Of a DNA stretch of 64,000 nucleotides, positions 1 through 64,000 are shown one piece after another (the stretch's first letter is position 1; the number at the start of each line of letters is the position of its first letter). The notes below the pieces were generated by a model. It saw only the letters and a program-made list of their open reading frames with translations, ran no database searches and had not been told where the DNA came from. This DNA comes from Octopus vulgaris. Lineage: Eukaryota. The position numbers and the translations under genes are program-made. The DNA lies in the NCBI GenBank assembly GCA_951406725.2, contig OX597829.1, forward strand, positions 52,328,001 to 52,392,000, in the 5' to 3' direction.

Positions 1-1121
1 GATAAAGCCAAGCAGTCTTGCTCTGATAGTCACTTATTAATAAGTAACTATATACAAAATGCTTTCAATGCTTAGAATGCTACATAGTAGTGGTAACTTC
101 TATTATTTTTGATGATGCAAGACAAAAACCATTAACATGGTGGAATGTTTGAACTGGTGTTATATATTTTATTGAGGAAAATCATAATTCACAGATGTCA
201 AAACACTTAAAATTTTTCAAATATCTTAATATTTGACTGAGATATGCCATTTTTTTTGGATAAACTGACATGACCCAGAAAATAAAACTTTTTGAGAAAA
301 CAGTTTTTTGAAGTTGAGACATATCTGAGAACTGAAAGCTTTTCATAACTTTAGCTTTTTGTCATTCATAAAATGTGTAGGCCTCCTGGTATTCGAGCTG
401 CAGTCATTTGTCACAACTTGTATGGAAAAACATCCAGTATTGACTTTGACGCACTAATTAATGTTGCTTATTAATTAGTGTGACTTTGATATGAATAGTG
501 ATGTAATAGTTTCAATTGTAGTAGAAGTAGTAGTTTATCACAATAGTACAGAGATTAGCTACTAGATTATTGATTTTATAAGGAATTGGCTCTTCCTTAA
601 TCATGTATGCAGAGAGGAATGGCATTAACATACTTGATGTGAGGCATTGCATAGATAATACACTCTGTAAGAAATATGATATGCATAAATAAGCAATTAC
701 ATATTCAAGTTGCTGTGAGAGATGGTGGAGCAAACACAGCTGGAAGAGATTAGAGTTATAGATAGAAATGTTAGCCAGAAAATATTGCTTGAAATACTGC
801 AATGTAAACATGTAACTATTATTAGCATGAATAAGTTTGGTCACTAATCATCACCACCACCACCACTGTTTAGCATTCCTTTTTCCATGTTGGCATGGGT
901 TGGACTGTTCAACATGAACCACTGAGCCAGAGGACAGTGCCAAGTTCTAATACCTGCCTTAGCATGTTTTTTTTTTACAATTGGATGCTCTTCCCGATGC
1001 CAACTGTACTGGCTGCATTTTTTCTTGTGGTATCAGTTCTTATGAGGTCACCAAGTAGCCACGAGAGAAGCCTCCACCGAGTGGGGTACATCTTATTGAT
1101 GGATAAGAAACAACAGGAAAA

Positions 1122-1674
1122 GGTGAATTGGTTGGTTGAAGAAAATAAACCATTCTACCCATGTTAGTGTGATTAAAAACAGGTAATGTTATGAGAAAAA
1201 TATGTAATAATGAAAGTCAGAATGGTGATGTGCTGTACTTGAGAAGACCCATCCATCTCAACACAATTGAGGCTCCGTCAAGCCTTCTTCCACAACTCAT
1301 CTTCTAGCTAGAGAGAGAGAGATAAGAGTTTGAGTACAAGATGAATATGAGAGACAGAACAGGATGGAGATCACTGGAGTGGGAGTAGAGTGAAAGATTG
1401 TTAGAGACAGGAAATGAGTTGGACTAAGTGGGGTGGGTGGGGGAATGAAGGAAATAGGGTACCACAAGAGATTGATGGAAGAATGGGTGTTAGAAGATGA
1501 GTTGTGGAAGAAGGCTTGATGGAGCCTCAATTGTGTTGAGATGGATGGGTCTTCTCAAGTACAGCACATCACCATTCTGACTTTCATTATTATATATTTT
1601 TCTCATAACATTACCTGTTTTTAATCACACTTACATGGGTAGAATGGTTTATTTTCTTCAACCAACCAATCACC
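1122..1674. repeat. Long inverted repeat (arms ~1122-1306 and ~1491-1674, purine-rich spacer)
   Basis: Arms are near-perfect reverse complements (e.g. gagaagacccatccatctcaacacaattgaggctcc / ggagcctcaattgtgttgagatggatgggtcttctc). Confidence 0.9.
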
Positions 1675-1934
1675 CTTCAAATTGGAGTTTTTTTGTTTGC
1701 TTTGTGGAAGCAATGTTAATAATCTTTAGTCTGCAAAAGCACAATCATACACACACACACACATACGATGGGCTTTCAGTTTCCGTCTACCAAATCCACT
1801 CACAAGGGTTTGGTTGGTCTGAGGCTATAATTGAAGACACTTGCCCAAGGTGGCATGCAGTGGGACTGAACCCAGAACCATGTGGCTAGGATGCTAGCTT
1901 CTTACCATATATATATATATATTGTTATACTTGG

Positions 1935-2309
1935 GGATGGTCATATTTTACCAGTTAAACACATGCACTATTAATATTTGGTCTTCATTTCAGCTTTATT
2001 ACTATTTTAGTTTCTTTGTCAAAGTTTTTTCATCACATATCCTGTGATTCCTTCAGTGACTCTTTATTTCACGTCTCCTTTTATTCTGCTTATTCCATTT
2101 TTTACCTTTCCAAAAAAAAAAAAAAAAGGGACCAAGGAGGACAAAAGGAGACATATGGGAGAAAGTGTCACTGAAGAGGTCACAGGATGTGTGATGAAAA
2201 AGCTTTGACAAAGAAACTAAAATAATAATAATAATAATAAAGCTGAAATGAAGACCATATATATATATAGTGTGTGTGTGTGTGCTTAATTGGCAAAATA
2301 TGACCATCC
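1935..2309. mobile_element. Inverted-repeat element carrying a degenerate hammerhead motif in each arm (Penelope-like pLTR relic)
   Basis: Arms ~1935-2065 and ~2162-2309 are reverse complements; the right arm reads tgtca CTGAAGA ggtcaca..tgtgat GAAA aagctt tgaca. Confidence 0.6.
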
Positions 2310-2314
2310 TTAAG

Positions 2315-2706
2315 TGTGTGGTAAGTAGCTTGCTAACCAACCACATGGTTCTGGGTTCAGCCCCACTGCATGGCACCTTGGGCAAGTGTCTTCTGCTATA
2401 GTCCTGGGCCGACCAATGCCTTGTGAGTGGATTTGGTAGACGGAAACTGAAAGAAGCCTGTCGTATATCTGTATATATACATATATATGTGTGTGTTTGT
2501 GTGACTGTGTTTGTCCTCCTAGCATTGCTTGACAACCGATGCTGGTGTGTTTACGTCCCCGTCACTTAGCGGTTCGGCAAAAGAGACCGATAGAATAAGT
2601 ACTAGGCTTACAAAGAATAAGTCCCGGGGTCGATTTGCTCGACTAAAGGCGGTGCTCCAGCATGGCCACAGTCAAATGACTGAAACAAGTAAAAGAGTAA
2701 AAGAGT
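2315..2706 (+). mobile_element. Family A composite SINE (tRNA-like head, CORE-like ccttgggcaagt, internal TA/TG microsatellite, tail gactgaaacaagtaaaagag)
   Basis: Many related copies in the window (e.g. ~4055-4420 -, 5417-5811 -, 7040-7427 +, 7849-8250 +, 8264-8680 +, 18320-18700 +, 28935-29300 -, 32765-33170 -, 40915-41318 -, 57476-57935 +). Confidence 0.88.
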
Positions 2707-3261
2707 GTAGAAAGCTACAATGTGGAAGTATTCATTTTGAGAAAGCTTCTTGTATAGACATTTAGTGCTAAACTGCAAAGAGTTGTATCAGTAGCAGAAG
2801 AAAAGCATCCATTAGCAGTGGTATAATTGCCAAATTATGATTTCTGTGTTTTTGCTCATCGTCAGCAGCAAGTATCCTCTATCAACTTAATCATCATTTA
2901 ACGTCTGTTGACCATGCTGGCATGGGTTGGGCTGTCTGACTGGGATGGCATGTTGGAAGGCCGCAGCAGACTCCAGTCTGATTTGGCATGGTTTTCTATG
3001 GCTTGATGCCCTTCCTAATGCCAACCACTCCGAGAGTATGATGGGTGCTTTTACATGCCACCGGCACAGGTGCCATTTGCACGACACCTGGGTGCATTTA
3101 CATGTCACTGGCACAGGTACCAATTTGTGTGACACCGGTATCTGCCCCAACTGCGATTTTGCTTGGCTTGATGGGTCTTCTTCTCAAGCATCAGTTGTCA
3201 AGCAATGCTAGGAGGACAAACACAGACACACACACATACACATACATATACATATATACGA

Positions 3262-3493
3262 AGGCGGCAAGCTGGCAGAAACGTTAGCATGCTGGGCGAA
3301 ATGCGTTGCTGTATTTCGTCTGCCGTTACGTTCCGAGTTCAAATTCCGCCGAGGTCGACTTTGCCTTTCATCCTTCCGGGGTCGATAAATTAAGTACCAG
3401 TTACACACTGGGGTCGATGTAATCGACTTAATCCGTTTGTCTGTCCTTGTTTGTCTCCTCTGTGTTTAGCCCCTTGTGGGTAGTAAAGAAATA
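3262..3493 (+). mobile_element. Family B SINE (Meta-domain-like), inserted in the microsatellite of a minus-strand family A SINE
   Basis: ggcggcaagctggcagaa head, B-box gagttcaaattcc, gcctttcatccttccggggtcgataaattaagtacc domain; other copies at ~16761, 23490, 25665(-), 26125, 26206(-), 42215(-), 47290, 51471, 58258. Confidence 0.85.
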
Positions 3494-3742
3494 TATATAC
3501 GACAGGCTTTCACTTTCCGTCTACCAAATCCACTCAGGGCTTTGGTCGGCCCGAGGCTATAGCAGAAGACACTTGCCCAAGATACCATGCAGTGGGACTG
3601 AACCCGGAACCATGTGGTTGGTTAGCAAGCTACTTACCACACAGCCACTCCTGCGATATGGAAATTTTTGCTTTTTATTTTAAAACTGTTTAATCTCTAT
3701 GTATTTTTCAATGAATTAAAATTTGTTATGCATGTTGTTTAA

Positions 3743-3883
<141 letters not shown>

Positions 3884-4947
3884 TAGTTATTAATGTGTGT
3901 GTGTGTGTTATATGAGATTCTTCATCCCTTCACACTGTGTCAATGATTATATAAAATTGTTCAATAATGTTGGTTGTAATTCTCTCCCTTGAAAGTCTTA
4001 AGCTAAATTACATGTTATGCCACACACACATACACGTATTCTTTTTTTTTTTTTTTACTTGTTTCAGTCATTTGACTGTGGCCATACTGGAGCACCACCT
4101 TAAAAAAGGCTTTAAGCCAAACAAATCAACCCGAGGACTTTATATTTTAAGCCGAGTATTTATTTTATCGCTCTATTTTGCTGAGCTGCTAAGTTATGGG
4201 GGATGTAAACACACCAGCACTGGTTGTCAAGCGGTGATGTGGGGACAAACACAGACACACACATACGATAGGCTTCTTTAAGTTTCTGTTTGTCATATCC
4301 ACACACAAGTCTTTTGTTGAACCAAGACTATAGTAGAGTACACTTGCCCAAGGTCCCATGCAGTAGGACTGAACCCAGAACCATGTGATTGGGATGCAAG
4401 CCTCTTACCACACAACTATGATTGTACCTATGTATGTCTTTTATCTTTTACTTGTTTCAGTCATTGGACTGTGGCCATGCTGGGGTTCCATCTTGAAGGG
4501 TTTTAGTCAAACAACTCAACCCCAATACTGGCTTTTTTTAAAGCCTTCTACTTACTGTAATGGTCTGTTTTGATGTAAACAAACCAACACCGGTTGTCAA
4601 GCAGAAGTTGGGGACAAACACAACCGCACACATTAGTATGTTTGAATATCTGTTTATGAAATCCACTCTCAAGGCTTTGGTCAGCCCAGAGTTACAGTAG
4701 GAGACATACTTGTTCAAGGTTGCATGCAGTGGGACTGAACCTGGAACTATGTGGTTGGGAAACAAACTTCTTACCGCCAGCCAATCAAGACTAATGAAAG
4801 TGTTTCAAACCTACATGTGCTTTCACATGTTTCTTTGTTTAGAATTGTGCTGGTTGTGAATTTTTCTTGATATTGAATAGATGTTTAACCATTTTGATAG
4901 CAACCTGCCTGAGAATGTCTTTGGTTCTGTGATATTAACTTTCTAGT

Positions 4948-5176
4948 TTAACCCTTTAGCATTTAAACCGGCCATATCCGGCCAAAAGTATTCTGCCTAT
5001 TTTATGTTCAAACTGGCCAGATCTGGTCTCTCACACCAACCCTACAATATCGTTTTAAAAATTAACAGCTACTTCATCAAATTCTCAAAGCTCGAAGATA
5101 ATGCATGATTAGTTCAAAACAATGAGGACGAAAAAGCTTTAATTATGGCAGAATAATGTGAACACTAAAGGGTTAA
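4948..5176. mobile_element. TTAA-flanked piggyBac-type MITE (family 1)
   Basis: ttaa|ccctttagc ... cactaaaggg|ttaa termini; related copies at ~9319, 13456, 16421-16646, 49473-49697, 51039-51460, 63387-63586. Confidence 0.8.
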
Positions 5177-5416
5177 AGTGATCTAAATTAAAATCTTCCA
5201 TCAAAATTTCGTGTTATTTTAACATTCCTAATGCCGGCTTAATAGTGACACTTACTTTACTAAATTCTTCATTATTTTCAAAATTGAAACAAAAGCAGTG
5301 TATTTCAACCGATATATACAATAACAAAAGTAGATGGATAATGTGTAGAGCCAGCTGTCACCAGCAGGCGATTATGGTTGGCAATGTATACCATGATCTT
5401 GCTAATTGGTTTAGAT

Positions 5417-5811
5417 ACTCTCTCTTTTACTTGTTTCAGTCATTTGACTGCGGCCATGCTGGAGCACCGCCTTTAATCAAGCAACTCGACCCCGGGACTT
5501 ATTCTTTTGTAAGCCCAGTACTTATTCTATCGGTCTCTTTTGCCGAACCGCTAAGTAACAGGGACATAAACACACCAACATCGGTTGTCAAGCAATGCTA
5601 GGGGGACAAACACAGACACACAAACACACACACGCATATATACATATACACGACGGGCTTCTTTCAGTTTCCGTCTACCAAATCCACTCACAAGGCTTTG
5701 GTTGGCCCGAGGCTATAGCAGAAAACACTTGCCCAAGGTGCCACGCAGTGGCACTGAACCTGGAACCATGTGGTTGGTAGACAAGCTACTTACCGCACAG
5801 CCACTCCTGCA
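5417..5811 (-). mobile_element. Family A SINE copy
   Basis: Reverse complement of the 8264-8680 copy. Confidence 0.88.
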
Positions 5812-6889
5812 CCTCTACACACCTAGATGTGTGTATAGCTGCAAGTAGACATAGATGCTTTCTTGTTTCCCGACCCATTCACTCTTGGATGTGACAAGCA
5901 GAGGGAGAGAAAACTGCACCAGTGACTGGCTAGTATTCATAAACATGAATAGAATGAAGTAATGGGAAATGAAGTGCCTTGCTCAAGGACACACGTTACC
6001 CAGACCAGGAATCGAACCCATGGCTTTATGATCATGAGCCAAACGCCCTAACCACTTGGCCATGTGCTTTTAACTCTTTGGCTGTATCTTGTTGGGTCCC
6101 AAATATTCTACCTTGTTTTATGTTTGAACTGACCAGATCCGGTCCCTCACACCTACTCTACAATGCCATCATCATTATTGTTGTTTAACATCCACTTTCC
6201 ATTCTAGTATGGGTTAGATGGTTTGACTGAGGACTTGGCAAGCCAGTAGGCTTCACCAGGTTCCAGTCTGAGCTAGCAAGGTTTCTACAGCTGGATGCCC
6301 TTCCTAATGCCAACCACTCCAAGAGTGTAGTGGGTGCTTTTTACGTGCTTACCAGCATGGGAGCCAGTCAGGGGGTACTGGCAATAATCACATCATAATC
6401 TCAAAGCTTTGAGATAATGCAGGATTAATTGAAAACAGTGACTAAATAAGCAGTTCAATTGGCAGAGTAAGCTGAATGTTAAAGGGTAAAATGGATAATG
6501 TAAAAATCAATATGATGTTGCAAAAGTTACACGCTATTTCAATAAGGAGAGTTGGTTTGTTTTTTTTTCAGCCTAAATACTTTGAATATCCAGATAAGAT
6601 TTGGTCTCGTGCACCTGTATGCCTGAAACACAGTTAAAATTGGCTGCTTTTCAATTACTTTTTGTTAAATGTCATATGAATGTAGAATTTTTGCGGTCTA
6701 TAAATTGTTTATCATGCAGTTACTTTACTAAGGCATTTAACATTTATTGCTGTAAAAGGACCGAGAAATCTCTTTTATTGTCCGAGTCCATGTCAGTATA
6801 GAAAGCAGACGTAAAATGGTGATGAGGATGCAGATGTCCCTTAAGCAGTTTGTTCCTGAGACTAAATATCCTCATCTCTAAAATCTGCA

Positions 6890-7199
6890 TTTGACGTGTC
6901 TGAGATGAATTTTTGTTTGAGATGATACTAAAGATTTCTAAGGATTAAATTATTTTTAAATAGTGACATTCTCTTGACAAAGTTCAGTCAAGAGAATGTT
7001 ACTATTTAAAAATAATTTAATCCTTAGAAATCTTTAGTAGGCACAGGAGTGGCTGTGTGGTAAGCAGCTTGCTAACCAACCACATGGCCCCGGGTTCAGT
7101 CCCACTGCGTGGCATCTTGGGCAAGTGTCTTCTATACCTCCGGGCCGACCAATGCCTTGTGAGTGGATTTGGTAGACGGAAACTGAAAGAAGCCTGTCG

Positions 7200-7238
<39 letters not shown>

Positions 7239-7462
7239 TTGTCCCCCTAGCATTGCTTGACAACCGATGCTGGTGTGTTTACGTCCCCGTCACCTAGTGG
7301 TTCGGCAAAAGAGACTGATAGAATAAGTACTGGGCTTACAAAGAATAAGTCCCGGGGTCGATTTGGTTGACTAAAGGCGGTGCTCCAGCATGGCCGCAGT
7401 CAAATGACTGAAACAAGTAAAAGAGTATCATCCCAAACAAAAATTCATCTCAGATATGTCGA
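6890..7462. repeat. AT-rich fold-back palindrome interrupted by a family A SINE
   Basis: Left arm 6890-6978, loop 6979-6986, right arm 6987-7039 resuming at 7428-7462 after the SINE. Confidence 0.85.
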
Positions 7463-7523
7463 ACAATGAAACCCTATTGTTTTCTTTTCTGAGATTTTTA
7501 GATTTATTTATTTATTTAAAAAA

Positions 7524-7777
7524 GCTAGTTCTAAAATCCCTCTTATATAGACCAATGCAGTAGTTGTATGACAAGTAATATTTGTAGCTGCTTTAACGTG
7601 GCTGTCCATTGAAGTGGATGCAGCTGGGCATCATTAACCAGCTAGAGGAGATGTTCTCTCAGGGTTATAAAATTGCAGTAGAGTCCGCTCAAATGGACAG
7701 CCATGTTAGAATGGCTATGAATATTACTTGTCAGTACAGCTACTGCATTAATCTCTTGGAAAGATTTTAGAACTAGC
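7524..7777. mobile_element. Imperfect inverted-repeat (MITE-like) element; related partial copy at ~8845-8970
   Basis: gctagttctaaaatc ... gattttagaactagc termini with diverged ~85-bp arms. Confidence 0.6.
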
Positions 7778-7848
7778 ATTTTTGCTTGTTGCAAAATCAG
7801 TGACTGTGTGTTCACTTAAAAAAAAAAAAATATATATATATATATATA

Positions 7849-8009
7849 TGGCTGTGTGGTAAGTAGCTTGCTTACCAACCACATGGTTCTGGGTTCAGTC
7901 CCACTGTGTGGCATCTTGGGCAAGTCTCTTCTGCTATAGCCCTGGTCCGACCAATGCCTTGTGAGTGGATTTGGCAGACGGAAACTGAAAGAAGCCTGTC
8001 GTATATATG

Positions 8010-8049
<40 letters not shown>

Positions 8050-8680
8050 GTATGTGTTTGTCCCCCTAGCATTGCTTGACAACCGATGCTGGTGTGTTTA
8101 CGTCCCTGTCACTTAGCGGTTCAGCAAAAGAGACCGATAGAATAAGTACTGGGTTTACAAAGAATAAGTCCCGGGGTCGATTTGCTCGACTAAAAGGCGG
8201 TGCTCCAGCATGGCTGCAGTCAAATGACTAAAACAAGTAAAAGAGTAAAGAGTATATATATATAGGCGCAGGAGTGGCTGTGTGGTAAGTAGCTTGCTAA
8301 CCAGCCACATGGTTCCGGGTTCAGTCCCACTGCGTGGCATCTTGGGCAAGTGTCTTCTGCTATAGCCCCGGGCCGACCAATGCCTTGTGAGTGGATTTGG
8401 TAGACGGAAACTGAAAGAAGCCTGTCGTATATATGTATATATATATATGTATGTGTGTGTGTTTGTGTGTCTGTGTTTGTTCCCCTAGCATTGCTTGACA
8501 ACCGATGCTGGTGTGTTTACGTCCCCGTCACTTAGCGGTTCGGCAAAAAGAGACCGATAGAATAAGTACTGGGCTTACAAAAAGAATAAGTCCCGGGGTC
8601 GAGTTGCTCGACTAAAGGCGGTGCTCCAGCATGGCCGCAGTCAAATGACTGAAACAAGTAAAAGAGAGTAAAAGAGAGTA
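7849..8680 (+). mobile_element. Two head-to-tail family A SINE copies
   Basis: Two full head-microsatellite-tail units separated by (TA)n. Confidence 0.88.
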
Positions 8681-9028
8681 TATATATTGTATGCAGAAGT
8701 GAGCTGCTATCCTCTCTAGCTGATAAAGTGTCTAGTACTGAGGAGTGGCAGAAATAGCCCCAAGACCAGGACTGGTCTACTGGTCCCGTTGCTAGGAGAT
8801 GGTAGGGGTTCGCTTCCCTGCTCGCAATTTTATTGGATGTAGGTGTGCATCATTAACCAGCTAGAGGAAATATCCTCTTGGTGTTAAAAAATTGCAGTAG
8901 AGTCCACTGGTGTTAAAAAAAATTGCAGTAGAATGGACAGCCATGTTAAAGTGGCAACGAATATTACTTATTTAAAAAAAATTTTTTCTGATTTAAAAAA
9001 TTTTTATTAAAAAATTTTTTTTTTATAG

Positions 9029-9125
9029 CCTATCTCATTGGTACTCTTGGATATTCAACCAATGATGCCAGTTCTGGAAGGAGTTGTCATGGAACTAAAA
9101 GATTGTGCTCTCCCACTGCTGAAGG
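9029..9125 (+). CDS. MDH1: MDH1 coding exon
   Basis: ttttatag acceptor and gtaagt donor; 97 nt; [32 protein letters not shown]. Confidence 0.97.
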
Positions 9126-9564
9126 GTAAGTTGCTTTGATATATAATTTCACCTCATCTCTTGTAGTTTTTATAATCTGTTTTAATACTGACAAAAATGA
9201 AAATAAAAGTATCCATTTATATAAAATCTCATATAAAATCGCATAAGAAAACAGCATCTGTTGACATTAACAGATCTAAGTTTAGACTTTGTTTTGTACC
9301 CTTAAGTTCTGTTTTGTTAACTCTCTTAGTATTTAAACCAGCCAGAATATTCTACCTGTTTTATGTTCATACTGACCAGACCTGACATCTCACATCTACC
9401 CTACAATGTCACTCTACAAATATACATCATTGAAATCTCAAAGCTACAAGATAATGCATGGTTCATTCAAAACAATGTGAATAATTAAAGAATTACATTT
9501 GACTAAGAAATCTGAATGCTAAAGAGTTAATATAGATGAAAATAGATTTTGTAGTCATTTTACC

Positions 9565-9793
9565 TTAATCCTTTCGTTACCAACCCGGCTGAAACCGGCT
9601 CTGGATCTGAGTACAAATATCTTGTTTTCATAAGTTTTGAATTAAAATCTTCCACCAAACCTTGGTCACAATTTATGTTCCTAACACAAGCTGAACGATA
9701 GCTAAGTTATTTTGATAAATTCTTTGTTATATCTAAAATAATTGAAAGAAAACTCAGAGCATCTCAACTGAAATACAGTAATGAAAGGGTTAA
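9565..9793. mobile_element. TTAA-flanked piggyBac-type MITE (family 2), solo copy; another at 14371-14599
   Basis: ttaatcctttcgttacc ... aatgaaagggttaa; same unit as the 61691-63076 array. Confidence 0.8.
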
Positions 9794-10431
9794 GTGATTA
9801 AGTTGGGTGATTAGTAAAATTAAGGGCAGCCATCCAGTTAGAAATTGAACTATTCTAAGAATTTATTTATTTACTTAATATTACAATTGGTAAATAGTAG
9901 CATTGTTAGTCACAGATTTCCAATGTGCCAACCACTGGTTTACCTATTTCTGATGATGAAGGTGGTAAAAGTCATGAGGGAAGTGCTTGTGATTTGGTGC
10001 TAAAGATTTAGAATACTGCCACAACATAATAGAGGTGACAAGAATATCATAGTGCCAACAACAACAACAACATACAAGTGGACGAGGATTCACATTATAA
10101 CAGAAACCAAACCAAAATAGACCATGGAACCTGGTACAAACCCTGGTCTCGCCAGCTCCTGTCAACCCATCCAACCCATGCTGGTATGGAAAAACGGACG
10201 TTAAATGACAATGATGTCTCAGTATTTGAAATCTTGTCAGTTAAGTTAGTCTTTTATTCCTTGAAGGCTGATAGAAACAAATACCAGTAAAGTGTTTTAG
10301 TCAGTTTATTTGACAATGCATTACCCTGACAAATCTGTAGAATAATGCTCATTTTAACCATTGCTCTTTCTGTTACTGTTTATTATTATTATTATTATTA
10401 TTATTATTTATCATTATTATTATTATTATTA

Positions 10432-10464
<33 letters not shown>

Positions 10465-10519
10465 TATTATTATTATTATTTATTATTATTATCATTATTA
10501 TTATTCTTTCTCTTCTCAG

Positions 10520-10695
10520 AAATAACATCAACTGCTGATACTGATGTTGGTTTTAAGGACATTGATGTGGCTCTTCTTGTTGGTGCCATGCCACGTAGAG
10601 AAGGAATGGAAAGGAAAGATCTCTTGGCTTCCAATGTGAAAATTTTCAAGAGTCAAGGGCAGGCTCTAGATAAATATGCCAAAAAGAGCGTCAAG
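10520..10695 (+). CDS. MDH1: MDH1 coding exon
   Basis: tctcag acceptor and gtacga donor; 176 nt, phase consistent; (E)[58 protein letters not shown], including the substrate-loop arginines. Confidence 0.98.
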
Positions 10696-11646
10696 GTACG
10701 ACCAGATCTTTGCTTCAATATATTTCACTCCTTTTCAAGTCTGGAATTATAATCTCTGAATTAAAATAACATACAGATTTAATTTGACATGTTGGACATC
10801 ATCATCTTGTAATGTTCTTGTTTAACTCCATGGCAGCATATGATGAAAATTGTTCTTAGCATGACCATCTCATCTATTATTCAAATGTAGTGTATCTATG
10901 ACTTTAATTAACCAATTTACCTCGAGAAAATCAAATCTATACAAAAAGAAAGGCTTTGGCTGAAATATAAAACTATCAGCAATTATTAAAAAAGTTTGAT
11001 TTTTTTTTCCCATTATAATCTGCAATATTTGGTCAGTTCATTGAGTACTATTTTAAATCTAAATTTTCTTTTCCATGCTGGTAATAATTCAGTGATTTTT
11101 AGCAAATTTGGATACATTCATATTGTTTTAGTAGTTATTTTTACTATCTTTCCTTATTGCTAACTGTAAAATAATTGAGAAACCTGTTGCCTGACAACAT
11201 AAACAAATAGTTATGTGCTTTAGGCACCGGATAATGTATTTTGCACTAGCAATAAGATTGAGGTTAGCTTCTGTACTCCAACCTCTCATTGGTAATTCCC
11301 AGTACACTCTGCTCGTTAGTGGAACATCAGTCATTGAGGCAGATGAAGAAGTTTAAGTATCTTGGGATTCATTCCAATCTAATGAACCTGCAGCCTCCTC
11401 TTAGACTTAAAAGTTGTGATTTTAGGTTCCTGTCAGACCCAAAAGGTATGACTTTAAGGGGAGTTTGATATGTGTTTCTAGTAGTTTGAGCATTCATATG
11501 GAAGCTCTTTCTTTAGCTCTTCCAGTTCTTTTCAAATTGAATCTGTTACCAGTTTTGAGTCACTTTCTAATCCATTTCATTTCACTCATAACCACGACAC
11601 ATTATAATTTGACTACTCATCATTGGCTATGACTGAGACATTACTC

Positions 11647-12080
11647 ATCATCATCATCATCGTTTAACGTTCACTTTCCATGCTAGCATGGGTTGGACGG
11701 TTTGATTGAGGACTGGCGAACCTGATGGCTGCACCAGGCTCCAATCTTGATCTGGCAGAGTTTCTACAGCTGGATGCCCTTCCTAAAGCCAACCACTCTG
11801 AAAGTGTAGTGGGTGCTTTTACGTGCCACCAACGTAAGGGCCAGTCAGGCGGTACTGGCAACGGCCATGCTCAAATGGTGTTTTTACATGCCACCTGCAC
11901 AGGAGCCAGTCCAGTGACACTGGCAACGACCTCGCTTGAATGTTGTTTTTCACGTGCCACTGGCACAAGTGCCAATAAGGCAACACTGGTAACGCTCACA
12001 CCCAAGTGGTGTTTTTTATGTGCCACCAGCACAGGAGCCAGTCAGCAACCCTGGCGACGATCACGCTCAGATGGTGCTCT
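11647..12080 (-). mobile_element. Family C retroposon with (GAT)n tail and internal ~65-bp subrepeats
   Basis: ggttggcgttaggaagggcatccagctgtagaaac core and ccaacccatgctagcatggaaag..gacgttaaacgatgatgat tail; copies at ~2890, 6170, 16150, 18704, 21500, 22960, 36905, 37212, 39240, 52060, 53000, 56430. Confidence 0.8.
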
Positions 12081-12412
12081 GTTCTTGTCCCCCCATCACT
12101 GCTTGATAACTGGTGTTGGTATGTTTTCATCCTTGTAACATAGCGGTTTGGCAAAAGAGACTAATAGAATAAGTTCTAGGCTTAAAAAAAAAAAAAAAGT
12201 CCTGAGGTTGATTTCCTAGACTAAAAAAAAAAAAAAAACCCTTTAAGATGGTGTGTTCCAGCATGGCCACAAATGACTGAAACAAGTAAAAAAAAAAATA
12301 AAAGAATAATGGCGGTACTCCAGCATGATCGTAGTTGGAAGATTGCCAACATTTTATGTGCATGTCAGTTGATACCATTTATAGATGTGTAATGTGTTTG
12401 TTTATATTTCAG

Positions 12413-12535
12413 GTGGTCGTGGTTGGAAACCCTGCCAATACAAATGCTTTAATATGCATGAAATATGCTCCATCTATTCCACCACAAAATTTCTCAGCAT
12501 TGACTCGACTTGACCAAAATCGGGCTCAATATCAA
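12413..12535 (+). CDS. MDH1: MDH1 coding exon
   Basis: tttcag acceptor and gtatgt donor; 123 nt; [41 protein letters not shown] (catalytic Asp, substrate Arg). Confidence 0.98.
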
Positions 12536-12834
12536 GTATGTATTTTTGCATGTTCTTTTTTTTTTCCCTACCAGAAAAAAAATGCTATTTTGGGATTAAG
12601 CTCTGTTAATGGGGGGGTTCATGGGGTGAGATACGTTCAGTTGCTGTGAAGAGTGAATATTCTCATGTATCATAGGCGCACCATGGCTGTGTGTTAAGAA
12701 GCTTGCTTCCCAACCACATGGTTCCGGTTTCAGTCCCTCTGTCTGTGTGTCACCCTGGGCAAGTGCCTGCTACTGTAGCCTTGGGCCAACCAAAGCCTTG
12801 TGAGTGGATTTGGTGGACAGAAACTGAAAGAAGC

Positions 12835-12880
<46 letters not shown>

Positions 12881-12960
12881 TAATAAAATATTAGGGAATA
12901 AATCCAAACTTACAGGGAAAAATCAGATTTAGGATTGAATCCAATTTTATAGTAAAATAT

Positions 12961-13226
12961 TATATTATATTGAATTAGAGATAAAACCACTATTAGGCAA
13001 ATCATACAATGAAAAACTTAATCCAATACATAAGATTAATTAATTTATATTATTTAAATATATATCAAAATTATTAAAATTATTAAAAAAGATAATTAGC
13101 ATAACACAATTATCTTTTTTAATAATTTTGATATATATTTAAATAGTATAAATGAATTAATCTTATGTATTGGCTTAAGTTTTATCATTGTATGATTTGC
13201 TTAATAGTGGTTTTATCTCTAATTTA

Positions 13227-13236
<10 letters not shown>
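12961..13236. repeat. Very AT-rich fold-back hairpin inserted in the (TA)n of a SINE
   Basis: Arms 12961-13097 and 13108-13236 with a 10-nt loop. Confidence 0.88.
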
Positions 13237-13273
<37 letters not shown>

Positions 13274-13990
13274 ATGTTTGTGTGTCTGTGTTTGTTCCCC
13301 TCACCATCATGACCACAGTCAAGTGACCAAAACAAGAAAAAGGATACCAAACCCTTTCTTATTATCTGAGAGTAAAGAATTTATTTATTTCTAGTTAGGT
13401 TTTTAATGTTTCATAATGAACTTACTCATGAACCATTTGGCTTATTGGTTATATTTTAACCTTTCTGCATTTAAACTAGCCATATCAGGTCCAAGTATGC
13501 TACCTGTTTTACAGTCAATCCAGCTAGATCCAGCTTCCCACACCTACCCTACAATGTTATTCTAAAATAAACAACCTCGTCACTGAAATCTCAAAGCTAT
13601 GAGATAATGCATGATTAATTCCAAAACATTGGATGAATAAGGATGACACTTGACAGAATAATCTGTGAATGCTAAAAGGTTAAACTGGCCTGGCCTAAAT
13701 ATTTTACTTGTTTTATGTTCAAACTTTCCAAATCCAACCTCTCATACTTATCCTACAATGTCTTTCTACGAATAAACAAACACATCATTGAAATCTCAGT
13801 TATGAGTTAATGCATGATTAATTCAGAACAATGTGAATAAATAACCATAATATTTGGGAGAATAGTCTGTGATTGTTAAAGGGTTCATTTTATTTTCAGA
13901 GAAACTTTTATGCACCAATGTATTTATTAATGCAATTTAAAGTTTTAATAAATTTTTTTTTCTTTTTTTTTTTTTTCCTTTTGTTGCCAG

Positions 13991-14167
13991 ATTGCTAACA
14001 AATGTGGTGTCTCTGCCCATGATGTCCACAACGTGATTATCTGGGGGAACCATTCCTCTACCCAATACCCAGACATTTCCCACGCAACTGTAAAATTATC
14101 ATCTGGGACAAAGTCAGTTAAAGATGCTGTTAAGGATGATAAATATTTGAAGAATGATTTCTTAAAG
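13991..14167 (+). CDS. MDH1: MDH1 coding exon
   Basis: poly-T/gccag acceptor and gtatca donor; 177 nt; [59 protein letters not shown] (catalytic His in WGNHS). Confidence 0.98.
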
Positions 14168-15224
14168 GTATCAACTAATCTTTGTCTTTGTCATTGTCAT
14201 TTAACCTAATCTCAGTCCTGATCAGCTGACATAGGATCAAAAGCATCCCAGCGATGACCATTCCAGGTTTTTCTTTTTGGGGTGGGGGTGATTTTTAAAA
14301 TTGTATCTTGGATTACATTATTGATGAATCATTCCTTCTTTTATAAAAAAAAAACCCAGTAGGATGTGACTTAACCCTTTCGTTACCAACCCAGCCAAAA
14401 CCGGCTCTGGCTCAGTAGTACAAATGTCTTGTTTTCATGAGTTTTGAATTAAAATCTTCCACCAAACCTCAGTCACAATTTATGTTCCTAACACTAGCTT
14501 AATGATAACTTAGTTATTTTACTAAATTCTTTGTTATATTTAAAATAATTGAAAGAAACACAGAGCATCTCAACAGAAATACAGTAACGAAAGAGTTAAG
14601 AAAGGGGGTTTGGCTGCTATTTCTAGGAAGTCAAAGAACCATGTAGAATGGCAGTTTGCAGTACCTTGTCATCCTATCTCCCTACACACAGGTATACATC
14701 ACTCTTGTTTAAGCTTCAAAGGATATCTTGCTGTGCACTCCTATAACAACTGTTTATAACAACCTAGATTGTTGTGATTTCCACTCCTATTTGGAGACCA
14801 CTGATGTAACGACTCCAGCACCTTCTAATTATTGAATTGTATTGACACAGTATATTTTTTGTATGTATTTATTTATTCAATCTCATTGTAGTTTTTATTG
14901 TTGTAAGTGATGGGAGCAGGTTGTTGTTAGAGGTAATAAAATTTGAACAATTAAATGTCCATATGATACTAATCATATGAGCTATTAACCTCATTTCTTT
15001 TTCTTTTGAGATGAAACATTCTTTTGTTTTTTTTTTGTTTTTAAGGATTCATCTCTAAAAATAAGAGATGCATCTTTGGCTGTGTGGTTAAGAAGTTTGC
15101 TTTCCAACTATGTGATTTTGGGTTCAGTTTCACTGCATGTCCCCTGGGCTGTAGTAGAAGTGCCTTCTACTATTGCACAGGGTCAACCAAAGCTTTGTGA
15201 ATAAAATAATAATAATAATAATAA

Positions 15225-15440
15225 TAATTGTGTACAGTGCTCAGGTGCACTACAACTCATCTAAAGTGTATATATAATCAGGTGAAGTTTCGGCGGATTT
15301 CGGAAAGCATGAGGGCCTTAAAAGATGCAGTGTCATGGCAGTCAACAACTGACGCAGGCAGTTTATTCCATGCTTCAGCAACTCTGAGCGTGAAAAAATG
15401 TTTCCGAAAGTCATGGGAGCTGTGTTGTTTTCTGACTTTG
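15225..15440 (-). mobile_element. CR1-type LINE 3' fragment inserted into a SINE
   Basis: Minus strand encodes HFFTLRVAEAWNKLP, a typical CR1 ORF2 C-terminus; (TTA)n tail; short tail copies at ~34945 and ~36645. Confidence 0.65.
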
Positions 15441-15622
15441 AATGGATTTGGCAGACAGAAAATGAAAGAAGCTTGTATGTGTGTGTGTTAACACACACAC
15501 ACACCTATATATATATATACATACAGTTAATCCTAACAAGAAAACACAAAAAAAAACGCAGCAACGCGAGGACGTGGAACAAATAAAGTATTATTGGATG
15601 CTCAGGAAAGAAGGGAAGGAGG

Positions 15623-15657
15623 GTTTAACGTTTCGAGCGGAGCTCTTCGTCGGAAAC
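15623..15657 (-). ncRNA. Minimal type I hammerhead-like motif (U4C core variant)
   Basis: Minus strand: gttt CCGACGA a gagc tcc gctc GAAA c GTT aaac; stems I and II pair perfectly. Confidence 0.6.
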
Positions 15658-15678
15658 AAAGGAGAAGGGAAGACAGAC

Positions 15679-15723
<45 letters not shown>

Positions 15724-17052
15724 TACACACATTGTGTGTGTAGTGTTGTCTAGACATCAGATGGCAGTTGTAAATAAGCATCTTCGTCATACAAGCAATG
15801 TTCTTTGTTACCAGTCTTCTGTGAAACACATGTCTAGCCATAGGGAAATATTACCTTGATTAGAAACAGGTGATGGCTGGCAATATCCATTCATTGGAAA
15901 TCTGCCACAGCAAATTCCACCCTGCCCATAAAAGAAAGCAAATGTCGACATTCAAATGGTGATGATAGTAAGAGTTTATACATTTAAACTAGATTATTTC
16001 GCTGTTATTACTCAGGAATTTATCATTGCTTTCACACTTTTAAGTCACTTTGAAGAACATGCTGAAAAAATGTATTATAAATTACAGTAATCTGCAGTAA
16101 CCATGCAAAGTCCTTTGCATGAACCTGTTCTGCCCCACTCTGCCATATTAATGTGTTAATATGAAGCTGACCCCCCACTTCCTACCCAGGGTTCATAATC
16201 CTGCAAATTGCATGGCAGCCTCAGATGTGCAGGTGGCATGAATAAAAGGCATGCTGTAAATTTGTTGCTATTAGGAAGGGTATTACAACTGTAGGAACCA
16301 TGCCAAAACAGATACGGGAGCTCACTGCAGTCCTTGGACCCATCACATCCTGTCCAACATCCGACCCATGCTGGCATGGAACGTGGATGTTTGACGATGA
16401 TGATGATAAATCAGTTTGGTTTAACCCTTTAGTGTTTAAACCGGCCACATCCGGCCCAAATATTCTATGTTTTATATTCAAACTGGCGATATCTGGCCTC
16501 TCACACCTAATCTACATTGACATTTTAAATATAACCAATCACATCATTGAAACCTCAAAGCTATAAGATAATACAGGATTAATTAAAAACAATTTGAGTA
16601 AAAAAATATTACATTTAACAGAGTAATCTGAACACTAAAGGGTTAAACCTGTGGAGTTACTCAAAATGGTTCTTATAAAAATCCATGACGACACTGAAAA
16701 TGGCATGTTTTGTTAAGAAAACAGGTATTTGATTGGAATGAATTGAATTATGAAAGAATAAGGCAGTGAGATGGCAGAAATGTTAGGCACGCCTGGCAAA
16801 ATATTTAACGGTATTTTGTCTGTCGCTACGTTCTGAGTTCAAATTCTGCCGAGGTTGACTTTGCCTGTCATCCTTTCGGGATTGATAAATTAAATACTAG
16901 TTATGTACTGGGGTCAATGTAATCGACTTAATCCCTTTGTCTGTCCTTGTTTGTCCCCTCTATGTTTGGCTCCTTGTTGGCAATAAAAAGAAAAAGAAAG
17001 AATATATTCGATTCTTAATTGGTGTTCTCTCTCTCTCTCTCTCTCTTTTCAG

Positions 17053-17166
17053 TGTGTTCAAGAGCGTGGAGCTGCAGTTATTAAAGCCAGAAAATTGTCG
17101 AGTGCAATGTCTGCTGCTAAAGCTATTTGTGATCATGTCCATGATTGGTGGCATGGAGTGCCAAAG
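17053..17166 (+). CDS. MDH1: MDH1 coding exon
   Basis: (CT)n-ttttcag acceptor and gtaagc donor; 114 nt; [38 protein letters not shown]. Confidence 0.98.
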
Positions 17167-17542
17167 GTAAGCCTTTTGAGACCATATTTCTTTTGATAGT
17201 GACTTTGTGTTTCAATGAATTATGAAAATAATCAAGAATGGAGAGAGATTTAGTTTTAAAAAAGCCATGTTAGTGGATTTGGTAGATGGAAACTGAAAAA
17301 AAGACCATCGTGAGTGTGCCTTTGTGTCTGTGGTTGCCCCCACTCCTCCCATCACTGCTTGACAACCGGTGTTGGTGTGCTTGTGTCCCCATAACTTAGT
17401 GGTTCAGCAAAACAAACTGGTAGAATAAGTACCAGGCTTAAAAAGTAAGTTCTAGGGTTGATTCATCCAATTAAAGTTCAAAGCAGTGCCCCAGCATGGC
17501 CGCAGACTAATGACTGAAACAAATAAAAGTATATAAATATAT

Positions 17543-17732
17543 AGGGAGAGTTTACGAAAAACACAAAAGACGAAGACAGGTGGTGTACAAAACAAACAAA
17601 TGTATTAGTATAATGCTCAGGAATAGAAAAAGTCTTTTACGTTTCGAGCCTACGCTCTTCTACAGAAAGGTACACAGAAAAAAACAAGGAGAGAAAAAAA
17701 ATGCGTGTAGTGGCTTACGATCTATCATGGCG
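17543..17732 (-). mobile_element. ~185-bp microsatellite-targeted repeat with hammerhead-like motif (17634-17669); copies at ~37622-37823 and ~39705-39900
   Basis: Three similar copies, each next to (TA)n; minus strand cttt CTGT(A/C)GA a gagc gtag gctc GAAA c GTA aaag. Confidence 0.65.
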
Positions 17733-19551
17733 TCTGTTTTAAGTTCAAAGGTTTTTTGACGTCGTGGCGTATTGCAAGTATTTCTCATCAAGAGTAGAGT
17801 CCACTGTGATCCGTGTGTAGGAGAGGTGCAGCCGGAGAGTAAAAATCCAAACGAGAATCCATAAATGGTAGATAAAGAGTAGATATATATATATATATTA
17901 TCGACCACACATACACTGTATGTATGTTTGCTGGTTTGCTGCCGTACAGCACTCTGGAGTTGACTCCGTCATAACACTGAATGTTAAAACAACTGAAAAT
18001 CACAGACAGGCAACACAACTCACTTCCTGTCATATCCAGGTGTGATAGATACCAATATTTTTTGCTATTTTTGTGGCTTATCAACATTATGTAACTGAAT
18101 TGAACTGGGGACGAACTGAATCGCCAACCCATGACTACGTATAAATAGTGTAAGAATATATGTATATATATATATATATATATGGATGTATGTATTTACT
18201 CTTATTTGTATTTGTAATTTATGTGCTAAATCAAAAGCATATTTTTTTGAGTTTAATTTGTTGACCTACAGTATTGTATGTATGTGATTCAATTGAAAGA
18301 AAATAATTAATAGGTATAAACGCAGGAGTGGCTATGTGGTAAGTAGCTTGTTTACCAACCACATGGTTCCGGGTTCAGTCCCACTGCATGGCACCTTGGG
18401 CAGGTGTCTTCTACTATAGCCTCGTGAGTGGATTTGGTAGACGGAAACTGAAAGAAGCCCATCGTGTATGTGTATATATATATATGTGTGTTTGTGTGTC
18501 TGTGTTTGTCTCCCTAGCATTGCTTGACAACCGATGCTGGTGTGTTTATGTCCCCGTTACTTAGTGGTTCGGCAAAAGAGACCGATAGAATAGGTACTGG
18601 GCTTACAAAAGAATAAACCCCGGGGTCAAGTTGCTCGATTAAAGGCGGTGCTCCAGCATGGCCGCAGTCAAATGACTGAAACAAGTAAAGGAGTAAAAGA
18701 GAGTTACCAGCACCGCCTTACTGGCACCTGTGCCGGTGGCATGTGTAAAAAGATTCGAGCGAGGTCGTTGCCAGTACCGCCTGACTGGCCCCCGTGCTGT
18801 TGGCACATAAACACTCACTACACTCTCGGAGTGGTTGGCGTTAGGAAGGGCATCCAGCTGTAGAAACTCTGCCAGATCAAGATTGGAGCCTGGTGCAGCC
18901 ATCTGGTTTGCCAGTCCTCAGTCAAAATCGTCCAACCCATGCTAGCATGGGAAGCGAACGTTAAACGATGATGATGATGATGCATGGCTGTGTGGTTAAG
19001 AAATTTGATTCCCAACCATGCAGTCCTGGGTTTAGTCCCACTTCATCGTGCTTTGGACAGCTGTCTTCTATTATAGTCCTGGGCAGATCAATGCCTTGTG
19101 AATGGATTTGGTAGATGGAAACTGAAAGAGGTCCCTTTTGCATATTGCATGCATGTGTGTGTGTGTGTGTGTGTGTTTGAGTGCACCCTTGTCTTGACAT
19201 CATGAGATTAATTGTCTTCAAGAATTACTGTCATACAAGTGATATTGTTCATTTCCAAACTTACATGAAAAACATGTCTGGTTGGGGAGGAATATTCATC
19301 TTACCTGGAAACAGGTGAGGGTCGACAACTTGAAGGGCATCTGGCTATAGAAAACTGCCTCAACAAATTCTGTCTGACTTGTGCAAGTATGGAAGAGTGG
19401 ACATTAAACAACAACGAATTACTAGAAAATTAATTTTATAATTTTCAAATTTAATATTGCTTTTGTAGGGGTTATGAAAAGGAAAAATTTTGCAGGGTCA
19501 TAGGATATATGAAAGATTAGGAACCATTGATGTAGAATCTCCATTATTGTT

Positions 19552-19859
19552 GGGGCACATAGCCTAGTGGTTAGAGCAGTGGATTTGCGGTCAAGGGATC
19601 GCAGGTTCGAATCTCAGACCAAGTGAAGTGTGTGTTTATGAGTGAAACACCGAAGCTCCATGTGGCTCTGGCAGAAGGTAATGGTGAACTTCTGCTGACA
19701 CTTTCGCCACAACTTTCTCTCACTCTTTCCTCCTGCATCTCGCAGCTCACCTGCGATGGACCGGCGTCCCATCCAGGTGGGGAACGTATACGCCAAAGAA
19801 ACTGGGAAACTGACCCTTATGAGCCAGGCATGGCTCGAGAAGGAACAAACAACAACAAT
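19552..19859 (+). mobile_element. tRNA-derived SINE (family D)
   Basis: A box tagcctagtggtt, B box ggttcgaatc, central ctgcgatggaccggcgtcccatccagg domain, (CAA)n tail. Confidence 0.8.
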
Positions 19860-20140
19860 CTCCATTATTAACTCGTGAAGTAATGTCAAAGTTGAAGCAG
19901 AGCAGCTGTTAACAGATGTCGTTTCTTGCCTTCCTTTAGTTTTGTTTTTGTCTAAATCATATTTCACAATGTTTTCTACTTCAAGGAATCTTTGACATAC
20001 AATTTGTGTCTACAAGTATGTTTCATGACTAACTTTGATTTAAAAATTTTAAATAAAAAATAAAGTGTTTCCAATGTTTTCTGGACACACAATTAGTTTT
20101 TAAATTTTAATAAAATAAAGTTTTCTTTTGTTCATTTCAG

Positions 20141-20350
20141 GGTAATTATGTATCAATGGCTGTTTGTTCAGATGGTTCCTATGGTATTGAAAAGGGTCTC
20201 ATGTTCAGTTTTCCGGTGACTACCCATTCTGATCATACTTATGAAATTGTCCAAGACTTGGCTATTGATGACTTTTCCAGATCTAAACTGGATATAACTC
20301 TCAAAGAACTTCTCGATGAAAGAGATCTTGCTTTGAGTGTTTGTGAATGA
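20141..20350 (+). CDS. MDH1: MDH1 last coding exon
   Basis: catttcag acceptor; 210 nt; [72 protein letters not shown]; exons sum to 332 aa if a single upstream ATG is added. Confidence 0.97.
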   Translation, partial: [69 protein letters not shown]

Positions 20351-20371
20351 CTGTTTGATCCTAAATTGTAA
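20348..20371 (+). other. MDH1: Candidate stop-codon readthrough extension X-LFDPKL with PTS1-like C-terminus
   Basis: TGA CTG TTT GAT CCT AAA TTG TAA, in frame with the CDS. Confidence 0.65.
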
Positions 20372-20781
20372 CCTTGCCTTAGACAAATATCTTGTGAAAA
20401 ATATGATATTTTTAGATATCCTTTAGTTTACACAGCTACATCTTTATAATTTGATTCACAAAGAAAATATTTCTCTGATAAAAAATTAATTTTTTTAAAG
20501 ATTTGCCCTGAAACTCAAGTCCTTAGGTTAAATTTTCTGTATCTGATTCAATAGATTAAGTGATTGTGCTAATTGTTTTGGCAAAATGATGTCCCTATCA
20601 AGAAGTAGATATTTTTAAAATGAAGAATAAGGTATATATTATGGTAAAACTGTTTCAGAACAAGAATCGATCAAAAAGTAAAATTAAAAATAAAGAATAA
20701 AACGTTAAAAAAAAAAATGAAAACGGTTTATTGATCTGAAGAATAACATATTGAAATTTTGCTTGTAATTCATGTCTTCAG

Positions 20782-20787
20782 AATAAA
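20782..20787 (+). promoter_or_regulatory. Probable MDH1 polyadenylation signal
   Basis: AATAAA about 430 nt after the stop, followed by a T/GT-rich tract; alternative AATAAA hexamers near 20689-20701. Confidence 0.45.
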
Positions 20788-21774
20788 TATTTGTAACAGA
20801 ATTCTATACTGTATTCTTGTTTTATACATTACACTTGCACATACATACATAAGCAAATAAATAAACCGTTTTTCCATGCTTGGTTGGGGGTGAGTCTCAC
20901 AGAGACTCTAAGATCCTTTGTCATTTGGGATATGGCAGCAGAGGAAACCAATCCTAGTTGTGTATATGATTTTATGATCAGCTTCCTTTATTTTACAGCA
21001 TAGACTCTATGCATTTTATCATACTACTGGCACTGAAAAGATTGTCTGTGACATGAGTAGATAGCCCCTTCTTAATAACTGAATAAAAGGGGAAAAAAAG
21101 CAAAACCAAATTTTATTCAGTTATTTGCTCCTAGCTGGTTTGTCTGCTCTGAGACTTGTGCAGTCCATTGTCTCTTCCATTCATTCCTTTCATATTGCCA
21201 ACCCCACTCACTGGTCATTGTTCTAAAATTAGAGAAAAGCTTCCGTAAGAAAGACGCGTTAACAAACTTGCATCAGAATGTCAGTGTATCTCTACTGAGT
21301 GACTTCAACCTGCCTTAGCCTCAAATGGCCAAAAAGACTACCTTCTCTCTGGAATTCACAGTATGATGACAAACAATCTTCACTTGACCTCATTGTTATT
21401 CAAGTCATTGGAATAAATGGTCCACTGCAGATGCAAAGGCAACAAAAGTAATTTGAAAATTATGATATAATGGTGACTCTTAAGTTCTTTTCTCCAACCA
21501 CATCATCATCATCATCATCATCGTTTAACATCCGCTTTCCATGCTGGCATGGGTTGGATGGTTTGACTGAGGACTGACAAGCCAGGAGGCTGCACCAGGC
21601 TCCAATCTGATCTGGCAATGATTCTACAGCTGAGAGTGTAGTGGTTGCATTTCACATGCCACCGGCACAAGTGTCAATCAGATGGTACTGGCATCAACCG
21701 TGCTTTTTACATGCCACCAATATGGGAGCCAGTCAGGCAGTGTAAAATTAATGATGTGCAGGCCAAGAGAAAAT

Positions 21775-21973
21775 GTTCAGAACTGCCAAAAATGTATACA
21801 CACTTCAGGAAAGGAAAAATCTTTATAAACGTTTTTATTTAGTGTTATCACAGTTTGACAAAACATGGAAAGTGGCATCTATATTTATTGAGGTACTTAT
21901 TTATACAAGTTAGATATTTATACAGATTTTTCCTTTCCTGAAGTGTGCAAACATTTTTTTGGTGAACTCTGTA
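21775..21973. mobile_element. Degenerate Tc1/mariner-type MITE
   Basis: cacacttcaggaaaggaaaaatct / agatttttcctttcctgaagtgtg inverted arms, ctgta end. Confidence 0.6.
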
Positions 21974-22329
21974 TTAGTATGTTTAGCGTGAATTCTAATG
22001 GGAAGAAATTTCAGTTGAGGATGCAAGGGCTGTAATCTAAGGGCTAAAACCAAAGCCGTAGCAAATAGGAAAAGGGACAAATCTAAAATCCCTCTAGGGA
22101 GATGGCCTTATTCAGGATGTGGGAAAGATACTGGTAGAAACTCCATACAGTGTACCCACGATGGTTGAATGGTTTGGCCAGCTAGGGAGCTGTCTTGGTT
22201 CCATTCGTCTATTTTGGAATGGATGCATAAGAGATGTGGTGTATCATGGGAAGGTTAACAAAAAGGACCCTTTGTGTGGGTATAATAAATACTAAGAATG
22301 TACAGAGAATAGATTTCCTGAAATGTCTG

Positions 22330-22850
22330 GGGGTTCCTTAGCAGACAGCTTCCATTACCTAGGTAACTGAATAGTGGAGAAGGAAGTTCTAGAATAAGAA
22401 TGGTTGGGCAAAGTTCAGAGAGCTTCTACCTTTATTGGTAACTAAGGGCCTCTCCCTCAGAGTGAATGACAAATTGTATGATGCCTGTGTATGTACAGCT
22501 ATGCTACACAGCAATGAAACGAGTTGTGACTACAGAGGACTTGTGAAGGTTTGAAAGAAATGAAGCCAGCATGCTCAACTGGATGGGTGATGCCAGTGTG
22601 CAAATAAGATAGAGTGTAATTGTCTTGAGAGAAAAATTGGGTACAAGAGGCATCGGCTGTAATGTACAAGAGAGGAAACTGCGCTGGTTTGATCATGGGG
22701 TGTATATGGATGAGGACAGCTGCATATAGAAGTGCTAAGGGAACATGTGGAAAATCCAGGAAGATGTGAGACAAAGTAGAGAGAGATCTTCAGATGGGCC
22801 TTATAGAGGAGATTCCTGGTAATTTGCTGTGCTTGAGAAGACCTGACAAG
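22330..22850 (+). pseudogene. Degraded RTE-clade LINE 3' fragment
   Basis: Homologous to 38580-39240 (F-x-YLG, KFRELLPLL, RKLRW) with frameshifts. Confidence 0.7.
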
Positions 22851-23685
22851 TTTAGTAAAAGTGTAGCTGTCCATACATATAGGTATATCCTCTACATCCT
22901 TTTCTCAGCCCAGAGGTTCTTCCTTTGAGAGCTCACAGGTGCTGCTGTCACATGAAATGCGTGCTAGTGTCATGTAATGGCACTGTGCCGGTGCCATGTA
23001 AAATTCCCCATGCCAATGCCATGTAAAAGCGCTCTTGTCGGTGCCACATAAGAAGCACCCAGTGAAGTGGTTGTTATTAGGAAGGGCATCTAGTTGTAGA
23101 AACCATTTCAAAATAGACGAATAGAACCTGGACAGCTCCCCAGCTGGCCAAACCGTTCAACCAATGTCATCATGGAAAGCAGACGTTAAATAATGGTGAT
23201 GGAACTGTTCTGAAACCATCTGTATGCAAACAACAGGCATGGATGATTAGGAAGTTAGTTAGTGTCCTAACTAACTTTGTGGTTTCAGATTCAATAATAC
23301 TTACTTAGTACCTTGGGCAAATGATTTCTGTCATTGATTCAGATACCACTACACATTTTTTCGTCAGCTCGTTGTCCTAAAAAAGATAGAAAAATTTTTA
23401 AAAAATGATTTCACGTTCGCTTTCCATGTTGGTATGGGTTGGATGGTCTGACAGTAGAAGTCAGAAGACGAATATAAATAATAAAAACAAAGATGGCAGA
23501 ATCGTTAACACGTCGGACAAAATGCTTAACGGCATTTCGTCCGTTTTTACGTTCTGAGTTCAAATTCTGCCAGGAACGACTTTGCCTTTAATCCGTTTGA
23601 GACTGGTATAATAGATACCAGTCGATGTAATCGACATACCTCTTTCCCGAAATTGCTGGACTTGTACCAAAATCTGAAGCGAATA

Positions 23686-23985
23686 TCTTTATATATAAAA
23701 GTAAGGTTGTGTGTCTGTCTCCTACGATTTAGATTCCTAACTACTCCCACATTTTGCGGTGCAGTGTAACCAAAAGCGGGTATCTTATAGTCGTGATTCA
23801 TATCGAGCCCTTCTGGGTATTAGCGCGCGTCTACGATGAGTCTACGATTAAAAAAAAAATTTACCATAATTTTTTCCCATTTTTAATGCAATTTTTTTGC
23901 TATTATATAAGGGAAGTAACTCTCTAAAAATGCTTATATAGTTTTTTCCCTTACAAACCCGAGCAACGCCGGGCGATACTGCTAG
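23686..23985 (+). mobile_element. Non-autonomous Helitron (300 bp)
   Basis: 5' A|TC start, subterminal hairpin cccgagcaacgccggg, CTAG|T 3' end, no TSD. Confidence 0.8.
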
Positions 23986-24354
23986 TGTATAATAAAAGAA
24001 AATAAGCAGTCGTTTGTATCTTTTTTTCTTTCTAAATTTTTTATTTGAAACCTGTATTTATTTTTCATTGATGTATGCCATCGATATTTTCTTTTATCTG
24101 CAGTAAACCACTAAGTCAGTTTTAAGAATCACTGCAAATGCATTGTGATCTGAGAGTGGATTCCTATTTCTAGCAAGCGACCATTTCCAACAACAGGAGC
24201 TGACAAAATCATAAGCAGAGTATACTGAGATGGAAAGAGTTGTGTACCTTGCCAACAAAAACACTTTGGTTTTATTCCTTTCCTTTCCTTCCTCCCTTCC
24301 TTCCTTTCCTATGCTTTTCTTATGAAGACACCAGAGGTTCAATAGTATCAACCA

Positions 24355-24732
24355 CTAGCAGTATCGCTCGGGTTTGTTTCGACCCTTTAGAATTGGAATT
24401 TTTGAAAAGTAAAACTTTTGCATTATGTAGCTTGTTATTCTCTTTAAGTGAACATTTTTCTGGTTGAAATACACCGAAAAATGGCGACACAGCAGTCAAA
24501 AAACCGTAAAAAATAGGGATTTTCATAGAAAAAAAGCACCTTTTTGGTGTAAATAATTTTTGGTGTTAACATGGTCCGATTTGAATTTTTTCTTCTACGG
24601 AAGGAAGAGCAAGCCTTCTTCTATCATACTCTCAATTTTGGTCAACTAGCGCCACAGGGTCTCGGAAGAGACAGTGTTAATTGAAGGCTACCAAACCTGC
24701 CATACACAGGCAACTTCAGCTTTATATAGAGA
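24355..24732 (-). mobile_element. Non-autonomous Helitron (second, convergent)
   Basis: Minus strand A|TCTCTATATAAA start and cccgagcgatactgCTAG|T end shared with the 23686-23985 element; hairpin partly deleted. Confidence 0.72.
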
Positions 24733-26124
24733 TTAGCTGAAAGTTTGCTGTTATAATCAGTAACAAAGAACTCATTAAAAAGGAAATTATGAGTTGCCTC
24801 CCCTGCTTTGGTTTACAGAAACATCACGGATTACATTCGTACGCACACACACAGACACATACACACACACACACACACACTGGCATACTTAACGCCGATA
24901 ATTGATTTCATGACACGCGACTTAACTAGAAAATCAATAATTTTTTGTACATATTTTTTTTTACAATCTTATTATATTATTCTTTATAAGCCTAGTACTT
25001 ATTCTATCGGTCTCTTTTGCTGAACTGCTAAGTGACAGGGACGTAAACACACCAGCATCGGTTGTCAAGCAATACTAGGGGGACAAACACAGACACACAA
25101 ACATATACACACACATACATATACATATATACAACAGGCTTCATTTCAGTATTGAGTTTTTGATGTATTATTAAAAATTGTCAATCCTTTAAAAGATGTT
25201 GATTTGAGAACGACGGATAAATCGGTTCAAGTTTATTTTTTCCCATTAATTTATTAAAGAAAACAAAGAACAAACAAAAAACGATGCAAATAAATAAAAA
25301 AAAGACGTAACACGAAACGACGTAATTTGAGGTAGGCGTACATTGTGTTATCATCTACAAAGTATGCTGTTATCTATTTTTAATTATCAACTTCCTGAAC
25401 ACGGTTGATTAACGTCCGTAGAAATGCTTTGCAACGGTATTCGTTCCGGATCTTTACGTTCTGAGCTCAAATCCCTGAGTTGCCTTTCGTTTCCTTGAGG
25501 CTCAGTAAAATAAAGTAAAAAAAAACCGGTTAAGTGTCATTGGTATCGACTAATCTCCTCCAAACACAATTGCCATATATATATATATATAATGGACTTG
25601 TGCTTATATCTGAAAGGTTGCTTCTTGCTCCACTTTCGCTACAGACAAAAGATGTGTTTATATCTATTTCTTTATTACCCACAAGGGGCTATACATAGAG
25701 AGGACAAACAAGGACAGACATAGGTATTAAGTCGATTACATCGACCCCAGTGCGTAACTGGTACTTTATTTATCGACCCCAGAAGGATGAAAGGTAAAGT
25801 CGACCTCGGCGGAATTTGAACTCAGAACGTAACGGCAGACGAAATACCGCTAAGCATTTCGCCCGACGTGCTGACGGTTCTGCCAGCTCGCCGCCTTCGA
25901 TGTGTTTATATCATGGAAACCAAGCAACCGGCCTTGTAAGTCCGTGGGTGCGAGATAATAATTAACGTCTTGGGGCTGTTGATGCTGAATAACTTTTCGC
26001 ATTGTTTTTTTTTTTAAACAAACAAAAAAAAAAACTTTCATATTCATTATAACAAATCACTTTGCAGTAAAATTTACATCATTAAACAAAAGTAAAAGGT
26101 GTCAATATTTGAGACTAGATTAAG

Positions 26125-26570
26125 ACGACAAGCTGGCTGAATTGTTTGCACGCTGAGAAAAATGCTTCGCGGCATCTCGCTTGTCTTTACATTATGAATT
26201 CAAATACCTATTTCTTTATTACCCACAAGGGGCTATACATAGAGAGGACAAAGAAGGACAGACATAGGTATTAAGTCGATTACATCGACCCCAGTGCGTA
26301 ACTGGTACTTAATTTATCGACCCCGAAAGGATGAAAGGCAAAGTCGACCACGGCGGAATTTGAACTCACAACGTAACCGCAGACGAAATACCGCTAAACA
26401 TTTCGCCCGACGTGCTAACGATTCTGCCAGCTCGCCGCCCGCCGAGGTCGATTTTGCTTTCCGTCCTTTCGGATTCGATAAAATAAGTACCAGTTGAGCA
26501 AGGGGGTCGATGAAAGCCACGTACCCCCTCCACTGAAACAGATGGCGTTGTGCCGAAATTCGAAACCAAT
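26125..26570. mobile_element. Family B SINE nested in the opposite orientation inside another family B SINE
   Basis: Outer + copy breaks at the B box (~26205) and resumes at ccgccgaggtcga (~26439); inner - copy 26206-26438. Confidence 0.8.
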
Positions 26571-27106
26571 ATTTCGGAATACTTCGATAAATGTTAGCCA
26601 ACCTCACTAGATTAGACTACAGTACAGTAATTCCTAAGATATACTGGAGTGATCTCCCCTCGTTATCTAAACGTCCACAAGAGAAGGATTTTAATTTCAA
26701 GACAGCAAAATTAATAATTTACACTATCATTATCTCACAGCAATGAAATTTTGTCGTTGTTTTGCATCAAGCAATTCTGGGCAAGACTTCTGCCCGTCCC
26801 CACCAAAAACCACCCTTAAGTATATATAATAAATGAAAAAATGTTGGGTGAATAAAATGTTGGGCATAACATATACTAAGTGTACAACCAGATGGAAGAC
26901 AAACACAGAAGGTCCTTAATCCTTCATCGGTCATCAACCAATTGGTAATACTCAGTTTAGTTTGATTTTCATGTTTTATTATTTGCAATTTTTACAATTT
27001 TACAAATTTACAATATTGAAATGAATGAATACTTCCATGTGCTTAAGCAATCATCAAGTTCCATAATTGACAACTTTAGTGAAATGGTTGGATTTATCCT
27101 TTAAAT

Positions 27107-27738
27107 AAGGGGTCGGTGAATGGGAGTAAATTACCCCAGGTGGGGTAAAAATAAAATCCTTTGGGGGTAATGAGGACTCATTAGACATAAGTAAAATTAT
27201 ATAAAAACATGTTCCTTGTTATGACAGAAATTTTTCTTCTGGCTGCAATGGATGTGTTTAGGAAATGTCATGCCATTCTGTGACTAAATAGGCATTATTT
27301 GTCGGTTGTCTTTTATCCACCTTAACCGTATTTTTTGATACTCATGTTTTCCCTTTGTTGAAGTAGATTTAAGTAGTTATTTAATTCAACCCTTTAACAA
27401 ATTCAATTGGACCATGAAGACTGTATCCAAATTGCTCTGGCATCAAAATGCCCCAATTTTGATGTATTTGTAACAAAAATTAAACAAAATCTGTTCTTGA
27501 AAACCTGAAGCAAAAAAATTTCTAGAAAAATCCTTTTGTTTCCTAATCAGGATATTATTTTATTTTATTGCATTTGTTTTATACTTTTTATATTTATTAT
27601 TGTATTTTCCATATAAATAGATTCAATAAACCTTTCCAATTCAAAGAATCTCTGGTTTTCTTCCTTTCAAATCAAGGAGGTAACGGCGTAAATAAATATA
27701 TTTTGGGGTAATTAGTTCAAAAAGTTCCCTGACCCCTG
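27107..27738. mobile_element. Non-autonomous hAT DNA transposon with 8-bp TSD
   Basis: TSD CTTTAAAT at 27099-27106 and 27739-27746; TIR (c/a)aggggtcgg / ctgacccctg; truncated inverted copy at ~49927-50263. Confidence 0.82.
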
Positions 27739-28189
27739 CTTTAAATACCCTCGAATAGTCTCCTGCAGGCTAAATCTTACGAACTATATTTTGACCTATC
27801 AGCATGTGGCTTAGATGTTGTGATTTGGTGAGCATACCAACTAAGTTCTAATTCTATTTCATCCAATAAGTATGTGGCTAAGACGTCACAGTTTGGTGAG
27901 CATGTCAAGGATTTTCTACTTTGATGGAATTTAAAGGAATAATTGTTTGGCTGTATTTTGGAATGTTGTAAACAACATTCCTCTTTTCATTGAATTCTAT
28001 TGTTACCCCAGAAATTTTAAGATTTTAATCAATTCAATGTTCATTTGGTCAACTCTCCTACCATCTCCCCATCACGTTTATTGTTGTTGTTAGTAGTGGT
28101 GGAGGTAACAGTAGTAATAGCAGTAATATCTATTATTATTAGTATCACCATCATTGTTATAATTATCACCTTCCTTCTTGTGACACTTG

Positions 28190-28745
28190 TGAAGACCTGT
28201 TGAGGCAAGTGAAAATCAAATCAAATCAAATCAAATCAAATCAAAACAAATCAAAATAGATGAACATCAATGGAATTTGTATCTTTGTGGTACCAGTGCC
28301 GGTGGCACACAAGAAAACTATCCGAACGTGGCCGTAGCCAGTACCGCATCGACTGGCCTCCGTGCTGTGGGCACGTAACAAACACCATCCGATCGTGGCC
28401 GTTCGCCAGCCTCATCTGGCACCTGTGTCGGTGGCACATAAAAACACCATCCGAGCATGGCCGTCTGCCAGCCCCGTCTGGCACCTGTGTCGGTGGCACA
28501 TAAAAAACACCATCCGAGCGTGGTCGTTCGCCACCCTCGTCTGGCACCTGTGTCGGTGGCACATAAAATCACCCACTACACTCTCGGAGTGGTTGGCGTT
28601 AGGAAGGGCATCCAGCTGTAGAAACACTGCCAGATCTGACTGGCCTGGTGCAGCCTTCGGGCTCCCCAGACCCCAGTTGAACCGTCCAACCCATGCTAGC
28701 ATGGAAAGTGGACGTTAAATGATGATGATGATGATGATGATGATC
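28190..28745 (+). mobile_element. Family C retroposon with four tandem ~60-bp GC-rich subrepeats
   Basis: Repeated aaaacaccatccgagc..tggcacctgtgtcggtggcacat units, (ATCAA)n tract near the 5' end, (GAT)n tail. Confidence 0.8.
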
Positions 28746-29846
28746 ACCGTTACTTTAACTGTTCATTAAGAACAGGCTTGAATTTATCAATAAAATTCTT
28801 TCCCCTCACTTTGCTCCCAATTTCACTTGAGTTGTGTAATTTGTACAGAGGGAATATTATAAACTTTTTCTGACCACATGTTGCCAGATGGTTGCTTAAA
28901 GGGATCTGACAGACATCAGGGTCCCTAATTTTATATACTCTTTTACTTGTTTCAGTCATTTGACTGTGGCCATGCTTTGTAAGTCTAGTACTTATTCTAT
29001 CGGTCTCTTTTGCCGAACTGCTAAGTTACGGGGCTGTAAACACCCCAGCACTGGTTGTCAAGTGATATTGGGGTGACAAACACAGACACACAAAGATATA
29101 CACACAGATTCATATATATATATATATACATATATACGACAGGCTTCTTTCAGTTTCCGTCTACCAAATAAACTGACAGGACTTTGGTTGGCCCGAGGCT
29201 ATAGTAGAAGACACTTGCCCAAGGTGCCATGCAGTGGGACTGAACTTGGAACGATGTAGTTGGTAAGCAAGCTACTTACCACACGGTCACTCCTACGCCT
29301 ATGTATATATATATATATATATATATACATAAAAATGGTATCAGGACAAAATTCCCTTGAGCAAATTTTACACAGAAATATCAACAAATAAATATTAAAA
29401 ATTTTTTTAATAAAATTTCACTTTCTTAAAATATTTTTATTGTAAAGAAAGAACAATATTCTGGAGGATATTGACTGTGGGGAGTTTTTATCTGGTGGCA
29501 GATTTTGTTCAGGGGAGATCTTGTCCTAGTACCTATATAAACACATACATATGTAGAAGGCACTTGTCCAAGGTGCCACACAGTGGGGCTCAACTTGGAA
29601 CCATGATGAGCTTCCACACAGTTTCCATCTACCAAATTCAGTAACAAAGCATTGGTCAAGCCAGGGCTAGAGTAGAAGATACTTACCCACAGTGCTGCAC
29701 AGTGGGACTGAACCCAAAACCATGTTGTGAGAAAGCAAACTCCTTAACCGCACAGCTATACCTGCATACTTTGACTTATGTACCAGGAGTCAACTCTGAT
29801 ATATTGTATATATGTATATTCATATATGTATACCAATATATGTATA

Positions 29847-29875
<29 letters not shown>

Positions 29876-29880
<5 letters not shown>

Positions 29881-30284
29881 AAATAAGAAAATGGAGGAAT
29901 AGATTTCTTTCAATCATCAACTTCCAGATAATACCAATCCATATAATTTATTAACTAATACTTTATAATCTCTGACGAGGCCTTGAGAGATATATATATA
30001 AGTAACTCATTTTTAACTGCATATTACCTCAATACATCTGACTAATATGGACATAATGAGATAATCTTATCTACAGGCTGAAACAGCTGTAAGATCCATT
30101 TTATATGTATTATCCTTATGGTATTATCTTACTTATTGATGTACATTGTTTTATTCTGTCTTATTCTGTTGGATTTAGATGTTCCTATTTAATCCAAATA
30201 ATTAGTTAATAAATTATATGAATTGGTATTATCTGGAAGTTGATGATTGAAAGAAATCTATTCCTCCATTTTCTTATTTTGTAT
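29876..30284. mobile_element. Inverted-repeat-bounded element containing a hammerhead ribozyme (Penelope-like)
   Basis: ~84-bp arms 29876-29959 and 30201-30284; abuts a (TA)n tract. Confidence 0.75.
29968..30095 (+). ncRNA. Type I hammerhead ribozyme, intact core, predicted cleavage after GUA (30091)
   Basis: atct CTGACGA ggcct...(~90 nt)...aggct GAAA c agct GTA agat; stems I and II pair, stem III is palindromic. Confidence 0.75.
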
Positions 30285-30464
30285 TATAAATTTGAGGTAA
30301 AACATTTTACCTTCGCCCATCTAATACAATAAATGAACTGATTGCATTGCAATTGTAAGCATTTATGTATTAGCCTCTCTGGGTACTTCACTGGCAGTAT
30401 ATTGGATAAATGATATCCCATAGTGGGTTACACTCATAACCCCTATCTCACTTTGTATATATAC

Positions 30465-30495
<31 letters not shown>

Positions 30496-30509
30496 TATAT
30501 ATGTATACT

Positions 30510-30541
<32 letters not shown>

Positions 30542-30565
30542 CACACATACATATATATGTATACT

Positions 30566-30609
<44 letters not shown>

Positions 30610-31410
30610 AGGGGCATTCATTAAAGATTTACCCTGACCCACTTCCAAAGGACTGGAATAAATGAAACTTCACATAATTATTAGTCCTTCTCTACATAGC
30701 CACCACCAATGGCAACACACTTCTACCACCACTTTGTGCAGCTGTGAAGATCTTGTCTGTAGAAGTCGGTAGGTTGCATCTGAAGCCAAAACGGAAATAA
30801 GTTCATCATCAACTGAAAGGAGCTTCCCCTTCAAAAAAAGACTTCATGTTTGGAAAGAGGTGGAAGTCAGATAATGTAAGGTCAGGAGGGTAAGGGGGAT
30901 GAGGAAGTATTTCGTAGCTGCAGGAGTGTGCATTCATCTGGGCAATATGCACATTGTGTACTGGGGCTTGTCTTGGAGGAGACAGTATGCCACCACGCCT
31001 CTCTGCTTTGATGACATCCTACAATTTCTGCCACAGAGAAGCATAATATGTCCCATTAATTGTGGTGCCCTTTACCAGAAAATCCATCATCCCTACTCAC
31101 TGGTCCCAAAAGACTGAGCTTTACTTTGCCTGCTGTGGGTTGGACAGGAGCCTTCTGTGGAGGTGGTGAGTTACCATGCTTCCTTTGCTTCGATTGGACT
31201 TTACTTTCAGCATCATAGTGATGAACCCACGTTTTAACCTGTGTGATAAGTCAGTTGAAAAATTCCTCCTCATTTTCTTGGCACATTGCCGAAAGAGCTT
31301 GGGAGCAATTGACTCCTTCCTGCTTCTGAAAAGGTGTGAGCATCTGGGGAATCCATCGTGCAGACAACTTCCACTTTTGCTAATGGCTGTGAATGATTTT
31401 TTTTCACATA
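30610..31410 (-). pseudogene. mariner transposase relic
   Basis: Minus strand LPHPPYPPDLTLSDFHLFPNMK (YSPDLAPSDFHLF motif) and an LLQD..PVH-like segment; frameshifted. Confidence 0.8.
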
Positions 31411-31489
31411 CCTGATACCTGATTCACAAAAGGGACAGAGATGCAGGTAAAGCAGCAAAATGAGATAACTGATGCAATCTTTGTGGAGT

Positions 31490-31990
31490 TAACACTAAAT
31501 ATATCACCTGCATCATAAGCAGTTGTCTGGAAATGTTATTTTGGTATAATCTACCGATGAGACATGATGTTGCTAGGACACTCTATAATGAAATATGTTG
31601 GAAGGATAATCCCAAGGACAAAGAAATAAGAACCCACAGTATGGTAGAAGCCATAGCCACTCATAATAAAAAGAAATACTGGAGGAATGTACCAGTGAAG
31701 ACCTCAATAAAAAGGAAGCACAACAGACCTGATATAATGATTTGGGATAGAGAAGAGAAATTATGCACAGCTGTGGAAATTAGCTGCTCAGTGGATGTTA
31801 ACATAAAGCTGAAGATCAGTGAAAAAGAGAACACCTATACTGAACTATTGAGAAATCTGCAGTTACTCAATCCAGATTACAAGTTCAGGTTTATACCTGT
31901 AATTATTGGGGCCCTGGGATATGTAACACATTGCCTAAATACCAATCCAATCCATCACTGGGACTGTAAAAATCTGTAAAACTTTCCAGA
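31490..31990 (+). pseudogene. R2-group (R4/NeSL-like) non-LTR retrotransposon 3' fragment, restriction-like endonuclease
   Basis: HIISSC..RHD..HNRPDIMIWD..VEIS..K..Y..IPVIIGALG motifs. Confidence 0.8.
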
Positions 31991-32076
31991 AGTCATTTAA
32001 GTATATATATGAGCATGTTTAGATATGCAACTATATGCATGAGAATACATACATAAAGCAAGACATTCAAATCTAC

Positions 32077-32217
32077 ACACATACATACATACATACGTAC
32101 GTACATGCATACATACATGTATACATACATACATACATACATACATACATACATAGATACATACATACATACATACATACATACATACATACATACATAC
32201 ATACATACATACATACA

Positions 32218-32249
<32 letters not shown>

Positions 32250-32415
32250 CATACGTACATACATACATACATACATACATACATACATACATACATACAT
32301 ACATACATACATACATACATACATACATACATACATACATACATACATACATACATACATACATACATACATACATACATACATACATACATACATACAT
32401 ACATACATACATACA

Positions 32416-32447
<32 letters not shown>

Positions 32448-32568
32448 CATACATACATACATACATACATACATACATACATACATACATACATACATAC
32501 ATACATACATACATACATACATACATACATTCATACATACATACATTCATACACACATACATACATAC
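32077..32568. repeat. (TACA)n microsatellite, ~490 bp
   Basis: Direct reading. Confidence 0.97.
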
Positions 32569-33400
32569 AGAAGTACCTTGTTGTTGATGTTGAAATTCCA
32601 ATGAAGGAGCCCTGCATCTAGGTTAGAAACTGGTTCTTTCTCTACTGGCGAGAAATCTTGAAGCAAAACTGAATAACAGCATATATACATAGAAATAGAT
32701 TGATGGATATATTGATAGAAAAAGATAAAAAGTGCAAAAGTACAGAATACTTTTTAAAAACCTTTCTCTTTTACTCTTTTACTTGTTTTAGTCATTTTGA
32801 CTGTGGCCATGCTGGAGCACTGCCTTTAGTCGAGGAAATCGACCCCAGGACTTACTTCTTTGTAAGCCTAGTACTTATTCTATCGATCTCTTTTGCCAAA
32901 TCACTAAATTGCGGGGACGTAAACACACCAACATCGGTTGTCAAGGGATAATGGGGGACAAACACAGAAACACAAATGCACACACACACATATATAAATA
33001 CATATATGGGATGGGCTTCTTCCAGTTTCCGTCTACCAAATCCACTCACAAGGCTTTGGTCGGCCCGAGGCTATAGTAGAAGACACTTGCCCAAGGTGCC
33101 ACGCAGTAGGACTGAACCCGGAACCATGTGGTTCATAAGCAAAGCTACTTACAGCACAGCCGTTCCTACGTCTATAAAATAGTCGTATTTTTCGTTCATA
33201 AAAATAAAAATTTTCAAAAATAATTGAACTGTACAACATTTCATGAATAACACGGGTGGCTTTGTGGGTACTATTTGAGCAGCTGCCCACCCTAACTGCC
33301 TGTAAGCCCAATCTTACCCAAACTCAGTTAAATTACATTGTTTTTTGCTGATGCTGAAAACAAATTCATACTTCATGGAAGCTTAAGTGGGAGTGGGTGC

Positions 33401-33595
33401 GATGGTGATGGTGATGGTGGTGGTGGTGGTGGTGGTGGTGGTGGTGGTGGTGGTGGTGGTGGTGGTGGTGGTGGTGGTGGTGGTGGTGGTGGTGGTGGTG
33501 GTGGTGGTGGTGGTGGTGATGGTGGTGGTGGTGGTTGTGGTGGTGGTGGTGGTGGTGGTGGTAGTAGTGATTATGGTGGTAGCGATGGTGGTGGC
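33401..33595. repeat. (GGT)n microsatellite
   Basis: Direct reading. Confidence 0.95.
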
Positions 33596-33934
33596 AGTTA
33601 TAGTTGTAGTGGGTGGAGGATTTAAAAGTGTTTTATCTATAATCCATCTTTGGAACTTGGAAGTCATAGACTGAAATGTAAACATAAATTCAAGAGATGT
33701 TAATTAGCCAACCATTAGAGGCCTTTATTATGAAAAGAAGACGAAATAAAAGCTGAGTAATCTTGTTAATCCGAAGATTAATAAGAGAAAAAAAAAATAC
33801 CCATTGGCTTCCCCTCCCCCACAACGCCCGTCATCCACTCCACCCTCACAAACACGTCACTTTTATTTTTACTTCAACCACTGTGACAATGTAGTTAAAT
33901 CCTAAATCATAGAGATTTAGATCCATGATGAACA

Positions 33935-33948
33935 GTTTCCATAGCAAC
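33935..33948. promoter_or_regulatory. RFX X-box motif in a promoter-like unique region
   Basis: GTTTCCATAGCAAC; upstream CCAAT-like motifs (~33712, ~33803) and cacgtca; splice donor cag|gtaaat at 34121/34122. Confidence 0.45.
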
Positions 33949-34511
33949 AGTTTAAGCCCCTTAAGTATTAAATTGGTCACTACCTAAAATTTCAAACGAG
34001 TTTGTCATTTCTACTCTTGGTTTCAGCAGAGATGTGTTCTCTCCTGACACTTGCAGATTCGAATGACCAAAGCCACAATACTTCCAGGTGTCCGAACAGA
34101 GAAAAACAATCATATTTACAGGTAAATGTATATTCTTCTTCGTCTTTTAATTATGTTTTAGTTAATTTTTTTTTTGTTAGTTTGTTTAAAAAAGCAACAA
34201 TATGTGCATTGGCAATAAATAAAATTTTTAATTTTCCAGGTGATTTATATTGCAAGAATATGACATTTTTCAATTTTTTTTTTTTTGTGTGTTGGGGTGA
34301 AATGGTAACTATTCTTTAAATTTCAGAAACCTTTCATATATCCTCAAAAGAAAATTCTTTCTCAAAAACAAGCATGTTTTATATCATGTAATTTTATTCA
34401 AGTGTGGTCAGAAAATCATTGAAAGGGGTTTTTGAGAGTTTGAACTTCCCTCACTCTTTCAATCAATCTAAAAAAAAAAAACTCTCTGTCTGTCTGACTA
34501 TTTGCCCGTCT

Positions 34512-34572
34512 AATCTATCTATCTATATCTGTCCGTTTGTCAATTGATCAGCTGGCCTACCTGCCTGCCTGC

Positions 34573-34633
<61 letters not shown>

Positions 34634-34638
34634 CATCC

Positions 34639-34689
<51 letters not shown>

Positions 34690-34767
34690 CATCCATCTAT
34701 CTATCTACCTATCTGCCTATCTATCTATCTATCTATCTCTCTATCTATCTATCTACCTATATATCCA

Positions 34768-34813
<46 letters not shown>

Positions 34814-34920
34814 TCTCTATCTATCTAACTAGCTAGCTTATCTGTCTACCCCTTTATATGTCTATCTGTCTATATATGTCTGTCTGTCTATCTATTTGTT
34901 TGTCTGTTTGTCTGTGTAAT
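34512..34920. repeat. (CTAT)n/(CT)n/(CTGT)n compound microsatellite
   Basis: Direct reading; similar tract at 36375-36612. Confidence 0.95.
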
Positions 34921-35120
34921 TATATGTAATATATATAACAAACTTTGTGTATACAGCGCTCAGGTGTGCTACAACTCATCAGAAAAAGCAACCAGAACTG
35001 CATGAACAGCACATAGAAGAATACACAAAAAAATTTATCTACCTAGCTAGCAAAATGTTTGTCTGTCTACCTGTCTCTCAGTCTGCCTTTCTAACTATCT
35101 ATCTGTCTGTCTGTCTACTA

Positions 35121-36372
35121 TTAGGCGGTCAAGAAAGTTCTTGTGGTTTTTAACCTTTAAATTCAGATGCACATATCTCAGCTCAAACAAAGCTTTATTA
35201 AAACACCATCAGAATCAACACACTTTTGCCAATGCGAAACAAGTTTATTTATGCCAGTAGCATAAAATTCCTGCGTTCTGGTGGCGATGAAGTCGGTGAA
35301 GGTGTGTATCTTGGTTTTTGAAGCATTTTTAATGCAGGATGTTGTCGAGATGCTTGAAAAAGGGGTAGTCAGTAGGCAAGAGGCCTGGTGAGTATGGTGG
35401 ATGAGGCAGAGTTTCATAGCCCAATTCGTACAACTTCTGCAGGGTCAGTTGTGTGATGTGTGGCTTAGCATTGTTGTGGAGAAGAACTGGTCCTTTTCTA
35501 TTGATCAATGCTGGCTGTTGTTGTCAGAGTTTCTTATGCATTTCATCCATTTGCTGACAGTACTTCTCCACCGTAGTGGTTTAGCCTGGATCTAAAAAGC
35601 TGTGATGGATGAGACCAGCCGTAGACCACTTCTTTTGGTGCAACTTTGGCTTCGGGAAGTGCTGTGGAGCTTTGTTGGCATCCAACCACTGAGCTGAGCA
35701 TTGCTGGTTGACATGAAGAATACACTTTTAATCACAAGTCACAATCCGGTTGAGAAATGGGTCGTTCTTGTTGCATAAAAGAAGGGAAGACGACACTTCA
35801 AAATGGCGTTTTTTGGGGTTGTCATTCAATTCGTGTGGCACCAATTTCTCAAGTATTTTTGTTTTTCCAATCTCTTTCAAGTGGTTGGAAATTGTCATAT
35901 ATGTTATGTCTAATTCAGAAGCAAGCTCTTGAACAGTTGTGCATAGATTGGCTGCAACTAAGGCTTTTAGTTGATCGTTGTCAACATCTGATGGTTGACC
36001 ACTGCATGTATCATCTGCAAGACTCTCGTCACCACTACGAAATTTCTTGAACCACCATTGTGCTGTATGTTCACTAGTGGTGCCTGGGCCAAACGCATCA
36101 TTGATGTCATGAGTTGTTTCAGTATCGTTTCGGCCTAGCTTGAACTCGAATAAGAAAATTGTGCAAATTTGCTTTAAGTCCCTGTTGTATTCAACATTCT
36201 GGAAAAAATGGCCTGATTATTCAAAAAGAAAAAGAGTAACATGATTAAATAGAGCGAAAAACGGGCTTTAAAATTATATATAAAGTCAAAGTAATTTAAT
36301 GAAAATTAATTTGAAAATACATAATTTAAAACCAAAATTAAAAATTCTACAAGAACTTTCTTGAGAACTTAT
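35121..36372 (-). mobile_element. Near full-length degenerate mariner element with both TIRs
   Basis: TIRs tcaagaaagttcttgt / acaagaactttcttga; minus strand PPYSPGLLPTDY and FYATGINKLVSHWQKCVDSDG; ~1.25 kb. Confidence 0.85.
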
Positions 36373-36375
36373 TAT

Positions 36376-36411
<36 letters not shown>

Positions 36412-36434
36412 ATTTCTTTCTATCTATCTATCTT

Positions 36435-36545
<111 letters not shown>

Positions 36546-36859
36546 GCCTATCTATCTATGTGTCTATCTGTCTGTCTATATGTTTGTCTGTCTTTTTGTA
36601 TGTCTATCTGTCTAATTATATATAATAAATAATAATGAACTAATTATATACAGAGCTCAGATGCACAACAATTTATCAGAATTGGTAGCCAAAACCAAAG
36701 TTTAGTACTTAGATAATTCAGAGAAAGAACTATCCATCCCTCTATCCATCTTAGTATTTTTGTGTCTATACACGCACACACACACATGGATACAAATCAA
36801 CTCTAAATAAATGTCTATTTACAATTACATATATACATACATAAATATACATACATACA

Positions 36860-36895
<36 letters not shown>

Positions 36896-37891
36896 CATAT
36901 ATATATCATCATCATCATCATCATTTAACGTCCATTGTTCTTGCTGGCATGTGTTGGACAGTTTGACCGGGCTGGCATGTTGGAAGGCTGCACCAGACTC
37001 CAGTTTAATTTGGCATGGTTTTCTACAGCTGGATGCCATTCCTAATGCCAACCACTCCAAGAGTGTAATGGGTGCTTTTAAGTGCCACTAGCACAGGTGG
37101 AATTTTCGTGACACCATTATCTGCCACGACTGCGATTTTGCTCAGCTTGATGAGTCTTCTTTTCAAGCACAACATAATGCCACAGGTCTCGGTCATTGCG
37201 ATACATATATATCATCATCATCATCATCATTTAGCATCCGTTTTCTATGCTGGCACGGGTTGGATGGTTTGACAGGAGCTGGTGAGGATGGAGAGTGGCA
37301 CCAAGCTCCATTGTCTGCTTTGGCATGGTTTCTACGGGTGGATGGCCTTCCTAACACCCACCACTTTACAGATTGTGCTGGGTGCTTTTTAACATGGCTC
37401 CAGCACCAGCAGGGTCACCAGGCAACTTGACTTGCAGGACAAAGACCTCCCAGCTAGGGGAGGGAGTGGAACTGAGGGAAGTGGCTTTGTGCCCAGTGAA
37501 GGCAGGGGATACAAATCAGCACAAGTTGTTAAGCAATGGTGAGGTAAAGACACAAAGACACACACATATACAAACACACAAATGTATGTGTGTGTATGTA
37601 GATATATATATATATACATATAGGGAGACTTTACGAAAAAAACAAAAGACGAAGACTGGTGGTGTACAAAACAAACAGATGTATTAGTATAACGCTCAGG
37701 AATAGAAAAAAGTCTTTTACGTTTCGAGCCTACGCTCTTCTACAGAAAGGGACACAGAAAAAACAAGGAGAGAAAAAAAGGAAAGAAAAAAATGTGTGTA
37801 GTGGCTAATGATCTATCATGGCGCTGACTCGGACAGACATATATATATATATATCTGTAAATGTAATATGTGACAATTATTCGGTAGCCAT

Positions 37892-37952
37892 GATAAAACT
37901 CCGAGTTTTGGATGCCGAGGTGGAAATCCATGCTGCCATCTCTTCAGTTATC
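37892..37952 (-). ncRNA. Degenerate type I hammerhead motif (G12 mutated)
   Basis: Minus strand gataa CTGAAGA gatg..catc c AAAA ct cgg ag TT ttatc; stems I, II and III retained. Confidence 0.5.
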
Positions 37953-38579
37953 TAGCCATCAGAAAAAGGCTATTGAAAATGACCGTTATACAAAGGGAAA
38001 TTACTGTGTAGTTGACCGTTATTAAGACAAAAGAGCTATTCAAATGACTGCTAAGTAAGGGGGTAAAAAGTTCATAGCATTCGCGTAAACGTGCCTGTTC
38101 ATACCTACACATGTGCGCCCGCACACCCACGTGCATGCGCCTAAAGCTATACATTCATCCACCCTCACTTGAAACATACACATCCTCACTCACATCTTTC
38201 GCCAAATGTATGTGCATATACAACAAACCCACACACACACACACACGCGTGCACCATAAAGGTTCATACACACGTCTACATACGCACAAGCACAAGAAAA
38301 AGCAGGGTTAAGGGTAACAATACAGAAAAAAGGCACAAGGGAGTATACAAGGAGTAAACCACGTCTATATATGCACATACCCTTATGTATGAACACACAA
38401 ACGCCCATATAAGCACACGTCTATATACGCACACACACACGCACGCACAAAAAGGATTATACATATGTCTAACACAAGAAAAAAACAGGGCTAAGGGCAA
38501 AAATACAGCTTGATATTATGTAAATAGAGGAATTTATATGTAAATATAATATATTTATATATATATGTATATATATCCA

Positions 38580-39240
38580 CTATGTGTGGAAGGTTCAAAA
38601 GTACAATAAACACTAAAAATATACAGAAAATAGACTCCAGCAAATACCAGAGGGCAAAGTTAGAAGTACTCGATAGCTTCCATTACCTAGGTTACCAGGT
38701 CAGTAGGGGAAGTAGATGCTCCAAGAGCATAGCTGCTGGAATAAGAATAGATTGGGTAAAGTTCAGAGAACTCCTACCTCTCCTGGCATCAAAGGGCCTC
38801 TCGCTCAGAGTGAAAAGCTGATTGTATGGCACCTGTGTGCAGACAGACATGCTACACAGCAGTGAAACATGGGCTGTGGACATGCAAAGGCTTGAAAGAA
38901 ATTAAGCTAATATGCTTCACTGGATGTGCTATGTCAGTCTGTGTATATGATAGAGTTTAAGCATCTTGAGAGAAAAGTTGGACTTAAGAGGCATCAGGTG
39001 TGGTGTGCAAGAGAGACAAATGCGCTGGTATGGTCATGTGTTGCGTATGGATGAGGTCAGCTGTGTAAAGAAGTGTCAATCTCTAACCGTGGAGGGAACC
39101 TGTGGAAGAGGTAGACCTAGGAAGACATGGAACGAGGTGGTGAAGAATGATCTTTGAACCTTGGGCCTCACGGAGGCAATGACAAGTGACCAAGTCATTT
39201 GGAGATATGCTGTGCTTGAGAGGACTCATTAAACCAAGTG
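38580..39240 (+). pseudogene. RTE-clade LINE 3' fragment
   Basis: DSFHYLG, KFRELLPLL, RWYGHVLRMD, GRGRPRKTW motifs with stops; runs into a family C tail. Confidence 0.85.
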
Positions 39241-39903
39241 AAATCACAATTGTGACTGATGTCAGTGACACATGAAAAGCACCTTTTCAATGTTGGGTTG
39301 CCTGGAGGTGATGACAAGTGACCGAGACCTTTGGCAATATGCCATGCATGAGAAGACCTGTCAAGCCAAGTGAGATCATAGTTGTGGCCAATGTTGGTGT
39401 CATGTAACTGGCATCTGTGTCACGGGCATCTAAAAAGCACCCATTACATTCTTGTTGTGGTTGGTGATAGGAAGGACACACAGCCATTGAAACCATACCA
39501 AATCAGACTGGAACCTGGTGTAGTCCTCCAGCCTCAAACTGTCTAACCCATGCCAGCTAAATGTTGATGATGACGATGATGATGATGACGATATATATGT
39601 AATATGTGTGTGTATGCATCGTCATCATCATCATCATCACATCATCCTTTAACGTCTGTTTTCTATGCTAGCATGTGTTGGACAGCTGACATATATATAT
39701 ATAACGGGAAGGTTTACGAAAATAAACAAAAGACGAAGGCAGGTGGAGTACAAACAAACAATTGTATTAGTATGGCGCTCAGGAATAGAAATAAAACAAG
39801 TCTTTTACGTTTCGAGCCTACGCTCTTCGACAGAAAGATACACAGAAAAGAAACAAGGAGAGAAAAAATTGCGTGTAGGGGCTAACGATTCAACATGGCG
39901 TTC

Positions 39904-39938
<35 letters not shown>

Positions 39939-39990
39939 TTTGCAATCTGGCAGCTCTTTTATATGGAATTTCATTTGTCCTTTTGAACCA

Positions 39991-40073
39991 AAGCCCTGAA
40001 GAGACTTTTATACATAGATATGAATTGTTTGTAAATCAAATAATGTATATAAGTTGAAACAAATTGTTGGGTT
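39991..40073 (+). ncRNA. Type I hammerhead ribozyme, intact core, predicted cleavage after GUU (40068)
   Basis: aagcc CTGAAGA gactt t tatacat..atgtata t aagtt GAAA c aaatt GTT gggtt. Confidence 0.7.
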
Positions 40074-40292
40074 AATTTGTTTTTTTTTTTTAATTGGTTA
40101 TGTTATATTTTATAATAAATTATAATGTAATAAATTGCTAGATAGTCGATTGCATTTCTCTATTTAACTTGTAATTTGTAATTTGTATTTACATCCCTGA
40201 TGATGATGTTTCTGTGGTATTCAACTGCCATACCAGTGAATTGGATGTTTTACATCCCTTTAAAGCAATCGTTTTTTCCTTCTTTTGTTACA

Positions 40293-40369
<77 letters not shown>

Positions 40370-40387
40370 TGTATATATATATATATA

Positions 40388-40780
40388 CAGGGTGTGATGA
40401 ATATATTGTCTACATTATGCAAGAATGAAAATTACACTGACATCTCATCTTAACAGATATATTTACCAAAATTACATAAAAAATATTTTGAAATACTAAA
40501 GAGTAAATTTATTCAATAAAATTGCCATTGGCTTCACCCACAGCCTCCAGACAACTTTGGAATCTCCTGCAACTCTTCTGGATGGTCTCCTTAGTTTAAG
40601 TTGGTGAATGCTGCCATAATCCTTGCCTTCAGTTCATCTTTGGTATTACAAGGAGTTTTGTTGGTCTCTTGCTCAACTGCACCCCACACATAATAATCAA
40701 AGGGGTTAGATGGCCAGATGTTAGGGATGATGTGGTTGCAGAAATTGTCTGACAGCCATGACTAGGTTCTCCTGCTTGTG
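40388..40780 (-). pseudogene. Tc1/mariner-superfamily transposase C-terminal relic with one TIR
   Basis: ta|cagggtgtgatg terminus; minus strand WPSNPFDYYVWGA (degenerate WPPxSPDLNPLDYxxW). Confidence 0.7.
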
Positions 40781-41120
40781 TGGCATGGAGCCTGGTACAG
40801 CCTCTGACTTGCCAGCCCCCAGTCAAACCCTCCAACCCATACAGCATGGAAAGTAGACGTCAAACAATGATGATGATGATATATACATACATACATATAT
40901 ATATATATATTCTTTTATTCTTTTACTTGTTTCAGTCATTTGACTGTGGCCATGCTGGAGCACCGCCTTTAGTTGAACAAATCGAACCCAGGACTTATTC
41001 TTTGTAAGCTTAGTACTTATTTTATCGGTCACTTTTGCTGAACTGCCAAGTTACAGAGATGTAAACACACCAACACTGGCTGTCAAGTGATGGTGGGAAG
41101 ACAAACACAGACACACACAC

Positions 41121-41155
<35 letters not shown>

Positions 41156-42985
41156 TGATGAGCTTCTTTCTGTTTCTGTCTACCAAATCCACTCACAAGG
41201 CTTTGGTCAGCCCAAGGCTATTGTAGAAGACCCTTGCCCAAGGTGCCACACAATGGGACTGAACCTGGAACCATGTGGTTGGGAAGCAAGCTTCTTACCA
41301 CATAGCCACACTGCGCCTATTGAATTTATGTATATGTTGTATGTGATGGCAGCTGCAGCAACTTTAGCAAGTAAATATGTATACGTGTGTGTGCAAATAT
41401 GTGTGCATGTATGTGTGTGTGTCTTTGTATCTGTGTTTGTTCCCAACCACAACTTGACAACTGATGTTGGTGTATTTGTGTCCCCATAACTTAAAGGTTT
41501 GCCAAAATGGACTGATAAAATAAGAAACAGACTTGAAAAAAAACAGTTTTGAGCTTGAATCGTTTCACTCAAATTTTTCAAGGCAGTGCCCCTGCATGGC
41601 CTCAGTCAAATGACTGAAACAAATAAATGTGTATACATATAAAGCTGTTTCACATCTGTTTTTGTTTTATTAATGAACAAATCAATTACATCATATAAAA
41701 AAAACCCATCATCTTAAAATTTAACATTTAGGAATTTTCGCACAAAATATATAGAATGCAGCTCTGAGGTGAGAGAGTCAATATGCATTCTATACTCTTC
41801 ATGTGAAAAATCTCAAATGTTAAACTTTATCTTCATTTTTAATTCACCTGAATTTTTTTTTTTGCATGATGTAATTAGTTTGCTCATAAAGAACGTGTCA
41901 GGAACAGCTGTGGTGAAACTCAACCCATGTGTGTTATTATTTATGCAACACCACATTTGGAACCTTCCCTGTGTTGGAGCTTGAACCTACAGTGGACCAT
42001 GGACTGCATACCAAAATATACTCTTGTGTGGTTTTATGTATATGTTGAGTGTATTCGGTCTATGTGAAACTCGAAGGATAAATCTGTATTTGCTTTAGTA
42101 AATATGTGAGTAAACATGGGTATGCTGTCCGCAACTCTACCTTGATGTCTTTGTTATTAAAATACCTCGATTCTATTAAATTCTGCAGATTATGTGTACT
42201 CATGAAACTTGTGGGTAAGGGGCTAGTCAATTACATTGACCCCAGTGATTGATTGGTGCTTATTTCATCAACCCTGAAAGGATGAAAGTCAAAGTTGACT
42301 TTGGTGGTATTTGAACTCAGAACATAAAGACAGATGAAATGCCACTAAACAGTTTGTCTGGTATCCTAATGATTCTGCCAGCTCTCCACCTTTAGGCAAC
42401 AACAACAATGATAAATGCCCTGATGCAGTACCAGCCAGTGGCTCTCGTGGCTTCTGATCTTAACTGATTGGAAGTGTTATCATGTACATTGTTTTGTCTT
42501 GGTATAAAAGATGGGCTACAGCAAATATTCTGCTCAATACCACAGATTTGCTTGTCAGTTGTTTGACCGTAACCAGTTGAGCATGTCCCTTAGTGGCTGA
42601 CGATATGTGCATCTTTGATCACAAGCAGAAGTAGTAGGAGAGCATCATAGCCATGTGTTGAGAGGGATTCTTTGGGGTTTGGCTAATTCACCTTTGGAAA
42701 CATGTGTGTTTCATTCAACAAGCTTAAACAACCCTTACATGATAAAACCTTTTGAGTGAGATGGGTTACTCAACCAGAAGAAGATTCTAACTGGGCCCCA
42801 CCTACAAGGTCATGCGCTATTTATCTTGATATGAGATCACCATGTCACACACATATGGCTGTGATGCATGTGCCTGGTGTACCATTATCAGACGGGTAGT
42901 TATGATGGGTATACTGAGCTTCATATATTTGTACTCCAGTGTCACTTTGATGGCATGCACTGCTCTCTCACTCAATGATGATAAC

Positions 42986-43535
42986 TGGGAACTATGTAGA
43001 AAGCTAGGATTTGACCATACTGATAAATGGTATGAACATGAACCTAGCAAAGTACTAGAAAGTAATAAATATAAGATGTGGGACTTTAACATTCAGACGG
43101 ACAGAGTAATAAAAGTTAGAAGGCCTGGTGTAGTAGAAGTAGACAAAGAGAATAGAAAGAGCCAGATAATTGACTTTACAGCCCCAAATGATGAAGGAAT
43201 CAATATGAGAGGTAAAGAAAAAAATAGCAAAGTACCTGGACCTAGCCATTGAATTACAAAGATTATGGAAAGTGGGGGTAAAATGTATCCCAGTAGTTAG
43301 AGGTGCATTGGGAACTATCCCTAAAGAGCTGTACAGATGGATAGAGGAAATAGGGATAAAACCCAGTTTAGTACAGTTGCAGAAAACAGTGTTGTTAGGG
43401 ACAGCTAGGATACTAAGGAGGGTTCTTGGCATCTAAGGTTACTTGTTGTAGTCCAATATTTGGATTTTTTAATTTTCCAACAGTCTAATCTGTTGTGAGT
43501 ATATGAATAATAACAACAACAACAATAATAATAAT
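42986..43535 (+). pseudogene. R4/Dong-like non-LTR retrotransposon 3' end
   Basis: WELCRKLG..KWYEHEP..WDFNIQTDRVI..RRP..IIDF, then LQKTVLLGTARILRRVLGI*, (TAA/CAA)n tail. Confidence 0.82.
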
Positions 43536-44598
43536 AAAAACAGATGATACAGTCATGGTTGGAATGCTTTTGATGATAGGTCTCCTCATTTAGAGTTGAT
43601 TTTGTTGGATTGGCAAATAACAACAATTGATAATGCAAAACATTATTTTGCTAAACCTCCTCCAAATCTATTATTATTGAAAAAAAAAAAAATTTTTAAA
43701 AAAGAAGAAAAAAAGAAATGATGGAAACTATATTTTTTTGAAATAAGTAAAGAATTGTGCACCTTTAGATATTTTAATTTAAATTTATTTTAATTCTAAT
43801 GTTAATTTAGCAAATGTTAACTTTTCAAGAGATCCTCCACAAGAAAGAGAAATGGTTTGCTGGCTGAGGACAGAAATTTTGCAGGTATCGAGTGAAACAG
43901 AGTAGTAACAGACAGCTATTGCAACTGTCTCTGCCTCCTCCTGTCACATCCACAATGTTCTGCAAAATCAGAAGCACGAGGGGAGGGGAAGGGTAAAAGC
44001 TAGGAGGAACATGTCTACATCTGCTCATGACTATATAAGCACCTAAACCAATTAGTGAAAGCATGGTGCAAGTTACCAGGTCGTGCCTCCTTGCAAGCGA
44101 GGGTTAAGTAATAGCATAAACAAATACATACAGGTAGTGAAGGTATGTGGTTTACTGGTTAGGGTGTTCAGCTCATGATTGTAAGATAGTAAGTTCAATT
44201 CCTGGCAATGCATTGTGCCCTTGAGCAAGACACTTTATTTCCCCTCAGCTGGCAAAAATTACTTGTACCTGTATTGCAAAGGTGCCAGCTTTGTCACACT
44301 CTGTCTCATACTGAATCTCTCAGAGAACTATGCTAAAAATACGCATGTTTGTGGAATGATCAACCACTTTCAAGTTAATTTCACAAGCAGGTTCCTCTGT
44401 TGAGTTTTAAATACATACAAGCAAATGTATGGTTGTCGAGGTAAAGAAGCTTGCTCTATGACCATGTGGTTTCAGGTTCAGTCCCACTGTATGGCATCTT
44501 GAGCAAATGTCTTCTACTATACTTCTGGGATAACCAATGCCTTGTGAGTGAATTTGGGACATGGAAAACTGTATGGCAAGCCATCATATATACACACT

Positions 44599-44630
<32 letters not shown>

Positions 44631-44804
44631 CTCTCTAACACATATACAAACACGTGTTTGTGTATATGCATGTGTGTGTGTGTGTGTGTGCGTTTGAATT
44701 TGTAATTGTTTCACACTAAAACTTCTCAATTAGTGTAAGATTGTTTATTCCTGTCAATTATTGGTTTTGTAAAAAAAGAACTATAAAAAACAAATAATTA
44801 CTAG

Positions 44805-46640
44805 AGCTGATTGTTCAACTAAAACCCTTCAAGGTGGTGCCCCAGCATGGCCACAGTCCAATGACTGAAACAAGTAAAAGATAAAAGATATACTGCGATT
44901 GATTTGTTCAGCTAAAACCCTTCAAGGTGGTGCCCCAGCATGGCCACAGTCCAATGACTGAAACAAGTAAGAGATAAAAGATATACTGGGATTGATTTGT
45001 TCAACTAAAACCCTTCAAGGTGGTGCCCCAGCATGGCCACAGTCCAATGACTGAAACAAGTAAGAGATAAAAGATATACTGGGATTGATTTGTTCAACTA
45101 AAACCCTTCAAGGTGGTGCCCCAGCATGGCCACAGTCCAATGACTGAAACAAGTAAAAGATAAAAGATATACTGGGATTGATTTGTTCAAGTAAAACCCT
45201 TCAAGGTGGTGCCCCAGCATGGCCACAGTCCAATGACTGAAACAAGTAAAAGATAAAAGATATACTGGGATTGATTTGTTCAACTAAAACCCTTCAAGGT
45301 GGTGCCCCAGCATGGCCACAGTCCAATGACTGAAACAAGTAAAAGATAAAAGATATACTGGGATTGATTTGTTCAACTAAAACCCTTCAAGGTGGTGCCC
45401 CAGCATGGCCACAGTCCAATGACTGAAACAAGTAAAAGATAAAAGATATACTGGGATTGATTTGTTCAACTAAAACCCTTCAAGGTGGTGCCCCAGCATG
45501 GCCACAGTCCAATGACTGAAACAAGTAAAAGATAAAAGATATACTGGGATTGATTTGTTCAGCTAAAACCCTTCAAGGTGGTGCCCCAGCATGGCCACAG
45601 TCCAATGACTGAAACAAGTAAGAGATGAAAGATATACTGGGATTGATTTGTTCAACTAAAACCCTTCAAGGTGGTGCCCCAGCATAACAGTCCAATGACT
45701 GAAACAAGTAAAAGATAAAAGATATACTGGGATTAATTTGTTCAAGTAAAACCCTTCAAGGTGGTGCCCCAGCATGGCCACAGTCCAATGACTGAAACAA
45801 GTAAAAGATAAAAGATATACTGGGATTGATTTGTTCAACTAAAACCCTTCAAGGTGGTGCCCCAGCATGGCCACAGTCCAATGACTGAAACAAGTAAAAG
45901 ATAAAAGATATACTGGGATTGATTTGTTCAACTAAAACCCTTCAAGGTGGTGCCCCAGCATGGCCACAGTCCAATGACTGAAACAAGTAAAAGATAAAAG
46001 ATATACTGGGATTGATTTGTTCAACTAAAACCCTTCAAGGTGGTGCTCCAACATGGCCACAGTCCAATGACTGAAACAAGTAAAAGATAAAAGATATACT
46101 GGGATTGATTTGTTCAACTAAAACCCTTCAAGGTGGTGCTCCAGCATGGCCACAGTCCAATGACTGAAACAAGTAAAAGATAAAAGATATACTGGGATTG
46201 ATTTGTTCAACTAAAACCCTTCAAGGTGGTGCCCCAGCATGGCCACAGTCCAATGACTGAAACAAGTAAAAGATAAAAGATATACTGGGATTGATTTGTT
46301 CAACTAAAACCCTTCAAGGTGGTGCTCCAGCATGGCCACAGTCCAATGACCGAAACAAGTAAAAGATAAAAGATATACTGGGATTGATTTGTTCAAGTAA
46401 AACCCTTCAAGGTGGTGCCCCAGCATGGCAACAGTCCAATAACTGAAACAAGTAAAAGATAAAAGATATACTGGGATTGATATGTTCAACTAAAACCCTT
46501 CAAGGTGGTGCCCCAGCATGGCCACAGTCCAATGACTGAAACAAGTAAAAGATAAAAGGTATACTGGGATTGATTTGTTCAACTAAAACCCTTCAAGGTG
46601 GTGCCCCAGCATGGCCACAGTCCAATGACTGAAACAAGTA
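44805..46640 (+). repeat. Tandem array of ~20 x 93-bp units derived from the family A SINE tail
   Basis: Unit gattgatttgttcaactaaaacccttcaaggtggtgccccagcatggccacagtccaatgactgaaacaagtaaaagataaaagatatactgg; near-identical copies. Confidence 0.95.
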
Positions 46641-48000
46641 TAATATAATATATATACACATGTAGATATAAATATAAAAGTGTGTGTGTTTATGTGCCTG
46701 TTTGTTTGTGTTTTGTGTGTGTGTGTGTGTGTGTGTGTTTGTGTGCATATGTGTGTGTATGTATTCGTGTGTGCATATGTATGTATGTGTCTTCAGGGAT
46801 GCTTATGTGTGCTTGTGTGTGTGTGTGTCTGTGTATACAATACTCAACTACACTAAACACAGAATGGATAACATAAGCTAATTTGCATTCCTAACTAATT
46901 AAAACAGAGCATTCGTTAATGCCATGTTTCACTGATTTTGAGTCAGTTGAGTTTCCCTCATAGTGGTCATCCTGCAAAAACGATCATTGCAAATTAATTA
47001 AACCCTAATGAATCAAATTATAAAACCAGAAGTAAAAGATTTAAGCCACTGCCAGATAAATTTTTTTTAGAAACAATGTTGTGTAAGGTTGTTTTTATTG
47101 TTCTTGTTTAACCCTAGGTCAGCCCTAATTGAGCAGAGCTAACAACATCACAGGTGTTTCTACTAAGACCACCCCATCTTGTATTTTTCTGGAACATCAT
47201 TATATTCAAAATTTCATTTTTTCCATTTGGTTTGCATGATACCTACTTTGAATTCATGTGTGGAAACATATTCTAAAGTATGTCCAAATGGAAGCAGTGG
47301 GTAGGCAGAACTGCTAGCATGCAGTGGGAAATGCTTAGTGGCATTTCTTCCGTCTTTACACTCTGAGTTCAAATTCCACTGAGGTCACCTTTGCCTTTCA
47401 TCCTTTTGGGGTCGATAAAATAAGAACCAGTTGATCACTGGGGTTGATGTAATTGACCCATTCCCCTTGCTAACTTGATGGCCTTGTACCAAAATCTGAA
47501 ACCAATGTGTCTCAGGAGGGTCATTATGCCAATAACAAACACATGCACTGGTTTTATTTCACTTTATTTTTTTATTTGTCAATTAGTTGACTATTTAATC
47601 AGTTATGTAATTGATTTTTTTTTTATTAATCATTTGGTAATTCAATCAGTCAGATTGTCAAAGCCCTTTTGTTGCCTTTCATGACCACATCATTGACAGG
47701 CTCTCTCTACCCCATTTCTGCAAGAATCGGCAAGTGTGTTTGTTATTGGCACAATGGCTCCTGAGATATAATGAAATTATTCAAAATGTTTTTAAGATGG
47801 CAAGGTGTGATTTCCGGAAGAGTTGACTGCTGTTTTTAGCAGATTGGACAAACAAAAATACAGGATTTCTTATTGATGCATTAACTTTATTTATTTATTT
47901 GCTTATTTACTTATTATTCATTTATTTATTATTATATATTATTTCAGAAATACTAAATTTCTAAATCTCTCGTAGAGACATGTATGGTGGTGGGGCGATA

Positions 48001-48248
48001 GAATGGTTGTATACTGTCAATCTAACACGAACATGACAGTACACCACCGCTGTTTAGCCCTAGGAAGCATCGACGCCTCCTGATGGCTTTGACACATTTT
48101 TCCTGTGTCCTTATATACATTTACGAAGGACACAGGAAAAAATGTGTCAAAGCCATCAGGAGGCGTCGATGCTTCCTAGGGCTAAACAGCGGTGGTGTAC
48201 CCCCCCCTACTGTCACGTTCGTGTTAGATTGACAGTATACAACCATTC
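48001..48248. mobile_element. Fold-back MITE with TA flanks (near-perfect 248-bp hairpin)
   Basis: Arms 48001-48112 and 48126-48248, 13-nt loop, TA on both sides. Confidence 0.88.
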
Positions 48249-48384
48249 TATATATTATTTATTTATGTATTATTATTTATTTATTATTTATATATGTATT
48301 TATTTATTCATTATTATCTATTTATTTAATATTATTTACATTATTTACATTTGACGGATATTTGTCCTCACCTTGTTTTTTGTT

Positions 48385-48427
48385 AACACATTTTGGCTGA
48401 TATACCCTCCAGCCTTCATCAGGTGTC
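48385..48427 (-). ncRNA. Degenerate hammerhead relic
   Basis: Minus strand gacac CTGATGA a ggctg..cagcc aaaat gtgtt; the GAAA-UH part is damaged. Confidence 0.4.
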
Positions 48428-48476
48428 TTGGGGAAATTTCAAACTTGGGTTCGCATTCCTAAGGTATTTTTCGATG

Positions 48477-48526
<50 letters not shown>

Positions 48527-48599
48527 TAGGCCACTGCCTGGAATCGAACTTGGGATCTTGGGGTTAGTAGCCTGCGTTCTTAACCACTATGTCATAGAA

Positions 48600-48771
48600 C
48601 TGTATTATTTAATATTATTTATCATTCATTTATTATCATTTACTTATTATTTATCTATTTTATTTATTTATTTATTTATCATTTATTTATTATTATTTAT
48701 TTATTATTTATTTATTTATCATTTATTTATTATTATTTATTTATTATTTATTTATTTATTATTATTTATTT

Positions 48772-48802
<31 letters not shown>

Positions 48803-48803
48803 T
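48600..48803. repeat. (TTTA/TTA)n low-complexity tract
   Basis: Direct reading. Confidence 0.9.
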
Positions 48804-51800
48804 ACACTGTAATTCATTAACAGTAATGTTCTTGGTTCCAGTTTTCCAATGGGCTGGACATGGGTTCACAACACTTAGTGACAAGGGATTCTCTCACCTG
48901 ATGCAAGAGACTAAATTTGTAAAACACCTGCTTTCACTCTTTTGCTGATGTTTATATCATATATTGTTACAAATTGGTAAAAGAGACACACACATACACA
49001 CACACTCACATGTACACACACACACAAACATACAAACACACAATATCAATGTATAGGTTTGTGATAGGGTATTTGATATGAGTTGATGCCTACCAAATTT
49101 TGGTCCTCGGTCATCATACCATTTCATTCATGGGGACCTCTGGAAACTTAACATTGCTAAAGCTGTGAGACCATAGAATAAATTGGTATTTGAATAAAAG
49201 TAGATTTAAACTGATTTGGAAAAAGTCCATATGTATGACAAAAAAATATATGGCCTCCATTTTTTCTTTTTCTTTTTTTACTAACACATTATTGATTGTT
49301 GCTGCTGTTGTTTCTGTTTATGACACAACCATGAGTAAACCAACAATCAAAAGTATTCTAACCATGACAGCACCATCTGTTTGTTTTGTTTTGTCTTTTT
49401 AAATCAATAAGATCTTCCTTGAGTTGTAGGAATAATACAGCTGGTTATTCAGTTCCCTGGTTTCAGGGTATTTAACCCTTTAGCATTCATATTAATTTGG
49501 CAAAAATAATCCTTATTTATTCACATTAAAAAATTTTATCTGATATTATTTTGTAGCTTCAAGACAGGAAAGATGTAATTGCTTATTTTTAGAATGACAT
49601 TACAGAGTAGGTGTGAGATGCTGTTTCAGGCCAGCTTGAGCATAAAATTTGTAGAATATTTGAGCCGGATACAGCCGGTTTAAACACTAAAGGGTTAAGT
49701 GACTGAGATCACAACAAGCCCCTGAACAGGATGCCAGTGCATCACAGGGTCACTAATAACATAGCTTAGTGGACTGGACCAATGTGAAAAGAAAGGCTTT
49801 TGCTCAAAAACACAGTGCACCACCCAATTCAGGAATTGAAACCTTGATCTTGCAAACACAAGTGCAACTCTCTAACAACTAGGATATTTTCTATCAGACA
49901 GTATATTATCTAAAATAATAATACATCAAGGGTCAGGGAATTTTTTGAACCAATTACCCCAACATATATTTATTTATGCCAATGTTACCCCCTTGATTTG
50001 AAAGGAAGAAAATCAGAGATTCTTTGAATTCAAAAGTTTGATTGAATCTATTTATATGGAAAATACAATAATAAATATAAAAAGTATAAAACAAATGCAA
50101 TAAAATAAAATAATATCCTGATTTGGAAACAAAAGGATTTTTCTAGAAATTTTTTTGCTTCAAGTTTTTGAGAAAAGATTTTGTTTAATTTTTGTTACAA
50201 ATACATCAAAATTGGTGCATTTTGATGCCAGAGCAATTTGGATACAGTCTTCGTGGTCCAATGGATTACTTTACTTTGTTTTTATGTTCATTAGGCTGGA
50301 AAATCCTTGTTTGCAAAGGTAGGTTGGATTAAGCAAAGGAATGTATCTAAACATCACTTCATATCTGCCATACCTGCCATACTTGCCATCATATCTGCTA
50401 CTGTATAACACATATCAGGATGAGCATGCAATCATTGGAATGACTATTTGAGCAGTAAAGGAGTGTGTGTGTGTGTACGAGACTGCAGTTTCATTTACAC
50501 TGAAGCTGGACAACGTTCTGTCCAGACGTCTACAACACTCTGTGAATTGGCACTCAAAGCAACAGACACTATTTATAGGCTTATTACTAAGAACAATCTT
50601 GAAGGATCTGGAGAAACAACCACAGGAAAATTGGCTGCTGCTTGGCTGATAACTCAGCCTCACATGTGACAGAGTCAAGCTGCATCGTTGCTTGACATTC
50701 GTAATGTGGTGACTCAGATTCAAGTCTCTCTACATATGCATGTGTATGTATATATGTACATATAGATATAGGGTAATGTTTTTGGTGTACTTTATTAATG
50801 TTTTTTTTTAAGCTTTATTGGGGAGAGATTGAGGCACTAGCAACAACCAGCATGAACCACAATGTTGTGAAGGTTGCAAAATCAAAACTTCATATGCAAA
50901 ATTCAAGTATTTTAATGTATTTTAGTGTGTTTGCATGACATGCTCATGCTGTTGAAGGTTTGGGTTGGTTGGTTGTATTTTGATTTTCTTTGATATTGGC
51001 TTGTAAAAAGGGAGACCCTGGATCAAAGAGGTACACCTTTAACCCCTTAGCATTGAGATTATTTTGTCAAATGTAATGCTTATTTATTCTTGTTGTTTTG
51101 AATTAATTGCGCATTATCTCAAAGCTTTGAGATTTTGATGATGTGACTGTTTAATTTTAGAATGACAGCTCTGGGTAGGTATGAGAAGTTGGATCTGGCC
51201 AATTTAAGTATAAAAAGGTAGAATATTTGGGCCAGATATGGCCAGTATAACCCTTTAGCATTCAGATTACTCTTTCAAATGTAAAATTTATTTACATAGG
51301 ATTCAATTAATTCTACATTATGTCATAGCTTCAAGATTTCAAAGATGTGATTGTTCATTTTTAGAATGACATTGTAAGGTAGGTGTGAGAGACTGGATCT
51401 GGTCAATTTGAACATAGAATCATGTATAAAATTTGGGACAGCTTAAATGCTAAATGGTTACTCTGAGTAAGGCGGCGAGCTGGCAGAATCGTTAGCACGT
51501 CGGGCGAAATGCTCAGCAGTATTTCGTCTGTCGCTATGTTCTGAATTCAAAGTCCGCCGAGGTTGACTTTGCCTTTCATCCTTTCGGGGTCGATTAAATA
51601 AGTACCAGTTACACACTGTGGTCGATATGATCGACTTAATCCGTTTATCTGTCCTTGTTTGTCCCTCTGTGTTTAGCCCCTTGTGGGTAGTAAAGAAATA
51701 GGTTACTCTGAGTTTTTAAATGACTTAAGCAAAGTTGATGTAGTTTGACAGTAGTGCCTGAAGGAAGAAGGATATGAGTATGATGTCATTTGCATATGAG

Positions 51801-54025
51801 ACTATCTGTATGTTTTGTGGAGGTGTGGGAAAGTTGTGTTGGTATAGGTTGAAAGCCATTAGCAAGAGAAAGGATCCTTGTCATGCTTCATTTGGAAAAT
51901 TGCAGATTCTGTAAGAGTTTCTCTTGTACACTACACAGGCTTAGCATCCTGACAGATAGTTAAGGTGGTGCTGAGTAATTTTGGCATGATTGGTTACCAA
52001 GAAATAGAATCAAAAGCCTTGCTGATGCCGATGGTGGGTAGAATGGTTTGTGTAATAGGGTGGTGTTAGGAAGAGCATCCAGCTGTAAAAATCCTGCCAA
52101 AACAGTCACAGAAGTCTGGTGCAGGCTTCTGCCTAGCTGGATCTTGTGAAACCATCCCACCCATGCTAGCATCGAAGGAGGATGCTAAACGACGATGATG
52201 ATGATGATGATGATGTTTATGTTGTCAAAGTCACCATAGATGACTTAGTAAACTGATTCTTAAAATACTAAATCTAGCAAATCTGGGATCAATATGAACC
52301 CTGGGGTCCATATAAGATTCTTAAGGGTCCATGCTAGCAAAATAGTCAATTGGGGATACACAGTAATATTTTAAGTGTCCATGGGTGATATTTGCTTCAG
52401 ATGTATCTATTGCAAGTAATTGCTAAGTTACTTTTTCTAAGGTTTAACATGTTTTACGTCACCGAAACCTGTTCTTGCACAAAGTTCTATTCCAAACTTA
52501 CACAAGTGAATGTGTGAATAACAAAATAGGAATTTTGATAGAAATATCCATAAAATTAATTTTTAAACTTCAAATAGCTATGGTGGTGGTGGTGGTGGTC
52601 CACTAAAGTGAAATACTAATAGGTAAAAAAAAATGGTTGTGAAAAACTGAACTAAACAAAGAATTCTTACCCTAAAGAATTATTTCCAGTATGGGGACAA
52701 AGCTAGTAATTTTGAGTAGAAGGGAGCTTGTTGATTGCATTGGTTTCAATAATTTAAATGGTACATTATTTTATTGGCCCTGGAGAGATGAAAGGCAAAG
52801 TCAAGCTTGATGGGATTTGAATCTTACATTAAATAATGGCCAAATGTTTATCTACCGAAATCTTTTTGTTACTTACGTTGTAAAATGATTTTAATTAAAA
52901 TTTAAATCTTAAAAAGAGACAATTTGATAAGGATGGTTACAGGCAGATTGATAACCAGTGGTGTAGTTAATAGGGGAGCAACTGTTCCACCCCTAAACAT
53001 CAACATCATCATTTAATGTCCATTGTCCATGCTGGCATGGGTCGGACAGTTTGACTAGGGCTGGTAAGCTGGAAGTCTGCACCAGACTCTAATCTGATTT
53101 GGCATGGTTTTCTATGGTTGGATGCCCTTCCTAATGCCAACCACTCTTGGAGTGTAATGAGTGCTTTTATGTGCCACTGGTATAGGTGCCATTTGCGTGA
53201 CATCAGTATCTGCCATGACATAATGCCAAAGGTCTCAGTCATTGCCTCCGTGAGGCCCAACACTCAAAAGGAACTCAGTCAGTTTGCCTTCCTGAAGCCC
53301 AACACTCGAAAGGAACCCATCCACTTTGTTGCCGTGAGGTCCAACACCCAAAAGGAACTCGGCCACTTTGCCTCCGTGAGGCCCAATTCTCGAAAAGTGC
53401 TCAGTGCCACTAGGTATCAGTTACATGGCTCCAGCATCAGCCATCACCTCAGAATGGGCTGTTATAAAAAAAAAGGGTTAAGGTATTAATTAGTGCATAA
53501 ACTGATCACATCTAGTATGCAGGAATGGGATTTTCGAAGGAACTTATTACTGTCAAATCAGGACAAACAATATGTACACAGAAATAGGTGTAGTGGGATT
53601 GAGAAAGAATTGCAGAGAGATCCTTGAGTAGATGCATAAGATACACTGGATATCTAGAAATTCTTGACAGATACTGTTACCTAGGTGATATAAAATAAAA
53701 GGTTTTGTTACCTAGGTAACATAATTAGTGATTGCATTACAACTGAGATTAAATGGACTTGTGGAGGATTAAGGAATTGATACTCACGTCTGCTGGAAAG
53801 GATTTATATCTGTCTCTCCTCAAATGAGAAACAGATTATATATATATATATATATATATATAAGAATATTTGTGCGTGCATGTGTATAAATACACACATC
53901 CACATATATATATATTTATATATATACTCATATATATTATATGGCAATGAAATATGTATCTGTTGGGATTGTGAGAGATGTATATTTATGTATATATGTA
54001 TGTATGTATGTCATGTATGTTTGTG

Positions 54026-54062
<37 letters not shown>

Positions 54063-54226
54063 ATGTATATGTATGTATAGGCTTGGAATGTAAAAGGCTT
54101 TTCCCTTTTTCTTGAGTGTCAAACACTTGTGTCAAACACTTTTTCTGGAGCATCATACATTTGCTTGTTATTCATACATCTGTCTTTGTATTTTGCTTTT
54201 CTATAAATTTCAACTATATATATGTA

Positions 54227-54299
<73 letters not shown>

Positions 54300-54904
54300 C
54301 ATCAAAACAAATGATATAATTTGTCGACTTGGAACTTATTGCAAAACTGCATGATAAACATTTTTTGTCTTCCCATTCAGGGGTCAGTACATTTTTCCCT
54401 TTCTATCTAACCTCTCCCTCTCTCTGTTGATTGTTTTCAACCATCACCATCACCTGTACCACCACCACCATTGCCACCACAACTGCCATACGCACACCAT
54501 TCAGACTTCTGACATCACCAACATCAACACCAACACCATTGACTTCACAGCCTTTCCCTCCACCACCATCACCACTGTCAACTGATGCTGGTGTGTTTAC
54601 GTTCCTGTAACTTAGCGGTTCAGCAAGAGAGACGGATAGAATAAGTGCTAAGCTTACAAAGAATAAGTCCTGGGGTTGATTTGCTCAACTAAAGACAGTG
54701 CTCCAGCATGGCCACAGTCAAAATGATTGAAACAAGTAAAAGAGTATATCACTCATGTATAGATCAATTTTAAAAGACCCCTCTTTCCAGCCAACCATTT
54801 GTCCATCCATATTCGTGGGTTTAAATTAATTTTAATGGAGGGATTTTAAATGATATAAAATAAATTCTGCATTTATGAAAAGAAGTGTACATGAGCATAC
54901 AAGA

Positions 54905-54926
54905 ATAGATAGATAGATAGATAGAT

Positions 54927-54962
<36 letters not shown>

Positions 54963-55224
54963 TGAGAAAGAGAGTGAGAGAGTAAGAGAGAGAGATGGAG
55001 GGAGAGAGAGAGGGGGAGAGAGAGATAGTGAGAGAGGGAGAGAGGGAGGGAGAGAGATGGAGGGAGAGAGAGAGGGAGAGAGAGAGGGAGAGAGAGATGG
55101 AGGGAGAGAGAGAGGGAGAGAGAGGGAGAGAGAGAGAGGGAGAGAGAGAGGGGGGCAATGAAATGTGGAAAAGAAGAATCTGCTGCAGGCCCTTTAACAT
55201 CCTTGCTTCCGTTCTCCCAGGAGA

Positions 55225-55272
<48 letters not shown>

Positions 55273-55528
55273 AAGCACAAGAAAAGTAAAATGGGAAAAA
55301 CAGCAAAGCGAAAAAAAATTGCAGGCATTTTTAACACCCTTTTTACTCCCCCCCCCCCAATACACGGGGCTTATATTTGAACCTTTGATATCTGACCCAC
55401 GAACACATGATTTCAGTTGAACTTGTGACTGTTTTATGCCTATTGACACACACACACACAAACACACACAAACACACACAAACACACACACACACAAACA
55501 CACATGCACACAAACACACAAACACACA

Positions 55529-55585
<57 letters not shown>
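54905..55585. repeat. (GATA)n/(GA)n and (CA)n microsatellite cluster
   Basis: Direct reading. Confidence 0.93.
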
Positions 55586-55588
<3 letters not shown>

Positions 55589-56177
55589 TATATATGTATA
55601 TAATTTTCACTGTCTGTGTCTCTATCCGTCACCTGACAGGAGAAAATCTGGAATAAGGCTTAAATATTAATTGAATATAAATGAGGAAAGAGAGACTAAA
55701 AAGCCAGGATTAGCTTAAATCTCATCTCAGTTATCTTCCCCTGCTATAACGCACATCTCAACCAAAGCTAAACTCAGTCACCTCCACTTAATTCTTCAAA
55801 GCAAAAAACCTACAATAAGTTCTCTGCAGTTTATAAACTTCTTTCATGTTGCTTCAATCAAAACATATTTTGATTTCTCTATTTCAATGTCAGCCATACT
55901 TTTTCCCTTTGTGTCATCTCTTTCCTATGTCCCTTTGCCCTACCAAGCCATATTTTCCTTTTGTCCACTGCCAAACATAATTTTTCTTTGTCTCTTCCAC
56001 AGTTCACATTATCCAGCATCCCTGCCGTTATTGTCTCTTCCCTTTGTCGGTCATGTTTTATGTTTGATTCTTCCACAGTCAGCTATATTCTCTTTTTTTT
56101 TTCCTATTCTCTTGTTAGTCATATTTTCCCATTGTCTCTTCTTTTGTCAAGCATATTTTTTTTTCACTTCCATAAAC

Positions 56178-56212
<35 letters not shown>

Positions 56213-56911
56213 CGTATAAGTGTGTATATATACTCGGATGCATGTATATATGTGTGTATGTATTATGTATGTACATATGACAGAGAAAGTTGTCAAATCC
56301 TCATATGTCGAAGAGTTCATCAAATATATATATTCATCAGCATCATCACCATCATCATCATTATCCTCCTCCTCCTCCTCCTCATCTTCATCATCATCAT
56401 CATCATCACCATCATTATCCTCACCACCACCACCATCATCGTTTAACATCCCTCTTCCATGCAGGCATGGGTAGGATGGGTGACAGGAGCCTGTCAGGCA
56501 GAAAAACTACCCAAGGTTACTGTGTCTGTTTTGGCAGGAATTTTATGGCTGGATGCTCTTCGTAACACTAACCACTCCACAGATTGGAACCAGGGCTTTT
56601 TAATATATATATGGACATGTGTCTTCTAATACAGCCCTGGGTCCACTTAAGTGTTGCGAGGGGTTTCATTGATGGAAACAGAGAATCCTTTTATAGATAT
56701 TTACATATGTGCATATTTGCATGTATGTGAGTGTGCATATGTTTGTGTAATCGTTGCAAAGGAATATCATTCATTTCCAATCTTCCGCAAAAACATGCCT
56801 GACCATGGAGGGGAAATATTACCTTGCTTGGAAACAGGTGAGGATTGAGACAGGTTGCTCATAGAAAATCTCTCTCAAAATATTTCATCAAACTCCATGC
56901 ATGGAAAAATT

Positions 56912-57158
56912 AAGGGTTGGCGAAAGCAATGTGGTGGACAATGAAAAACCTGGCTGATGACAGTCAAGGCTGATCTGGAACCCAACCTAGGCCCCCATGT
57001 CTACGGCGTTTGCCGCTGGAATAGGGAGTGGTTGGAGATCACGCGGTCATTAGCCTCAAATCGCCAGGTCTGGTCGGCATTCGTGAGAGATGCAGCATTG
57101 AGGATGAATAAAGCCAGCTCAACCCACCCCGGGTGAATGCTGTCTCAAGCAAGCAAGC
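56912..57158 (+). pseudogene. Second RTE-family LINE 3' end inserted into a SINE tail
   Basis: KTWLMTVKADLEPNLGPHVYGVCRWNREWLEITRSLASNRQVWSAFVRDA..STHPG*, (CAAG)n tail. Confidence 0.7.
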
Positions 57159-57632
57159 ATGGCAAAATGGACATTAAAATGATGATGATGATGATGATGA
57201 CGATTGTCATTCATTTTCGTTGTTGACCATATTTTACGTTGTCACTAGTCATTATTAAGCACATGTACGCATACTTCAATTTACGTCGTTTTTGAGTTAC
57301 GTCAATTTTGACTTTGCTGTATTTTTTAATGAAAAAAGTAAACCTCAACTTCAGTTGATTCATCTGATTTCACATTGGTTTCAGTGAATTTATTTAAAAA
57401 CACAGAAAACAGAAAAAAGACAAAAACATCTAAAACCTGATACCATAGTGGAAAATCAAATAAAATTGATGTGAAAGGAGTGGCTGTGTGGTAAGAAGTT
57501 TGCTACCCAGCCACATGGTTCCAGGTTCAGTTCCACTGCATGGCACCTTAGGCAAGTGTCTTCTACTATAGCCTCAGGCCACCCAAAGCCTTGTGAGTGG
57601 ATTTGTTTGATGGAAACTGAAAGAAGCCCATC

Positions 57633-57672
<40 letters not shown>

Positions 57673-57984
57673 ATATATGTATATATATGTATGTATGGTA
57701 TGTATGTATTTTGTGTGTTTGTGTTTGTGCCCCCACCATTGCTAGACAACCGATGTTGGTGTGTTTACATCCCAGTAACTTAGCTGTTCAGCAAAATAGA
57801 CCAATAGAATAAGTAGTAGGCCTACAAAGAATAAGTCCTGGGGTTGATTTGCTATAAAAAGCAATTGAAAGTGACAGGTATTGCCTGTGGTGGTGCCCCA
57901 ACATGGCCACTGTCAAATGACTGAAACAAGTAAAAGCTAATGAATTTTTAGAAATGTCTTTTCATGTCATGTCATCTTTTGAGT

Positions 57985-58590
57985 GCAGGCACATGGCTCA
58001 GTGGTTAGGGTATTTGGCTTATGATTGTAGGGTCATGAGTTCAATTCCCATCAGTGCATTGTATCCTTAAGCAAGACACTTTATTTTCACTTTGCTCCAG
58101 TTCACTCAGCTGGCAAAAATGAGTTGCACCAGTATTTCAAAAGGGCCAGCCTTGTCACATCCTGTGTCATGCTGAATCTCCTTGAGAATTACGTTAAGGG
58201 TACATGTGTCTGAATTACGTTAAGGGTACATGTGTCTGAATTACGTTAAGGGTACATGCGGCGAGCTGGCAGAAACGTTAGCATGCCGGGTGAAATACTT
58301 AGCGGTATTTCGTCTGCGTTACGTTGTGAGTTCAAATTCCGCTGAGGTCGACTTTGCCTTTCATCCTTTCGGGGTTGATAAATTAAGTACCAGTTACGCA
58401 CTGGGGTCGATGTAATCGACTTAATCCCTTTGTCTGTCCTTGTTTGTCCCATCTGTGTTTAGCCCCTTGTGGGTAATAAAGAAATAGGTACATGTGTCTG
58501 TGTAGCGCTCAGCCACTTCCCTCATTAATTTCTGTTGATTGGATCAACTGGATCCTTCATTGTCATAACTGACAGAGTGTCAGTCGTCTT
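57985..58590 (+). mobile_element. tRNA/CORE-type SINE with a local 26-bp triplication and a nested family B SINE (58258-58487)
   Basis: A box tggctcagtgg, B box gagttcaattcc, ccttaagcaagacactt; gaattacgttaagggtacatg x3; related copy at ~44140-44400. Confidence 0.72.
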
Positions 58591-59458
58591 TTGAGTTAAG
58601 TCGCATATCTTGTAAACACCATTCTTAAATTGAAATATGTCTGTATTCCTCCTTTTCTCTCTTCTACTGGCAACAATATTTTTTCTTAGCCTCTTTTACT
58701 ACACATTATATATATATTTTTTCCCCCTATTTTCCTCTCCCAGTCTTATTTTTCTTTTGTCTCCCATTATCAACCACATATATTTCCTATATTTTATTGT
58801 CAATCATATTATTTCCCATTGTATCTAAGTTATTTTTTTTTTGTGCTGCCTTTATTAGAGTGGTAAAAAATCTTTTGAATATCTCAGAAGATAACTGATT
58901 GGAGTGTAGTTTGGTTTTTTTCCATACCATCAAATTTACCCATTTTTCATTTTCTCTCTATATTGCTCTTCCATCTATATATCTTCAACCTATGAACAAC
59001 ATTGAAGGTTGACCTTTATGACCAACAAAATACCTGTCACTTTCAATTGCTTTTTATAGGAAACCCTTCCTAATTGCCAGTCTTAATTTCTTTCGCAAAC
59101 AACACACCAGTAAATTTCATATCTTTCATCTTTCTCTCATTTGTTTCAATCATAGACTGTGGCCATGCTGGAGCACCACATTGAAAGGTTTTAATCAAAT
59201 GAATCGACTTCAGTACTTATTTTTTTAAAGCCAGGTACTTATTCTATCAGTTTCTTATGTCAAACTGTTAAGTTACAAGGATGTAAACAAACCAATGCCA
59301 GTTGTCAAGTGGTGGTGGAGGACAAACACAAGGACAGACACACACTCATAGACACTTGCACACAGATATATACACACACACACACACACATACATATATG
59401 ACAAGCTTCCACACAATAAGTGAATCCCATGGTCATTCATGACCGAAGGGAGTCTTTA

Positions 59459-59505
<47 letters not shown>

Positions 59506-60169
59506 GGACACAAACTCCTCTCTTGATATGATAAACAATTTAGTTAGCAATATAAGTAGAAAAATATCTTACATATCTAACATAGATGTTTAATATATGA
59601 AGTAGGAAACACATTGGTTCATCTTCAATAAAGCCTCAGAAATTTATATAAGAACAAACTAGAAAAATTTTAAACATTTAGAGAAAAGATCAATTTCTTA
59701 TTTTGACATGAGCAGGTTTAAAATTACACTATTGTTTGCATATCTAGAATACTGCTGCTGCACATTAGTATCTTACGCCACATCCAAAATAAGGCCACAT
59801 GGCTAATTAGCAAAGATTCAATCACCAACAGGCTACAGCAACTAGTTCAACGACATACTGTTTCTCTTCTTTTACCTTTCTGTCCTGTAACTACAAAAGG
59901 CCTCTTCTCATTACAGGAGTATCCTGTCCACGCACCAGTCCAACCAATTACCTACCTGTTCGTTAATGCAATTTAGATTTATATATGTACCTGTCTGTTC
60001 ATTCAATTATTTATTATTTCATCCATACTCATGGACACATACATACTGACATATATTCACTTAAATCATCATCATCATCATCACCACCACCACCATTACC
60101 CCCCTCCTCTTCCTCCTTTCTCTCTATATATATCATCACTCTCCTACATACAAATGGTTGGTGAGAGCT

Positions 60170-60470
60170 GTACAAGCCACGTAGAGGTGCAGTCAGTAAG
60201 GTGAGAACTAGCAAAAAGTATAACAATGAATTTAGTGTGCAAGTAGGAGTATACCGGGGTTTGGTTTTCAGTCATTTCTTATTTGACATAGTCCTCAAAT
60301 GCCCAGGGGAATCCTTAAAGGTAGTAGATGGTTGTTGTCACCTAGGTGACCTAATTAGCAGTGGAGGAGGATGTTCTGAAAGGATAGTTGCCAGAATAAG
60401 AACAGGTTAGAGAGAGTTCAGAGAGCTATTATCTTTGTTAGTAACAAAAGATTTCTCTCTCAGAGAGAAT
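60170..60470 (+). pseudogene. Degraded RTE LINE fragment
   Basis: FSVQVGVYRG..LF..V and CHLGDLISSGGGCSERIVARIR similar to 38580-39240. Confidence 0.65.
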
Positions 60471-61097
60471 GTTCCAAGAATAAGAGAATTCAAAGAATAA
60501 GAGAATCCAAACTGTCCTTTTTAACAAAAAAAAAATTTTTTTTTCTCCGTTATTTTTATTGATGTTTTAATTTGAATATCAATGAAGTGTTGCTAGGTAA
60601 CATGGAGAAACACAAACATCTGATATTATTTTCACCATCTGTTGTCTACAATTTCATGAAAAGATGTTTTGCCATGAAACAATTAATGTGGTCAGATTTT
60701 ACAAATTGTAAGGAAGGGAGTGAATGAAATCCCTGCCTTTTTTTTTTATTGTTTTTCACTAAAATTGCAGTGGAAGCTGATACAACTCTTCAGCAAAGTG
60801 CTAATATTGTTTTGTTCCATGAAATATAACACATGATGTTGACTATTAGTTCTATTAATACAATCAAAGAATTGTTTTGATTTAATGAATTTTTCCTAAA
60901 AAAAAAAAAAAAACCCAGAAATTATTAAATATGTTGAATTTAAGATTTAGAAAACAATTATCCTCTTTGTTTTAATTATAATATATTGCAAACCATTAAT
61001 TCCTTTAATAAAAGAACAACAGCTAAAAGCAAATATCTAAGTTGTACAAAATCATCTTGACAGTGGTGTGTTGTTAGCTACTCTTTTAAATCTACTC

Positions 61098-61316
61098 AGA
61101 CATCTCAAAAATAATTAGACATCATCATTTTTGAAAGATTAATTTCTAGAAGCAAAATGTCATCAGATGAATTTAAACACTTAATCAAAGATTTAATAGA
61201 CATGAATTTTTCAGCTTTTAATGATTAAACTTGTTTGGAGATCATACACTTGAGTAGTATCCACAGAGATAAAACATTATAATGTGGGGTGTCTATTTAT
61301 TTTTGAGATGTCTGTG
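61098..61316. mobile_element. Small MITE-like element with ~27-bp inverted termini
   Basis: cagacatctcaaaaataattagaca / tgtctatttatttttgagatgtctg. Confidence 0.55.
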
Positions 61317-61690
61317 TATTATGGTGTTAGAGAAATCTTGAAGCTCTGGTGCTTCCTGAAGAAAATCACAACTGAAGTATACTGGGTTGGTTTCTGTTAC
61401 TTTCTCCAAGGCTAGAAGAGAACTTGAAGTCAGCAGCACTTTGAGCTAAAGAGACATTTTTCAATTTTATGGGTTCTACTACTCTTTAACTAGCTTCAGC
61501 TCAAGAGCTGTGACCATGCTGGGGCACTGCTGTTGAATTATAATCTATACAATTGAAAACTACTTTCAAGTTAGCATGAATCAACAATGGTTAACCTGCT
61601 GGAAACAATAAGTGAAATCACTTTCAAATCACACCCCACTGCCTTACCAAAAAAAAAAAACAAAAACAAAACAAAAAAAAGCACATAACA

Positions 61691-63076
61691 TTAACCCGTT
61701 CATTACGAACCTGCCTGAAACCGGCTCTGGCTCTGTGTACAAATGTTTTGTTTTCATAAGTTTTGAATTAAAATCTTCCACCAAACCTTAGTCACAATTT
61801 ATGTTCCTAACACTAGCTTAATGATAACTAAGTTATTTTACTAAATTCATTGTTATATTGAAAATTAATTGAAAGAAACACAGAGCATCTTAACAGAAAT
61901 ATGGTCATGAAAGGGTTAAAATATATAAACAATTCTTAACCCTTTTGATACCAACTGCCTCTGGCTCTGTAGTACAAATGTTTTGTTTTCATAAGTTTTG
62001 AATTAAAATCTTCCACCAAACCTTAGTCACAATTTATGTTCCTAACACTAGCTTAATGATAACTAAGTTATTTTACTAAATTCATTGTTATATTGAAAAT
62101 TAATTGAAAGAAACACAGAGCATCTTAACAGAAATATGGTCATGAAAGGGTTAAAATATATAAACAATTCTTAACCCTTTTGATACCAACTGCCTCTGGC
62201 TCTGTAGTACAAATGTTTTGTTTTCATAAGTTTTGAATTAAAATCTTCCACCAAACCTTAGTCACAATTTATGTTCCTAACACTAGCTTAATGATAACTA
62301 AGTTATTTTACTAAATTCTTTGTTATATTGAAAACAATTGAAAGAAACACAGAGCATCTTAACAGAAATATGGTCATTAAACAATTCTTAACCCTTTTGA
62401 TACCAACTGCCTCTGGCTCTGTAGTACAAATGTTTTGTTTTCATAAGTTTTGAATTAAAATCTTCCACCAAACCTTAGTCACAATTTATGTTCCTAACAC
62501 TAGCTTAATGATAACTAAGTTATTTTGCTAAATTCTTTGTTATATTTAAAATTAATTGAAAGAAACACAGAGCATCTTAACAGAAATATGGTCATGAAAG
62601 GGTTAAAATATATAAACAATTCTTAACCCTTTTGATACCAACTGCCTCTGGCTCTGTAGTACAAATGTTTTGTTTTCATAAGTTTTGAATTAAAATCTTC
62701 CACCAAACCTTAGTCACAATTTATGTTCCTAACACTAGCTTAATGATAACTAAGTTATTTTACTAAATTCTTTGTTATATTTAAAATTAATTGAAAGAAA
62801 CACAGAGCATCTTAACAGAAATATGGTCATGAAAGGGTTAAAATATATAAACAATTCTTAACCCTTTTGATACCAACTGCCTCTGGCTCTGTAGTACAAA
62901 TGTTTTGTTTTCATAAGTTTTGAATTAAAATCTTCCACCAAACCTTAGTCACAATTTATGTTCCTAACACTAGCTTAATGATAACTAAGTTATTTTACTA
63001 AATTCTTTGTTATATTTAAAATTAATTGAAAGAAACACAGAGCATCTCAACAGAAATACAGTAATGCAAGGGTTAA
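61691..63076 (+). repeat. Tandem array of six piggyBac-type MITEs (mostly 235-bp period)
   Basis: Units start at ttaaccc 61691, 61936, 62171, 62388, 62623, 62858; the third unit lacks its right TIR (217 bp); spacer aatatataaacaattc. Confidence 0.92.
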
Positions 63077-64000
63077 GTGATATAATCCCAGGTACACTAG
63101 GTTTAAAAAATAAAGAGAGAGCATAGTCATAGCCAGAGGGTCAACAACAACAATAGAAACAGCAACAACAACAAAAACAACATTATGAATTATACAGGTC
63201 TGTGGTACTGACATACAATTAGATGAACTCAACCACGAAGAGATAAGTATCTTGGTCATAGGCAAACAGCTGTAGTAACACTAGATTGTCTTCTAACATA
63301 ATTACGAGGTGATCAACTTTGGTGGGATTCGATCTCAGAATGTAAAAAGCTTTAACTCACTTCTGCAAAGCATTTTGTTAGCTACTTTAACCTTTTAACA
63401 TTTAAATTGGTCCTATCCAACCCAAATATTCTACCCCGTACCATATTTACCCTACAATATCATTCTAAAAATAACCAATCACATCATCAAAATCTCAAAG
63501 CTATGAGATAATGCATGATTAATTGAAAACAGCAGGAATAAATAAGTATTACATCTGACAGAGTAATCTGAATGCTAAAGGGTTAAACTAACCGCTTCTG
63601 GCTTCTCACACTTACCTTACAATGTCCTCCTAAAAATTGTCACATCACTGAAATCTCTTAGCTACAAGATAATCCATGGTTAATTAAAAATAATGTGAAT
63701 AGATAAGCAGTACATTTGACAGAATAATCAAAACGCCGAGGAGTTGATGCTTCTGATAAGTGGTATGATATTAGTGATGAACTTCTTTGATGTAGCCTTG
63801 TACTCCATTGGCCGAGACATTTTGGTTCTCAATACTCATCTCGAGATAACATATACAGGTATACCTCTGCTTACTTCTGGTAATTGGTTCTAAGATGTGA
63901 CTAATCTCAAAAAGTGACATAACATTAAAAAAAGCATTTAAAAAAATTTATTAGTTTATATTTGTTTTAATAAATGATTTGTACATATTTTTGTATGTAT

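Follow-up and report, generated by a model that had tools for sequence, protein, structure and literature searches.

We propose that the malate dehydrogenase gene MDH1 of Octopus vulgaris gives rise, through low-level readthrough of a UGA-CU stop, to a predicted peroxisomal isoform (MDH1x) that would regenerate NAD+, and that octopus is a member of the animal MDH1x family. On the evidence of the locus and its relatives we consider this very likely. The first-pass annotation had inferred such an isoform, and both the tails of mollusc orthologues and an enrichment among animal loci support it; what does not stand is any claim to novelty, since invertebrate MDH1x was already known and the cryptic PTS1 of MDH1 has been described as a feature kept throughout animals as far as Hydra (Stiebler et al. 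2014, PMC4207609).

The gene was reconstructed from seven exons with GT-AG borders in the window, that is, the whole stretch of 64,000 nucleotides analysed here (Table 1). Together they encode 331 residues that are identical to residues 2-332 of the O. vulgaris cytosolic MDH (P0121) and show one difference from O. sinensis and 20 from O. bimaculoides. The product has the Pfam domains Ldh_1_N and Ldh_1_C and groups with animal MDH1 on a quick tree. Exon 1 would contain just the ATG and is probably situated some 11 kb upstream of the window: a single candidate (ATG abutting GTAAGT) was found about 11.2 kb before window base 1 (G000:C16). A genome search for the last exon, scoring best candidates only, found it once, and neither this search nor a Pfam search of the genome returned, among the best-scoring candidates, another copy of MDH1 bearing a PTS1 of its own; the Pfam search added MDH2 alone, on another contig (best candidates scored). 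Elsewhere in the window, a mariner (Mos1-type) transposase fragment lies at 35731-36216 on the reverse strand (Pfam HTH_48, E 3e-15), with a further piece at 35181-35444 that has no Pfam match, and two open frames on the forward strand (31473-31976 and 42830-43249) resemble retroelement endonuclease pieces by eye, with no Pfam match at E 0.01.

Table 1 Features of the MDH1 gene in the window, numbered from its first base.
Feature	Position	Strand	Remarks
MDH1 coding exon 2	3770..3868	+	GT-AG border, match to P0121
MDH1 coding exon 3	9029..9125	+	GT-AG border, match to P0121
MDH1 coding exon 4	10520..10695	+	GT-AG border, match to P0121
MDH1 coding exon 5	12413..12535	+	GT-AG border, match to P0121
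MDH1 coding exon 6	13991..14167	+	GT-AG border, match to P0121
MDH1 coding exon 7	17053..17166	+	3' end joined to last exon in contigs
MDH1 last exon, coding part, Pfam Ldh_1_C	20141..20347	+	exon including stop 20141-20350
MDH1 first stop and context TGA CTG	20348..20353	+	UGA-CU core
In-frame tail L-F-D-P-K-L, PTS1-type tripeptide PKL at end	20351..20368	+	
Second stop TAA	20369..20371	+	LINiter 0.13
Rest of MDH1 3' UTR	20372..20801	+	AATAAA at 20689, 20696, 20782; loose A-runs behind 20723, 20801

Positions 20348-20371 of the forward strand read TGA CTG TTT GAT CCT AAA TTG TAA in the MDH1 frame, so that the extension would comprise seven residues, namely the decoded stop and six sense codons (L-F-D-P-K-L). 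This arrangement, which had been read from the window, was confirmed there and in spliced transcripts. Assembled contigs from four of the 20 listed sequencing runs cover stop and tail in every case and show no differing letter there; in three of the four, the loose letters before 20139 are the end of the previous exon, i.e. the spliced form. They differ from the window at one position (20252), and the runs are near-identical, hence no test of conservation. Because the spliced contigs carry the TGA and the tail unchanged, the spliced message genuinely stops at this TGA, and its mature 3' UTR contains the tail. The protein records P0001, P0002 and P0121 all terminate at the first stop, so annotation misses the predicted extended isoform. 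Two apparent poly(A) sites were also seen in the 3' UTR (20683-20801), with AATAAA at 20689/20696 and at 20782.

The transcripts also bear on the idea that the UGA is decoded as selenocysteine or that the tail is supplied by alternative splicing. UGA is the selenocysteine codon, and fungal MDH can acquire a PTS1 end through a splice switch (PMC5133446, in part), but neither a SECIS nor any other RNA family was matched in Rfam up to E 1 within 20100-21300, no joint occurs inside 20000-21300 in the four runs, and with the tail in frame with MDH1 no intron is needed; we regard either route as exceedingly improbable.

A tail of this kind could also be an accident, an ordinary TGA stop that happens to be followed by PKL before the next stop. 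PKL matches the PTS1 expression published in Stiebler 2014, as do the ends of 43 (0.6%) of the 7104 stop-to-stop segments that the window contains in its six frames, 24 of the 7104 ending in [SACP][KRH][LM]. TGA-CT precedes 2.5% of these segments, giving a product of 1.5e-4 for the two frequencies, and under a Markov model of the UTR, CT with a PTS1 end has a probability of 2.2e-4. Both features occur together in two of the 7104 segments, one being the MDH1 tail and the other lying in non-coding DNA. At this rate a few such genes per genome are expected by chance, so the pattern alone proves little and conservation is the real test. However, a joint probability of about 1.5e-4 to 2e-4 applies here to a gene named in advance, and orthologues share the tail, both of which make a chance origin of the pattern unlikely. 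The arrangement recurs in all six mollusc records and in 28 of 48 animal-like loci (from the best 80 of 185 relatives) and not in control frames; on these comparisons chance appears largely refuted, and we rate it very improbable.

For the molluscs, the comparison used protein records only, drawn from 413 proteins, in which the bases +4 to +6 after the stop are not visible. Thirteen of the 413 continue with a tryptophan beyond the usual MDH1 C-terminus. This residue is most likely a TGA read as Trp by the gene caller, since sister records stop there (P0127 and P0130 are identical over 68 residues). Six of these run-on records can be assigned to molluscs by cluster and identity, and all six end in [SAP]KL: W-LLTLESKL in a Sepia-like record (P0310, 98% to Sepia pharaonis), W-LPSAKL in a decapodiform (P0311, 94% to Sepia), W-LFGPKL in abalone (P0362, 100% to Haliotis rufescens and cracherodii), W-PSPKL in the oyster cluster (P0130), W-PASKL in Mytilus (P0329, 100%) and W-PRSKL in a mytilid (P0342, 90% to Mytilus). 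The mollusc alignment that the first-pass annotation had proposed as a check therefore shows the frame and the [SAP]KL end, directly after the stop position, to be kept in six of six protein records. The terminal K and L are invariant across the aligned tails, and abalone LFGPKL equals octopus LFDPKL in five of six residues. The residue after W is Leu in cephalopods and abalone (its codon not being visible) and Pro in bivalves. The bivalve tails (P0130, P0329, P0342) thus imply a UGA-CC context without the U of UGA-CU, and UGA-C alone may be enough in bivalve MDH1, with tails still ending SKL or PKL. Of the other seven run-on records, P0254 and P0300 end in PKL or SKL; P0258, P0280, P0289, P0290 and P0295, none of them molluscan, have no match to the PTS1 expression, and three of these five end SQL. 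No additional run-on records were found in a further 10 clusters, including chiton, Dreissena, Tegula and spiders.

At the DNA level, MDH1 loci were taken from a scan of metagenome contigs as the best 80 of 185 relatives. One locus without a stop and ten with frames below 250 residues were left out, and the remaining 69 were placed on a quick tree (SH-aLRT 90, midpoint root, some long branches). On this tree 48 loci fall with octopus, oyster, insect and mouse-type MDH1 and 21 with bacteria, slime mould and plants. Among the best 80 of 185 no locus is clearly from a mollusc, the highest named identities being mostly 60-75%. Within these best 80 of 185, TGA is the stop in 35 of the 48 animal-like loci and TGA-CT in 19 of 48, against 2 of 21 and 1 of 21 outside the clade, where L025 (TGA CTA) was placed. 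An in-frame end matching the PTS1 expression follows in 28 of the 48 (22 by the strict form), compared with 1/48 in the +1 frame, 0/45 in the +2 frame, 0/44 in the next segment and 3/20 outside the clade. The two features go together: 18 of the 19 TGA-CT loci have a PTS1 end versus 10 of the 29 others (Fisher p 2.5e-5, kinship ignored). The base after TGA-CT in the 19 loci is A in ten and T, C and G in three each. Individual loci read TGA CTC-LFDSKL (L003), TGA CTG-LSDSKL (L048) and TGA CTG-...VPKL (L020). No PTS1 end is present in the remaining 20 of the 48 animal-like loci, including L002, a neighbour of the molluscs on the tree, and Caenorhabditis elegans MDH1 has no PTS1 tail either (Stiebler 2014, PMC4207609).

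Whether the octopus tail is anciently conserved or convergent had been left undecided in the first-pass annotation. Its spread through molluscs and other animals clearly favours conservation over convergence: same-position tails in mollusc, arthropod-like and vertebrate loci argue that the MDH1x trait most probably goes back to early animals and that tail length has since drifted.

Several other arrangements were observed around the end of MDH1. Six loci of a crustacean-like clade (L026, L028, L029, L041, L052, L055) have TGA GG instead of TGA CT after MDH1, and tails in this clade, to which P0258, P0290 and P0295 also belong, end in PKL, SKY, SAL, CQL or SQL; the stop context there may be leaky in an unusual way, or splicing may supply the end, and an intron directly after the MDH1 stop is suggested for P0289. 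A PTS1-type end with no stop before it was seen in P0045, P0053, P0055, P0056, P0086, P0093, L051 and L006, as DSKL in chironomid-like proteins and also as CKL and GKL, and close kin of these forms (L048, L068, L076) have TGA-CT readthrough to a similar end. In L034 (TAG CTG-LSHL) and L046 (TAG GG-GCVVTARL), PTS1-type tails follow TAG and not TGA.

UGA-CU is the published core leaky context, sufficient for readthrough. The full vertebrate motif UGA CUA G is absent at octopus MDH1, where the context is TGA CTG T; that motif acts as an enhancer and was not required in the TGA CT screen (PMC4207609). We scored readthrough with the published linear models LINfs3 and LINiter, using weights from PMC4359377 (in part). 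TGA CTG ranks 10 of 192 contexts, with an LINfs3 of 0.62 versus 0.94 for TGA CTA. The LINiter prediction is 0.40 for octopus MDH1, 0.54 for octopus IDH1 and 0.80 for L014, a mouse-type locus, and of the 7109 stop triplets in the window 1.8% score at least as high as the MDH1 stop. As the second stop has a low predicted leakiness (Table 1), PKL would remain a free C-terminus. The region 20330-20480 folds no better than shuffled sequence (z 0.13; 102 of 200 shuffles as good). With neither a SECIS nor a local fold, octopus MDH1 agrees with human MDH1, for which a short stop context suffices (PMC5133446, in part). Human reporters with the full motif gave 7.8% readthrough for MDH1 and 0.9% for LDHB (PMC12233894, in part), and we infer from this comparison that octopus MDH1 would be read through at a rate no higher than the lower end of these values. 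Around 1% has been argued to be enough, peroxisomal volume being small (PMC4207609).

The weak points named at the outset (CUG below CUA, PKL below SKL, Asp at -4) are real but less serious than they first looked. Mouse LDHB naturally has TGA CTG (Stiebler 2014, PMC4207609), and so do 3 of the 19 TGA-CT animal-like MDH1 loci (best 80 of 185 relatives); PKL falls within the published expression and ends zebrafish IDH1 (PMC8919083, in part) as well as chicken IDH1; and Asp at -4 recurs in the MDH1 tails of L003, L048 and L068 (best 80 of 185 relatives). The same signals raise the possibility that the tail, although real in other molluscs, is a decaying relic in octopus, too weak for a useful amount of peroxisomal MDH1. 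Predicted readthrough is indeed below that of CUA contexts, chicken IDH1 with its PKL end scores only +1.3 in a PTS1 predictor (Stiebler 2014, PMC4207609), other animals have lost the tail, and octopod tail sequence is limited to near-identical runs. Against decay, a neutral 3' UTR would be unlikely to keep the near match to the abalone tail across the gastropod-cephalopod split, PKL also ends the oyster tail, L018, L020, L026 and P0254, and L020 joins this end to the same TGA CTG T context as octopus. We therefore consider a relic unlikely and a functional readthrough signal the better reading.

Editing could produce the same protein if A-to-I conversion of the stop (UGA to UGG, Trp), and not leaky termination, yielded the extended form in the heavily edited nervous tissue of coleoids. 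At 20350 the contigs of the four runs never differ from the window, but rare variants are lost from contigs, which leaves low-level editing compatible with this result. The stop's A has a 5' G, a neighbour that ADARs disfavour, and the local sequence offers no fold. The tail is moreover kept in abalone and bivalves, which are not known for heavy RNA recoding, and recurs with TGA-CT across animals. Coleoids do recode on a large scale, and their editomes are acknowledged to include loss of stops by editing, although the passage concerned names UAG to UGG (PMC8382921, in part); the supplement of that paper, as far as available, has no entry for MDHC, malate, MDH1 or stop and is uninformative on editing at 20350. 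On balance we judge editing in place of leaky termination quite improbable. Equally doubtful is a combined scheme in which editing of the stop in octopus neurons, on top of ancient leaky termination, sets the peroxisomal share of MDH1 and, with a readthrough IDH1x, both NAD and NADP shuttles need stop recoding.

Paralogues in the same genome provided controls for the proposed readthrough. Octopus cytosolic IDH1 reads ...LMTSI TGA CTC and continues with LGRFKPITESKL and a stop (L096:8782-8823; G000:C5, ~128146782). Its tail ends SKL and matches the Aplysia IDH entry in Fig. S3 of Stiebler 2014; it is a second, stronger candidate for a cryptic PTS1 reached by putative readthrough. Mitochondrial MDH2 has TGA ATT and the tail ISTDTLEAKQN, with no PTS1 end, and mitochondrial IDH2 has TAA TGG and no PTS1 tail. 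A cryptic tail is thus present in both cytosolic and neither of the two mitochondrial paralogues examined. Genes of the Pex2/Pex12 family were found in the octopus genome; a Pex14_N search of the genome was blank, as was its control.

We propose the following route. A single spliced mRNA carries TGA CTG-LFDPKL-TAA, and the position of the tail and its PTS1-type end are kept in molluscs and across animal-like MDH1. A near-cognate tRNA would decode the UGA with a frequency of about a few percent or lower, as suggested by human and fungal reporters, with the short context setting the rate and neither SECIS nor local hairpin needed. The inserted residue would be Trp or Arg, as in human MDH1, whose UGA is decoded by Trp or Arg tRNA (PMC5133446, in part). 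PEX5 would then bind the free PKL end and import the extended MDH1, and in the matrix the enzyme would convert oxaloacetate together with NADH into malate plus NAD+, sustaining β-oxidation in line with established peroxisome biochemistry. A readthrough IDH1x beside MDH1x would supply NADPH.

These results add molluscs, and cephalopods especially, to the map of a known mechanism, and they support a single ancient animal origin of MDH1x against a vertebrate invention. The octopus gene offers a natural test of minimal signals, its context (UGA CUG U) and tag (D-P-K-L) being both weaker and both apparently kept since abalone and octopus diverged, and with IDH1x in the same genome both octopus peroxisomal redox shuttles would rest on readthrough. 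A specialist would expect the result, and it opens no new question. We found no published report of MDH1x in cephalopods or other molluscs in a search that excluded most subscription journals and Fig. 4C of Stiebler 2014; Table S2 of that paper has no mollusc MDH1, although Fig. 4C could list one.

Among known systems the closest is MDH1x itself (PMC4207609; PMC5133446, in part), in which the orthologous enzyme has, as in octopus, UGA-CU at the normal C-terminus and a short in-frame tail with Leu first and a PTS1 tripeptide last. The extension is, as anticipated, shorter than the vertebrate one (7 residues versus about 20 in mouse-type L014). The vertebrate forms, as far as the available sources describe them, have UGA CUA G where octopus has UGA CUG U and end CRL, SRL or SSL in place of PKL; the tails are unalignable beyond the first Leu and the end, and the octopus form is known from sequence alone. 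LDHBx (Schueren et al. 2014, PMC4359377, in part; PMC4207609) shares mechanism and superfamily, its human tail having 7 residues and its mouse stop reading TGA CTG, but is a different enzyme, is confined to mammals and ends SRL (PMC4207609; PMC5133446, in part). In dipterans (Drosophila ...SNL, Stiebler Table S2; DSKL in P0045 and P0053) the same enzyme carries the same address at the same place, but the PTS1 is constitutive, with no stop before the tag and no readthrough needed. In insects and in Aplysia, NADP-isocitrate dehydrogenase gains its PTS1 by readthrough (Stiebler 2014, Fig. S3), again through UGA-CU and a PTS1 tail in invertebrates including a mollusc, but the balance served is that of NADPH and not of NAD+; vertebrate IDH1 has a constitutive PTS1 (Stiebler 2014, PMC4207609). 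Octopus MDH1x, as predicted here, is not new in kind and is one more example of a mechanism described across animals.
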